Source: Candidatus Saccharimonadota bacterium
Lineage (GTDB): Bacteria > Patescibacteriota > Saccharimonadia > Saccharimonadales > Saccharimonadaceae
Assembly: GCA_027451185.1 (NCBI GenBank)
Contig: DAIDJW010000001.1
Location: 1 to 32,536, forward strand
Direction: 5' to 3'
DNA length: 32,536 nt
The notes below the pieces were generated by a model. That model was not told where the DNA came from and searched no databases. It saw only the letters and a list, made by a program, of their open reading frames with translations. Below are positions 1 to 32,536 of the stretch, piece by piece. Positions within the stretch are counted from its first letter, which is position 1. Each line of letters starts with the position of its first letter. Both the position numbers and the translations under genes were made by a program.

Positions 1-160
1 GACAAACAAGCGCGCAATTTTCGATCTGTTGTCCGAGTACAAATCGCTGCTTCTTTGGAAACGTATTCGCTTTCTCGAACAGCCACAAGGTTATCTCAAG
101 CATTTTTGTATGAATAATGAACTCGTCTGATTTTGCGGTGGGCTTGAGTTGTTTTGCCAT
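1..160 (-). CDS. avd: Avd-like four-helix-bundle protein (candidate DGR accessory variability determinant). Only the N-terminal 53 codons are present; the gene runs off the left edge.
   Basis: Absent from the ORF track because there is no stop in the window. ATG at 160..158 on the minus strand. Hand translation: MAKQLKPTAKSDEFIIHTKMLEITLWLFEKANTFPKKQRFVLGQQIENCALVC. The FPK-xx-RF-x-LG-xx-I segment matches my recollection of the Avd / 23S-rRNA-IVS four-helix-bundle family. It lies directly 3' of an FGE-type C-lectin gene on the same strand. Confidence 0.5.
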   Translation of the reverse strand, partial: MAKQLKPTAKSDEFIIHTKMLEITLWLFEKANTFPKKQRFVLGQQIENCALVC

Positions 161-230
161 CGGCAAAAGGCCTTTCTTGGATTATATCCAGTGCATAGTG
201 TCGTTACGATCGAGAAAAATAATTCACTTC

Positions 231-250
231 GTAAGCCCTGTCGGGCTTAC
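231..250 (-). other. Perfect 8-bp stem / 4-nt loop hairpin between the pilin-FGE gene and avd. Candidate DGR target-site hairpin, or alternatively a weak terminator.
   Basis: Plus strand gtaagccc-tgtc-gggcttac; minus strand GTAAGCCC-GACA-GGGCTTAC. It lies 41 nt past the stop codon at 292..294. No immediate U-run follows on the minus strand. Confidence 0.4.
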
Positions 251-291
251 CTAAGAACAAAGGGACAAAGCTGAAAGAGTCAAAGTCTGTA

Positions 292-1509
292 TCACCGCGA
301 GACACGGAACCCGAGGATGCTGCCCGTGCTGCCAGGCGAATTGCTCAAAGCGAGCGCCCAGACACCCGCAGCGCTGCCGCCGTTCCAGTAGTCGCTGCGG
401 AAGAAGCCGCGGACACCTGTGTCATTGCTAGCTGAATACAGTTGGCCAATACCTTGACCCGAGTTCCAACCGCTGGCAGATGGAATTCCGTACGATGGGA
501 ACGGATTAGGTGATAGGCTGCCGGTACCAGGGACACTGTTCCACTGTCGCCAGCCGAAGCCCGCAGCGCCTGGTTGGCCACCGGTGGTCGTGCCACTCGT
601 CCACTGCCAGACGTTGCCCGCCATATCCCAAATGACATTGCCGTTCGTTAAGGTGAGTGTGCGACGTTGATTACCACCCGTATTTGTTTCGCCGTAGTAA
701 CCGTTGCTATCATTAGTATCAGCCGCTAACGCATTAGCTGGGGCATTGTCGTTGTGTCCAGAATAGATATAGCCGCTTCCAACACTGCCACCAGACCAGT
801 TGCTGGCAACACTAGTAACGTTCTGTGCAATAGTGAGCCATTCGGCTTCGGTGATGAGATGGCAACCAGAACAGGCAGCTGCTGACGTAGAGATAGCTGT
901 TGTTTGGGAGATATTTACCCAGGGCGAACCAGCTGCGGTCGATACGGCGTTACCACTGCCATCGTTCTTAGCGTCATACTTCATCACACAGAAGGCATTA
1001 GTACCGTAAAGGCTGGAGCCAGGCACGACGATGTACCCAGTTGGACACGAAGAGCCGTCTGCCAGCGTTGTCGGTGCAGTTCCCGTGTGTCCTGGACATG
1101 GGCCAGCTGTTGGGGTACCACCAGTCGCGACAGAGTACGAGGCAGTACTAACCGTAGCGGTCAGACAATAGGTTTGTGGGCTGACGGTGGTGTTCGGCGT
1201 GTACTGATAGCTAGTGCTGCCAGAGTTTGTCAGGCCAGCGGTAGCGAGGTCTGGAGGGACTTGGTCGCTATTAGTAGCAGTGTAGATAGCGATCTTTTCT
1301 CCTGCCTGCTCAGCAGCAGACTGAGCTGAGGCAATGTTGGCTTTCGCAGTAATACCGTTGTAAGCGACAACGGTGATAGCCGCTAGGATGGCAATGACGA
1401 CAATAACGATGAGGAGTTCGACGAGGGTGAAGCCAGGTTGTCTACTGCGCTTTGGTGGATGTCCGCGCAGTGAAGCGTCGCCCTTGAGGATGAGGTTAAC
1501 AACAGCCAT
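292..1509 (-). CDS. Type IV pilin-like protein (prepilin cleavage/methylation motif) fused to an FGE-sulfatase/SUMF1-type C-lectin-fold domain. Candidate DGR target protein.
   Basis: 405-aa ORF. The N-terminus has QPG|FTLVELLIVIVVIAILAAI (G-1, F+1, E+5) after a 26-aa leader. The C-terminal half has FCVMKYDAKNDG, SPWVNISQ, HLITEAEWLTIAQN, DMAGNVWQWTSG and a terminal LGFRVSR. No Shine-Dalgarno; the ATG is preceded by (CT)9. Confidence 0.85.
   Translation of the reverse strand: MAVVNLILKGDASLRGHPPKRSRQPGFTLVELLIVIVVIAILAAITVVAYNGITAKANIASAQSAAEQAGEKIAIYTATNSDQVPPDLATAGLTNSGSTSYQYTPNTTVSPQTYCLTATVSTASYSVATGGTPTAGPCPGHTGTAPTTLADGSSCPTGYIVVPGSSLYGTNAFCVMKYDAKNDGSGNAVSTAAGSPWVNISQTTAISTSAAACSGCHLITEAEWLTIAQNVTSVASNWSGGSVGSGYIYSGHNDNAPANALAADTNDSNGYYGETNTGGNQRRTLTLTNGNVIWDMAGNVWQWTSGTTTGGQPGAAGFGWRQWNSVPGTGSLSPNPFPSYGIPSASGWNSGQGIGQLYSASNDTGVRGFFRSDYWNGGSAAGVWALALSNSPGSTGSILGFRVSR
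295..399 (-). other. Candidate DGR variable region (VR) at the extreme 3' end of the pilin-FGE gene. Its 5' limit is uncertain and could reach about 440.
   Basis: Encodes RSDYWNGGSAAGVWALALSNSPGSTGSILGFRVSR-stop. That is the usual position of the VR in FGE/C-lectin DGR targets. 17 of 29 codons before LGFR are NNC by hand count. No TR is available in the window for comparison. Confidence 0.35.
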
Positions 1510-1510
1510 A

Positions 1511-1528
1511 AGAGAGAGAGAGAGAGAG
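1511..1528. repeat. Dinucleotide microsatellite: (AG)9 on the plus strand, (CT)9 on the coding strand of the pilin-FGE gene.
   Basis: Read directly: agagagagagagagagag at 1511..1528, 2 nt from the start codon (1509..1507). The tract continues imperfectly as aagag to 1533. Confidence 0.95.
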
Positions 1529-1893
1529 AAGAGTTGCTAGTTTTATGAATCGTTGTGTAATTAGTGAAATTTCCACCGTTTTTACTAAAATTCATACGAC
1601 CGTACTTTCTTCTCTAGCTATATTAAATATGTCTAGTGGCAGTATACCATAAGCTAAATATAGCGTACAAGATATCCAACCAACGGACGAAAAGTCGGGC
1701 AGTTCGGCTTCATAAATATAGTTATGTGTAGTGCGGTTCACTAGGGGCGTGGGGATTCGTTCTTCCACCTCACGACCCCGTGAGTTCACGTTTGACAATC
1801 AATCGCCATCGGAACATCGCTCTCAAACTACCGCTGGCAGTTTTCGCCCCCTCATGTCACTCGGGTATTAGAATCGCTCAACCCTGAATCAAG

Positions 1894-1923
1894 AAAATAG
1901 ACCCGCAGAAGCAGGTCTATTTT
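1894..1923 (-). terminator. Rho-independent terminator after tRNA-Gln.
   Basis: aaaatagacc-cgcagaagca-ggtctatttt gives a 10-bp stem including the A/T runs. On the minus strand it is followed by TTTTCTTG. It starts 3 nt past the tRNA 3' end. Confidence 0.7.
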
Positions 1924-1925
1924 CT

Positions 1926-1999
1926 TGGCTGGGGATGAGGGATTCGAACCCCCGATCCTGGGACCAGAACCCAGTGCCTTACCGCTTGGCCAATCCCCA
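1926..1999 (-). tRNA. tRNA-Gln, anticodon CUG.
   Basis: Hand-folded, 74 nt. Acceptor TGGGGAT/ATCCCCA, 3-bp D stem GCC/GGC, anticodon stem CTGGG/CCCAG with loop TTCTGGT, T arm GGGGG-TTCGAAT-CCCTC, discriminator G, encoded CCA. Confidence 0.93.
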
Positions 2000-2016
2000 G
2001 TATTTGGTCTTGAGGA

Positions 2017-2045
2017 ATTGTAGCAAAAAAAGCTAATTTTCTCAA
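2017..2045 (-). promoter_or_regulatory. Sigma70-type promoter for tRNA-Gln.
   Basis: Minus strand TTGAGA (2045..2040), 17-nt spacer, TACAAT (2022..2017). It lies about 17 nt upstream of the tRNA 5' end. Confidence 0.55.
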
Positions 2046-2065
2046 GCTGGGCTTCTTAGTCACTA

Positions 2066-2094
2066 TTGACTTTTTTAAAATAATATAGTATAAA
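2066..2094 (+). promoter_or_regulatory. Sigma70-type promoter for ORF 2163..2630.
   Basis: TTGACT (2066..2071), 17-nt spacer, TATAAA (2089..2094). Confidence 0.55.
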
Positions 2095-2162
2095 TTGTCT
2101 ATTCCCGTAGCCACTCGAGAAAGTTCCCTAAACCCATCACACCAGCCACCGAAGGGTGTAAC

Positions 2163-2630
2163 ATGTCTCTCGCGAACGAGAAAAACCCATTACATGCCAG
2201 TGCGTTGCGCTTGCGCGACCTGACGGTCGGACGGCACATCATCGCGTTCAACATCGACCTCGGTATCATGGGCGAGTACATCGTCATGAGCCGGCCGTTT
2301 GTCGGCGACGGCATGTTCGGTCGCACCACCATGGTGAGCCTGCGAAACACACAGACTGGTCTCGCAGACTCACACTACACCGAAGACCTCGGTGTCACGA
2401 TGTATCTGAGCGACGACGAGCAGCCGAACAACTACTGGAACTCCGTCAACTTCACGATCGACCACCGCAAGCGGCACCTGCTGCCGAAGCCGTTGATCGA
2501 CTCGGGCACAGGCATCGACGACCTGGAGACTAGGATACTACGCCGTATCCTGACCGATTCCTCCGAGGAGTACGCGGCCGACGTGGAGGCGATGGACCGA
2601 CTCTGGCGGGCACTGGAGGCGATGGAGTAG
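2163..2630 (+). CDS. Hypothetical protein (155 aa) with markedly GC3-rich codon usage. Probably horizontally acquired.
   Basis: The ORF has its own promoter and an AAGGGTG SD-like element 4 nt upstream. Codons are almost all NNC/NNG (GAC, ATC, CTG, AAC, CGC), unlike flanking genes. Hand-counted GC is about 55-65% per 60-nt block. I recognise no family. Confidence 0.6.
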   Translation: MSLANEKNPLHASALRLRDLTVGRHIIAFNIDLGIMGEYIVMSRPFVGDGMFGRTTMVSLRNTQTGLADSHYTEDLGVTMYLSDDEQPNNYWNSVNFTIDHRKRHLLPKPLIDSGTGIDDLETRILRRILTDSSEEYAADVEAMDRLWRALEAME

Positions 2631-2650
2631 CAAGGGGCACCGAGCCCGCT

Positions 2651-2704
2651 GAAGAGACCCGCCGAGTCTACACTCGAGCGCGAGTCCTTCGGCGGGCTCT
2701 CTTC
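2651..2704 (+). terminator. Long GC-rich hairpin without a U-tract downstream of ORF 2163..2630. Possible I-shaped terminator.
   Basis: gaagagacccgccgag (2651..2666) pairs with cttcggcgggctctcttc (2687..2704) with two bulges. The loop contains a mini-hairpin actcg-agcg-cgagt. Confidence 0.4.
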
Positions 2705-2731
2705 ATATCTAAGGCCACGGCCTCGCAAGCC

Positions 2732-2760
2732 TTGCCATAAGCGACCATTTTAGGTATAAT
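2732..2760 (+). promoter_or_regulatory. Near-consensus sigma70 promoter for the 30-aa basic peptide gene.
   Basis: TTGCCA (2732..2737), 17-nt spacer, TATAAT (2755..2760). Confidence 0.6.
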
Positions 2761-2789
2761 TACCCGAGTATTTAAAGATTGGAAGTAAG

Positions 2790-2882
2790 ATGGCTAAACA
2801 TAAAAGTTGGCACGGCGCCGACATCAAACGCGCCCGCACCAAGAAACTTCGCGCCGAAAAGCGTCGCAAAAACCGCGCCTAG
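2790..2882 (+). CDS. Unannotated small ORF encoding a 30-aa highly basic peptide (MAKHKSWHGADIKRARTKKLRAEKRRKNRA).
   Basis: Below the ORF-track length cutoff. It has its own TTGCCA-17-TATAAT promoter, GGAAG 5 nt upstream of the ATG, a TAG stop at 2880..2882, and a hairpin plus T7 terminator 8 nt downstream. Confidence 0.6.
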   Translation: MAKHKSWHGADIKRARTKKLRAEKRRKNRA

Positions 2883-2889
2883 CGGGTGA

Positions 2890-2917
2890 ATATGGTCCAA
2901 GCGGGCCATATTTTTTT
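2890..2917 (+). terminator. Rho-independent terminator.
   Basis: Stem atatggtcc (2890..2898) / gggccatat (2903..2911), 9 bp including one G-T. Loop aagc. Followed by a T run through 2917. Confidence 0.75.
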
Positions 2918-3923
2918 AACTACTCGTCTGGTAGTGAATAACCTGCAGTAAATCGTCAACTGATTCGCCAAGGGTGAAGTTATCAACAGCGTCGTCGCGC
3001 TCTTTTTTAGTAACTGCGCCAAGCGCAACAGCTTGTTTGATACCTTTAATCAAAGCTAATGGACTACGCGGCGCAACCAAGGTTAGCAGGCCGCAATTAG
3101 TTTCCGGCACTCCGCCAACGTTACTAGCAATAACACGGCAGCCAGCGTGCTGAGCCTCTACCGACAGCATACCAAACGACTCGGCAACCACAGACGGCAT
3201 CAACAGTATGTCGCTACTAGCAAGCAATTGCGACATAGCGGCAACGGTTTTCTGGGCCGGAATCATTTTCGCGTACGGATAGTCTTTTAACATACGTGCG
3301 ATTTCTCTGCCGACTTCAGCGTGTAGACCAGCCGCTACGATAGTCGTGCTGAAACCATTGCGCCGCATCTCTGGCTGATGCATCATTTCAAGCAGCGTAT
3401 AAATGCCCTTTTCGGGATGAAGGCGCCCGGCGAACACTATACGAGTCTTTTTAGTCGGCTTCGATCGCTTGACGTTACTGAATACCGGATCGGCGAATGG
3501 CAGCACGACGTTGATTTTGCTATATGGGACGTCAAGATACAGTGCCCAATTTTGACCACTATAAACACTGGTAGCGATAATCGTTTTACCCATGACGAAT
3601 CGTTTGTACTTTTCGCGATCGGTCGCTCCCGATACGGGACAATGAAAAATAATTGCTGCCTTGTTTTTTGTTGGAACGGGGTAGGCTTCGTTCACGAATA
3701 TGACCGTACCTGGTAATCCACTAATCGCCTCGGCATTCGGCAACGACAAAAAAGGAATATCGCGAAAATCTTGGCGACCGTCTTTCAGACCGTGCCCGAT
3801 AGTTACTACCTGAACGTCAATACCGCGACGCAAGAGCTCGCGAATCTGTCCAGCGGTATAAGTTTCTGATCCGCCGGTACCAGCCAGCATCGGCGCACCA
3901 GGTGGCCATACGAATGAAATCAT
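2916..3923 (-). CDS. Glycosyltransferase, GT4 / group 1 family.
   Basis: C-terminal GT-B motif SFGMLSVEAQHAGCRVIASNVGGVPE. The start is moved to the ATG at 3923 (MISFVWPPG), which has GGAGGAG 6 nt upstream. The track start at 3953 is a TTG with no SD. Confidence 0.85.
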   Translation of the reverse strand: MISFVWPPGAPMLAGTGGSETYTAGQIRELLRRGIDVQVVTIGHGLKDGRQDFRDIPFLSLPNAEAISGLPGTVIFVNEAYPVPTKNKAAIIFHCPVSGATDREKYKRFVMGKTIIATSVYSGQNWALYLDVPYSKINVVLPFADPVFSNVKRSKPTKKTRIVFAGRLHPEKGIYTLLEMMHQPEMRRNGFSTTIVAAGLHAEVGREIARMLKDYPYAKMIPAQKTVAAMSQLLASSDILLMPSVVAESFGMLSVEAQHAGCRVIASNVGGVPETNCGLLTLVAPRSPLALIKGIKQAVALGAVTKKERDDAVDNFTLGESVDDLLQVIHYQTSS

Positions 3924-4033
3924 ACTGTCTCCTCCTTTATAATTAAAGACCAAAGTAGTTAAGAAGACGAATGTGCTAAAGAGGCATCCTTAAGATAATC
4001 TAGCTAATGTTATTATATCATATATCTTAATAC

Positions 4034-4062
4034 TGGACAAATAATATCACTTGTGCTATACT
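4034..4062 (+). promoter_or_regulatory. Candidate promoter for the DEAD-box helicase, giving a leader of about 105 nt.
   Basis: TGGACA (4034..4039), 17-nt spacer ending in TGc, TATACT (4057..4062). Confidence 0.45.
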
Positions 4063-4173
4063 AAACGCATTGCATCCGAATGGATACCGTCTCTATATAA
4101 ATATAGATATCAAAATGGTTCTCGCTGTTCGACTGCAGCCATATTATATCTAAACAAGAAAGAATCTATAACT

Positions 4174-5391
4174 ATGCCAAATTATCATTCTGGTGGCCAC
4201 CGAAATGGCCGCCCACAGCGTGCTGGTGTGCGCTCATTTTCACCAAAACCAGGCCGTTCTAACAAGGGTCGTGGTGCTTATATTCACCCCAGTAAATTTA
4301 TTAACAAAGCGGTCGCGCCCGCCGAAGAGGTGATTTATCAAGCAAGCCATACTTTTAGCGACTTTGCATTCAGTCCAACCCTGAAACACAATATCGAAAA
4401 CAAGGGTTACGTCACGCCAAGTGCTATTCAAGACCAGGCGATGCCGTATATTATTGATGGCAAAGATGTTATTGGCCTGGCTAACACCGGTACCGGTAAA
4501 ACGGCAGCCTTTCTGTTGCCAATCATGGAGCGTTTAACGGGCATTACCGTTAAGCCAACCGTACTAATTATGGCGCCGACTCGCGAACTAGCTCAGCAGA
4601 TTAACGAGGAATTCCGTGACTTTGCCGTTGGACTGAGTTTGTTTTCAGCGATTTGCGTTGGTGGGGCCAATATTGACCGCCAGATTCGCGACCTGCGCCG
4701 CCGTCCAAATGTCATCATTGGTACGCCGGGCCGCTTAAAAGACTTAATGAAGCGCGGCGAGTTGAAGCTACGCGATATCTCAGTCTTGGTGCTCGACGAA
4801 GCCGACCGCATGCTTGACATGGGCTTTATCAACGACATTCGAATGATTGTTGGCGCCACGCCAGCCGATCGCCAGACGTTATTCTTTAGCGCGACAATTA
4901 CACCGTCAATTCGGTTGTTAGTGCAAGAATTTTTGAAAGACCCAGTTGAAATCCAAACTCGTACCGCTGAGACCAGCGAACATGTCGAACAGGATGTTAT
5001 CGAAGCCTCAAGCAAAGAGGAAAAACTGGAAAAGTTAACCAAAATGCTTAGCGAGGAAGAGTTTAGTAAGGTCCTAGTTTTTGGCGAAACCAAATACGGT
5101 GTCCAGCGCTTGTCGGACCAGCTCGAAAAATCCGGCTTTAAGTCGGTCGCCATTCACGGCAACAAGTCGCAATCACAGCGTCAGCGCGCTCTGAAGTCGT
5201 TTAAACAAAACGAAGCCCAGATTATGGTCGCCACCGATGTCGCCGCTCGCGGTTTGGATATTCCAAACGTTAGCCACGTGATTAACTTCGACCAACCAGC
5301 TACTTACGAAGACTATATTCACCGTATCGGCCGAACCGGCCGCGGTAGTGCCAGCGGTAAAGCTTACACATTCGTAGCACCACGCCGCTAA
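4174..5391 (+). CDS. DEAD-box ATP-dependent RNA helicase.
   Basis: Q-motif region FSDFAFSP...GYVTPSAIQ, motif I ANTGTGKTAAF, Ia PTRELA, II VLDEADRM, III SAT, VI HRIGRTGRG. The start is set to the first ATG (4174, MPNYHSGG). The track start at 4051 is a TTG inside the predicted promoter. Confidence 0.9.
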   Translation: MPNYHSGGHRNGRPQRAGVRSFSPKPGRSNKGRGAYIHPSKFINKAVAPAEEVIYQASHTFSDFAFSPTLKHNIENKGYVTPSAIQDQAMPYIIDGKDVIGLANTGTGKTAAFLLPIMERLTGITVKPTVLIMAPTRELAQQINEEFRDFAVGLSLFSAICVGGANIDRQIRDLRRRPNVIIGTPGRLKDLMKRGELKLRDISVLVLDEADRMLDMGFINDIRMIVGATPADRQTLFFSATITPSIRLLVQEFLKDPVEIQTRTAETSEHVEQDVIEASSKEEKLEKLTKMLSEEEFSKVLVFGETKYGVQRLSDQLEKSGFKSVAIHGNKSQSQRQRALKSFKQNEAQIMVATDVAARGLDIPNVSHVINFDQPATYEDYIHRIGRTGRGSASGKAYTFVAPRR

Positions 5392-5397
5392 ATCAAG

Positions 5398-5403
5398 TAC
5401 AAT
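5398..5403 (+). promoter_or_regulatory. -10 box TACAAT, 7 nt upstream of ATG 5411, with no SD (leaderless-type).
   Basis: TACAAT-tagggta-ATG, read directly. Confidence 0.45.
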
Positions 5404-5410
5404 TAGGGTA

Positions 5411-6712
5411 ATGTCAAAAAAAGAATTACCCAAAGTTATTGTTACACTTGATAAAATTGTCGGCGGCGGCCAAGCGCTTGCGACCATGGATGATGGCCGC
5501 AAGCTTTTTGTGTGGGGCGGCTTGCCGGGCGAAAAAGTTGAAGTCCAACAGACCAAAAAGAAATCACATCTGGCCGAAGGTGTGGTGACACAAGTTATCG
5601 AGGCTGCCAAGGATAGAGTAGAGCCACGCGATCCAGAAAGCTATCTTTCGACCAGCCCCTGGCAAATTATGAGCGAGCCCGCCGAACAGCATTATAAAGC
5701 CGCCTTAATCGAGGAGGCTTTTGAGTTGCACGATATCGTTTTGCCTGATCCAATCGAAATGGCTCAGCCGTTAGAATTTTACGAATATCGTAACAAAATG
5801 GAATTTAGTTTTTGGTGGGACAAAGATTCCGGACAAGTTGAATTGTCATTTTTCCGCCGTGGCACGCATGGCAAAATTCCGGTTCAAGGCAGTAGCTTGG
5901 CACGTCCAAGTATTAACCGAGCAGCCGCCAGGTTGCGCGATATTTTACGCACCCGCCAGGTGCCGGCTTTTAGTTTAAAGACGGTCATCGTCCGCTCTAG
6001 CCAGCAAGATAAAATCGTCATGCAACTTTATGCTATGCAGTCCGATTTTGAGCCACTCAGCGACGCCGAGCTGGAACGGCTAGGCGTTCAGGGATTTGAA
6101 CTAATTTATAGTAATCCACAGAGCCCAGCCAGCGTCATCACAAAGCGCCTGCAAACCGTCGGTGACGTTACTTTAACTGACACAATTCTAGGCGTGCCAT
6201 TTAATTATGCCGCCGAAAGTTTCTTTCAAATTAACCTGCCGGTTTACGAGCAGGCATTAATTGACATGAAACGCTTTGTTGGGCCCGACACGCCAACGGT
6301 TGATCTTTACAGCGGCGTAGGCAGCATCGGTCTGACGATTGGCAGCCAAAAGGTGACTTTAGTCGAGATTAACGAGTCGGCTGTTCACGAAATGGAACGC
6401 AATATCCACGACTTGGGCCGCGATGGCAGCGCCACGCCAGTTCTTGCGGCTAGTGAAGCGGCTTTAGATTATATCCACGGCGACGCCCAAATCATCGTCG
6501 ACCCGCCGCGGGCTGGCCTGCATAGCGCGGTGATTGAACGGATTTTAAATGCTGAGCCAAGCCGTATTATTTACCTAAGCTGCAACCCCGTCACTCAGGC
6601 ACGCGACGTCGCCCTGCTGGGCGAAAAATACGGTGTTTTATATCACAAGGGTTACAATTTCTTCCCACGCACACCCCACATTGAGCATTTAGTCGTACTT
6701 GACAAGAAGTAG
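5411..6712 (+). CDS. SAM-dependent RNA (uracil-5-)-methyltransferase with an N-terminal TRAM domain (RlmD/RlmCD/TrmA family).
   Basis: TRAM-like N-terminus (GGGQALATMDDGRKLFVWGGLPGEKVEV), FFQIN, DLYSGVGSIGL, VDPPRAGL, YLSCNP. The Fe-S cysteines of E. coli RumA are absent. Confidence 0.85.
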   Translation: MSKKELPKVIVTLDKIVGGGQALATMDDGRKLFVWGGLPGEKVEVQQTKKKSHLAEGVVTQVIEAAKDRVEPRDPESYLSTSPWQIMSEPAEQHYKAALIEEAFELHDIVLPDPIEMAQPLEFYEYRNKMEFSFWWDKDSGQVELSFFRRGTHGKIPVQGSSLARPSINRAAARLRDILRTRQVPAFSLKTVIVRSSQQDKIVMQLYAMQSDFEPLSDAELERLGVQGFELIYSNPQSPASVITKRLQTVGDVTLTDTILGVPFNYAAESFFQINLPVYEQALIDMKRFVGPDTPTVDLYSGVGSIGLTIGSQKVTLVEINESAVHEMERNIHDLGRDGSATPVLAASEAALDYIHGDAQIIVDPPRAGLHSAVIERILNAEPSRIIYLSCNPVTQARDVALLGEKYGVLYHKGYNFFPRTPHIEHLVVLDKK

Positions 6713-6753
6713 TCAGTAGACATCGCCTTGCTTATGGTTTATATTAATAATTA

Positions 6754-8823
6754 ATGAGAAGACGTGGCTTCACCCTGGTCGAGTTGCTGATTGTTATTTC
6801 TGTGATCGGCATTTTAACGACCGTCGCAGCCATTAGTTATTCGGTTGTTCAACGTAATTCGCGCGACACTGTTCGCGCCGCGCAACTAGCAACCATCGAT
6901 AATGCGCTTGAAGATTATTATCAAAAAAACGGCGAATATCCACCAGCGCGTAATATTGTTAATAGTTATAGCAGCAACACCGCCCAATCGGTCGCCAACT
7001 TATTGGGTATTAACGCCTCAAACCTCGATCTGCCAGGCTGCCCAACCGGCGTAAATCCATTCATTAGTTCACCGACTAATGCTACGACTTGCACAATCGT
7101 TTACCAGCCGTCGTCGAATATCAATAACACCACTTGCGAAACTGCTACCAACGGTGGTTGTGATTCGTTTGTGTTGACTTATTCTAAAGAAAGTGGCCAG
7201 ACAGTAGCTATCAATAGTCGACGCTCTGGCCGACCGGAAGGCGCCGTAGCCGACGCACCACCGGCGCCAACTGTCACGGTTAGCGGTAGCGGCACAACCG
7301 CCACCGCCCAGTCGTCGGTTGCCCAGTGCGGCAGTGCCACAACACCTAAATATTCATTTAATTACCGTCCAAGCGGTGGGGCGTGGGGCAGCTGGACTAT
7401 TTTTCAGGCCAACCCCAGTTATTCTTATGGCGGCTTAACCGTCGGCAGTAATTATGGTTTTGAGGTTGAAGCCCGTTGCGATAATGGCGCCTACATCGGC
7501 AACCTTAGCAACCCAAGCGCCGAGGTTATCTATCAAGTGCCGATACCAGCGCCGACAGCAACGACAGTTACAACAAGCGCCGAAACAAGTACCGGCGTAG
7601 CCTTTTCGTGGCCAGCTCAACAATACGCCACCAGTTATAATTATCAATACCGCATCAATGGCGGCGCCTGGTCATCTAACCAGTCAACTACTAGCACGGC
7701 CGCAACAATTAGTAGCTCTAATGGCGCCCATGTTGAACTACAAGCTCAAGCGGTTAACCCAACCGGTACATCTGGCTGGTCGAACATTGCCAGCGGCTAC
7801 TTACTGCCGGCGGCCCCGACAGCATCGTACACATCCGTCACCACTACAACCATGGTCTTCAATTGGACGACCGTCACCGGGGCAACTCGTTACGAATTTC
7901 AGTATCGAGTCAATAGCGGCGCCTGGTCGGGTACGGTTAACGACGGCGCGTCAACGACCTGGACGGCCGGACCGACTACACCCGGTACAAGAATTGAAAT
8001 CCAGGTACATGCCATTAACAGCGACGGTAATGCTGGACCATGGTCGACCGTCGTCGGTACAACCCTAGGTATCGGAACGCCTGCCTGGAACGCTTGGGGT
8101 CGCACCGATACCTTTCCAACTTGGACAACTTGGGTATACAACAACAGCGGTGCGTCGCTGTGCGGTGGCGCAAGTATCTATTCGTCATTCCACGATGGTG
8201 TTGTTAACTCATTCTGGAATGGCTGGGGCGCCTTTGGTAGCAACGGCGGTAGTTCAGAAACGCTGCATTATGGATCATACATCGCCAGCTACTACACAAC
8301 CTTACAAACTGAAATTCAAGGCTACTGTCGTAACGACGCCACCGGCGTGCAGTCGCCAACCATTAGTAGCGGCGTCAGCACGACGACACACGCCCAACCA
8401 AATGTTGTGCTGTCGGGGCCCGTGGTGTGCGCCGGCACATATTCGGGGCGTAGCGCTTTCCAAATAAGGTTACAGGTCCAAGAAACTAGCTATAACCTTG
8501 ACGCCGACCAAAGTAATGTTCACTGGTACTTATACCGATATGCCGCCGCATCTGGCTGGCAGACATACGACCAAACTAAAACCTGGCCATGGTCGGTTAG
8601 TGTCAACGGGTCTGGTTGGTCGGGTAGTAGTAACTCTGGCCGCTGGCGATATTCGGCTAGCGTTGTTGGCGATACCGAAGGAATCGCTTCGGGTGACGTT
8701 ACGGTTACCCACGACGGCAACGGTAACGCCACGATTGGTTTCTCGGGGTCAGATGGACCGGGCAGTTCCATTTTCGGCAGCGCATCGTGTTCTGGCGCCT
8801 ATGGTTTATCTAAATTACGCTAA
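6754..8823 (+). CDS. Large type IV pilin-like protein (689 aa) with three tandem Fn3-like modules and a C-terminal domain resembling phage tail / DUF859-type proteins.
   Basis: MRRRG|FTLVELLIVISVIGIL prepilin motif. Three repeats of about 90 aa each carry Y-x-F/Y-x-YR-x-xGGAW (YSFNYRPSGGAWGSW, YNYQYRINGGAWSS, YEFQYRVNSGAWSG). C-terminus: SYNLDADQSNVHWYLYRY...WSVSVNGSGWSGS...GDVTVTHDGNGNATIGFSGS. Confidence 0.85.
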   Translation: MRRRGFTLVELLIVISVIGILTTVAAISYSVVQRNSRDTVRAAQLATIDNALEDYYQKNGEYPPARNIVNSYSSNTAQSVANLLGINASNLDLPGCPTGVNPFISSPTNATTCTIVYQPSSNINNTTCETATNGGCDSFVLTYSKESGQTVAINSRRSGRPEGAVADAPPAPTVTVSGSGTTATAQSSVAQCGSATTPKYSFNYRPSGGAWGSWTIFQANPSYSYGGLTVGSNYGFEVEARCDNGAYIGNLSNPSAEVIYQVPIPAPTATTVTTSAETSTGVAFSWPAQQYATSYNYQYRINGGAWSSNQSTTSTAATISSSNGAHVELQAQAVNPTGTSGWSNIASGYLLPAAPTASYTSVTTTTMVFNWTTVTGATRYEFQYRVNSGAWSGTVNDGASTTWTAGPTTPGTRIEIQVHAINSDGNAGPWSTVVGTTLGIGTPAWNAWGRTDTFPTWTTWVYNNSGASLCGGASIYSSFHDGVVNSFWNGWGAFGSNGGSSETLHYGSYIASYYTTLQTEIQGYCRNDATGVQSPTISSGVSTTTHAQPNVVLSGPVVCAGTYSGRSAFQIRLQVQETSYNLDADQSNVHWYLYRYAAASGWQTYDQTKTWPWSVSVNGSGWSGSSNSGRWRYSASVVGDTEGIASGDVTVTHDGNGNATIGFSGSDGPGSSIFGSASCSGAYGLSKLR

Positions 8824-8833
8824 CGAAAATTAG

Positions 8834-9322
8834 CTAGCTGGTTTTAATACGCCGATAAGCGAATTTGGTTTTAACGCGCCAACCGCCGTGAGAATCAGCA
8901 TCAAACTGATATATCTGGCCATTTTTAACCTCATTAATCATGACCAGGGCCGGGTTATAAGGGGCCAAAGTTTTATAAAAAGCTAGGTCTTCGCTGGTGA
9001 CATTGCCGCGACCCGGAAAAACCATTCGAAACTTTGCGGCAGCGATTTCTTCAAAATACTGCGGCCGACCCTTAGGTGGTAAATATAGTTCAGCCTTTAA
9101 ACCAACTCGCGATACAATCTTCTTCACATCGTCGAGCAATAATTTTGATTGGCCTTGAATATAAAGGTAGAGCTGTTTTTTATCACTCAAAAAAAGCGTC
9201 GCCACGTCGGTGCGACTGACCGGTAGATTCCTTGCGATTACCGTGTCAACTTCGAGACTTACTCCGAACTGCGCCCGCACCAGCTTTTCAAGATGAAAGT
9301 CGTCATACATCTGGTCGTTCAT
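8834..9322 (-). CDS. Hypothetical protein (about 162 aa).
   Basis: The track ORF begins at a GTG (9337). I prefer the ATG at 9322 (MNDQMYDD) because TACAAT (9334..9329) lies 6 nt upstream. No family recognised. Confidence 0.55.
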   Translation of the reverse strand: MNDQMYDDFHLEKLVRAQFGVSLEVDTVIARNLPVSRTDVATLFLSDKKQLYLYIQGQSKLLLDDVKKIVSRVGLKAELYLPPKGRPQYFEEIAAAKFRMVFPGRGNVTSEDLAFYKTLAPYNPALVMINEVKNGQIYQFDADSHGGWRVKTKFAYRRIKTS

Positions 9323-9328
9323 AGGCAT

Positions 9329-9334
9329 ATTGTA
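9329..9334 (-). promoter_or_regulatory. -10 box TACAAT, 6 nt upstream of ATG 9322 (leaderless-type).
   Basis: Minus strand TACAAT-ATGCCT-ATG. Confidence 0.35.
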
Positions 9335-9346
9335 CACCGTCAGGCG

Positions 9347-9352
9347 TATAAT
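9347..9352 (+). promoter_or_regulatory. -10 box TATAAT, 8 nt upstream of ATG 9361, with no SD (leaderless-type).
   Basis: TATAAT-gataagta-ATG. Confidence 0.45.
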
Positions 9353-9360
9353 GATAAGTA

Positions 9361-12300
9361 ATGGAGTTTAATGAACGTTACCACAAGTTAAATGACGCCC
9401 AAAAAAAGGCGGTCGATACTATTGATGGTCCAGTGATGGTCGTGGCCGGCCCAGGTACCGGCAAGACCGAACTTTTAAGCGTCCGTGCGGCCAATATCTT
9501 ACAAAAAACCGACACTCTACCAGAAAACATTTTGTGCTTAACTTTTACCGAAAGCGGCGCCGCTGCCATGCGCGAACGTCTGGTGGGTATTATTGGGCGC
9601 GATGCCTATAAAATTGCCGTTCATACTTTTCATAGTTTTGGTAGCGAGATTATATCGAATAACCGCGACTATTTTTATCGTGGCGCCAAGTTTCAGCCAG
9701 CTGACGAGCTAGCGACCTATGAGATTTTGCGCGCAATTTTTGCCACGCTCGACTACAACAACCCGCTAGCCTCGGTTATGAACGATGAGTTCACCTACCT
9801 GCGTGACACCCAAAGAATTATCTCGCAGCTAAAAAGTAGCGGCCTGACCAGCGACGAACTGCGGACCGTTTTAAATACTAACGACCTAACAATCGACGTC
9901 GTCGAGCAACTGCTTGCCCCAATTTTTGTCGAGCGCAGCAGCAAACAAACCGTCGCTAAACTCGAAGCTCAGCTGGATAAAATTCGCGCTATCGACGATC
10001 AGCAAATTTTACCAGAGATTCCACGCTTGTCGGTTATGTTGGCCGATAATCTAGCCTTAGCGATTGACCAATTTCATGAAATTAACAAAACTTCACCCAT
10101 TACAGCCTGGCGGGAGAGTTGGTTCAAAAAAGATAATAGTGGCAAATATATTTTAAAAGCGCGCGCGCAACAGCTGAAACTACGGGCAGTCGACCAAATT
10201 TATTATGAATATATAAGCCACATGGAGCAGGCGGGCTTATATGATTTTGATGATATGATCCTGCAGGTGGTGCACGCCTTATCGGTGAACGACGACCTAC
10301 GTTTTAATCTGCAGGAAAAGTATCTCTATATTATGGTCGACGAATTCCAGGACACCAACCTAGCCCAAATGCGCATTGTGCGCAGCTTAACCGACAACCC
10401 GGCCAGCGAAGGTAAGCCAAATATCATGGTGGTTGGCGATGACGACCAGGCAATTTATAGTTTTCAGGGAGCTTTAGTCAGTAATATCTTAGATTTTGAA
10501 CACGAATTTCCAAGCTTGAAGCGAATTGTCTTGACCGACAATTACCGTTCGGCCGCTGAAATCTTAAAAAGTGCTCGATCGGTGATTAGGCTAGGCCAAG
10601 ACAGGCTTGAGGACCGTATTGACGGCCTGTCAAAAGAACTCACCGCCAAAAAACCCGGCGCTGGACAGGTACAGTTGCACGAAGCCACGACTGCGCTTGA
10701 CGAGCGCCACTGGCTAGTCGAAAGTATCGCCGCCGATATTAAAAAGGGCACCAAACCGTCTGACATCGCCGTCTTTACGCGGCATCACCGCGATATCGCC
10801 AGCTTACTGCCATTCTTTGCCCACGCCAAAATTAATGTTCATTACGAGCGTCGCGACAACGTCCTAGGGCTTGAACCAATTGTGCAACTAGAGTATTTGG
10901 CGCGTGTTGTGATTGCTATGGCTAACAGCCAACTAGAGCTAGCCGATAGCCTCTTGCCAGAGTTATTAGCTCATCCAGCCTGGGGGTTTAGTGCCAGCGA
11001 TATCTGGAAACTGAGCGTTAACGCCCACGACAACCATGCCCGCTGGTTAGACACGATGGCTATCACACCTAAATTTGTCGACCTTCAGGAATGGTTAACC
11101 GAAATGGCTATGCGTTCGCGCTATACACCGCTCGAAGCGATGCTTGACCTACTAATCGGTCGACCGAACGAGGCCGTCGAAGCGCTATCCTTTACTAGTT
11201 CGTTTTACAATTATTTCTTTTCGTCGACAGCCCTAGACCAAGACCCCGAAAGCTATTTACTATTCCTTAACGGTCTGCGCAGCTTGCGCAATAAATTAAG
11301 CGACTACAAGGCTGGCGAGGGTTTGAAGCTTGAGGGTTTGACTGAATTTATCGACTTACATCGCCGTCTTGGCAGCACTATACGCGTTAACGGTGTCGGT
11401 GACGAGCGGGTTGATAACGCGGTCAATTTAATGACCGCGCACGCCTCGAAGGGACTTGAGTTTGATACGGTGTACGTTGTTGGTGCCATTGACAAGACAT
11501 GGGGCGAAAAAGCCCGCCCCGGCCAGCGCTTGATTAGTTATCCCGAAAACTTACAGCAACTAGCCCCAGCCGGCGAAACCACCGATGAAAGATTGCGCTT
11601 GTTCTACGTTGCTTTAACACGCGCCAAAAAATCACTGCATATCAGCTACAGTCTTCACGACGATAAAGATAAAGGCTGCCTACGAGTTAGCTTTTTAGCT
11701 GGCGATGGCTGGGCTGTTAAACCAATTACTGCGCCTAAGACGATCGCGGCTGCGACCGAGATGCTAGCCACTGCTTGGTACGAGCCATTGGTGACACCTA
11801 CGACCGAGTTAAATCAATTGCTAGCACCAATTCTACATAACTACAAACTTAGTGCTACCCATTTGAACGCTTTTGTTGACGTCGTTAAGGGTGGTCCGCA
11901 AGCCTTTTTATTGAATCACTTATTACGCTTTCCGCAGGCCCCAAGTCCGCAACTATCGTACGGTCGAGCCATCCACCAAACGCTACAACAAGCCCATTTG
12001 CATTTAACGAAGACTGGCGAAAAAAGACCACTCGAAGATATTTTAGGCGATCTTGAAACCAATTTACAAGCTCAGCGCCTTAGCGCCCTCGATTACGAAA
12101 CCTACTTGCAGCAGGGGAGCGACGAACTACGAACCTACCTTAACGCTCGCTACGATAGCTTTACACCTGAACAAAAAACCGAGCTAAACTTTGCCGGTCA
12201 AAACTCAGTTGTCGGCGACGCGATTTTAACCGGATCGCTTGACCTTGTTTTAATTAATGACGTCGATAAAACAATCGACATCACTGATTATAAAACCGGT

Positions 12301-12645
12301 AAGCCAAGCTATAGTTGGGCTGGCAAAAAAGATTACGAAAAAATTAAACTTCATAAATACCGCCAGCAGCTAATGTTTTATAAGCTGCTCGTCGAGCACG
12401 CTCGCGACTATGGACGCTACACCGTAGCGACTGGCTCATTAGACTTTATTCAGCCGACCAAGGACGGCGATGTTATTACCTTGACGACCGATTTTAGCCA
12501 CGACGAGCTTGAGCGGACCGAAAAACTAATTGCTGCCGTCTGGAAGCATATCAAAAACCTTCAGCTGCCCGATGTTGCCGCTTACGAACATGACTACAAG
12601 GGCGTGCTGGCTTTTGAGCAGGACTTGATTGACGATAAAATTTAA
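9361..12645 (+). CDS. UvrD/PcrA-type SF1 helicase fused to a C-terminal PD-(D/E)XK (RecB-type) nuclease (AddA/AdnB-like).
   Basis: Walker A AGPGTGKT, motif II MVDEFQDTN, VVGDDDQAIYSFQGA, LTDNYRS, TAHASKGLEFDTVYV, YVALTRAKKSL. Nuclease motifs GSLDLV, ITDYKTGK, QQLMFYKLL. Confidence 0.9.
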   Translation: MEFNERYHKLNDAQKKAVDTIDGPVMVVAGPGTGKTELLSVRAANILQKTDTLPENILCLTFTESGAAAMRERLVGIIGRDAYKIAVHTFHSFGSEIISNNRDYFYRGAKFQPADELATYEILRAIFATLDYNNPLASVMNDEFTYLRDTQRIISQLKSSGLTSDELRTVLNTNDLTIDVVEQLLAPIFVERSSKQTVAKLEAQLDKIRAIDDQQILPEIPRLSVMLADNLALAIDQFHEINKTSPITAWRESWFKKDNSGKYILKARAQQLKLRAVDQIYYEYISHMEQAGLYDFDDMILQVVHALSVNDDLRFNLQEKYLYIMVDEFQDTNLAQMRIVRSLTDNPASEGKPNIMVVGDDDQAIYSFQGALVSNILDFEHEFPSLKRIVLTDNYRSAAEILKSARSVIRLGQDRLEDRIDGLSKELTAKKPGAGQVQLHEATTALDERHWLVESIAADIKKGTKPSDIAVFTRHHRDIASLLPFFAHAKINVHYERRDNVLGLEPIVQLEYLARVVIAMANSQLELADSLLPELLAHPAWGFSASDIWKLSVNAHDNHARWLDTMAITPKFVDLQEWLTEMAMRSRYTPLEAMLDLLIGRPNEAVEALSFTSSFYNYFFSSTALDQDPESYLLFLNGLRSLRNKLSDYKAGEGLKLEGLTEFIDLHRRLGSTIRVNGVGDERVDNAVNLMTAHASKGLEFDTVYVVGAIDKTWGEKARPGQRLISYPENLQQLAPAGETTDERLRLFYVALTRAKKSLHISYSLHDDKDKGCLRVSFLAGDGWAVKPITAPKTIAAATEMLATAWYEPLVTPTTELNQLLAPILHNYKLSATHLNAFVDVVKGGPQAFLLNHLLRFPQAPSPQLSYGRAIHQTLQQAHLHLTKTGEKRPLEDILGDLETNLQAQRLSALDYETYLQQGSDELRTYLNARYDSFTPEQKTELNFAGQNSVVGDAILTGSLDLVLINDVDKTIDITDYKTGKPSYSWAGKKDYEKIKLHKYRQQLMFYKLLVEHARDYGRYTVATGSLDFIQPTKDGDVITLTTDFSHDELERTEKLIAAVWKHIKNLQLPDVAAYEHDYKGVLAFEQDLIDDKI

Positions 12646-12665
12646 TTGTGACTACCGTCTAACTA

Positions 12666-12694
12666 TTGACAATAGATTAGGTTTCGGCTATAGT
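12666..12694 (+). promoter_or_regulatory. Consensus-like sigma70 promoter immediately after the helicase stop.
   Basis: TTGACA (12666..12671), 17-nt spacer, TATAGT (12689..12694). Confidence 0.6.
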
Positions 12695-12842
12695 TATACA
12701 GTTGATTTGAGGTTGTGAAACGTTGATAGCAAGTTTTTGGTATCCACATTTCACAATCTCGTCAGCACCTTGACAGAGATAGTGATAAGGTGGCTTGCCG
12801 CGAAATAACCCGCCCCCCCTGCGGGCAGTAACGACGAGTCTA

Positions 12843-12882
12843 GGCCTCGCCGTGGTTATCAACCAATAACCACGGCGAGGCC
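12843..12882 (+). repeat. Perfect 17-bp inverted repeat with a 6-nt loop (GC-rich hairpin).
   Basis: ggcctcgccgtggttat (12843..12859), caacca, ataaccacggcgaggcc (12866..12882). No U-tract follows. Confidence 0.9.
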
Positions 12883-12891
12883 GTCCAAGCA

Positions 12892-12954
12892 GGTCGTTCA
12901 TCGAATTAGCCGGGCCAAGACAATGATGTCTCCGCTATGATTCAATGAACGACC
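12892..12954 (+). repeat. 15-bp inverted repeat (1 mismatch) with a 33-nt spacer.
   Basis: ggtcgttcatcgaat (12892..12906) against attcaatgaacgacc (12940..12954). Confidence 0.8.
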
Positions 12955-12998
12955 GACTCATTCGAGCAACTTCAACTCCCCGGAAGGGGGTGAATAGT

Positions 12999-13154
12999 TT
13001 GTTCAAGTCGGAAGACGAGAAGCGCCGGGAGGCTGCCATCAAAGCCGAGCGCGTCTGCCCGGAGTGCAAGGGCACCGGTACCGTTGGCATCGGTGGACGT
13101 GGCTCGCTTTCGTCGTCGGTCTGTGGCACCTGCCACGGCACCGGGATGAAGTAG
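12999..13154 (+). CDS. Miniprotein (about 51 aa) with two DnaJ-type CxxCxGxG zinc-finger motifs and GC3-rich codons.
   Basis: CPECKGTG and CGTCHGTG. I prefer the TTG start at 12999, which has GGAAGGGGGTG ending 7 nt upstream. The track start at 12945 lies inside the hairpin arm and has no SD. Confidence 0.5.
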   Translation: MFKSEDEKRREAAIKAERVCPECKGTGTVGIGGRGSLSSSVCGTCHGTGMK

Positions 13155-13171
13155 CCTCGGCTGCTACAACT

Positions 13172-13207
13172 TGATGCGGGGCGCCCAATGACGTGCGCCC
13201 CGCATCA
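13172..13207 (+). terminator. 13-bp perfect GC-rich hairpin downstream of the zinc-finger ORF, with no U-tract.
   Basis: tgatgcggggcgc (13172..13184), 10-nt loop, gcgccccgcatca (13195..13207). Confidence 0.45.
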
Positions 13208-13306
13208 TGCCAATATTGACCGCTGCAGACAGTCACTATCTCTGTCCGCTTCACAGTTTTCATAAACTAGTTTTGTGGACAGTGTGAAACGTTTAAACTA
13301 ATAGAT

Positions 13307-14356
13307 ATGCAAAATTTTTGGCAAGATTTACCACGTCCGTTTTTTGCGCTGGCACCCATGGAGGCGGTGACGGACGTCGTTTTTCGCCATGTCGTGGCCG
13401 CCGCCGGCAAGCCGGATATTTTCTTTACCGAATTTACCAACGCCGCTAGTTACTTTAGCGAAAAAGGTATCGAAAGCACCCGTGGACGACTGGCTTTTAC
13501 GGCCGATGAACAACCAATGGTTGCTCAAATATGGGGCAATAACCCAGAACATTTTGCTTTTATGGCCAAAGGTTTGGCGACGCAGGGTTTTGCCGGCATC
13601 GATATTAACACTGGCTGTCCGGATAAATCAGTTATTAAACAGGGTAGTGGTAGCGCCTTGATTGGTGATTATGAATTGACCGCCAAACTTATTGCCGCTG
13701 CCAAAGAAGGCGGTTTACCGGTTAGCGTTAAAACCCGCTTGGGTAAATTTAAAATTGATGAATACCGCGAGTGGCTAAAGTTTCTACTCGAGCAAGATAT
13801 CGTCAATTTAACGATCCACCTGCGCACCCGCAAGGAAATGAGCAAGGTGCCGGCGCACTACGAGCTAATCACCGACATTGTTAAACTGCGCGATGAAGTA
13901 GCCCCGCAAACACTAATTACAATCAATGGCGATATCAAAGACCGCAAGCATGGCGAGAAATTAGCCCAACAATATGGTGTCGATGGCATCATGATTGGCC
14001 GCGGCATCTTTAGTAATCCATTCGCTTTTGCCAAAAACGAGCCTGGCTCAGACTGTTCAGGACAGGCTTCGCGCCGGGTCTCGAACGGGGCCCCGGCGCC
14101 CGTCGAAACTCGGGCTGCAGATTGTCCTTCGCAGCCCGACCCAGGCTCGGTCGACAAACGTCAAGAATTATTAAAGTTATTAAATCTTCATTTAGATTTG
14201 TTTGATAAATACTCGCCCGAACTGGAGCCGCGGCGCTTTGACCCGCTCAAACGGTTTTTTAAGATTTATGTTCGCGATTTCGCCGGTGCTTCAGAGCTAC
14301 GCGAGAGGCTAATGCACACCAAAAGTACCGATGAGGTTCGCCAGTTAATAAACTAG
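13307..14356 (+). CDS. dus: tRNA-dihydrouridine synthase (Dus family) carrying an in-frame GC-rich insertion of about 37 aa.
   Basis: [26 protein letters not shown] (catalytic Cys region), [19 protein letters not shown] lies 7 nt upstream of the ATG and there is no SD. Confidence 0.9.
14039..14148. mobile_element. 110-bp GC-rich imperfect palindrome inserted in frame in dus. Candidate RPE/MITE-like palindromic element.
   Basis: 8-bp perfect termini GAGCCTGG / CCAGGCTC. Folding position i on 111-i gives 37 Watson-Crick plus 4 G-T pairs out of 55 (hand count). It encodes [37 protein letters not shown] in dus and a similar peptide on the opposite strand. Confidence 0.55.
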
Positions 14357-14775
14357 CGGCGATGATGGCGGCGTAATTCGGCAACTTTCAAGCGGATAGA
14401 ATGGCGATCAATCAGGCGGCTAGCTTTTTCAAGCTCCACCTGGTTAGTAGCTTGGTCGCGTAGCTGCATGGCAGCCTCAAGCGCCGCCCGGCTTTCGGCT
14501 TCAATAATGTCCGGCGCGGCATCGGCTTCGTCAACTAGAATACGGGCCCGCTTGGGCGCTATCTCAATCACGCCACCACTAATAGCAAAGTATTCAAGGT
14601 GATCGTCATCGTCAATCTTCTGGCGTCGTACAGCTAAAATACCAGGCGTAGCAATACTAATTAAGGGTTCATGACCCGGAAAAACACCAATTTCACCATC
14701 GGCAGTCGGTATAATAACCTCGTAAACAGGTTCGCTAACTTTAACTCCCAGCAAGGTGATTAGCTCTAGCTGCAT
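14353..14775 (-). CDS. atpC: F1 ATP synthase epsilon subunit.
   Basis: Last gene of the atp operon. N-terminal beta-sandwich pattern ([21 protein letters not shown]) and a C-terminal helical hairpin. Confidence 0.88.
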
Positions 14776-14778
14776 AAA

Positions 14779-17029
<2,251 letters not shown>

Positions 17030-17030
<1 letters not shown>

Positions 17031-18556
17031 TAGTTTTCAAACCCCTTGGCAACCGATGCGGCAACTTTCTCAATCTTTTTGAGCTGCTCTTCAGTTGGTG
17101 CGGCACCTTGATTAATTTGGTCTAGGTCCGACTTATAGTCAGTCTCAAGCCGGGTGAGTAGCGCTTCTTGAGCTTCACGCACCGAGCTAACTTTGACGCC
17201 ATCAAAGAAACCATTGCCCACCACGTAGACACTGACGACTTGTTGCCAGATGCTGAGCGGCTGGTATTGCGGTTGTTTCAAAAGCTCAGTCAAGCGCTGA
17301 CCACGTTCAATTTGCTTACGCGTGTCATCGTCGAGGTCGCTGCCGAACTGCGCAAAGCCAGCTAGTTCGCGGAACTGTGCCAAGCTAAGGCGCAAGCGGC
17401 TACTAACCGATTTAATGGCTTTGGTTTGAGCCGAACCACCGACACGACTAACCGACAGACCAACCGAAATTGCTGGTCGAATACCTTGGTAGAATAAGTC
17501 AGTTTCTAGAAAAATTTGGCCGTCGGTAATCGAGATAACGTTGGTCGGTACATAAGCCGAGATGTCACCGGCTTGGGTTTCAATAATCGGTAGGGCGGTC
17601 AAGCTACCGCCACCAAGCTCATCGGACAATTTAGCCGAACGCTCCAATAAGCGCGAATGCAGGTAGAAAACGTCCCCCGGAAAAGCTTCGCGTCCCGGTG
17701 GACGGCGCAACAAAAGTGACATCTGACGATAGGCGACAGCGTGCTTGGTTAGGTCGTCGTAAACCATCAGGGCGTGACCGCCATTATCACGGAAATATTC
17801 ACCCATGGCCGTAGCTGCGTAAGGCGCCAAGTACAGCAATGAAGCTGGGTCGGCCGGGCTGGTGGCGACAACGATCGTCTGGTCCATAACGCCTTCGTCC
17901 TTTAGGCGCTCGACCAAACGAGCGACTTTAGATAGCTTTTGGCCAATCGCCACGTAGATATTAACCACACCAGTTTTTTGCTTGGCTTGGTTAATCATCG
18001 TATCAACCGCAATGGCCGTTTTACCGGTTTGGCGGTCGCCGATAATCAGCTCACGCTGACCACGGCCAATTGGAATCATGGTATCAATCGCCATAATACC
18101 GGTCATTAGTGGTTCGGAAACGCCCTTGCGCCCCATGACGCCGATGGCTTCGCGCTCCACTAAACCTGTGTGCTTAGTTTCAATTGCCGGGCCGCCGTCA
18201 AGCGGTTCACCGAGTGGATTCACAACTCGGCCCAGCAAAGCTTCACCCACTGGAACCTCTAGCAGGGTACCCTTCAAGCGAACTTTATCACCGGCCGACA
18301 CGGCCGATTCATCGCCTAAGATAACGGCGCCAATTTCGTCTTCCATCAGGTTTAAGGCAAACGACTCAATCTTTTGGTCGCCGCTTTCAATCACCAGCAT
18401 TTCGCTAAAACCGGCGTTAGTCAGGCCGTGCACCCAGGCTACGCCGTCGCCGACGCGAATTACAATACCGACATCGCCCAAGCCCTCAGTTGCCTCAAGG
18501 CCAGCAATCGCGTCGCGCAGTTCTTTGGATAGTTCAGTTACAGATATTTCACTCAT
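17030..18556 (-). CDS. atpA: F1 ATP synthase alpha subunit.
   Basis: [12 protein letters not shown]-loop, [41 protein letters not shown]. Confidence 0.95.
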
Positions 18557-18559
18557 TTT

Positions 18560-18946
18560 CTATACCTTGCTTGCTTTTAGGTTTGTTAGTCGTCGGCGCA
18601 CCGTATTGTCCAGCTCTTGACCGTTAACATGCAGAATCAAACCGCTGATGAGCTTTGGCTCCTGGCTGGTGCGCAAATAAATTTTACTCTTTGGAAACTT
18701 GTCGGCAATAAAGCGATTCACCGACTCACTCAACCGAGCACTTAATTCGCGCGCTACAGTGACGTCAGCGATTACAATACCCCGTTCCACCAACGCCAAC
18801 TCGATATCGCGGACAATTAGCGAAGCTTCTTTGGTGCGTTTTGTCGTAACCAGATAGGCGGCCAGCTGATTGATAAACGGTCGCTTATTAGCAATCGCGT
18901 CGGCAGCATAATCTGCCAACTTACGACGACTCAGACGAACCGCCAT
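18560..18946 (-). CDS. atpH: ATP synthase delta (OSCP) subunit, unusually short at 128 aa.
   Basis: Sits between atpF and atpA. C-terminal OSCP-like pattern (ADVTVARELS...LISGLILHVNGQELDNTVRRRL). The N-terminal domain is roughly half the usual length. Confidence 0.7.
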   Translation of the reverse strand: MAVRLSRRKLADYAADAIANKRPFINQLAAYLVTTKRTKEASLIVRDIELALVERGIVIADVTVARELSARLSESVNRFIADKFPKSKIYLRTSQEPKLISGLILHVNGQELDNTVRRRLTNLKASKV

Positions 18947-19476
18947 TAATTCGTCTCCTTAAGAGCATTCGTGACAATCCTGTCATTAATACTGTCTTTG
19001 GCGACCGCACCGGCCGTGACTTTTTCGGTCGCTTCAGCGACCAAGTCGATTGCCTGGTTATAAAGTTCGCGCTTTGCGGCTGAGACATTTTTCTGAATTT
19101 CAGTCTGCGCGTTCGCCACAATAGTTTCGGCGTGCTGGCGAGCCTTGGTTTCTGCCGAAGCCACAGCCGCTACGGCTTCGTCTTTGGCAGTAGTCACAAT
19201 GTCGGCGGCCTGTTCGCGCGCCTGTTGAAGCATTCTGGCAACTTCTTTTTCGGCTTTGTCGGCCGTCTGCTTGGCTTCGTCGGCCGCCTCAAGTGTCGCC
19301 TCGATGGCAGCCTTACGAGCATCAACCGACTTCATTAGCCAAGGGTAGACATATTTTCCAAGTAGCCAAACCAGCACCAAAAAGGCCACAATCTGCAGCA
19401 AAAGCAGTTTCCAGTCAATACCAAGCACTCCAAAAATACTTTGGTTGGCTGCGGCAAATTGGGTCAAATTATTCAT
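18946..19476 (-). CDS. atpF: Fo ATP synthase b subunit.
   Basis: Single N-terminal TM helix (LLLLQIVAFLVLVWLLGKYVYPWL) followed by a long charged Ala/Glu/Lys-rich helix. Confidence 0.82.
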   Translation of the reverse strand: MNNLTQFAAANQSIFGVLGIDWKLLLLQIVAFLVLVWLLGKYVYPWLMKSVDARKAAIEATLEAADEAKQTADKAEKEVARMLQQAREQAADIVTTAKDEAVAAVASAETKARQHAETIVANAQTEIQKNVSAAKRELYNQAIDLVAEATEKVTAGAVAKDSINDRIVTNALKETN

Positions 19477-19484
19477 CTACACTC

Positions 19485-19697
19485 CTACATAAACTTAGCG
19501 ATGATCGCCACAATGATACCGATAATGGCCAATGAGTCACAGAATACGATAGCCGTAATCATTAAAGTACGGATATCGCTCAATTTCTCTGGGTTGCGAC
19601 CAAGAGCATTCAAAGCTCCAGCGCCAATGATGCCGATACCAAAAGCTGCGCCGAGCGCTGGCAATGCGTAGGTAAGCCCAAATGCTAATTGATTCAT
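19485..19697 (-). CDS. atpE: Fo ATP synthase c subunit.
   Basis: 70-aa helical hairpin with a GRNPE loop and an Asp in helix 2 (VFCDSLAIIG). AAGGAGA SD. Confidence 0.9.
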   Translation of the reverse strand: MNQLAFGLTYALPALGAAFGIGIIGAGALNALGRNPEKLSDIRTLMITAIVFCDSLAIIGIIVAIIAKFM

Positions 19698-19723
19698 TTT
19701 TATCTCCTTGTTTTATTAACTAA

Positions 19724-19732
19724 ATTATAACA
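19724..19732 (-). promoter_or_regulatory. Possible internal extended -10 promoter (TGtTATAAT) between atpB and atpE.
   Basis: Minus strand TGTTATAAT lies 1 nt after the atpB stop, 26 nt upstream of the atpE ATG, with the AAGGAGA SD in between. Confidence 0.35.
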
Positions 19733-19733
19733 T

Positions 19734-20561
19734 TCACTCTCGCTGAGCCGCCGTTTTAGTCGCAGCAACTGGGGAATGTTCCAAAACTTCGGGGGCTCCA
19801 TGTGAAGCCTGGGCCAGGGCAGTAAAGATAAGCGTCAGGACAAAAAAGACATAGGCTTGAATAAGGCCGATAAAAATCTCAAAGCCCATAAACACCGGCA
19901 GCACAAAGGTAGCGGCGTAACTAGAAAGTAGCGCCACGACAATCAAAAGTACCTCGCCGGCAAAGGCGTTACCAAATAGACGTAGCGCTAGGGCAGTGCC
20001 GCGCGATACCTCGCCGACCAATTCCAGTAGACCCTCAAAAGCACCGATTGGGTCTTTAAATGGGTTATGGAAATAGCGCTCGGCGTTTTGATAAACACCC
20101 AGATGTTTAATAGCGTAAATTTGTACCGTGACCATGGTAATAAGTGCTAGTGCGACCGTAAAATTCAAATCAGCCGTCACGCTGCGTAGCAGCGGTACAT
20201 GATTCATGGTAATAGAATCAAGACCCGGTAGAATACTCAACCAATAGTTAATCAAAACCACGAAGAAAATCGTCACCGCTAGTGGCGTAATTTTACGTGC
20301 TAATTTGGCGTCGGGAATAATACTATCAATTTGAGCGAGCAGACCTTCAAAAACCCACTGCACTAGTCCCACGAAGCGATTATAGCGACCCCGCTTCACT
20401 TTATAGGCAGCGTAAAACAAGATGGCCAGCGTAATCAAACCGCCCACAGCACCGGTTATCATGGCATTAGTAACCGGAATACCAAAGATGTTTCCAATGG
20501 TTTGCGAGCCGATGCTAACGTGCAAATCTAGGGCGGCAAAATTATCGATAAAAATCGTCAT
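19734..20561 (-). CDS. atpB: Fo ATP synthase a subunit.
   Basis: LALRLFGNAFAGEVLL (essential Arg region) and multiple TM helices. The start is set to ATG 20561 (MTIFIDNF), which has GGAGG upstream and an ATGA overlap with the preceding ORF's stop. The track start at 20633 is an upstream extension. Confidence 0.9.
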   Translation of the reverse strand: MTIFIDNFAALDLHVSIGSQTIGNIFGIPVTNAMITGAVGGLITLAILFYAAYKVKRGRYNRFVGLVQWVFEGLLAQIDSIIPDAKLARKITPLAVTIFFVVLINYWLSILPGLDSITMNHVPLLRSVTADLNFTVALALITMVTVQIYAIKHLGVYQNAERYFHNPFKDPIGAFEGLLELVGEVSRGTALALRLFGNAFAGEVLLIVVALLSSYAATFVLPVFMGFEIFIGLIQAYVFFVLTLIFTALAQASHGAPEVLEHSPVAATKTAAQRE

Positions 20562-20821
20562 AGCGGCCTCCGAACGCGACGCAGTTGCAAGACAACCAAC
20601 CAGGCCGATAGGCCGGTGCCAACAGCCAAGCAAACAATCGTCGCTACCGGCTTACTGTGCCAGCTACGATCAAGCCAAATACCCAGAATAACGCCCCCGA
20701 TAATCGGCATAAACATACGCCAAGTTGTATCGGCCGCCGTAGCTAGCAATAAAAGCACCGTCGATCGTGCCGGCGGCGTTACAGGCTTGACCTTACTATC
20801 GTCGGTATTTGCCCTAACCAT
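20558..20821 (-). CDS. AtpZ/AtpI-like small membrane protein, first gene of the atp operon.
   Basis: 87 aa with two TM helices (IIGGVILGIWLD..., IVCLAVGTGLSAWLVVL). Position and ATGA coupling to atpB support the call. Confidence 0.6.
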   Translation of the reverse strand: MVRANTDDSKVKPVTPPARSTVLLLLATAADTTWRMFMPIIGGVILGIWLDRSWHSKPVATIVCLAVGTGLSAWLVVLQLRRVRRPL

Positions 20822-20828
20822 CGGCGCT

Positions 20829-20837
20829 ATTATACCA
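20829..20837 (-). promoter_or_regulatory. Extended -10 promoter TGgTATAAT, 7 nt upstream of ATG 20821 (leaderless-type), for the atp operon.
   Basis: Minus strand TGGTATAAT-agcgccg-ATG. No SD. Confidence 0.5.
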
Positions 20838-20893
20838 GAGCTGGGGTGTTTTTCATAGAGCTTACGCTAGTTCTAGTGTAACTAACCACACCA

Positions 20894-22930
20894 CTACCAG
20901 TACGGTCGGATACTCTGTGATAGCTGCACATTATCCCAGTAAACCGTATCTGAAGGGCTACTTGAACCGTCATATAGGCGTACATCCATGCCAGTGGCAC
21001 CATCGGGAACGGTAAAGGTCATTGTTAACCGATAGGTACCTGGTACCGGGGGAGCCAAACTTGTTGCTCCAACCGAACTGCTCCATGTAGCCACGATACC
21101 ATAAGGTCGACCGGGCCATAGGGTACCTATCGGTGCTGTTGGGATATGCACCGTGGCTGTCACAGTATACGTATAACCAGCCACTATCGGTGTCGTTGGA
21201 ATAATAAAAGCAAATGAATCCGAGCTGGCCCCATTTGGCGTAATCAACAATGAATGAGTACCAGTATCGGCCCAAGCGGTACTTTGACTGAGTGTCGAAT
21301 TCGCGCCGGTGTAGCCATAGATACCGCCCTCAAAATCACTGTTTTGGGTCATATTGGCAACCGTGTCGTTGGTTGCCGGCAAACCATCTGGCACATAGGT
21401 TGGGTCATACACCTGTAGGTTAAGCGCTGTCAGCGAGCCGGCCGCTGTCCAGGTTTGGACGCTCTGCCAACTGAGCCCACTAACAGTAATCCGCGTACCA
21501 GCTGCTACGGTACCGTATTGATTAGTACTTGACGAAGCATATTTGGCACTGAATAAAAACGCCGAGTAACCAGCAGCGCCATTTACTAAGATAACGCCGA
21601 AACGGTGAGTACCCGGGCCGACTGTTACGGTCGCAGACGTGTCGGCTCCGTAACTAACTGCGGTCCCAACCTGATTGCCATCAAGGTAGACATAACATAA
21701 ATCGTCACAGGCTGTATAATACGTAACCTGAGTCGAGGCGTTAGTAGTCGTGAACGACTGTCTGTCTAGCAGGTAGGTCCCGGAGTTTGCCGGGGCACCG
21801 CCTGAGTTACCGCCCGGCGCCGTAATCCAATCGGCTGCCGCATCACCGCCACCGGATGGCCAGGATGTCATCGCTCCCCATATACCTACAGGCGTCGCAG
21901 CACTATAGTTACCGATATCAACCGCCGTGAACCAACTAGACGCGCCTGGAACTTGCGCTCGATAGTCGGAAAAATTCAAAAGATCGCCAGTCTTAACGCG
22001 CCAGCTGGTATCGGTTGTAACCAAAGGTGCACTAGCACCGTTTAAAGTCAAGGCAGCAATCAGGCTAGTGCCGTTCGGCGAATAGTTATTATTTATGACA
22101 TTAAACAGCATGCTATGGCACCCGGCAGTTAAGCTGACGTTGGCCGTCTCGGTTACATCCCAGCCGCGGCTATAGTCAACGGCTCTAGAATCGATAATCT
22201 TATTGCCGTCCACAAAGGCGGCCAACCGGTCATCTCCCGCGGCTTGAAGGATATAAATTCCAGCTGTCGTAACATTAAAATCTTTGCGGTACCAATAGCT
22301 GCCCGGGGGTAAGTTAGTATTAGCTAGCGATATTTGCTGGGCCCCAGTACCGCTAGGGAAAGAGCCCGACAGAGCAAGATTGTAAGCTACCGTATTTTGC
22401 CAACCGGGCGTATCCTGCAGGGTTGTCGTACAGTTACTGGCATAGCGCAGCGACTCGTTGCGAACATAGCTGCGCCATGGTATGCCGTTACTAGTACGGA
22501 GCAATGAGGTAGTACCGGTCGACGATATCTGCATCATGTCGCCGCCGGCGGTCTGCACCGGCGAACCAACCGAAAAAGTTGTATGCAGACTACTATTAAC
22601 CGCTACCCAGCATCTTGGGTCGGTTGAGCTTACGGCGCAGCTTGTCGTGACATTACCAGAGCAGTCGGTGTTAGGCATTAATGGGTTAGCACCCCATGTC
22701 ACTTGGTTGTTATTGGCAGCCATACAGGCTTGGGCGTATGATATACCGGCCTCGGCCGCTGTCTGAGCGAGCTTGCTATAATACTGGTTTGTCAGGGCAT
22801 TGCGCGTAATGTCGACACTCTGCACGGCCACCGCCAAAACTGACATCATCACCAAGGAAACAATAATAACCGTCGGCAAAGCAAAGCCTTTTTTGAACAG
22901 TTGATACCTATCTGTGATTGTATTCGCCAT
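20894..22930 (-). CDS. PilX-like pseudopilin N-terminus fused to a large adhesin-like region: two PA14-like segments and a C-terminal CBM4_9-like carbohydrate-binding module.
   Basis: KKG|FALPTVIIVSLVMMSVLAVAV (no Glu5). GSYWYRKDFNVTTAGIYILQAAGDDRLAAFVDGNKIID and GTYLLDRQSF...CDDLCYVYLDGNQVG. C-terminus NSDFEGGIYGYTG...GTHSLLI...VYWDNVQLS. Confidence 0.8.
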   Translation of the reverse strand: MANTITDRYQLFKKGFALPTVIIVSLVMMSVLAVAVQSVDITRNALTNQYYSKLAQTAAEAGISYAQACMAANNNQVTWGANPLMPNTDCSGNVTTSCAVSSTDPRCWVAVNSSLHTTFSVGSPVQTAGGDMMQISSTGTTSLLRTSNGIPWRSYVRNESLRYASNCTTTLQDTPGWQNTVAYNLALSGSFPSGTGAQQISLANTNLPPGSYWYRKDFNVTTAGIYILQAAGDDRLAAFVDGNKIIDSRAVDYSRGWDVTETANVSLTAGCHSMLFNVINNNYSPNGTSLIAALTLNGASAPLVTTDTSWRVKTGDLLNFSDYRAQVPGASSWFTAVDIGNYSAATPVGIWGAMTSWPSGGGDAAADWITAPGGNSGGAPANSGTYLLDRQSFTTTNASTQVTYYTACDDLCYVYLDGNQVGTAVSYGADTSATVTVGPGTHRFGVILVNGAAGYSAFLFSAKYASSSTNQYGTVAAGTRITVSGLSWQSVQTWTAAGSLTALNLQVYDPTYVPDGLPATNDTVANMTQNSDFEGGIYGYTGANSTLSQSTAWADTGTHSLLITPNGASSDSFAFIIPTTPIVAGYTYTVTATVHIPTAPIGTLWPGRPYGIVATWSSSVGATSLAPPVPGTYRLTMTFTVPDGATGMDVRLYDGSSSPSDTVYWDNVQLSQSIRPYW

Positions 22931-23051
22931 CGCCAGTGTGCTACGCTTTCTTTAGAGACAGTATAGCATAAGCGACACGGTAGTCTCCAATTTAAAGCTT
23001 TACTTTAACGCAAGATTTAGTGTACAATGTATAGTAAATAAGGGGAAGATT

Positions 23052-23345
23052 ATGAACGAAGCAAGTAAGCCAAACGATTCAAAAATTATCGTCTACCGAA
23101 CCAGCTGGTGCGCCTTTTGCCACACCGAGGTCCAGTGGCTCGAGCACATGGGCATTCCGTTTGTCGCTAAAGATATCGAAGAGGATAAAGCCGCCTACGA
23201 CGAACTAATGACCAAACTAGGCGGTAGTGGTAATTTCCGCGGCGTGCCGGTTACCGACATCAGTGGCGATATCGTGCTTGGTTTTGACCGACCAAAGATT
23301 CAGGACGCCATCAAGGTTCACAAAATCGAACCAGTCGCGGCTTAA
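23052..23345 (+). CDS. Glutaredoxin/NrdH-like thioredoxin-fold protein.
   Basis: IIVYRTSWCAFCHTEVQWLEHMGIPFVAKDIEED with a CxxC motif. AAGGGGAAG SD. Confidence 0.8.
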   Translation: MNEASKPNDSKIIVYRTSWCAFCHTEVQWLEHMGIPFVAKDIEEDKAAYDELMTKLGGSGNFRGVPVTDISGDIVLGFDRPKIQDAIKVHKIEPVAA

Positions 23346-23359
23346 GCCTTTACGATAAT

Positions 23360-23391
23360 AAAAAATAGCCCCTCGCCGCGGGTTATTTTTT
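23360..23391. terminator. Bidirectional rho-independent terminator between the grx-like and ABC-F genes.
   Basis: A-run, stem atagccc (23365..23371) / gggttat (23380..23386) with one G-T, then a T-run. It overlaps the ABC-F stop codon. Confidence 0.6.
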
Positions 23392-25030
23392 ATTGCTTGC
23401 CAAGTTGCAGAACCTCGCCGCCAATGGCGGTTCTAAAATAGCCATCGTGACTAACATAAAGTAGGGCGCCACTATATTTCGACAAGGCCGATTCCATTTC
23501 TTCGATTGATGGCAAATCTAGGTGGTTGGTTGGCTCGTCTAAAATGAGTAACTGCGGGTCGTTGGCTAACATGCCAATCAACTGGAACCTGGCTTTTTGG
23601 CCGCCCGATAATTTACTGACCGGCACCCGGCCGTCACCCTCGTCAAACAAGTAATCGTGTAGTAGGGCCCTAATTTTTGAAGTGGTAATTGACAGGTTGC
23701 GGTCGAGATATAGTCGCTCGATAGCTTCCTCGAGCGGTAGTTCAAAATAGCTCGAACTAACTTCTTGTTCGTAAATCCCAATCCGCACCTGTTTGTCGAG
23801 CTCCAGCTCACCGTCAAACAGCCTCGGCTGGCGGTCGCCTAGCAAGTATTTAATGAGAGTCGTTTTACCAGCCCCGTTACGACCGCGCAGCTCTAAGGCT
23901 TCGCCTTCGCGCAGGTCGATGTTAACATCGCTAAATAATGGTTGTTCGTAGCCTAGGCTCAAACCGCGCGCCCGCACCAAAACATGCTTAGAGCGTGACT
24001 CGTCGTTTTTCAGATTAATCCTTACGTTGCGAGCCTTGAATTTTTTGTATTGGGCAGCCGTTTTGTAATTTAAGTTTTCAACCGAATCTTTATCAATCCA
24101 AAAAGTTGGTTTTTCCTTCGTTAGCAGCTCAGCCAGTTCGACCCGGGCTTTAGTTTCCAGGTGCTTGAAGCGCTGAATAGTCGGCGGGTTGCGCGACTTT
24201 TCCTTCAGCCGCTGATAGTCAACTACCTTAACGCGCAAGTTAGCAATCCGTCGCTCAATTAGCTCGTATTCGCTCATGGCGGCGCCGGTCGAAACAGCAT
24301 TTTGGCTCAAATAGGCGTCATAATTACCCTTAAAACTAACGCTGCTGCCGTCTTTGATTTCAACAATCCGGTCGACTTCTTTGAGCACGTCACGGTCGTG
24401 GGTAATTACCAAAACTGACTCGCGGGCCGACTTGATCCAGTCAATGAATTGCTGTTTGGCGACGTAGTCCATGTGGTTAGTTGGCTCGTCGACCAGCGCC
24501 AAATCGGCCTGGGCGTGCATAATTTTAACAACCTCAACCAAACGTTTCTGACCGCCCGATAGCGACTGAAACGGGCGATGGGCAATACCGTTCAGCTGAA
24601 AATTATCTAGTTCACGCTCGATATCCGACTCGATTTGATAAAAACCTTTGTCATCAAAGCGCTGCAGAGCAGTTGTATATTGACTTATCTTGCGCATATC
24701 GTCGCCCATGGTCAAGGGGTAGCTTTCAATAATATGCGACAATTCAGTGTATTCGGGCAAGCCATTTAAAATGTACTGCAAGACGGTCGTATTGGCAGCA
24801 ACACCGTGATATTCCTGGCTCGTCGATATCACCACTAAACCGCGCTGATAAACAACCGCGCCGCTAAAATCTTTGTCCTGGCCACTTAAAATCTCAAATA
24901 ACGTCGACTTGCCGATACCGTTGCGGCCAATTAAACCGACCTTCTCGCCGTCGTCAATACTAAAGCTAACCCCGGTCATTAAGACCTTGGGGCCAAACGA
25001 TTTTTCGTTAACTTTGATATCGGCAATCAT
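23390..25030 (-). CDS. ABC-F family ATPase: two ABC domains, no TM domain. Translation-factor/EttA-Uup-like.
   Basis: GRNGIGKST / LSGGQKRL / LALVDEPTNHMD, and GRNGAGKTT / LSGGQKARF / LLILDEPTNHLD, separated by a charged linker. Confidence 0.9.
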   Translation of the reverse strand: MIADIKVNEKSFGPKVLMTGVSFSIDDGEKVGLIGRNGIGKSTLFEILSGQDKDFSGAVVYQRGLVVISTSQEYHGVAANTTVLQYILNGLPEYTELSHIIESYPLTMGDDMRKISQYTTALQRFDDKGFYQIESDIERELDNFQLNGIAHRPFQSLSGGQKRLVEVVKIMHAQADLALVDEPTNHMDYVAKQQFIDWIKSARESVLVITHDRDVLKEVDRIVEIKDGSSVSFKGNYDAYLSQNAVSTGAAMSEYELIERRIANLRVKVVDYQRLKEKSRNPPTIQRFKHLETKARVELAELLTKEKPTFWIDKDSVENLNYKTAAQYKKFKARNVRINLKNDESRSKHVLVRARGLSLGYEQPLFSDVNIDLREGEALELRGRNGAGKTTLIKYLLGDRQPRLFDGELELDKQVRIGIYEQEVSSSYFELPLEEAIERLYLDRNLSITTSKIRALLHDYLFDEGDGRVPVSKLSGGQKARFQLIGMLANDPQLLILDEPTNHLDLPSIEEMESALSKYSGALLYVSHDGYFRTAIGGEVLQLGKQ

Positions 25031-25039
25031 ACCTGGAGT

Positions 25040-25048
25040 ATTGTAACA
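25040..25048 (-). promoter_or_regulatory. Extended -10 TGtTACAAT, 9 nt upstream of ATG 25030, with no SD.
   Basis: Minus strand TGTTACAAT-actccaggt-ATG. Confidence 0.5.
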
Positions 25049-25088
25049 TTTTTACCTCTGTTAATCGAGGCTGATTATTAAACGTTCG

Positions 25089-25135
25089 CAGTAGGTTAAA
25101 GGTTGCGCTTGCTCTACACGTGCCAGTAGGTTAAA
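25089..25135. repeat. 12-bp direct repeat CAGTAGGTTAAA x2 in a divergent intergenic region. Possible operator.
   Basis: Copies at 25089..25100 and 25124..25135. A degenerate third copy (gaTAGGTaag) lies near 25145..25154. Confidence 0.5.
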
Positions 25136-25158
25136 TTAAAATTAGATAGGTAAGACAA

Positions 25159-25674
25159 GTGACTGTAATTCAATTGGCCGATTATTCCGGTAGGCACAAA
25201 AGTGTAGAAGCTGAACCTGGCCAGCTGGCGGCCGTTATTCCGCTGCGCCCAAGTACCATGCCAGAACAACACGCCGATGGCTCGGTTGAACCGACAGGGG
25301 CTCGCGAAATCGCGTGGACGGAATCCAGGGTAATCGCCACGCAAGCTCTTCAAAAGGTCGTTGAACGACAGTTGTCACCAGAAGCCGTCGCTAGGCGTGA
25401 TATTAGACGCATCATTTCCGTGCTAGGCCACTACGCCGACTCGCTAGGCCGCGGTGGCCCAGACCCGAGTAGCGACGAACAGCGGTTTGCGACCAACGGC
25501 CGAATTGAGCATATTTTGGCCGTCAGGATTCAGGTCGAGACACGTGTCCGAGCTATGGCCGAGCAGGGTAATAGTAGTGCGTATACTCACAAAGCCATTC
25601 AATTTTATCTGCATAACGAGCATCCCGATCTTTACGAAATCGCTTGCGGCAAACGACCGCCTGGCGCAGAATAG
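25159..25674 (+). CDS. Hypothetical protein (171 aa, GTG start).
   Basis: The ORF has AGGTAAG 5 nt upstream of the GTG and abuts the hydrolase gene. No family recognised. The start is uncertain. Confidence 0.5.
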   Translation: MTVIQLADYSGRHKSVEAEPGQLAAVIPLRPSTMPEQHADGSVEPTGAREIAWTESRVIATQALQKVVERQLSPEAVARRDIRRIISVLGHYADSLGRGGPDPSSDEQRFATNGRIEHILAVRIQVETRVRAMAEQGNSSAYTHKAIQFYLHNEHPDLYEIACGKRPPGAE

Positions 25675-25680
25675 ACCCAT

Positions 25681-26457
25681 ATGTCACAAAAAATTATTAT
25701 GATTCACGGCTTTCGCGGCACCCACCACGGATTAGCCTTAATTGCCAAAAATTTACCCAGCTACGAGTCAATTATTCCCGATTTACCGGGTTTTGGTGAG
25801 GGTGACACGCTAAATAGCTACGATTTAGCTAGTTACGTTGAGTGGCTGCATGGCTATATCAAATTGCTCGGCTTGGTTGAAAAACCGATCCTCTTGGGCC
25901 ACTCCTTCGGCAGCATCATCTGCGCCGCTTACGCCGCTAAATATCCTGAAACCTTTGATAAATTAATTCTAGTTAACCCAATCGGCGCCCCGGCGCTAGA
26001 GGGTCCACGCGGCGCCCTAACAAAATTAGCCCAGTTCTACTACTGGCTAGGTGATGTCTTGCCCGATAAAGCCGCCCGTGCCTGGCTGGCTGCCAAGCCG
26101 GTGGTCTATATCATGAGCACCACCATGGCTAAAACCCGCGACCGCGAGCTAAGGCGCTGGATTCATAATCAGCACTTCACGTATTTCAGTCGTTTTCATA
26201 ACACCAAAAGCATCATGGAGGCTTTTAACACTTCAGTGACACACAATGTGCGCGAATCGGCACCGTTCGTCACTTCGAAAACACTGTTGATCGCTGGCGA
26301 CAAAGACGACATCACACCACTCGCCAAGCAACAAGAACTCCTCAAAATGTTTCCACATGCCGAATTAAAAGTGATCAAAGGTGTTGGCCACTTAACACAT
26401 TACGAAACACCGGACCAAGTAGCGGCCTTAGTTCAAGCGTTTATTAAATCAGTGTAA
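25681..26457 (+). CDS. Alpha/beta-fold hydrolase.
   Basis: Nucleophile elbow GHSFGS, late GDKDD, and GHLTHYE (catalytic His region). Confidence 0.85.
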   Translation: MSQKIIMIHGFRGTHHGLALIAKNLPSYESIIPDLPGFGEGDTLNSYDLASYVEWLHGYIKLLGLVEKPILLGHSFGSIICAAYAAKYPETFDKLILVNPIGAPALEGPRGALTKLAQFYYWLGDVLPDKAARAWLAAKPVVYIMSTTMAKTRDRELRRWIHNQHFTYFSRFHNTKSIMEAFNTSVTHNVRESAPFVTSKTLLIAGDKDDITPLAKQQELLKMFPHAELKVIKGVGHLTHYETPDQVAALVQAFIKSV

Positions 26458-27599
26458 ATCTTTTCAAAACGCGCTAAGGTAGTGCAAAGGTCATGCGTTT
26501 GAGCAATTTTTAAGCTTTCATCGCTGAATTTCTGGCGTAATTTTTTATCTAGTAGAATCTTCTTCAAACTTTCGGCAATTTGCTGGTCATCGTCTTTGTG
26601 GCACAAGAAGCCGTTGCGGCCGTCTTGGCATAATTCTTTTAAGGCACCGGCGTCAACCGCCACCACCGGTATACCCGAAGCCATCGCTTCAAGTGTAGCA
26701 ATACTCTGCAGCTCGGCCGGTGACGGCATACAAAAAACTGTGCCAACTTTATGCAGCTGGACGATTTCATCGTCGGTCACACGACCGGTAAAGGTGACGT
26801 GCGAGTGAACACCTAGGGCGTAAGACATTTCCTTCAGGTGATCGGTATCGGTACCGTCACCAACCACCAGTAGGTGCGAACCGGTCTCTTTTTGAATCTC
26901 GTCAAAGGCCTTGATAAGAACCGAGATGTGCTTCTCGGCATCAACCCGGCCAATGTAGCTGACAATCGGCTTGTCCAGCGGCAGGCCAAATTTGTGCGCC
27001 ACCGCTGGGTCAATCGTACCCGGCGTAAAACGCGACAAATCAATGCCATTACTGACCGCTTCGATGGTTTTGCCAACCTTGTCACCAGCCTTGAACATGT
27101 CAATCGCCGACTGCGTCGGCATAGTCACAACATCGGCCTTGGCATGAAAATGGGCGCCATACTCGCGCAACATATAGTTAATCGGGCGCGCCACCGGCGC
27201 CAATAATTTCAGGTTATCCATCAAGTTTTCCGGCATAGCGTGGTTGGTACTGACGATTGGAATACCGTATTTGTTACCATATTTCATGGCCGCCTGGCCA
27301 ATCCACATTAGCATTTGGATATGAATCACGTCGGGGTCGAACTCTTTGATAATCGCCTTGACCTCACGGTTTGGTGTCGGCGAAATACGAAAGTTCTGGT
27401 AAAACGGAAAGGGCACCGAGGCTGTTCGGACAATAATGTGATTTCCATCAATTTCTTTGTAGCGGCGTCCGGTTTGGCTCGGGGCGATGACTAGAACCTC
27501 ATGACCAAGGTCGGCCAGGCCTTTCGCCAGGTTACGACTAAATTTGGCGACGCCATTAATAGTCGGGTAGTGTAAGTCTGACGCGATAAGAATTTTCAT
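26433..27599 (-). CDS. Glycosyltransferase, GT4 family.
   Basis: N-terminal YPTINGVAKFSRNLAKGLADLGHEV, C-terminal PSPAELQSIATLEAMASGIPVVAVDAGALKE. 25-nt convergent overlap with the hydrolase gene. Confidence 0.85.
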   Translation of the reverse strand: MKILIASDLHYPTINGVAKFSRNLAKGLADLGHEVLVIAPSQTGRRYKEIDGNHIIVRTASVPFPFYQNFRISPTPNREVKAIIKEFDPDVIHIQMLMWIGQAAMKYGNKYGIPIVSTNHAMPENLMDNLKLLAPVARPINYMLREYGAHFHAKADVVTMPTQSAIDMFKAGDKVGKTIEAVSNGIDLSRFTPGTIDPAVAHKFGLPLDKPIVSYIGRVDAEKHISVLIKAFDEIQKETGSHLLVVGDGTDTDHLKEMSYALGVHSHVTFTGRVTDDEIVQLHKVGTVFCMPSPAELQSIATLEAMASGIPVVAVDAGALKELCQDGRNGFLCHKDDDQQIAESLKKILLDKKLRQKFSDESLKIAQTHDLCTTLARFEKIYTDLINA

Positions 27600-27608
27600 A
27601 TAGCCTAT

Positions 27609-27617
27609 ATTCTAACA
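27609..27617 (-). promoter_or_regulatory. Extended -10 TGtTAGAAT, 9 nt upstream of ATG 27599, with no SD.
   Basis: Minus strand TGTTAGAAT-ataggctat-ATG. Confidence 0.45.
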
Positions 27618-27640
27618 CACCACGTCCGGCGGCCAAATTA

Positions 27641-27649
27641 TGCTACAAT
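27641..27649 (+). promoter_or_regulatory. Extended -10 TGcTACAAT, 10 nt upstream of ATG 27660, with no SD.
   Basis: TGCTACAAT-atgtttaaat-ATG. Confidence 0.45.
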
Positions 27650-27659
27650 ATGTTTAAAT

Positions 27660-28793
27660 ATGAGACTATTTTTTGATGCCCGATATATTCGGCCCGACTT
27701 TCACGATGGTATCAGTCGCTATAGCACCGAGCTTGGCGCGGCGCTAGCTAGCCTGACGCCAATTACATTTATTATCTCCGACAAACGTCAGCTAGCCAAA
27801 TTGCCTGAAGGCTGTCGTTATGTCAAAATCCACGATCCAACCAACATCATGGAACCGTTTACCTCGCTGATACTTAACCAGTACAAGCCAGACGTGGTAT
27901 TCTCGCCGATGCAAACCATGGGGTCAGCCGGACGCAAATTCAAGCTTATCCTCACGACTCATGACCTTATTTATTACCGCCACCGCATACCGCCACGCAT
28001 GCTTAACCCCATGATTCGCGCTGGTTGGGTTATCTACCATTTAACTTACGTGCCAGAACGCCAAGCCCTCAACGGCGCCGACATCGTCGCTACAGTTAGC
28101 CAAACGACTCAGCGCCAAATCGAGCAAGTTAAGCTTACGAAACGGCCAATTATTGTCGTCCCTAACGCGCCGCAAGAATTAAACCAATATGTCGACAAGA
28201 TTGAGTTAGCCAAAAAACCGCGCAATCTAGTCTACATGGGCTCGTTTATGCCATATAAAAACGTCGAGACCTTGGTTAAAGGTATGAAGTACCTGCCAGA
28301 TTACACCTTGCACCTACTTAGTAAAATTAAGCCCGCCCGCCTAGCTGAGTTAGAGAAAATAGCTCCCCGCGGCGCAAAAATTGTCTTTCATAACGGCACC
28401 AGCGATGAAGATTACGCCAAGCTTTTGGCCGACGGCGGCATATTGGTGACCGCCAGTTTTGACGAAGGCTATGGCCTGCCCGTTGCCGAATCACTAATCC
28501 TTGGCGTGCCAGTTGTCGTCAGTGATATTGATGTTTTTCATGAAGTTGCCAGCAGTGGTGGACTATACTTTAATCCAAGTGACCCAAAGGAGTTCGCTGA
28601 GCGCGTCAAAGAACTCGACGACGACGGCTTGCGTCACCATCTGTCCGAGAGGGGCAAGGCTCATATCGAAACTTATAGTTGGCAGAGTTCGGCCCAAGAA
28701 CTACTTAACGCTATTAATCTGTTAGTTGCTGGTACAATAGATAATCATGGCCCAGAAGAAAAAACCATCGCCACGCCAGCACGCCATAGTTAA
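27660..28793 (+). CDS. Glycosyltransferase, GT4 / group 1 family.
   Basis: EGYGLPVAESLILGVPVVVSDIDVFHEV (E-x7-E region). Confidence 0.85.
   Translation: MRLFFDARYIRPDFHDGISRYSTELGAALASLTPITFIISDKRQLAKLPEGCRYVKIHDPTNIMEPFTSLILNQYKPDVVFSPMQTMGSAGRKFKLILTTHDLIYYRHRIPPRMLNPMIRAGWVIYHLTYVPERQALNGADIVATVSQTTQRQIEQVKLTKRPIIVVPNAPQELNQYVDKIELAKKPRNLVYMGSFMPYKNVETLVKGMKYLPDYTLHLLSKIKPARLAELEKIAPRGAKIVFHNGTSDEDYAKLLADGGILVTASFDEGYGLPVAESLILGVPVVVSDIDVFHEVASSGGLYFNPSDPKEFAERVKELDDDGLRHHLSERGKAHIETYSWQSSAQELLNAINLLVAGTIDNHGPEEKTIATPARHS
28730..28738 (+). promoter_or_regulatory. Extended -10 TGgTACAAT, 8 nt upstream of the smpB ATG, inside the 3' end of the GT gene.
   Basis: TGGTACAAT-agataatc-ATG. No SD. 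Confidence 0.45.
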
Positions 28794-29226
28794 TCGCCGG
28801 GCGTCTTTTGACTATAACCTTGGCGACGAACTAGTTACTGGTTTAGCCCTAACTGGGCCCGAAGTACGCGCCGCCCGCGACGGCCGGGTGCAGCTCAAAG
28901 GTTCATTTGTAACGATTCGCAACCATGAACTGTGGCTGAATAACGCCAGTTTTAGCCTTAAGTTGAACCAAGCCGGTCAACCTGGTGCAGCGGCCGTTGA
29001 TACCTCGCCGCGCAAACTCCTCGCCAGCCGCAAGCAAATCGACGCTTTGGAACGTCAGCGCGTTGCTGGCATGACAATCGTGCCACTGAAATTATTAACT
29101 GGCGGCCGCTTTATTAAGTTAGTCATAGCCATCGGCAAGGGTAAAAAGAACTACGACAAACGCGAAACCGTCAAACGCCGCGACGAAGCCCGCGAAACCA
29201 GCCGAATTCTAAAAAATAACTTCTAA
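28747..29226 (+). CDS. smpB: SsrA-binding protein SmpB.
   Basis: NRRASFDYNLGDELVTGLALTGPEVRAARDGRVQLKGSF, and LKLLTGGRFIKLVIAIGKGKKNYDKRETVKRRD with a basic tail. 47-nt overlap with the upstream GT gene. Confidence 0.92.
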   Translation: MAQKKKPSPRQHAIVNRRASFDYNLGDELVTGLALTGPEVRAARDGRVQLKGSFVTIRNHELWLNNASFSLKLNQAGQPGAAAVDTSPRKLLASRKQIDALERQRVAGMTIVPLKLLTGGRFIKLVIAIGKGKKNYDKRETVKRRDEARETSRILKNNF

Positions 29227-29264
29227 AAAAGGAAATCCCCGCCGTCCGAATGGACTGCGGGGAT
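29225..29264 (-). terminator. Hairpin terminator for minus-strand ORF 29278..29742. It may also serve smpB.
   Basis: atccccgc (29235..29242) / gcggggat (29257..29264), 14-nt loop. On the minus strand it is followed by TTTCCTTTTTT. Confidence 0.6.
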
Positions 29265-29277
29265 CCTGTAGTGCGCT

Positions 29278-29742
29278 TCAGCAGGCATTGCTCAGGCGGG
29301 TCACCGCACTGATGTGGCGAGCTGATGTCTTGGGGGTGGCCACTTCGCCGCCGCCAACCTTCAGGGCGGCGTACTTGAAATCGCCGTTCGGTCGGTAGTA
29401 GACGTTCAGCTGAGCCGGCCGATTGTTGCCCCTTACCACGTTGATCTTGCACCATCCGGCGCTACGGCTAACCAGCTCGAGCACCGAACCAGCCGGAACT
29501 ACCACCGTGACCGAATCAACCTGCTTGCGTGGCCGATCGTACGAATCGGTTCGTGGCATCGACGGCTTCGTGAAGCTCAGGCGGCCGTTCTTGGACCACA
29601 TTTCCAGCACCATCTCCTTTTCGATAACGACCTTCTTGGCCGCTATCTGCAGACAGCTGCGGAGCACTTCAGGCACATCACCTGGCTTCGACCGGACCGG
29701 TCCAGGCTTGGGCGATTCTTCCACCCAGCTTTTTACTGCCAC
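29278..29742 (-). CDS. Hypothetical protein (154 aa, GTG start) with GC3-rich codon usage. Probably horizontally acquired.
   Basis: AGGAG lies 6 nt upstream of the GTG. Codons favour AAG, CTG, GTG, GGC and CGC, unlike neighbours. No family recognised. Confidence 0.6.
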   Translation of the reverse strand: MAVKSWVEESPKPGPVRSKPGDVPEVLRSCLQIAAKKVVIEKEMVLEMWSKNGRLSFTKPSMPRTDSYDRPRKQVDSVTVVVPAGSVLELVSRSAGWCKINVVRGNNRPAQLNVYYRPNGDFKYAALKVGGGEVATPKTSARHISAVTRLSNAC

Positions 29743-29842
29743 GTTCCGCTCCTAGTATTGCACGTACAGGACATTTCTTGTTATAACTTAAAACTATCAA
29801 AAAGTCAATATGGCCTATGTAGTGATTGCCCCTACTAAACAG

Positions 29843-29851
29843 TGGTACAAT
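29843..29851 (+). promoter_or_regulatory. Extended -10 TGgTACAAT, 6 nt upstream of ATG 29858 (leaderless-type).
   Basis: TGGTACAAT-gggcat-ATG. Confidence 0.5.
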
Positions 29852-29857
29852 GGGCAT

Positions 29858-30658
29858 ATGAAGCTATATTCCTGGAACGTCAACGGTATCCGTGCGGTCA
29901 TTAACAAGGGCGCTTTCCAAGCGTTTGTTGCCGAGCGCCAGCCGGATATTTTATGTCTACAGGAAACTAAAGCCAAACAGGGTCAAGCCGAAATTGACTT
30001 GCCGGGCTACTTTGAATATTGGAACAGCGCCGACAAGCCTGGCTATAGCGGTACGGCGATTTTTAGTAAAGTTCAGCCGCTGCAAGTTTTAAATGGTCTT
30101 GCCGATGCGGTTGCCGAGAAATACAATTTGGCTGACGACGGTTACGGCGACCCGACGCACGAGGGTAGGGTAATTTCAGCCGAGTTTGAAGACTTTTGGG
30201 TGGTCACAGTTTACACGCCAAACTCCAAAGATGATTTGTCGCGGCTCAAGCTGCGCCACGAGCAATGGGACCCGGCATTTCTAGAACATGTTAAAGAGCT
30301 CGAGAAGACCAAACCGGTGTTATTTTGCGGCGATCTAAACGTTGCTCACAGCGAAATCGACCTAGCTAACCCTAAAGCAAATGTCGGTAAGCACGGCTTT
30401 ACTAACGAAGAACGCGCCGGCTTTGACGCCTTTGAGGCCGCCGGACTAGTAGATACTTTTCGCTACTTACACCCCGGCCAAACCGCCGCTTACACCTGGT
30501 GGACGCATTGGGCCAACGCTAGGGCCCGCAACGTCGGATGGCGAATTGACTACTGGCTAGTGTCAAAAAGTTTGCTGTCAAAGGTTAAGTCAGCCGAAAT
30601 TCACCCGCAGGTCATGGGTTCCGACCACTGTCCAGTTAGCATAACGGTCGAGGTTTAA
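29858..30658 (+). CDS. xth: Exodeoxyribonuclease III (AP endonuclease, Xth family).
   Basis: MKLYSWNVNGIRA, DILCLQETK, GYSGTAIFSK, CGDLNVAH, WTHW...RIDYWLVS, SDHCPV. The start is set to ATG 29858. The track start at 29810 would put the -10 box inside the gene. Confidence 0.9.
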   Translation: MKLYSWNVNGIRAVINKGAFQAFVAERQPDILCLQETKAKQGQAEIDLPGYFEYWNSADKPGYSGTAIFSKVQPLQVLNGLADAVAEKYNLADDGYGDPTHEGRVISAEFEDFWVVTVYTPNSKDDLSRLKLRHEQWDPAFLEHVKELEKTKPVLFCGDLNVAHSEIDLANPKANVGKHGFTNEERAGFDAFEAAGLVDTFRYLHPGQTAAYTWWTHWANARARNVGWRIDYWLVSKSLLSKVKSAEIHPQVMGSDHCPVSITVEV

Positions 30659-30659
30659 G

Positions 30660-31454
30660 ATGGATTTTGATTACTGGCACAAACAAATGCCCGGCACGCC
30701 GCTATTTCCGGATATTGAGTGGTCTAGGCCCGAGCAACGGTCACACGCTGGCCGGCTGGGTATCATCGGCGGCAATAAGCTGGGCTTTGCTGGCGTCGCC
30801 GAAGCTTACGGCGTGGCCGCAAAAGCCGGAGTAGGTGAGGTTAGGGTTCTGCTGCCCGACGCTTTGCGCAAGCAGATTCCGACAGTTATTACCGACGCGG
30901 TGTTTGCGGCCAGCAATATGTCCGGTAGCCTGGCGCGTGACGCTCAAGCCGATATGCACGCCCTTGGCGCTTGGAGCACCGGCGTATTGCTAATTGGTGA
31001 CGCTGGCCGTAACAGCGAAACGGCGATTGTTTACGAAGATTTTATTCGCGACTACAGCGGACAGCTGGTGATTACCCGCGACGCCGTCGACTTGGTAAAG
31101 AATAGTTCGTCGGTGCTAGTTGAACGCCCCGATACGCTACTGGTGGTGTCGTTTGCTCAACTGCAAAAGCTTTTTCAAGCGGTATATTATCCGCGAATTT
31201 TGACATTTAGTATGCAGCTGACCAGCCTGGTCGAAACGCTACACAAATTTACGATTACATATCCGGTTGGCATCATGGTTTTACACAAAGAACAACTGGT
31301 GATTGCGCGCGACGGACAAGTCGTTACCATGGCCTGGCCAAACCCGATGGCGATTTGGCGGGGCAGTGTAGCTGCGCGGGCTTCGGTCTATTGGCTCTGG
31401 CACTCAGGTAAGCTCCTAGAATCCGTCACCACCAGCTTACTTGAATTATCTTAA
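30660..31454 (+). CDS. Divergent YjeF_C / NAD(P)HX-dehydratase-like (ribokinase-fold) protein.
   Basis: SHAGRLGIIGGNKLGFAGVAEAYGVAAKAGVGEVRVLLP resembles the HKG-x-G-x-vliiGGs-x-GA N-terminal pattern. The C-terminal GSGD-type motif is replaced (AIWRGSVAARAS). Confidence 0.45.
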   Translation: MDFDYWHKQMPGTPLFPDIEWSRPEQRSHAGRLGIIGGNKLGFAGVAEAYGVAAKAGVGEVRVLLPDALRKQIPTVITDAVFAASNMSGSLARDAQADMHALGAWSTGVLLIGDAGRNSETAIVYEDFIRDYSGQLVITRDAVDLVKNSSSVLVERPDTLLVVSFAQLQKLFQAVYYPRILTFSMQLTSLVETLHKFTITYPVGIMVLHKEQLVIARDGQVVTMAWPNPMAIWRGSVAARASVYWLWHSGKLLESVTTSLLELS

Positions 31455-31518
31455 ATACCAACACTAGCTCCAAATGGGGACGGAGTACTGGTCGCCGACA
31501 ATATTAACGCCTACCAAT

Positions 31519-31543
31519 CAAAAACGCCCTAAAGATAGGGCGT
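31519..31543 (-). terminator. Rho-independent terminator after tRNA-Leu.
   Basis: acgccct (31524..31530) / agggcgt (31537..31543), loop aaagat. On the minus strand it is followed by TTTTG. Confidence 0.6.
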
Positions 31544-31553
31544 GATTATTTCA

Positions 31554-31639
31554 TGGTACCGCGAGCCGGACTTGAACCGGCACGTCCAGAGGACACCAGA
31601 TTTTGAGTCTAGCGTGTCTACCTATTCCACCATCGCGGC
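31554..31639 (-). tRNA. tRNA-Leu, anticodon CAA (type II, long variable arm).
   Basis: Hand-folded, 86 nt. Acceptor GCCGCGA/TCGCGGT, anticodon stem CTAGA/TCTGG with loop CTCAAAA, long variable arm, T arm GCCGG-TTCAAGT-CCGGC, discriminator A, encoded CCA. Confidence 0.92.
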
Positions 31640-31661
31640 ATGTACTCACGCGTACCAATGT

Positions 31662-31671
31662 ATTGTACAAT
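31662..31671. promoter_or_regulatory. Palindrome ATTGTACAAT that gives a TACAAT -10 box on both strands (tRNA-Leu and sortase divergent promoters).
   Basis: Read directly. The minus-strand TACAAT is 22 nt from the tRNA 5' end and the plus-strand TACAAT is 26 nt from ATG 31698. Confidence 0.4.
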
Positions 31672-31697
31672 AGAATTAAGTAGGATTCCAGATAGAT

Positions 31698-32536
31698 ATG
31701 AAGCCAGACGATCAAGATCAGACACCGCAAATCGTGCCAGCCCACAGCCCGGCTATTCAGCCTTCTGCTGAAACCGCGCCTCAAACGGAGGCGACAGATA
31801 ACCGCGCCCAGGCGGCCGAGGTTTTGCGTCATCAAATAGATAGCATTTATAACGGCGGCGGCGCAGTTTCGACGGGCGAGCTGGAAGTCGGTAACCCCTA
31901 CGAACGCACTCATGACGCAAATCCACAAATTGAAGTTGACGAATGGAAGGCTTATCACAGCGCTTGGCAAAATTACTACCGTCAATACTACGAAGCTTAT
32001 TACGCCCAACAAGCAAAGGCCAGCACTAGCAACCACCAGGCATATTTTTCATCACAGCCACCGCGAGCCGAACGGCTGACCGACAATATCGAAGACGAGA
32101 CTATCTCTAAAGACGAGGCGTTATATACGCTGCGACAAAAATTGCTTCAGACCGTGGTTAATCGGGCTCAGAAGGTTAAAAATAGCCGTCACTTCGGCCC
32201 AATCATATCAGCACTTGCAGTGGTGATTCTATTTGTCTTTATCCAATATAACCAGTTCTTCGTCGCCCAAGTCATGGCCTATGTTTCACCTGGGCAGATT
32301 GACCCGAACAATATCGTCGTTGACCCAAACGTCCAGGTTGTAGTTGGCCCCGATCCAAAATTAATCATTCCTAAGATTAATGTCGACGTGCCAGTTTCGT
32401 ACGACATTGGCAACGACTACAACTCTCAGATGGCCGCCATGGCCAAGGGTGTCGCGCACTTTGCTATTCCAGGAGCCTCTAGCCACCCAGGCGAAAATGG
32501 CAACACCGTTATTGCCGGCCACAGCAGTAATGATCT
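31698..32536 (+). CDS. Sortase-family transpeptidase with a long N-terminal cytoplasmic extension. The 3' end is truncated by the window edge.
   Basis: Absent from the ORF track because there is no stop in the window. I translated 279 codons by hand with no stop. TM helix FGPIISALAVVILFVFIQY, then LIIPKINVDVPV...AKGVAHFAIPGASSHPGENGNTVIAGHSSND (sortase His region). Confidence 0.8.
   Translation, partial: MKPDDQDQTPQIVPAHSPAIQPSAETAPQTEATDNRAQAAEVLRHQIDSIYNGGGAVSTGELEVGNPYERTHDANPQIEVDEWKAYHSAWQNYYRQYYEAYYAQQAKASTSNHQAYFSSQPPRAERLTDNIEDETISKDEALYTLRQKLLQTVVNRAQKVKNSRHFGPIISALAVVILFVFIQYNQFFVAQVMAYVSPGQIDPNNIVVDPNVQVVVGPDPKLIIPKINVDVPVSYDIGNDYNSQMAAMAKGVAHFAIPGASSHPGENGNTVIAGHSSND

Follow-up and report, generated by a model that had tools for sequence, protein, structure and literature searches.

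The first 1509 positions of the DNA analyzed here (the window, the whole 32,536-nt stretch of a Candidatus Saccharimonadota contig) raise the question of whether a group of minus-strand features cut short by the contig edge belongs to a diversity-generating retroelement (DGR) and, if so, what kind of protein such an element would diversify. A preliminary description of the sequence had placed three features there: a 405-aa ORF ending in LGFRVSR-stop, a 131-nt spacer with a perfect 8-bp/4-nt hairpin, and the start of an Avd-like ORF at 160..158, of which 53 aa are present. Each was recovered in our analysis, the ORF at 292..1509, the spacer at 161..291 and the hairpin at 231..250. We consider it very probable that positions 1..1509 represent, on the minus strand, the target-proximal half of a DGR of Patescibacteria type in a Saccharibacteria-like chromosome. 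DGRs are known as a kind of element and this locus is a further DGR of known type, at the left edge of a contig; two of the four defining parts are seen in the sequence, and the element may be incomplete or inactive in this genome.

The identity of the target gene (292..1509, minus strand) was examined with profiles, an AlphaFold2 model and Foldseek. Its C-terminal region, residues ~150–405 (295..1062, minus strand), is predicted to be a head with the C-type-lectin (CLec) fold of the FGE-like kind. The model of the 405-aa protein had a pLDDT of 86 and a pTM of 0.84, and the top Foldseek matches in the PDB were the DGR variable proteins TaqVP (5VF4, E 1e-8), Mtd, and TvpA, with FGE and EgtB structures ranked below them. 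A profile of homologues of the target likewise matched TaqVP (E 6.8e-5). The FGE-sulfatase family of Pfam (PF03781), proposed previously as a check, did match residues 189–306 (E 2.6e-4), but at 21.2 bits the match falls under the gathering score of 23.3 and covers only profile positions 85–191 of 255. We did not class the protein as an FGE, SUMF1 or EgtB enzyme, whose fold it shares. The preliminary reading of an FGE/C-lectin target was thus correct as to the fold, but it overlooked a type IV pilin module at the N-terminus of the same protein.

That module was indicated by several lines of evidence. A prepilin cleavage/methylation motif occupies residues 21–46 (1372..1449, minus strand; ...RQPG/FTLVELLIVIVVIAILAAI, the slash marking the cleavage site) and was matched in the 405-aa protein by Pfam N_methyl PF07963 (34.3 bits, cut-off 21.2) and by TIGR02532 (30.9 bits, cut-off 16.3). 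In a test for class III signal peptides the leader read RQPG/FTLVELLIVIVVIAILAAITVVAY, and the features of such peptides were present: Gly-1, Phe+1, Glu+5, and a hydrophobic stretch of ~20 residues (G/FTLVE). Compared with solved type IV pilins, the homologue profile gave E values of 1e-11 to 1e-13, and its matches to PilA, PilE and geopilin chains span residues 15–120. The AlphaFold2 model has the “lollipop” features of a pilin, a long alpha-1 helix at 29–79 followed by the strands of a beta-sheet at 99–128, with a pLDDT around 90. Overall, sequence and model identify the 405-aa target as a modular type IV pilin fused to a CLec domain. The family to which it belongs comprised 2196 proteins at E ≤ 1e-3 among 8000 candidates scored.

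A second pilin-like gene is present within the window at 6754..8823. It was considered as a second CLec target and rejected, as it shares only the N-terminal helix with the 405-aa protein and carries fn3 rather than CLec. Directly 5′ of the ATG of the target gene lies a pyrimidine tract, CTCTT(CT)9T (1510..1533, minus strand; the CT repeat itself at 1511..1528), a dinucleotide repeat of variable length that is conserved upstream of genes of the target family. The tract is (CT)9 in the window, (CT)11 in L028, a near-identical locus, and (CT)14 in L003. We rejected the idea that it is a constant part of an upstream extension of the pilin coding sequence, since this was inconsistent across loci; at several of them an upstream ATG runs into a stop before the tract, and the start with the short leader is downstream of it.

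If the target is diversified by a DGR, its variable repeat (VR) should be recognizable at the 3′ end of the gene. By alignment to related pairs of template repeat (TR) and VR, we infer a VR of ~131 nt at 290..420 (minus strand) that ends at the stop codon (…CGGTGATA), its boundaries being drawn from the pairs of 12–14 related loci. The GC content of this VR is 0.67, as against 0.50 for the window, and the hypervariable codons are within 364–399 of the 405 (313..420), those that vary being 364, 370, 372–374, 376–377, 379–380, 387, 389–390 and 392–399.

The preliminary description had suggested testing related strains for variation confined to this end of the gene. An excess of nonsynonymous changes was found in the VR region, and variable sites there were concentrated at TR-adenine columns. 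Between the window and L003, a relative of 84% identity, 20 nonsynonymous and 4 synonymous codon differences were found in codons 363–405, compared to 46 nonsynonymous and 137 synonymous in the remaining codons (p = 4e-8). Among the close VRs of the window, L003 and L028, 20/24 TR-adenine columns were variable versus 18/101 other columns (p 2.4e-9), the adenine columns being those of 12 related TRs and the variation being scored across these three VRs from assemblies only. These two indirect tests support past adenine mutagenesis of the window VR. A codon count made previously was also reproduced: 17/29 codons before LGFR are NNC (28/75 in the preceding stretch, earlier put at about 4 in 10, and 155/406 in the whole gene; binomial p 0.013), which is a weak sign of adenine mutagenesis. 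Recombination also contributes to the diversity of the C-terminus, since L028 and the window part abruptly at codon ~307, in a recombination-like break far upstream of the VR.

The spacer that separates the target from avd (131 nt, 161..291, minus strand) contains pyrimidine-rich CTT/CTCTT motifs ~8 nt apart, followed by the hairpin, and the same organization was observed in L005–L010, L015–L019 and L021. As a whole, the spacer showed no structure beyond expectation (z -1.2). The hairpin (231..250, minus strand) is a perfect 8-bp stem with a 4-nt loop, GTAAGCCC-GACA-GGGCTTAC, and is a candidate for the hairpin or cruciform of DGR target recognition. When the spacer was shuffled 5000 times, a perfect stem of at least 8 bp with a loop of 3–8 nt arose in 34 cases, so the hairpin is unlikely to be a chance feature. 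In L006 a hairpin with a different stem but the same loop is present in the same place (GGCGAGCCT GACA AGGCTCGCC); hairpins with other stem sequences occupy this place in L016/L017 and in L005/L009/L010, and L025 has one of 7 bp, while a hairpin of this kind is lacking from about one in three related loci. GC-rich inverted repeats downstream of the VR are found in a minority to a majority of DGRs and do not strictly define them. The published consensus for DGR hairpins is a stem of 7–10 bp with a 5′-GRNA loop, 4–34 bp from the VR (Guo et al. 2011, PMC3240598). The stem and GACA loop of the window fit this consensus, but the distance is slightly above its range, as the hairpin starts ~39 nt past the inferred end of the VR (~290) and 41 nt past the stop codon. 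The hairpin was also considered as an intrinsic terminator and rejected, there being neither a terminator call on the minus strand nor a T-run after it. A scan of 1..2500 with Rfam returned a tRNA-Gln gene only.

Beyond the spacer, the first 53 codons of avd (1..160, minus strand) are present before the contig stops within the gene. The 53-aa fragment matched the NCBIfam model DivGenRetAVD (NF033474; E 3.4e-5, profile positions 2–38 of 104) and Pfam bAvd (PF22296; E 1.5e-3). Only about one third of the protein is encoded before the contig edge, which explains why both matches stay below the whole-protein cut-offs; the profile check suggested previously gave low E values but no formal pass. Longer relatives helped here, as Avd proteins with 71–95% identity to the fragment were found, and those of L006 and L029 (90% identical over residues 13–53) scored 89 and 87 bits with DivGenRetAVD, whose cut-off is 80 bits. 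Genome matches in this search were labelled mostly Saccharibacteria, Saccharimonadales or Microsaccharimonas. Judged by these profiles and full-length relatives, the fragment is a genuine Avd N-terminus, as had been supposed. In a related subclade, avd was observed to contain a homopolymer of G7–G17. This poly-G was rejected as a single programmed ribosomal frameshift site: four cases were -1, one was +1 and five were in frame.

Neither a TR nor a reverse transcriptase (RT) is in the window, because the contig stops inside avd, and the window VR is therefore without comparison to its own TR. Their absence, which the preliminary description had already noted, was borne out by searches of the 32.5-kb window: repeat searches and blastn-short found no TR or second copy of 281..440, and tblastn with the RT of L005 as query found no match, the contig ending 160 nt into avd. 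A database look-up returned no exact record of the 405-aa protein, and the lineage-specific TR/VR pattern GGGTGTNTGGGCGCTCNNTTTNANCNATTCGNCTNGC had 0 matches in JGI metagenome contigs.

The remainder of the element was instead approached through related loci. Thirteen of these, mostly from Saccharibacteria, have an RT and an adenine-biased TR/VR pair, and in them the order is target, avd, a convergent RT on the opposite strand, TR and a structured RNA. The layout assumed at first, target-avd-TR-RT, does not hold for them, as the TR lies beyond the start codon of the RT, in the orientation of the VR. In these complete DGRs, the VR occupies the equivalent position in genes of the target family, and TR/VR mismatches are almost only at TR adenines. 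In L005, for example, the target gene spans 8574..9851 and is followed by avd (10001..10395), the RT (10368..11474, minus strand) and the TR (11511..11642). There, 13/14 differences between TR and VR are at TR adenines, the remaining one being a 1-nt gap, and the RT has a match to Pfam RVT_1 as well as IGNLTSQ and YMDD, which correspond to the DGR-clade motifs [I/L/V]GxxxSQ and YxDD. L005 also has a PilM-like gene upstream of its target. The loci L006, L007, L012–L014, L017–L019, L021, L022 and L025 agree with L005 in gene order and adenine bias; L020 kept the order, but with only 7/12 mismatches at TR adenines. A conserved structured RNA carrying GGCCCGATAT… lies 3′ of the TR and has compensatory changes in 15/29 pairs (11 loci), which support the view that the TR is transcribed in VR orientation. 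The TRs of relatives end …CGGGATA or …CGGTATA where the window VR ends …CGGTGATA. Based on the 13 loci, ~65 further codons of avd would be expected past coordinate 1, then a DGR RT of ~370 aa on the opposite strand and convergent with avd, a TR of ~125–135 nt in VR orientation roughly 1.7 kb from the VR and, past the TR, the conserved structured RNA.

A different possibility is that this element is decayed or orphaned, with the VR and the start of avd being fossils of a cassette truncated or deleted just past coordinate 1, so that the pilin is no longer diversified here, or is perhaps still a target in trans of a DGR elsewhere. Events of this kind are evident among relatives. In L004, which comes from the same Logan run as L028, represents with it the closest strain and is 97% identical to 44..313 of the window, avd is lost after codon 36 and is followed by a Laminin_G_3 fragment and unrelated genes. 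The orthologous pilin gene of L001–L003 has no avd or RT adjoining it, an rRNA methyltransferase gene being downstream instead; avd is also shortened in L024 and L060, and L100 has two family members with no cassette alongside. Loss of the cassette is therefore common in the lineage, as L004 and L001–L003 illustrate, and the element in the window could be incomplete past its 53 codons. However, the avd frame of the window runs 17 codons beyond the breakpoint of L004, and the residues past that point (KKQRFVLGQQIENCALVC) match intact Avd proteins nearly residue for residue. The start codon and the region upstream are also intact, and there is no junction to foreign DNA before the contig ends. 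We regard decay at this locus as unlikely.

Far less probable, and strongly disfavoured by our data, is that there is no DGR at all, and that an FGE/SUMF1-type enzyme or lectin-pilin gene is simply next to a gene for a generic four-helix bundle (similar to the 23S rRNA IVP), with ordinary positive selection or recombination behind the C-terminal variability of the target. The low scores of the FGE-sulfatase and bAvd matches, each below its gathering score, and the recombination-like break in L028 are compatible with such a reading. Yet the DGR-specific Avd model gives the fragment a better score than the generic family does, and full-length relatives of the fragment exceed the equivalog cut-off. 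At 13 homologous loci, an RT and a TR whose mismatches are specific to adenines follow this gene pair, the variable sites in the lineage of the window coincide with TR-adenine columns, and DGR variable proteins outrank FGE and EgtB enzymes among the structural neighbours. The core of the preliminary reading, that the target-proximal part of a DGR is present here with its gene for a CLec variable protein, its hairpin and the first part of avd, is well supported.

DGRs operate by mutagenic retrohoming. For an element like the one in the window, an RT-Avd complex would copy the TR-containing RNA, placing random nucleotides opposite template adenines, and the resulting cDNA would take the place of the VR, with its 3′ boundary at the region of the stop codon and the downstream hairpin assisting. 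In this way ~19–20 codons for residues on the head's ligand-binding face would be rewritten. The 405-aa protein is predicted to be exported, to undergo pilin processing and to be presented on a type IV pilus, so that the cell could vary what its pilus binds, most plausibly glycans on the surface of the host bacterium.

More broadly, we hypothesize that a family of type IV pilins with DGR-rewritten lectin heads is conserved across Saccharibacteria, and possibly the wider Patescibacteria, under as many as three hypermutable switches: the DGR itself, unusual in having a convergent RT and the TR beyond, the 5′ (CT)n tract and, in one subclade, a frame switch at the G7–G17 run of avd. This proposal is tentative, and we think it somewhat improbable. 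If true, it would describe an episymbiont pilus adhesin whose specificity is both switchable and re-randomised for finding host cells, and CPR DGR targets in which surveys had recognised no domains would gain a function. DGRs are enriched in Patescibacteria, and surveys left the surface location of their targets open (PMC8144416); pilin domains among DGR targets are given only passing mention in the searchable literature (PMC11661182, PMC6642488). The present target family joins a bona fide type IV pilin N-terminus to a variable lectin fold, which would place a hypervariable surface on a pilus and suggests how tiny episymbionts might vary their adhesion. Host binding in cultivated Saccharibacteria has been shown to depend on type IV pili and lectin-like modular pilins (PMC11623550), and the family therefore offers a testable route by which obligate episymbionts could adapt host recognition. 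With half of the element missing, the window by itself has limited value.

Comparison with the prototype DGR of Bordetella phage BPP-1 (mtd-avd-TR-brt) revealed several common features. In both elements the VR forms the very 3′ end of a gene for a CLec variable protein and avd lies directly downstream of the target, and in BPP-1 a GC-rich hairpin with an 8-bp stem and a 4-nt, GRNA-type loop also follows the VR (GAAA in BPP-1, GACA in the window; PMC3240598). The adenine differences between TR and VR in BPP-1 are matched in the relatives of the window. However, the BPP-1 target is the tip of a phage tail fibre, whereas that of the window is a chromosomal type IV pilin. The BPP-1 order is avd-TR-brt, while in the relatives of the window the RT runs on the opposite strand with the TR past it, and the BPP-1 hairpin comes immediately after the VR. 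The best structural matches of the target, the three solved DGR variable proteins TaqVP (Thermus aquaticus), TvpA (2Y3C, Treponema denticola) and Mtd (1YU0), with Foldseek E values of 1e-8 to 4e-3, share its FGE-like CLec fold and the location of variable residues at the C-terminal end, but they are only 12–19% identical to it in sequence and none has a pilin module at the N-terminus.

The DGRs of Patescibacteria/CPR (“clade 2” in Roux et al. 2021, PMC8144416; the CPR elements of Wu et al. 2018, PMC5758913; Paul et al. 2017) belong to the same host group and, as here, are cellular, chromosomal and avd-containing with CLec-type VRs. CPR targets in surveys are typically without a recognisable transmembrane or conserved domain (PMC8144416), whereas in the family described here the N-terminal prepilin domain is clear despite weak scores. 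In its architecture, a pilin alpha-1 helix and beta-sheet with a large C-terminal binding domain, the target resembles the modular pilins PilB/PilC of Streptococcus sanguinis (PMC8179133) and PilX1/PilX2 of TM7x (PMC11623550). The modules of those pilins are vWA, L-type or PLL-type lectin and beta-propeller domains, rather than CLec/FGE, and no DGR diversification has been reported for them. The concept of a DGR that rewrites the adhesive subunit of a pilus is shared with Bacteroides DGRs reported in a preprint (bioRxiv 10.1101/2024.11.15.621889). The reported targets in Bacteroides are tip adhesins of type V pili, in contrast to the type IV pilin here, and the phylum and target family are different.

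The 405-aa ORF that the preliminary description placed at the left edge of the window is present on the minus strand (292..1509) and ends in LGFRVSR and a stop codon. Its C-terminal part carries the FGE-like motifs noted there; what had been overlooked is an N-terminal prepilin cleavage/methylation motif (residues 21–46, …RQPG/FTLVELLIVIVVIAILAAI), which scores above the curated cut-offs of both Pfam N_methyl and TIGR02532. A profile of 38 homologues matched solved type IV pilins (geopilin, PilA, PilE) over residues 15–120 (E 1e-11 to 1e-13) and the variable protein TaqVP (5VF4) of a diversity-generating retroelement (DGR) over residues 178–298 (E 6.8e-5). The AlphaFold2 model (pLDDT 86, pTM 0.84) has a 50-residue alpha-1 helix, then a small beta-sheet, then a large globular domain. 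Its best matches in the PDB were the three DGR variable proteins with solved structures: TaqVP (E 1e-8), Mtd of Bordetella phage BPP-1 and Treponema TvpA. Based on the prepilin motif, the profile matches and these structural neighbours, the target is a modular type IV pilin with a C-type-lectin-fold (CLec) head. We did not adopt the alternative of an FGE enzyme, as Pfam FGE-sulfatase reached 21.2 bits, just below its gathering score of 23.3, and EgtB and FGE structures ranked below the DGR variable proteins.

Two further observations concern this protein family. A second pilin-like gene of 689 aa (6754..8823, plus strand) has an N_methyl motif and fibronectin type III repeats; it was considered as a second CLec target and rejected, having no CLec domain and only the N-terminal helix in common with the DGR target. 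Family members 59–66% identical to the target (protein matches P0018, P0021, P0052 and P0055, loci L100 and L101) are publicly labelled as Actinobacteria, the host phylum of Saccharibacteria (Glaciihabitans, Cryobacterium lyxosi, Demequina and uncultured Microbacterium), and L100 has two target-family genes with no adjacent avd or reverse transcriptase (RT) gene. Horizontal transfer, mis-binning or co-assembly of epibionts could each account for these homologues.

The variable repeat (VR) lies, by alignment, at about 290..420 (minus strand). Comparison of the target with its 84%-identical orthologue in the related locus L003 revealed 137 synonymous and 46 nonsynonymous codon differences in codons 1–362, versus 4 and 20 in codons 363–405 (Fisher p 4e-8). 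Close relatives stood in for the window's own template repeat (TR), which is not visible: the VRs of the window, L003 and a further related locus, L028, were aligned to 12 related TRs, and columns with A in at least 75% of the TRs were taken as A columns. Among the three VRs, 20 of the 24 TR-A columns vary, versus 18/101 others (p 2.4e-9), and the changes fall at codon positions 1 and 2 of would-be AAC/AAT codons. These patterns are strong evidence that the target gene of the window's lineage has at some time been rewritten by adenine mutagenesis. The NNC codon counts made earlier by hand proved exact (17/29 before LGFR versus 28/75 preceding; 155/406 in the whole gene), and the excess is modest (binomial p 0.013), the weak support that it had been taken for. 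The target genes of the window and L028 (Logan SRR29076162) differ at 2 positions in their first 918 nt; from codon ~307 onward, some 55 codons before the VR, their similarity drops abruptly, at synonymous sites too (compared at window 292..590). It looks as if recombination had replaced the entire C-terminal third, besides DGR mutagenesis.

An Avd-like ORF had been proposed to start at 160..158 (minus strand), and its 53 codons, which run off the contig end, indeed match the DGR-specific NCBIfam profile DivGenRetAVD (E 3.4e-5, profile positions 2–38 of 104) and Pfam bAvd. Protein searches and scans of genome and metagenome contigs found relatives 71–95% identical to the fragment. The full-length Avd proteins of L006 and L029 are 90% identical to it over residues 13–53 and score 89 and 87 bits against an equivalog cut-off of 80 bits. 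Most of the fragment's genome matches are MAGs of Saccharibacteria, Saccharimonadales or Microsaccharimonas, and the window holds ordinary chromosomal genes (ATP synthase, Dus, a UvrD-like helicase); on both grounds, the window derives from a Saccharibacteria-like chromosome. A 7-bp stem (TTTTGCC GAT GGCAAAA, 152..168) encloses the avd start codon and may occlude translation initiation or be due to chance; read on the plus strand, it is the sole terminator-like call in 1..2200.

The window is the whole 32,536-nt contig, so no sequence can be read beyond coordinate 1, and how the element continues was judged from relatives. In locus L005 (JGI Ga0494704_002892), a 425-aa pilin-CLec gene is followed by a spacer of ~150 nt, avd, RT and TR, in that order. 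Its RT (368 aa, with IGNLTSQ and YMDD) is on the opposite strand and overlaps the avd end by 28 nt, and the TR follows 36 nt past the RT's start codon as a 132-nt copy of the target gene's final 133 nt. Of the 14 differences between this copy and the gene end, 13 fall on adenines of the copy, the remaining one being a 1-nt gap. L006, L007, L012, L013, L014, L017, L018, L019, L021, L022 and L025 agree with L005 in order, orientation and adenine bias; L020 has the order, but just 7/12 of its mismatches are at TR adenines. In these related loci the VR end is always the stop codon (…CGGTGATA), and the TR ends in …CGGGATA or …CGGTATA. The order avd-TR-RT expected in the preliminary description is therefore not this lineage's layout. 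RT-inverted DGR cassettes are known but uncommon (PMC6642488).

With the RT on the opposite strand, TR and RT are divergent and just 30–80 nt apart in the relatives. A conserved RNA-like element directly adjoins the TR on its 3′ side in 11 loci (L005 11643..11785, and the corresponding flanks in L006, L007, L012, L013, L017–L021 and L025). It has the pattern GGCCCGATAT-hairpin-GTGCC…TATCCG…ACCAGTCT…GGCYGYGCGGTTNAGTCTCGC…, compensatory changes in 15/29 predicted pairs, and one helix formed between the 3′ end of the TR and sequence downstream of it. In the BPP-1 system, TR-spacer RNA reportedly primes cDNA synthesis, as Handa et al. are said to have found in 2018. The element fits what such an RNA would look like, probably forms the spacer portion of the DGR RNA, and speaks for transcription of the TR in the orientation of the VR, despite the inverted RT gene.

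We consider it very probable that the window holds the front half of a DGR of the relatives' type. That the DGR is complete in this genome is a more guarded judgement, on balance favoured. L028 and L004, from one Logan run and overlapping by 29 nt, together represent one strain, in which unrelated DNA interrupts avd after codon 36 (window position 44), and L001–L003 have the orthologous target gene without avd or RT beside it. An intact element nevertheless appears the likelier state in the window because its avd runs on for 17 codons past the point where that of L004 breaks off, and reads there as intact Avd proteins typically do; a truncation may still follow further on.

Two tracts of variable length were observed. 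In the window, (CT)9 (1511..1528, within 1510..1533, minus strand) abuts the target ATG, and a (CT)n tract of n 8–16 is conserved at 36–183 nt before the Phe+1 codon in 22 target loci (window, L001–L003, L005–L007, L010, L019, L021, L022, L028, L029, L032, L033, L036–L038, L053, L055–L057). Near-identical loci differ in n: window 9 versus L028 11, L021 14 versus L022 12, L032 14 versus L033 13, and L036 13 versus L038 12. In some loci the tract lies inside an N-terminal coding extension (…LSLSLS…) and sets its frame, in others it is 5′ leader; an ATG further upstream (1595) shares the frame of the pilin ORF in L028 but not in the window. The tract may be a phase-variation or regulatory element. 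The other tract is a G7–G17 run inside avd in a subclade of these DGRs, in 12 related loci (L005 10198..10210; L010, L011, L012, L015, L043–L047, L052, L097), in the loop after the second helix, ~100 nt after the avd FPK codon. It leaves avd in frame in 5 loci, offset −1 in 4 and +1 in 1, with 2 unscorable. Several contigs break there (L045, L097), and the 17 Avd matches from the protein search all represent short products that mostly end in or just after the tract-encoded poly-Gly, one cluster of them standing for 46 contigs. The variation resembles slipped-strand ON/OFF switching of the RT cofactor, or could be Illumina sequencing error at long poly-G. The window ends ~40 nt short of the expected site, and of its two closest Avd relatives one has the tract and the other lacks it.

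The 131-nt spacer between target and avd (161..291, minus strand) contains, as described from the sequence, a perfect hairpin (GTAAGCCC-GACA-GGGCTTAC, 231..250) with an 8-bp stem and 4-nt loop. A perfect stem of this length with a 3–8 nt loop arose in 34/5000 shuffles of the spacer. Hairpins occur at the same place with different stems in L006 (GGCGAGCCT-GACA-AGGCTCGCC) and L016/L017 (GCGAGCCC-AGC-GGGCTCGC), as AGGGCGG-CTKGT-CCGCCCT in L005/L009/L010 and with a 7-bp stem in L025; about a third of related loci have none there. The hairpin was not called as a terminator and no T-run follows it. From stop codon to hairpin (251..291), pyrimidine-rich CTT/CTCTT motifs recur about every 8 nt (window GACTTTGACTCTTTCAGCTTTGTCCCTTTGTTCTTAGG), a pattern conserved despite sequence drift in the VR-avd spacers of L005–L010, L015–L019 and L021. 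Just after the target stop, between …GGTGAT and ACAGAC, L003 (4253..4330), L005 (9852..9925) and L024 have a ~75-nt insertion, absent in the window, with its own hairpin and an end (…TATCCC-loop-GGGATA) that resembles the TR 3′ end (CGGGATA); L010 and L012 have only a 9–10 bp hairpin at that spot (TTATCCCGC CTTG GCGGGATAA).

In BPP-1, efficient retrohoming requires a hairpin/cruciform downstream of the VR (Guo et al. 2011, PMC3240598). The 8 bp and GACA loop of the window's hairpin fit, the exception being its start some 39 nt past the inferred end of the VR; our best guess for it is a role in target recognition. DGRs are well documented in CPR bacteria, and the window's element adds a member to an already known kind. 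Roux et al. 2021 (PMC8144416) described a Patescibacteria-restricted DGR clade with targets typically without recognisable transmembrane or other conserved domains, and Wu et al. 2018 (PMC5758913) reported much the same on target domains for a CPR set. The literature searched mentions pilin-type domains among DGR targets just in passing (PMC11661182, ‘G-type pilin’; PMC6642488) and yielded no paper joining ‘diversity-generating’ with ‘prepilin’ in this sense; Paul et al. 2017, outside it, may note the link. A study of Saccharibacteria type IV pili (PMC11623550), in which retroelements are unmentioned, found lectin-like modular minor pilins to be needed for host binding. At the family level, the pilin identity of a widespread Saccharibacteria DGR target is a moderately interesting point that can be tested directly.

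Follow-up and report, generated by a model that had tools for sequence, protein, structure and literature searches.

Does a pilus subunit of an ultra-small epibiont carry a binding surface that a DGR can rewrite? The question is raised by a gene of a Saccharibacteria-like ultra-small bacterium located at positions 292..1509, on the minus strand, of a stretch of 32,536 nucleotides (hereafter the window). Every member of the Patescibacteria in culture lives, to our knowledge, attached to another microbe, and the recognition of the host is largely obscure. DGRs are abundant in this radiation. The window constitutes a whole contig, whose end lies 291 nt downstream of the stop codon of the gene.

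The gene and its product

The gene at 292..1509 encodes 405 aa, ends with a stop codon at 292-294 and is annotated here, from the ORF list, Pfam, NCBIfam, AF2 and PDB matches, as a putative modular type IV pilin gene with a C-terminal DGR-type C-lectin/FGE domain. Its translation begins with MAVVNLILKGDASLRGHPPKRSRQPG/FTLVELLIVIVVIAILAAI and reproduces exactly the open reading frame and prepilin N-terminus quoted by a first-pass annotation made from the letters alone. The same annotation had placed a pilin N-terminus and an FGE-type fold on one polypeptide, which is borne out by Pfam and NCBIfam, the AF2 model and Foldseek. An exact look-up of the 405-aa product found no identical protein on record. 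Homologues number more than 2,000, and the two-part pilin and FGE architecture recurs in almost every one of the ~100 best full-length sequences; the fusion is therefore not an artefact of assembly or ORF calling. Pfam detects N_methyl in 93 of 98 close homologues, and PF03781 at E<=1e-3 in 56 of the same 98. A second modular pilin gene is present in the window at 6754-8823.

DNA downstream of the gene and DGR loci of relatives

An avd, a DGR accessory gene, starts 130 nt past the stop codon; its first 53 codons occupy 2..160 on the minus strand, and the contig end cuts off the rest. ORF 160..2 (-) scores E=3.4e-5 against NCBIfam DivGenRetAVD and E=1.5e-3 against Pfam bAvd; truncation by the contig end keeps both matches under their cut-offs. 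It is 72-90% identical to the avd found behind pilin-FGE targets in the verified DGR loci L009, L096 and L121, and the full-length avd genes that match it best (L096, L103 and L121, at 90% identity) all reside in cassettes with an RT. A search with a degenerate avd pattern gathered 35 related loci, while an exact 28-mer from the avd end had no match in the JGI metagenomes. No repeat of 292-450 that could serve as TR was found within the window by repeat search, and no RT among the scanned ORFs of at least 100 aa in the window, a scan outside which the block 16164-19476 beside the ATP synthase genes falls. The RT of relatives lies 0.1-0.5 kb past avd on the opposite strand and would here fall past the contig end.

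Between the two genes, 41 nt after the stop codon, a hairpin of the form GTAAGCCC-GACA-GGGCTTAC (231..250, minus strand; 8-bp stem, 4-nt loop) may serve as a terminator or in target recognition by the DGR. Strain L120 has the identical hairpin, and some relatives carry hairpins at a similar distance without sequence conservation. The folding energy of the region is unremarkable (z=-1.2).

Five relatives (L009, L085, L096, L121 and L122) display the complete layout, namely a pilin-FGE target, avd, an inverted RT and a TR. Mismatches between TR and VR fall on TR adenines in 18/18 cases for L009, 14/14 for L085, 11/11 for L096, 13/13 for L121 and 14/15 for L122. The target has a prepilin-type N-terminus in all five, that of L122 being located upstream of the called gene start. 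An adjacent DGR is absent from most Saccharibacteria paralogues (32 loci). A scan of the L025 neighbourhood brought up only a type I R-M island.

The putative variable region

The putative VR corresponds to the last 42 codons (295..420, minus strand), which end in GFFRSDYWNGGSAAGVWALALSNSPGSTGSILGFRVSR and align codon for codon with the VR and TR of related DGRs; the TRs of L009, L089, L121 and L122 were used for this alignment. The variable codons of the window line up with AAY codons in the TRs of relatives. None of the four is the cognate TR of the window, because about 20-27% of the non-A sites mismatch. The orthologue VR of L004 was similarly rejected as a remote target of the L009 DGR from the same MAG, with 24-27 mismatches at ~90 non-A sites.

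With the TRs of relatives serving as proxies, three alleles could be compared: those of the window, of L084 and of the orthologue L001. Between the window and L084, 19 of the 29 L009-TR adenine sites in the last 126 nt differ, against 9 of the 97 other sites (p=3.7e-9). An excess at adenine sites was also obtained between the window and L001 (p=5.8e-6 with the L009 TR, 2.8e-6 with the L089 TR) and between L084 and L001 (p=5e-5 and 3.3e-6, respectively). Over the last 138 nt, 25 of 33 differences from the orthologue affect codon positions 1 and 2, versus 54 of 189 over the first 900 nt, so that such differences predominate only in the VR. From one allele to another, the last 42 residues of the protein are hypervariable.

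The first-pass annotation had inferred a DGR at this locus. The avd start, the adenine-only cassettes of relatives and the allele pattern speak in favor of that inference; the window has no TR or RT, as searched above, and the avd of the nearest strain is broken, which speak against it. Because an avd start lies downstream, relatives possess complete cassettes and allele differences concentrate at TR-adenine sites, the status of the window gene as a DGR target is strongly, albeit indirectly, supported by comparison of sequences.

A second reading, which we regard as possible but doubtful, holds that the gene is a relic target: it would have been diversified by a DGR in the past, the cassette would be decaying and the VR would now be static, differences between strains representing old events and recombination. 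The nearest strain (L084 and L120), whose downstream DNA is 97-100% identical to the window, speaks for it: in L120 avd breaks off after codon ~37 and runs into an unrelated LamG fragment, and the 2.4 kb that follow contain neither RT nor TR. Extension of the contig through this strain reached a truncated avd and no cassette. Moreover, the orthologues L001-L004 (84% identity, another species) have no DGR cassette within 8-10 kb downstream and yet retain the adenine-site pattern, and six loci (L091, L092, L101, L105, L111 and L115) keep only an N-terminal part of avd, 39-70 codons long, beside pilin-FGE genes or near them, in stretches of DNA, some of them short, in which no RT occurs. Recombination has also been at work: a ~340-nt patch at the 3' end sets L084 apart from the window and, being mosaic and containing an indel and non-A changes, is by its sequence the trace of recombination and not of retrohoming. 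On the other hand, the avd of the window stays in frame past the break of L120 and as far as the contig end, keeping the conserved FPKKQRFVLGQQIEN motif, and its best-matching counterparts belong to RT cassettes, two of which (L096 and L121) show adenine-only mismatches.

The prepilin signal and the pilin module

The N-terminus was identified by Pfam N_methyl (PF07963; 34.3 bits against a cut-off of 21.2, aa 21-46) and by NCBIfam TIGR02532 (30.9 bits against 16.3), and both profiles thus recover the pilin N-methylation motif that had been read from the letters. The predicted prepilin site RQPG/FTLVELLIVIVVIAILAAI places G26 at -1, F27 at +1 and E31 at +5, with a hydrophobic stretch of ~20 residues after; F27 and E31 are almost invariant across 98 homologues. 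The leader peptide as called from ATG 1509 spans 1432..1509 on the minus strand (aa 1-26, ending in RSRQPG), its true start being uncertain. The pilin module proper (1120..1431, minus strand) starts with the predicted mature N-terminus FTLVELL, with E at +5 and a hydrophobic alpha-1N, and was delimited by DSSP on the AF2 model.

This model (overall pLDDT 91.4, pTM 0.86) predicts a pilin fold with an alpha-1 helix of ~50 residues (aa 29-79) and a head whose beta strands at aa 99-106, 113-120 and 123-128 have pLDDT >90. Searched against the PDB, the family profile gives E=1e-11 to 1e-14 for type IVa pilins; the full-length Thermus PilA 6xxd is aligned by profile positions 15-143, and Neisseria PilE and a Geobacter pilin are matched as well. 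Because a class III signal, an alpha-1 helix, a beta-sheet head and a match to full-length PilA coincide, the N-terminus is, according to sequence and predicted structure, a genuine pilin module and more than a bare TM anchor; where an uncleaved anchor unrelated to pilins might have been found, the class III signal is followed by a full pilin module.

Type IVb pilins have leaders of about 15-30 aa, a residue other than Phe at +1 and a IVb-type head. The first-pass annotation had read the long leader as closer to type IVb or minor pilins than to major type IVa pilins. The type IVb assignment does not hold: the residue at +1 is Phe and the pilin-side sequence matches in the PDB are all type IVa pilins or T2SS GspG, the best of them type IVa. 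The mature N-terminus is type IVa-like, and the protein is best termed a 'modular' pilin, probably minor or located at the tip.

Could the prepilin-like N-terminus act only in anchoring or export, leaving the lectin domain at the cell surface or carried by a short pseudopilus instead of in an extended pilus fibre? This is unlikely, even if several facts point that way: DGR surveys describe cellular targets as membrane-anchored, with an N-terminal TM or signal peptide (PMC8144416), the ORF and Pfam survey of the 32.5-kb window detected no pilus machinery genes, the leader, whose exact length is uncertain, is unusually long, and NCBIfam gives weak matches to the T2SS pseudopilins GspG and GspH. 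Against it stand the complete pilin head, more than a helix, predicted here at high confidence and the conservation of G-1, F+1 and E+5 among homologues. The DGR-linked relative L121 is in addition clustered with a pilM homologue (PilM_2) about 3.2 kb upstream, and the T4P of Saccharibacteria carry modular minor pilins for host binding (PMC11623550). A probable subunit of a type IV pilus is the reading preferred here.

The C-terminal FGE / C-type-lectin domain

The remainder of the protein, about aa 155-405 (295..1047, minus strand), is predicted to form an FGE-like / C-type-lectin domain on the grounds of a partial PF03781 match, Foldseek and a profile match. The PF03781 domain anticipated by the first-pass annotation is sub-threshold in the window protein itself (21.2 bits against 23.3; aa 189-306, profile positions 85-191 of 255), and it is among the homologues counted above that it becomes apparent. 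The annotation's placement of the C-terminal half in the FGE/C-lectin fold was sustained by structure, as the top Foldseek matches of the AF2 model are TaqVP (5vf4, E=4.6e-9), TvpA (2y3c, 6.7e-4) and Mtd (1yu0, 8.5e-4); TaqVP 5vf4 is also matched by the sequence profile (E=9.7e-6). The FGE-fold proteins PvdO, EgtB and PorK rank below these DGR variable proteins.

In FGE, the catalytic cysteine pair belongs to the C-terminal part of the domain. All cysteines of the window protein precede aa 217 (115, 138, 155, 174, 213 and 216); aa 217-405 contain none, and an FGE-type pair is therefore absent. An enzymatic role of the C-terminal half, as a member of the FGE / SUMF1-EgtB-PvdO family and not as a binding domain, is extremely improbable. 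In its favor are the sub-threshold PF03781 match, one homologue to which NCBI gives the name 'SUMF1/EgtB/PvdO family nonheme iron enzyme' and the appearance of EgtB and PvdO lower in the fold search. Against it are the leading structural matches, which are DGR variable proteins without enzymatic function, the missing cysteine pair and the hypervariability of the last 42 residues; an FGE enzyme function is rejected on the Foldseek ranking and the cysteine positions.

The (TC)n tract and the translation start

The window's single long dinucleotide repeat, a (TC)n tract at 1511..1529 (minus strand), ends 2 nt before ATG 1509 and is a candidate for slipped-strand phase variation. The tract measures 19 nt in the window, 23 nt in L084, a near-identical strain, and 29 nt in orthologues L001-4; homologous tracts occur inside the leader coding region of DGR-linked relatives. 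Upstream of it, an ATG at 1593-1595 opens an alternative long-leader segment (1530..1595, minus strand) reading MNFSKNGGNFTNYTTIHKTSNS-(SL)n, as part of ORF 1383..1595. This ATG is out of frame with the pilin in the window and in frame in L084, whose product P0002 reaches 436 aa. Among the 11 family members with a tract of at least 17 nt, it is in frame in four and out of frame in seven, including the verified DGR targets L009, L096 and L122. To judge from these sequences, the tract looks like a family-wide phase-variation switch. An in-frame ATG is nevertheless available downstream of the tract in the window, and pilin expression may therefore not depend on it. The leader of 26 aa reported by the first-pass annotation follows from the first ATG after the tract; the tract and the upstream ATG make its length ambiguous, and leaders among homologues range from 6 to 56 aa.

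Proposed mechanism and significance

Taken together, the data make it likely that 292..1509 codes for a modular type IV pilin whose C-lectin tip is diversified by an adjacent DGR, in other words a changeable adhesin borne on a pilus. Prepilin peptidase would cleave after G26 and the subunit would then polymerise into a type IV pilus, where its bulk of 40 kDa suggests a low-abundance or tip position. The DGR-type C-lectin/FGE domain is grafted onto the pilin, with the last ~42 codons as putative variable region. By analogy with relatives, the cassette would continue beyond the contig end with an oppositely oriented RT and a TR of ~120 nt, from which the VR would be rewritten by adenine-specific mutagenic retrohoming. 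The cell thus probably displays on its pilus a changeable adhesin whose binding surface would be re-randomised, and recognition of host-cell surfaces by a Saccharibacteria-type epibiont is a plausible use of it. The (TC)n tract would probably add on/off or leader-length phase variation.

A wider proposal can be put forward tentatively. Saccharibacteria and related Patescibacteria might vary a family of T4P adhesins by mutagenic retrohoming at the C-lectin tip through a DGR, by slipped-strand phase variation of a (TC)n tract within an unusually long leader and by recombination that replaces the C-terminal ~110 residues, the three together forming a determinant of host recognition or host range. 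According to this proposal, the window would hold a copy whose upstream start is out of frame and whose DGR cassette is cut by the contig end.

Large surveys of DGRs class the cellular targets simply as binding proteins that are 'membrane-anchored' (PMC8144416). If a large, recurrent class of these targets consists of bona fide pilin subunits, host binding by T4P and the abundance of DGRs would be joined, and the implied mechanism would be a retractile filament bearing a programmable binding site. The (TC)n tract further suggests contingency loci; if so, metagenome gene callers would often mis-annotate or split such genes. The analysis points out specific genes for probing how host range is determined.

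Comparison with known systems

Close precedents for the pilin half are the modular pilins PilB (vWA) and PilC (lectin) of Streptococcus sanguinis which, like the window protein, combine a class III signal, a small pilin module and a grafted module (PMC8179133). Modular pilins have been proposed to act as tip-exposed adhesins (PMC8179133). The grafted module differs, being here a putatively hypermutable DGR-type C-lectin domain. Dataset S1 of the same study lists the architecture IPR012902-IPR005532 (N_methyl + SUMF/FGE) for 8 proteins, and the article neither discusses it nor ties it to DGRs; the architecture is catalogued and, as far as known, uncharacterised, and earlier DGR literature may mention pilin targets.

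Nearer in phylogeny, Nanosynbacter lyticus TM7x requires its T4P and the lectin-like modular minor pilin PilX2 for efficient host binding (PMC11623550). PilX2 and PilX1 resemble the window protein in belonging to the same phylum-level lineage and in being large pilins with a C-terminal carbohydrate-binding-like domain. Their domains are beta-propellers or jelly-rolls and not of the C-lectin/FGE type, and neither DGR nor hypervariability is reported for them in that article (PMC11623550). In a reported DGR acting on type V pili, the adhesive pilus subunit is diversified, as proposed here; type V pili belong to an unrelated assembly system that lacks a class III signal, and both phylum and ecology differ from those of the window.

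The predicted fold of the C-terminal domain is common to TaqVP of Thermus aquaticus (5VF4), TvpA of Treponema denticola (2Y3C) and Mtd of Bordetella phage BPP-1 (1YU0). As in these systems, the putative VR makes up the final ~40 residues, directly ahead of the stop codon, and avd comes next. The N-terminal carrier sets the window protein apart: where Mtd has a trimerisation domain of the phage tail fibre and TvpA a lipoprotein or secretion signal, a type IV pilin module is predicted here. Another difference from the three systems is that, in the clade of relatives, the RT lies on the opposite strand with the TR beyond it; the window copy is known from the target and the avd start alone.

The pilus contingency loci of Neisseria, namely pilE/pilS recombination and the phase-variable pilC with its homopolymer tract, offer the last comparison. 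The window gene and its alleles likewise have a repeat at the 5' end whose length varies between near-identical strains, and a mosaic patch that swaps the 3' end between strains. Unlike in Neisseria, the repeat is a (TC)n dinucleotide tract in or beside the leader coding region and constitutes a candidate switch that would be combined with DGR mutagenesis.

Domain architecture and predicted structure

The pilin-FGE gene (292..1509, minus strand) encodes a product of 405 aa whose N-terminus reads, on translation of the ORF, MAVVNLILKGDASLRGHPPKRSRQPG up to the cleavage site of a class III signal and FTLVELLIVIVVIAILAAI after it. The prepilin cleavage/methylation motif PF07963 scores 34.3 bits (curated cut-off 21.2) and TIGR02532 scores 30.9 bits (curated cut-off 16.3), while the FGE-sulfatase match of this product alone is partial and sub-threshold (21.2 vs 23.3 bits, aa 189-306). 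A search with the product returned 2,196 homologues at E <= 1e-3. N_methyl is found in 93/98 of the near-full-length homologues and FGE-sulfatase in 56/98 (best FGE E-value 3.9e-10), so on sequence grounds the two-part architecture is real and conserved. A chimeric ORF as the source of the fusion is rejected, the same architecture recurring across the homologue family.

An AlphaFold2 model obtained from a 98-sequence homologue alignment is confident (mean pLDDT 91.4, pTM 0.86) and has the chain begin with a disordered leader, continue through a long helix (29-79) and a three-strand sheet (99-128), and end in a mixed alpha/beta C-terminal domain. Helix and sheet together form the classical pilin 'lollipop'. 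The family profile matches solved type IVa pilins, including the Geobacter pilin (E=4.6e-14) and Neisseria PilE, and matches Thermus PilA (6xxd, E=1.6e-12) over profile positions 15-143, the whole chain. Its C-terminal half matches TaqVP, a DGR variable protein of Thermus aquaticus (5vf4, E=9.7e-6). Foldseek against the PDB also places TaqVP on top (E=4.6e-9), followed by TvpA (2y3c) and Mtd (1yu0 to 1yu4), with the FGE-fold proteins PvdO, EgtB and PorK ranking below these three. No cysteine occurs beyond residue 216 of the 405-aa product; the C-terminal domain therefore lacks an FGE-type catalytic centre and is a scaffold for binding, like the C-lectin domains of DGR targets.

The first-pass annotation had proposed a prepilin N-terminus on an FGE-fold protein, and both halves of that proposal hold: the domain matches, the pilin-like model and the type IVa profile matches point to a pilin rather than an unrelated transmembrane anchor, and the structural matches place the C-terminal half in the FGE/C-lectin fold. 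Its likening of the pilin to type IVb was not borne out. With F at +1 and type IVa proteins as its matches in the PDB, the pilin is type IVa-like, not IVb-like. We consider the finding real and its interpretation essentially right, with qualifications on DGR activity, the type IVb comparison and leader length.

A probable footprint of DGR mutagenesis

The window, a complete contig of 32,536 nt, stops just 291 nt downstream of the pilin-FGE stop codon; the 3' end of the gene is not repeated anywhere in it, and no reverse transcriptase (RT) was found among the window ORFs scanned. The start of an accessory avd gene is present on the minus strand, from 160 to the window end, where it runs off; it begins 130 nt after the stop and reads MAKQLKPTAKSDEFIIHTKMLEITLWLFEKANTFPKKQRFVLGQQIENCALVC. 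NCBIfam DivGenRetAVD (E=3.4e-5) and Pfam bAvd (E=1.5e-3) recognise it below their cut-offs, as is to be expected when just 53 of ~125 residues are present, and it is 72-90% identical to avd genes directly following pilin-FGE genes at other loci. The association with DGRs is family-wide, and several of these loci are complete DGRs with a recurrent order: pilin-FGE target, avd, RT on the opposite strand and template repeat (TR). An RT opposite to target and avd is seen at L009 9287-11462 (with an extra small ORF between avd and RT), L029 9379-10818, L121 6001-7636 and L122 6001-7646. Mismatches between TR and variable region (VR) fall at TR adenines in 18/18 cases at L009, 14/14 at L085, 11/11 at L096, 13/13 at L121 and 14/15 at L122.

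The TR-encoded peptide is strikingly conserved in these relatives (...GF(I/L)RGGNWNNGGNAGVLTLNLNN(A/G)PSNTNTNIGFRVSR), and the last 42 codons of the window gene align with it codon for codon. Three alleles were compared: the window, the nearest strain L084 (identical over the first ~930 nt) and the 84%-identical orthologue in L001-L004, with the TRs of L009 and of a second relative as proxies. The TRs available from relatives are rejected as cognate for the window VR, their mismatch at non-A sites reaching 20-27%. Over the last 126 nt, window and L084 differ at 19/29 L009-TR-adenine sites vs 9/97 others (Fisher p=3.7e-9); the remaining allele pairs and the second proxy give p=5e-5 to 3e-7 for the same enrichment. 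Between window and orthologue, 25/33 differences in the last 138 nt affect codon positions 1 and 2, vs 54/189 in the first 900 nt, where third positions dominate. We read this pattern as the mark left on AAY codons by adenine-directed mutagenesis, and the VR of the window gene has very probably been shaped by a DGR. The DGR involvement suggested earlier gains strong but indirect support from the avd start, the relatives' cassettes and the allele pattern; DGR activity at the window copy itself is a possibility.

Several features accompany these cassettes. Throughout this clade of DGRs the TR is found past the 5' end of the RT and oriented like the VR, the RT being on the strand opposite to target and avd. 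No TR was detected at L029, despite the presence of avd and RT. At L121 two ORFs (77 and 61 aa) make up a divided avd, yet all 13 mismatches of the TR/VR pair there are at adenines. A PilM homologue lies ~3.2 kb upstream of L121, in the same gene cluster. At L122/L123 (1711-9871) the cassette sits amid mobile-element or prophage-like genes encoding a serine recombinase (Resolvase), Peptidase_S24, Bro-N and HTH regulators. The gene call for the target there begins late and misses a prepilin motif that lies upstream, out of frame, together with a (TC)n tract. In the window, 41 nt past the pilin-FGE stop, lies a hairpin (231-250) with a perfectly paired 8-bp stem and a GACA loop; it is identical in L120 and may act in termination or in target recognition by a DGR. 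Some relatives have hairpins of different sequence at a similar distance past the stop.

Cassette state among relatives

L120 (strain from SRR29076162) continues the nearest strain, overlapping L084 by 29 nt exactly at the 3' boundary of the VR, and is 97-100% identical to the window across the intergenic region, the hairpin and the beginning of avd. Within L120 154-571 about 37 codons of avd remain and run into the 3' end of a LamG (Laminin_G_3) domain gene, with no RT or TR in the 2.4 kb following. In the L001-4 orthologues an rRNA methyltransferase gene occupies the site where the cassette is expected. No DGR occurs within 8 kb downstream of 32 Saccharibacteria paralogues, and the N-terminal part of avd alone is found at or near pilin-FGE genes in L091, L092, L101, L105, L111 and L115, some stretches being short or cut. 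The cassette beside this orthologue group is thus intact, broken or absent depending on the lineage, and DGR cassettes in the lineage seem often to decay while their targets persist. In the window, avd stays in frame, most conserved motif included, for 14 codons past the L120 breakpoint, as far as the window end; we give an intact DGR at this locus roughly an even chance.

A mosaic patch in the C-terminal coding region

L084 and the window are identical up to window position ~590 and then share ~75% identity over ~340 nt, the last ~100 codons (window ~250-590 vs L084 ~1215-1551 and L120 1-60), before near-identity returns downstream of the stop. Retrohoming as the source of this patch is rejected by a 3-nt indel and many non-adenine changes. 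The patch stems from recombination or gene conversion, which would have replaced the C-terminal part, or else from a chimera of paralogues in the assembly of one of these otherwise identical strains. No donor was found among the loci compared.

The (TC)n tract and the leader

A (TC)9 tract (1511-1529, minus strand), the sole long dinucleotide repeat in the window, ends 2 nt before the ATG at 1509. Its length varies among the close alleles, from 19 nt in the window through 23 nt for L084 to 29 nt for L001-4. At 1595, behind a purine-rich stretch, another ATG upstream of the tract opens MNFSKNGGNFTNYTTIHKTSNS-(SL)n (segment 1530-1595); its frame differs from that of the pilin in the window and L001 and agrees with it in L084, giving the 436-aa P0002. 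Homologous tracts occur in the DGR-linked relatives L009, L029, L096, L097, L121 and L122, in several of which the sole in-frame start lies upstream of the tract, placing (SL)n inside a 32-53-aa leader. Of the 11 members with tracts of at least 17 nt, 4 have this ATG in frame with the pilin and 7 have it out of frame, the latter including three loci counted as having adenine-only TR/VR mismatches. The pattern in the assemblies resembles slipped-strand switching, and the tract is a candidate phase-variation switch. Its position at or in the leader coding explains why gene callers differ in start sites and split products. The 26-aa leader noted in the first-pass annotation follows from such ORF calling, its length being uncertain given this frame ambiguity: a 56-aa leader is possible in the ON phase, as is initiation at ATG 1509, for which no Shine-Dalgarno sequence is obvious.

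Distribution and genomic neighbourhood

The loci closest to the window gene are Saccharibacteria/Microsaccharimonas MAGs, which points to a Saccharibacteria-like source organism. Homologues are also carried by records labelled, per assembly, Glaciihabitans sp. UYNi722 (L005), Cryobacterium lyxosi TMT1-1 (L025), a Microbacterium MAG (L044) and an Actinomycetes MAG (L020). The three Microbacteriaceae-labelled proteins are 63-64% identical to the window protein and that of L020 52%; all four genes lie on 109-319 kb contigs with ~60% local GC vs 44-50% at Saccharibacteria loci. Exchange of genes between Saccharibacteria and their actinobacterial hosts may lie behind these records, or else an epibiont that was assembled along with the host. 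The L025 neighbourhood is a type I R-M island.

In the window, a second modular pilin gene (6754-8823, plus strand) encodes 689 aa, with a short leader (MRRRG, followed by FTLVELLIVISVIGIL), then fibronectin type III-like repeats; it contains a direct repeat (7627-7673 / 7882-7928), and the DNA encoding its N-terminus forms an inverted repeat (I1) with the corresponding part of the FGE pilin gene, at 71% complementarity. An ORF of 155 aa (2163-2630, plus strand) with no Pfam match, flanked by tRNA-Gln (1926-1999) and a gene for a glycosyltransferase, lies in a 1-kb bin of slightly raised GC (53% vs 46-51% in adjacent bins). At orthologous loci (L001), an element with a serine recombinase is integrated in the region near the tRNA U5-methyltransferase gene.

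Proposed role and comparison with known systems

A prepilin peptidase would cleave the protein after G26, and the mature product would be built into a type IV pilus, at low abundance or at the tip, in line with the proposal made for modular pilins (PMC8179133). Such a pilus would display a binding surface re-randomised by the DGR. This surface would plausibly serve in host-cell recognition, by analogy with TM7x, whose efficient binding to its host requires T4P-2 and PilX2, a modular lectin-like minor pilin (PMC11623550).

Modular pilins are an established class, and Dataset S1 of the study on modular pilins gives the N_methyl + SUMF/FGE architecture for 8 proteins, without comment (PMC8179133). 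The largest DGR survey describes membrane-anchored cellular targets and does not mention pilins (PMC8144416). In full-text literature searches on DGRs combined with pilins or prepilins, or with Saccharibacteria/Patescibacteria and type IV or pili, Paul et al. 2017 not being covered, we found no characterisation of a DGR-diversified type IV pilin class. The DGR C-lectin variable domain on a type IV pilin is widespread in Patescibacteria, catalogued and unanalysed. A described parallel exists in the type V pili of Bacteroides, in which a DGR diversifies the pilus adhesin, but that pilus type is unrelated to type IV.

Follow-up and report, generated by a model that had tools for sequence, protein, structure and literature searches.

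A palindromic insert in a Saccharibacteria dus gene as a likely copy of a hairpin-forming repeat family

The gene for tRNA-dihydrouridine synthase (Dus) in the stretch of Saccharibacteria DNA analysed here (32,536 nucleotides, hereafter the window) is interrupted at 14039-14148 by a 110-bp imperfect palindrome, GAGCCTGG...CCAGGCTC, which very likely belongs to a family of non-autonomous, hairpin-forming repeats, about 85-130 bp long and restricted to Saccharibacteria (class Saccharimonadia). Within genes, the copies keep the frame, contain no stop codons and add 30-45 residues at tolerant sites, where they would form hydrophilic loops that are predicted to be disordered. Four properties go beyond what the first-pass annotation of this DNA had described, namely a conserved core, self-complementary arms that are specific to each locus, cores in flipped orientation at the same site and a resemblance among copies of the same genome. 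The window contains the following features:

13307..14356, plus strand: host gene, tRNA-dihydrouridine synthase (Dus), 349 aa; an ORF that reads through the element, with PF01207 found in its own protein and in all homologs
14039..14148, no strand assigned: whole palindromic element, 110 bp, encoding Dus residues 245-281; the orthologous sites of L116 and L117 are without the element
14038-14149, no strand assigned: element including the flanking C and G, 112 bp
14039..14064, no strand assigned: left outer arm (window coordinates), pairing with 14121-14148 in the folding
14121..14148, no strand assigned: right outer arm (window coordinates), pairing with the left arm in the folding
14065..14120, minus strand: conserved 56-nt core, consisting of CTGCAGCCCGAG, a 30-nt hairpin and CCCGGCGCGAAGCC; fits the family pattern
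14109..14120, minus strand: 5' core motif CTGCAGCCCGAG, from the alignment of 101 copies
14079..14108, minus strand: inner hairpin, variable in sequence among copies and constant in pairing
14065..14078, minus strand: 3' core motif CCCGGCGCGAAGCC, from alignment and covariation of 101 copies

The palindrome in dus and its empty sites

Pairing each position i of the 110-bp unit with position 111-i, ungapped and about the centre, gives 37 Watson-Crick, 4 G-T and 3 A-C pairs and 11 other combinations out of 55. RNA folding of 14039-14148 yields -59.2 kcal/mol (z = -4.1) for the plus strand and -69.1 kcal/mol (z = -6.3) for the minus strand, folding with DNA parameters gives z = -3.6, and none of 200 dinucleotide-preserving shuffles matches the stability of the palindrome in any of the three foldings. 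The GC content reaches 0.69 at 14050-14149, compared to a window mean of 0.50. Other GC-rich islands of the window (2545-2694, 7205-7350, 21750-21890 and 13003-13150) contain no hairpins (z = -0.3 to -1.7). No second copy was found within the window, neither by blastn nor by the covariance model with filters off; the only other match with E < 1, at 6752-6803 (E = 0.005), is a false positive that codes for a pilin-type N-terminus (GFTLVELLIVI).

The palindrome begins at codon 245, in phase 0, of the 349-aa ORF, and a reverse ORF (13858..14157) spans it and encodes a similar 37-residue peptide. The first-pass annotation had described the segment as an in-frame insertion in dus that is open on both strands with similar peptides, and had counted 37 Watson-Crick and 4 G-T pairs of 55 by hand; the recomputation returned the same figures, and the frames are as described. 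In an AlphaFold2 model of the window's Dus (60 homologs, mean pLDDT 84.6), the TIM barrel extends to about residue 236 and the helical domain begins at residue 279, while residues 249-276, between the two domains, are coil with pLDDT < 50. The insert is thus modelled as a disordered loop joining the TIM barrel to the helical domain, in agreement with the earlier proposal of a tolerated interdomain linker or surface loop.

For comparison, we used the 120 Dus proteins nearest to the window's, all of which come from Saccharibacteria. At the insertion site, where the window's protein has 37-38 extra residues, 90 of the 120 orthologs have a 3-residue linker, including the closest relatives P0003 and P0004 (80-81% protein identity), so that the earlier reading of the insert as lineage-specific is borne out. 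The dus sites of L116 and L117, with about 80% nucleotide identity to the window, are likewise empty, and in the DNA alignment with empty dus sites the complete 110 bp stand out as an insertion whose ends carry no direct repeat.

Inserts of 23-97 residues are present at exactly the same site in about 25 of the 120 orthologs. Such a hypervariable linker speaks for an alternative origin, by which the insert arose through expansion of the Dus linker in place (duplication or slippage) and is unrelated to any repeat family; so do Dus inserts that are hairpins without the core (L118 as well as L004, L005 and L007, none of the latter three being matched by the covariance model R1 described below). 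However, at least 13 other gene families, as well as intergenic DNA, contain the same 56-nt core, and the window copy scores 74 bits against a model that was built from family copies. Judged by sequence, expansion in place is already refuted, and we consider it highly improbable, in favour of a copy of a dispersed repeat family.

The seemingly unrelated peptides of Dus inserts are, as translated from the DNA, one DNA sequence read differently. The inserts of P0027 and P0063 resemble the window's reverse-strand peptide (SAARVSRGAGALAETR), the insert-peptide family AARVSRGAGALAETRSEA also matches that peptide, and a further family, KHLQPE..PGP..PGAKP, corresponds to the second frame of the window's reverse strand. 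We retrieved the DNA of seven insert-bearing dus genes and found a long hairpin in all seven inserts. The 56-nt core is common to five of eight dus inserts (the window's included), running along dus in three of these five and opposite to it in the window and in L002.

A dispersed family with a conserved core

A pattern derived from the five dus inserts (CTGCARCCCRA, 32 variable bases, CCGGNGYGAAGCC) was scanned against one genome per prokaryotic species. The exact scan returned 108 stretches, about 98 of which are true copies from 60 species genomes of Saccharibacteria/Saccharimonadales, with up to 7 copies per genome of roughly 0.9 Mb. The roughly 10 other matches are in unrelated GC-rich taxa, have unrelated interiors and are close to the chance expectation. 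At least 120 further stretches with the pattern are present in JGI metagenomes; a 41-mer with four degenerate positions, representing near-identical versions of the window's core, had no metagenome match. The first-pass annotation had proposed looking beyond dus for further copies, in frame or intergenic, and the scan retrieved both: 88 of 227 copies (~39%) lie in frame within long intact ORFs of at least 14 housekeeping gene families, and the remainder is intergenic. The 88 intragenic copies comprise 39 from the genome set, 45 among the metagenome matches listed and the four dus loci. Three contigs binned as Dongiaceae or Verrucomicrobiia also carry true copies, in genes that host copies in Saccharibacteria, and these contigs are probably mis-binned.

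According to Pfam, the hosts of the 39 genome copies are enzymes acting on tRNA or rRNA (Dus, MnmA, TsaD, SAM methyltransferase, LeuRS, CysRS and PrmC), enzymes acting on DNA (topoisomerase I (TopA), DnaX, an RNase HII-UPF0102 fusion, Fpg and TatD), a fused succinyl-CoA-ligase-like protein and an ABC-F protein. The conserved residues that flank inserts in metagenome samples indicate that the same host genes recur. Per gene family, the insertion site is constant among genomes, and the core orientation and the reading frame vary; topoisomerase I has at least two insertion sites. The insert of the RNase HII-UPF0102 fusion is located in the interdomain linker, and that of LeuRS takes the place of a 10-residue beta-hairpin loop. 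This loop (e.g. KVDGSDDIIT) represents the empty state in 54 of 99 LeuRS orthologs, and about 12 of the 99 have an insert of more than 20 residues.

At least five of the six frames are used, giving rise to the peptide types LQPE..PGAKP, SAARVS..ETRSEA, GFAPG..TRAAD, TASLRVS..ESRVAD and RLRTG, and since the frame of one and the same DNA varies to this degree, the conservation is at the nucleic-acid level. In each frame seen, the peptides have a high content of Ser, Pro, Gly, Ala, Glu and Arg. Intragenic copies have 2.9 of six frames open compared to 1.6 of six in shuffled sequences, and the core by itself has 4.5 of six frames open. The element is thus mostly without stop codons, which makes its survival in frame easier. 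The intact frames suggest that the element is translated as part of the host protein.

It is unusual for an mRNA to contain a hairpin of -59 to -69 kcal/mol, which might point to a segment that is excised after transcription or translation, in an intron- or intein-like manner, leaving a mature Dus without it. Yet all 88 intragenic copies are in frame and free of stop codons, which splicing would not demand, and a strand-specific RNA splicing signal is not compatible with both orientations being present within the same gene. In addition, the peptide changes with frame and orientation, so that a conserved intein-type sequence is impossible. Excision accordingly has a very small probability in our estimate, and a segment retained in the protein is preferred. 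We assign a negligible probability to the palindrome being an assembly artefact, i.e. a fold-back chimera. Assemblies can generate palindromes, and the Dus of the window forms a singleton cluster that comes from one contig; against this, the same architecture recurs in more than 200 copies from independent NCBI, ENA, JGI and Logan assemblies, all with intact host ORFs.

The core of the family is conserved and asymmetric, consisting of CTGCAGCCCGAG, a variable hairpin that is always paired, and CCCGGAGCGAAGCC; in the window it lies on the minus strand. Read along the core strand, a copy is composed of a 5' arm of about 25-33 nt, (A)CAT, CTGCAGCCCGAG, the inner hairpin of 27-32 nt, CCCGGAGCGAAGCC, GTT and the 3' arm. 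Ten of the 12 columns of the 5' motif are invariant in 101 aligned copies, a conservation that is partly built in because the scan demanded a match to the motif: the pattern fixed nine columns of the 5' motif and allowed only G or A at two, leaving the first G of GAG as the only free invariant column. Compensatory double changes were found in 11 of the 17 predicted core pairs (101 copies), for several pairs in 20-49 sequences. Covariation also links the sixth base of CTGCAG to the C of GCGAAGCC, with G:C in 83 copies and A:U in 15. A covariance model (R1) built from the 101 copies matches the window copy over 14051-14134 on the minus strand with 74.1 bits (E = 1e-24), and in about 0.8 Mb around known copies it revealed only 3 extra copies outside the exact pattern, so that independent support for the motif conservation is limited. 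Two known structural motifs were considered and rejected. The stable mini-hairpin d(GCGAAGC) was ruled out for the 3' motif because the C of the motif covaries with the G of CTGCAG, and a K-turn was ruled out by inspecting the internal loop of the fold, in which the strand with the three-base loop is without the required GA step.

These features raise the question whether the core is a structured nucleic-acid module selected for the cell, such as a protein binding site or a processing or termination signal, that is not, or no longer, purely selfish, with the coding copies as tolerated by-products. The core motifs are the same in all recovered copies of the 60 species-level genomes (with most positions demanded by the scan), the compensatory covariation in the core is strong, and orthologous RNase HII copies have kept the core while their arms have diverged wholly and still pair. 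Moreover, at five of the 15 intergenic-copy loci scanned with Rfam, the copy is located at most about 250 nt from a tmRNA, LOOT RNA or tRNA gene, and G-T wobbles in the variable stems are more frequent on the core strand than on the complement (491 vs 297, p = 5e-12). The orientation and distribution of the copies argue against such a module. Intragenic copies are about 24 sense vs 12 antisense in genomes and 25 of 45 sense among the metagenome matches listed, which we call unbiased; copies between tandem genes are 25 co-directional vs 30 opposite; and the folding energies of the two strands do not differ (59 vs 41 copies, p = 0.21). Gene 3' ends are not reliably preferred (18 convergent vs 16 divergent contexts); a preference in the first genome sample (15 vs 3) was gone in this larger one. 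Since most orthologs of each host gene are without the element, it is dispensable at each site examined, and just a handful of copies are present per genome. At the gathering score, Rfam returned no family match for the window and 15 copy-bearing loci, and with E values of up to 10 allowed, the strongest match was an unrelated sRNA with 15.5 bits. Taken together, we regard a module selected for the cell as unlikely, and prefer a dispersed repeat family. A strand-specific RNA was rejected in view of folding energies that do not differ between strands and of an orientation that is unrelated to transcription.

The wobble bias differs between contexts. It is pronounced in intergenic copies (321 on the core strand vs 167 on the complement) and in copies whose core strand is antisense to the host gene (79 vs 35), whereas copies whose core strand is the sense strand of the host are unbiased (91 vs 95). 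Because the arms are symmetric, base composition by itself does not account for the bias. The bias speaks against a function within the host mRNA and for either a strand-specific single-stranded state of the element or a strand-specific mutation bias, but is suggestive only.

Arms, core orientation and proposed spread of the copies

The arms are self-complementary at 3-33 nt from the core in 80% of 222 copies, and the median pairing score within a copy is 12, compared to 4.5 for opposite arms of different loci. Pairing continues past 33 nt from the core in only 7% of the copies. The paired unit therefore comprises about 110-125 bp, the size of the window copy, and the arms are specific to the locus. 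The only exception is a subfamily of 25 copies, in five host genes and many genomes, that have the arms GAGCCGCTCGCTACC... / ...GGTAGCGAAAAGGCGAAC in common.

How arms relate to host DNA is best seen in LeuRS. In seven LeuRS alleles, the 5' arm consists of the codons of a conserved strand (EIEF/EISF) and the 3' arm is the reverse complement. For example, the 5' arm of L104, GAAATAGAATTCTTAG, codes for EIEFL and is matched by CTAAGAATTCTATTTC as 3' arm. Host codons vary by genome (ATAGAGTTCATGA, ATTGAATTCTTGA, ATTTCATTTGTAC and ATTTCTTTCTTAC), and the 3' arm tracks each of them. Among the same alleles the core occurs in either orientation, being flipped at one site between genomes. In RNase HII, the alleles share one site, one orientation and the same core motifs, and the arms have diverged past recognition and still pair. 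Quasi-palindrome correction by template switching is a known mutational mechanism. We suggest that the arms are kept complementary by this mechanism, selection for pairing being an alternative that fits as well.

Plain perfect hairpins with stems of 14-21 bp are common in copy-bearing genomes (98 in 0.9 Mb), so that some intergenic copies could have been inserted into hairpin loops that were already there.

The mean identity of inner hairpins is 0.69 between different loci within one genome, 0.57 where the host gene is the same but the genomes differ, and 0.49 in the remaining pairs (the p-values, 0.017 and 2e-5, are rough because the pairs are not independent). This ordering points to recent spread within genomes or to gene conversion among copies. 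The topA copy L071 of DAIDKE01 has a core with about 93% identity to that of the window; in this genome, the source of P0004, the dus site is empty and dus is only 79% identical to that of the window. For the recurrent occupied sites, ancient insertion followed by vertical descent and gene conversion fits as well as repeated insertion.

As an explanation we propose that the element passes through a single-stranded hairpin intermediate, the core of which would be recognised by a trans-acting enzyme. Such an intermediate could lead to the spread or homogenisation of copies within a genome. Template switching between the arms would keep them complementary and extend them into host sequence, and the same process might invert the core in place. 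The "selfish" or "mobile" character of the family is suggested by its distribution. We identified no mobilising enzyme or candidate transposase for the Saccharibacteria family, and neither solo or unpaired core halves nor a longer parent element were found in 0.9 Mb around copies. Neither the dus junctions nor the 25-copy subfamily shows a target-site duplication, the exact element ends being uncertain.

We tentatively raise the possibility, on balance a doubtful one, that the family represents a distinct class of element, in which the asymmetric core hairpin of about 56 nt is the sole heritable and recognised unit, the arms are copied inverted from neighbouring host DNA and kept perfectly paired, cores flip in place between the arms and copies are homogenised within genomes. 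If so, the element would act via a strand-specific single-stranded hairpin intermediate and would reshape loops of essential enzymes in ultra-small CPR genomes.

A separate observation concerns locus L011, which resembles a landing in a pre-existing hairpin, with an A-tract ahead of the hairpin and a T-tract behind it.

Relation to known palindromic repeats

As far as the summary in PMC10969869 describes them (Ogata et al. 2000, 2002), Rickettsia palindromic elements (RPEs) are dispersed repeats of about 100-150 bp that are intergenic or in frame in housekeeping genes, and their families are defined through a conserved encoded peptide. The Saccharibacteria family is likewise palindromic, dispersed and in frame in unrelated housekeeping genes, and both are read through, which here is suggested by the ORFs. 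Further similarities are positions in loops that the fold tolerates, small reduced genomes, the absence of a known transposase, and the size, with 110 bp in the window and typically about 110-125 bp for the paired part. The first-pass annotation had likened the segment to RPEs, and the dispersed in-frame and intergenic copies, the empty sites and the predicted loop support this comparison, which is one of behaviour. In contrast to RPEs, the present family belongs to an unrelated phylum (Patescibacteria/CPR), shares only the 56-nt core with arms being locus-specific, and is read in at least five frames and in both orientations at the same site. By analogy, it is therefore an RPE analogue and not a member.

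The absence of a described equivalent, remarked upon earlier, was confirmed within the literature searched: the search, which included full text, retrieved no such elements for Saccharibacteria or Patescibacteria, its coverage being incomplete and publication elsewhere possible. To that extent, the palindromic repeat family is previously undescribed. To our knowledge, protein-coding palindromic repeats have been regarded as a Rickettsia oddity. A second, unrelated occurrence, again in a host-dependent lineage with reduced genomes, suggests that such repeats are a recurrent outcome of genome reduction. The family would account for many of the low-complexity insertions of 30-100 residues in CPR housekeeping proteins, and annotators could use the pattern and the covariance model to flag such inserts. 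Its locus-specific arms, flipped cores and homogenisation within genomes offer a view of how palindromes grow and persist in essential genes, and the conserved core could serve as bait for finding the protein that recognises it.

Miniature inverted-repeat-type elements known as MITEs (Correia, ERIC/IRU, RUP, SPRITE and others; reviewed in PMC10969869) are short, hairpin-forming and multi-copy, with occasional in-frame fusions. The Saccharibacteria family resembles them in being short, of non-coding origin, hairpin-forming and multi-copy, in its similar sizes and in its in-frame fusions. Unlike terminal inverted repeats, however, its arms are not conserved between loci, with shared arms confined to the 25-copy subfamily.

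REP/REPIN elements are mobilised by RAYT proteins (IS200/IS605-like Y1 transposases). REPs are extragenic, number hundreds per genome and have a GTAG-type motif, and REP doublets form long hairpins. The Saccharibacteria elements have in common with them a short conserved motif adjoining a covarying hairpin stem, and strand-specific features that are compatible with a single-stranded DNA intermediate; they differ in having few copies per genome, ~39% of them intragenic, and no GTAG motif.

Palindromic amphipathic repeat coding elements (PARCELs) encode amphipathic units and occur as tandem repeats inside the genes of repeat (surface) proteins (PMC2996958). They share with the Saccharibacteria copies the palindromic coding repeat, related peptides from either strand and the occurrence in bacteria with minimal genomes, whereas the copies described here are single and are located in cytoplasmic enzymes, where they encode low-complexity disordered loops.

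Dus linker sites in relatives and a weak match in the window

Apart from the element inside dus, the covariance model built from 101 core copies of the repeat family gave a single further match with E < 1 in the window, at 6752-6803 on the minus strand (15 bits, E = 0.005). On the plus strand, the same stretch encodes the prepilin-type N-terminus RRGFTLVELLIVISV, which begins a 689-aa ORF (6754-8823). This match is a false positive, and its likeness to the core motifs is coincidental.

At the dus locus of DAIDKE01 (L117:3700-3790), where the linker is empty, a perfect 11-bp inverted repeat, TTTGCCAAAAG...CTTTTGGCAAA, lies on both sides of the linker, its second arm encoding additional residues (LLAK). 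This repeat may have been left behind by a palindromic element that was lost, or it may be an inverted copy of the flank. In four other dus genes (L118, which encodes the Dus protein P0002, and L004, L005 and L007), the linker site is occupied by a hairpin insert (114-288 nt) that does not contain the conserved core; the insert of L118 comprises 147 nt and has a folding energy of -62 kcal/mol. These coreless hairpins are either decayed copies or members of other palindromic families at the same site.

Upstream of dus, the window contains a gap with several hairpins and a small ORF:

12646-13306, 660-bp gap separating dus from the UvrD-like helicase gene
12709-12760, hairpin
12843-12882, hairpin with a perfect 17-bp stem
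12892-12954, hairpin
12945-13154, plus strand, GC-rich ORF of 69 aa

In the 69-aa ORF, a DnaJ-type zinc-finger motif (CxxCxGxG) occurs twice, and the small ORFs of this gap differ between relatives and the window.

Intergenic and paired copies

Among 15 loci with intergenic copies scanned against Rfam, five have an RNA gene about 60-250 nt from the copy (core to gene), namely tmRNA, LOOT RNA (two loci) and tRNA (two loci). The five loci are:

L025:2816-3353
L047:222-535
L073:1871-2189
L018:4748-4934
L023:6983-7174

Pairs of copies in opposite orientation, 80-190 nt apart, were observed at L085:5090-5316 (both copies within tsaD), L139:8972-9177 and L161:238-536, and may represent composite or nested insertions.

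Host proteins and contig assignment

True copies are also present on contigs assigned to taxa outside the CPR, "Dongiaceae" (DATMTU01: L049, L099) and "Verrucomicrobiia" (DATJIC01: L053). The host genes of the L049 and L053 copies encode MnmA and a SAM methyltransferase, both of which are hosts elsewhere in Saccharibacteria. All three contigs are probably mis-binned.

Two host protein architectures were observed. In the Saccharibacteria LeuRS of L034:1682-4606 and L104:2102-5026, a NUDIX domain (PF00293, residues 398-519) is embedded after the editing domain; the NUDIX domain is also present in several LeuRS homologs. L054, L061, L088 and L096, and also L154, L172, L176 and L236, come from genomes that encode a fusion of RNase HII with a UPF0102 (YraN-like) domain; in this fusion, the repeat is positioned in the interdomain linker.
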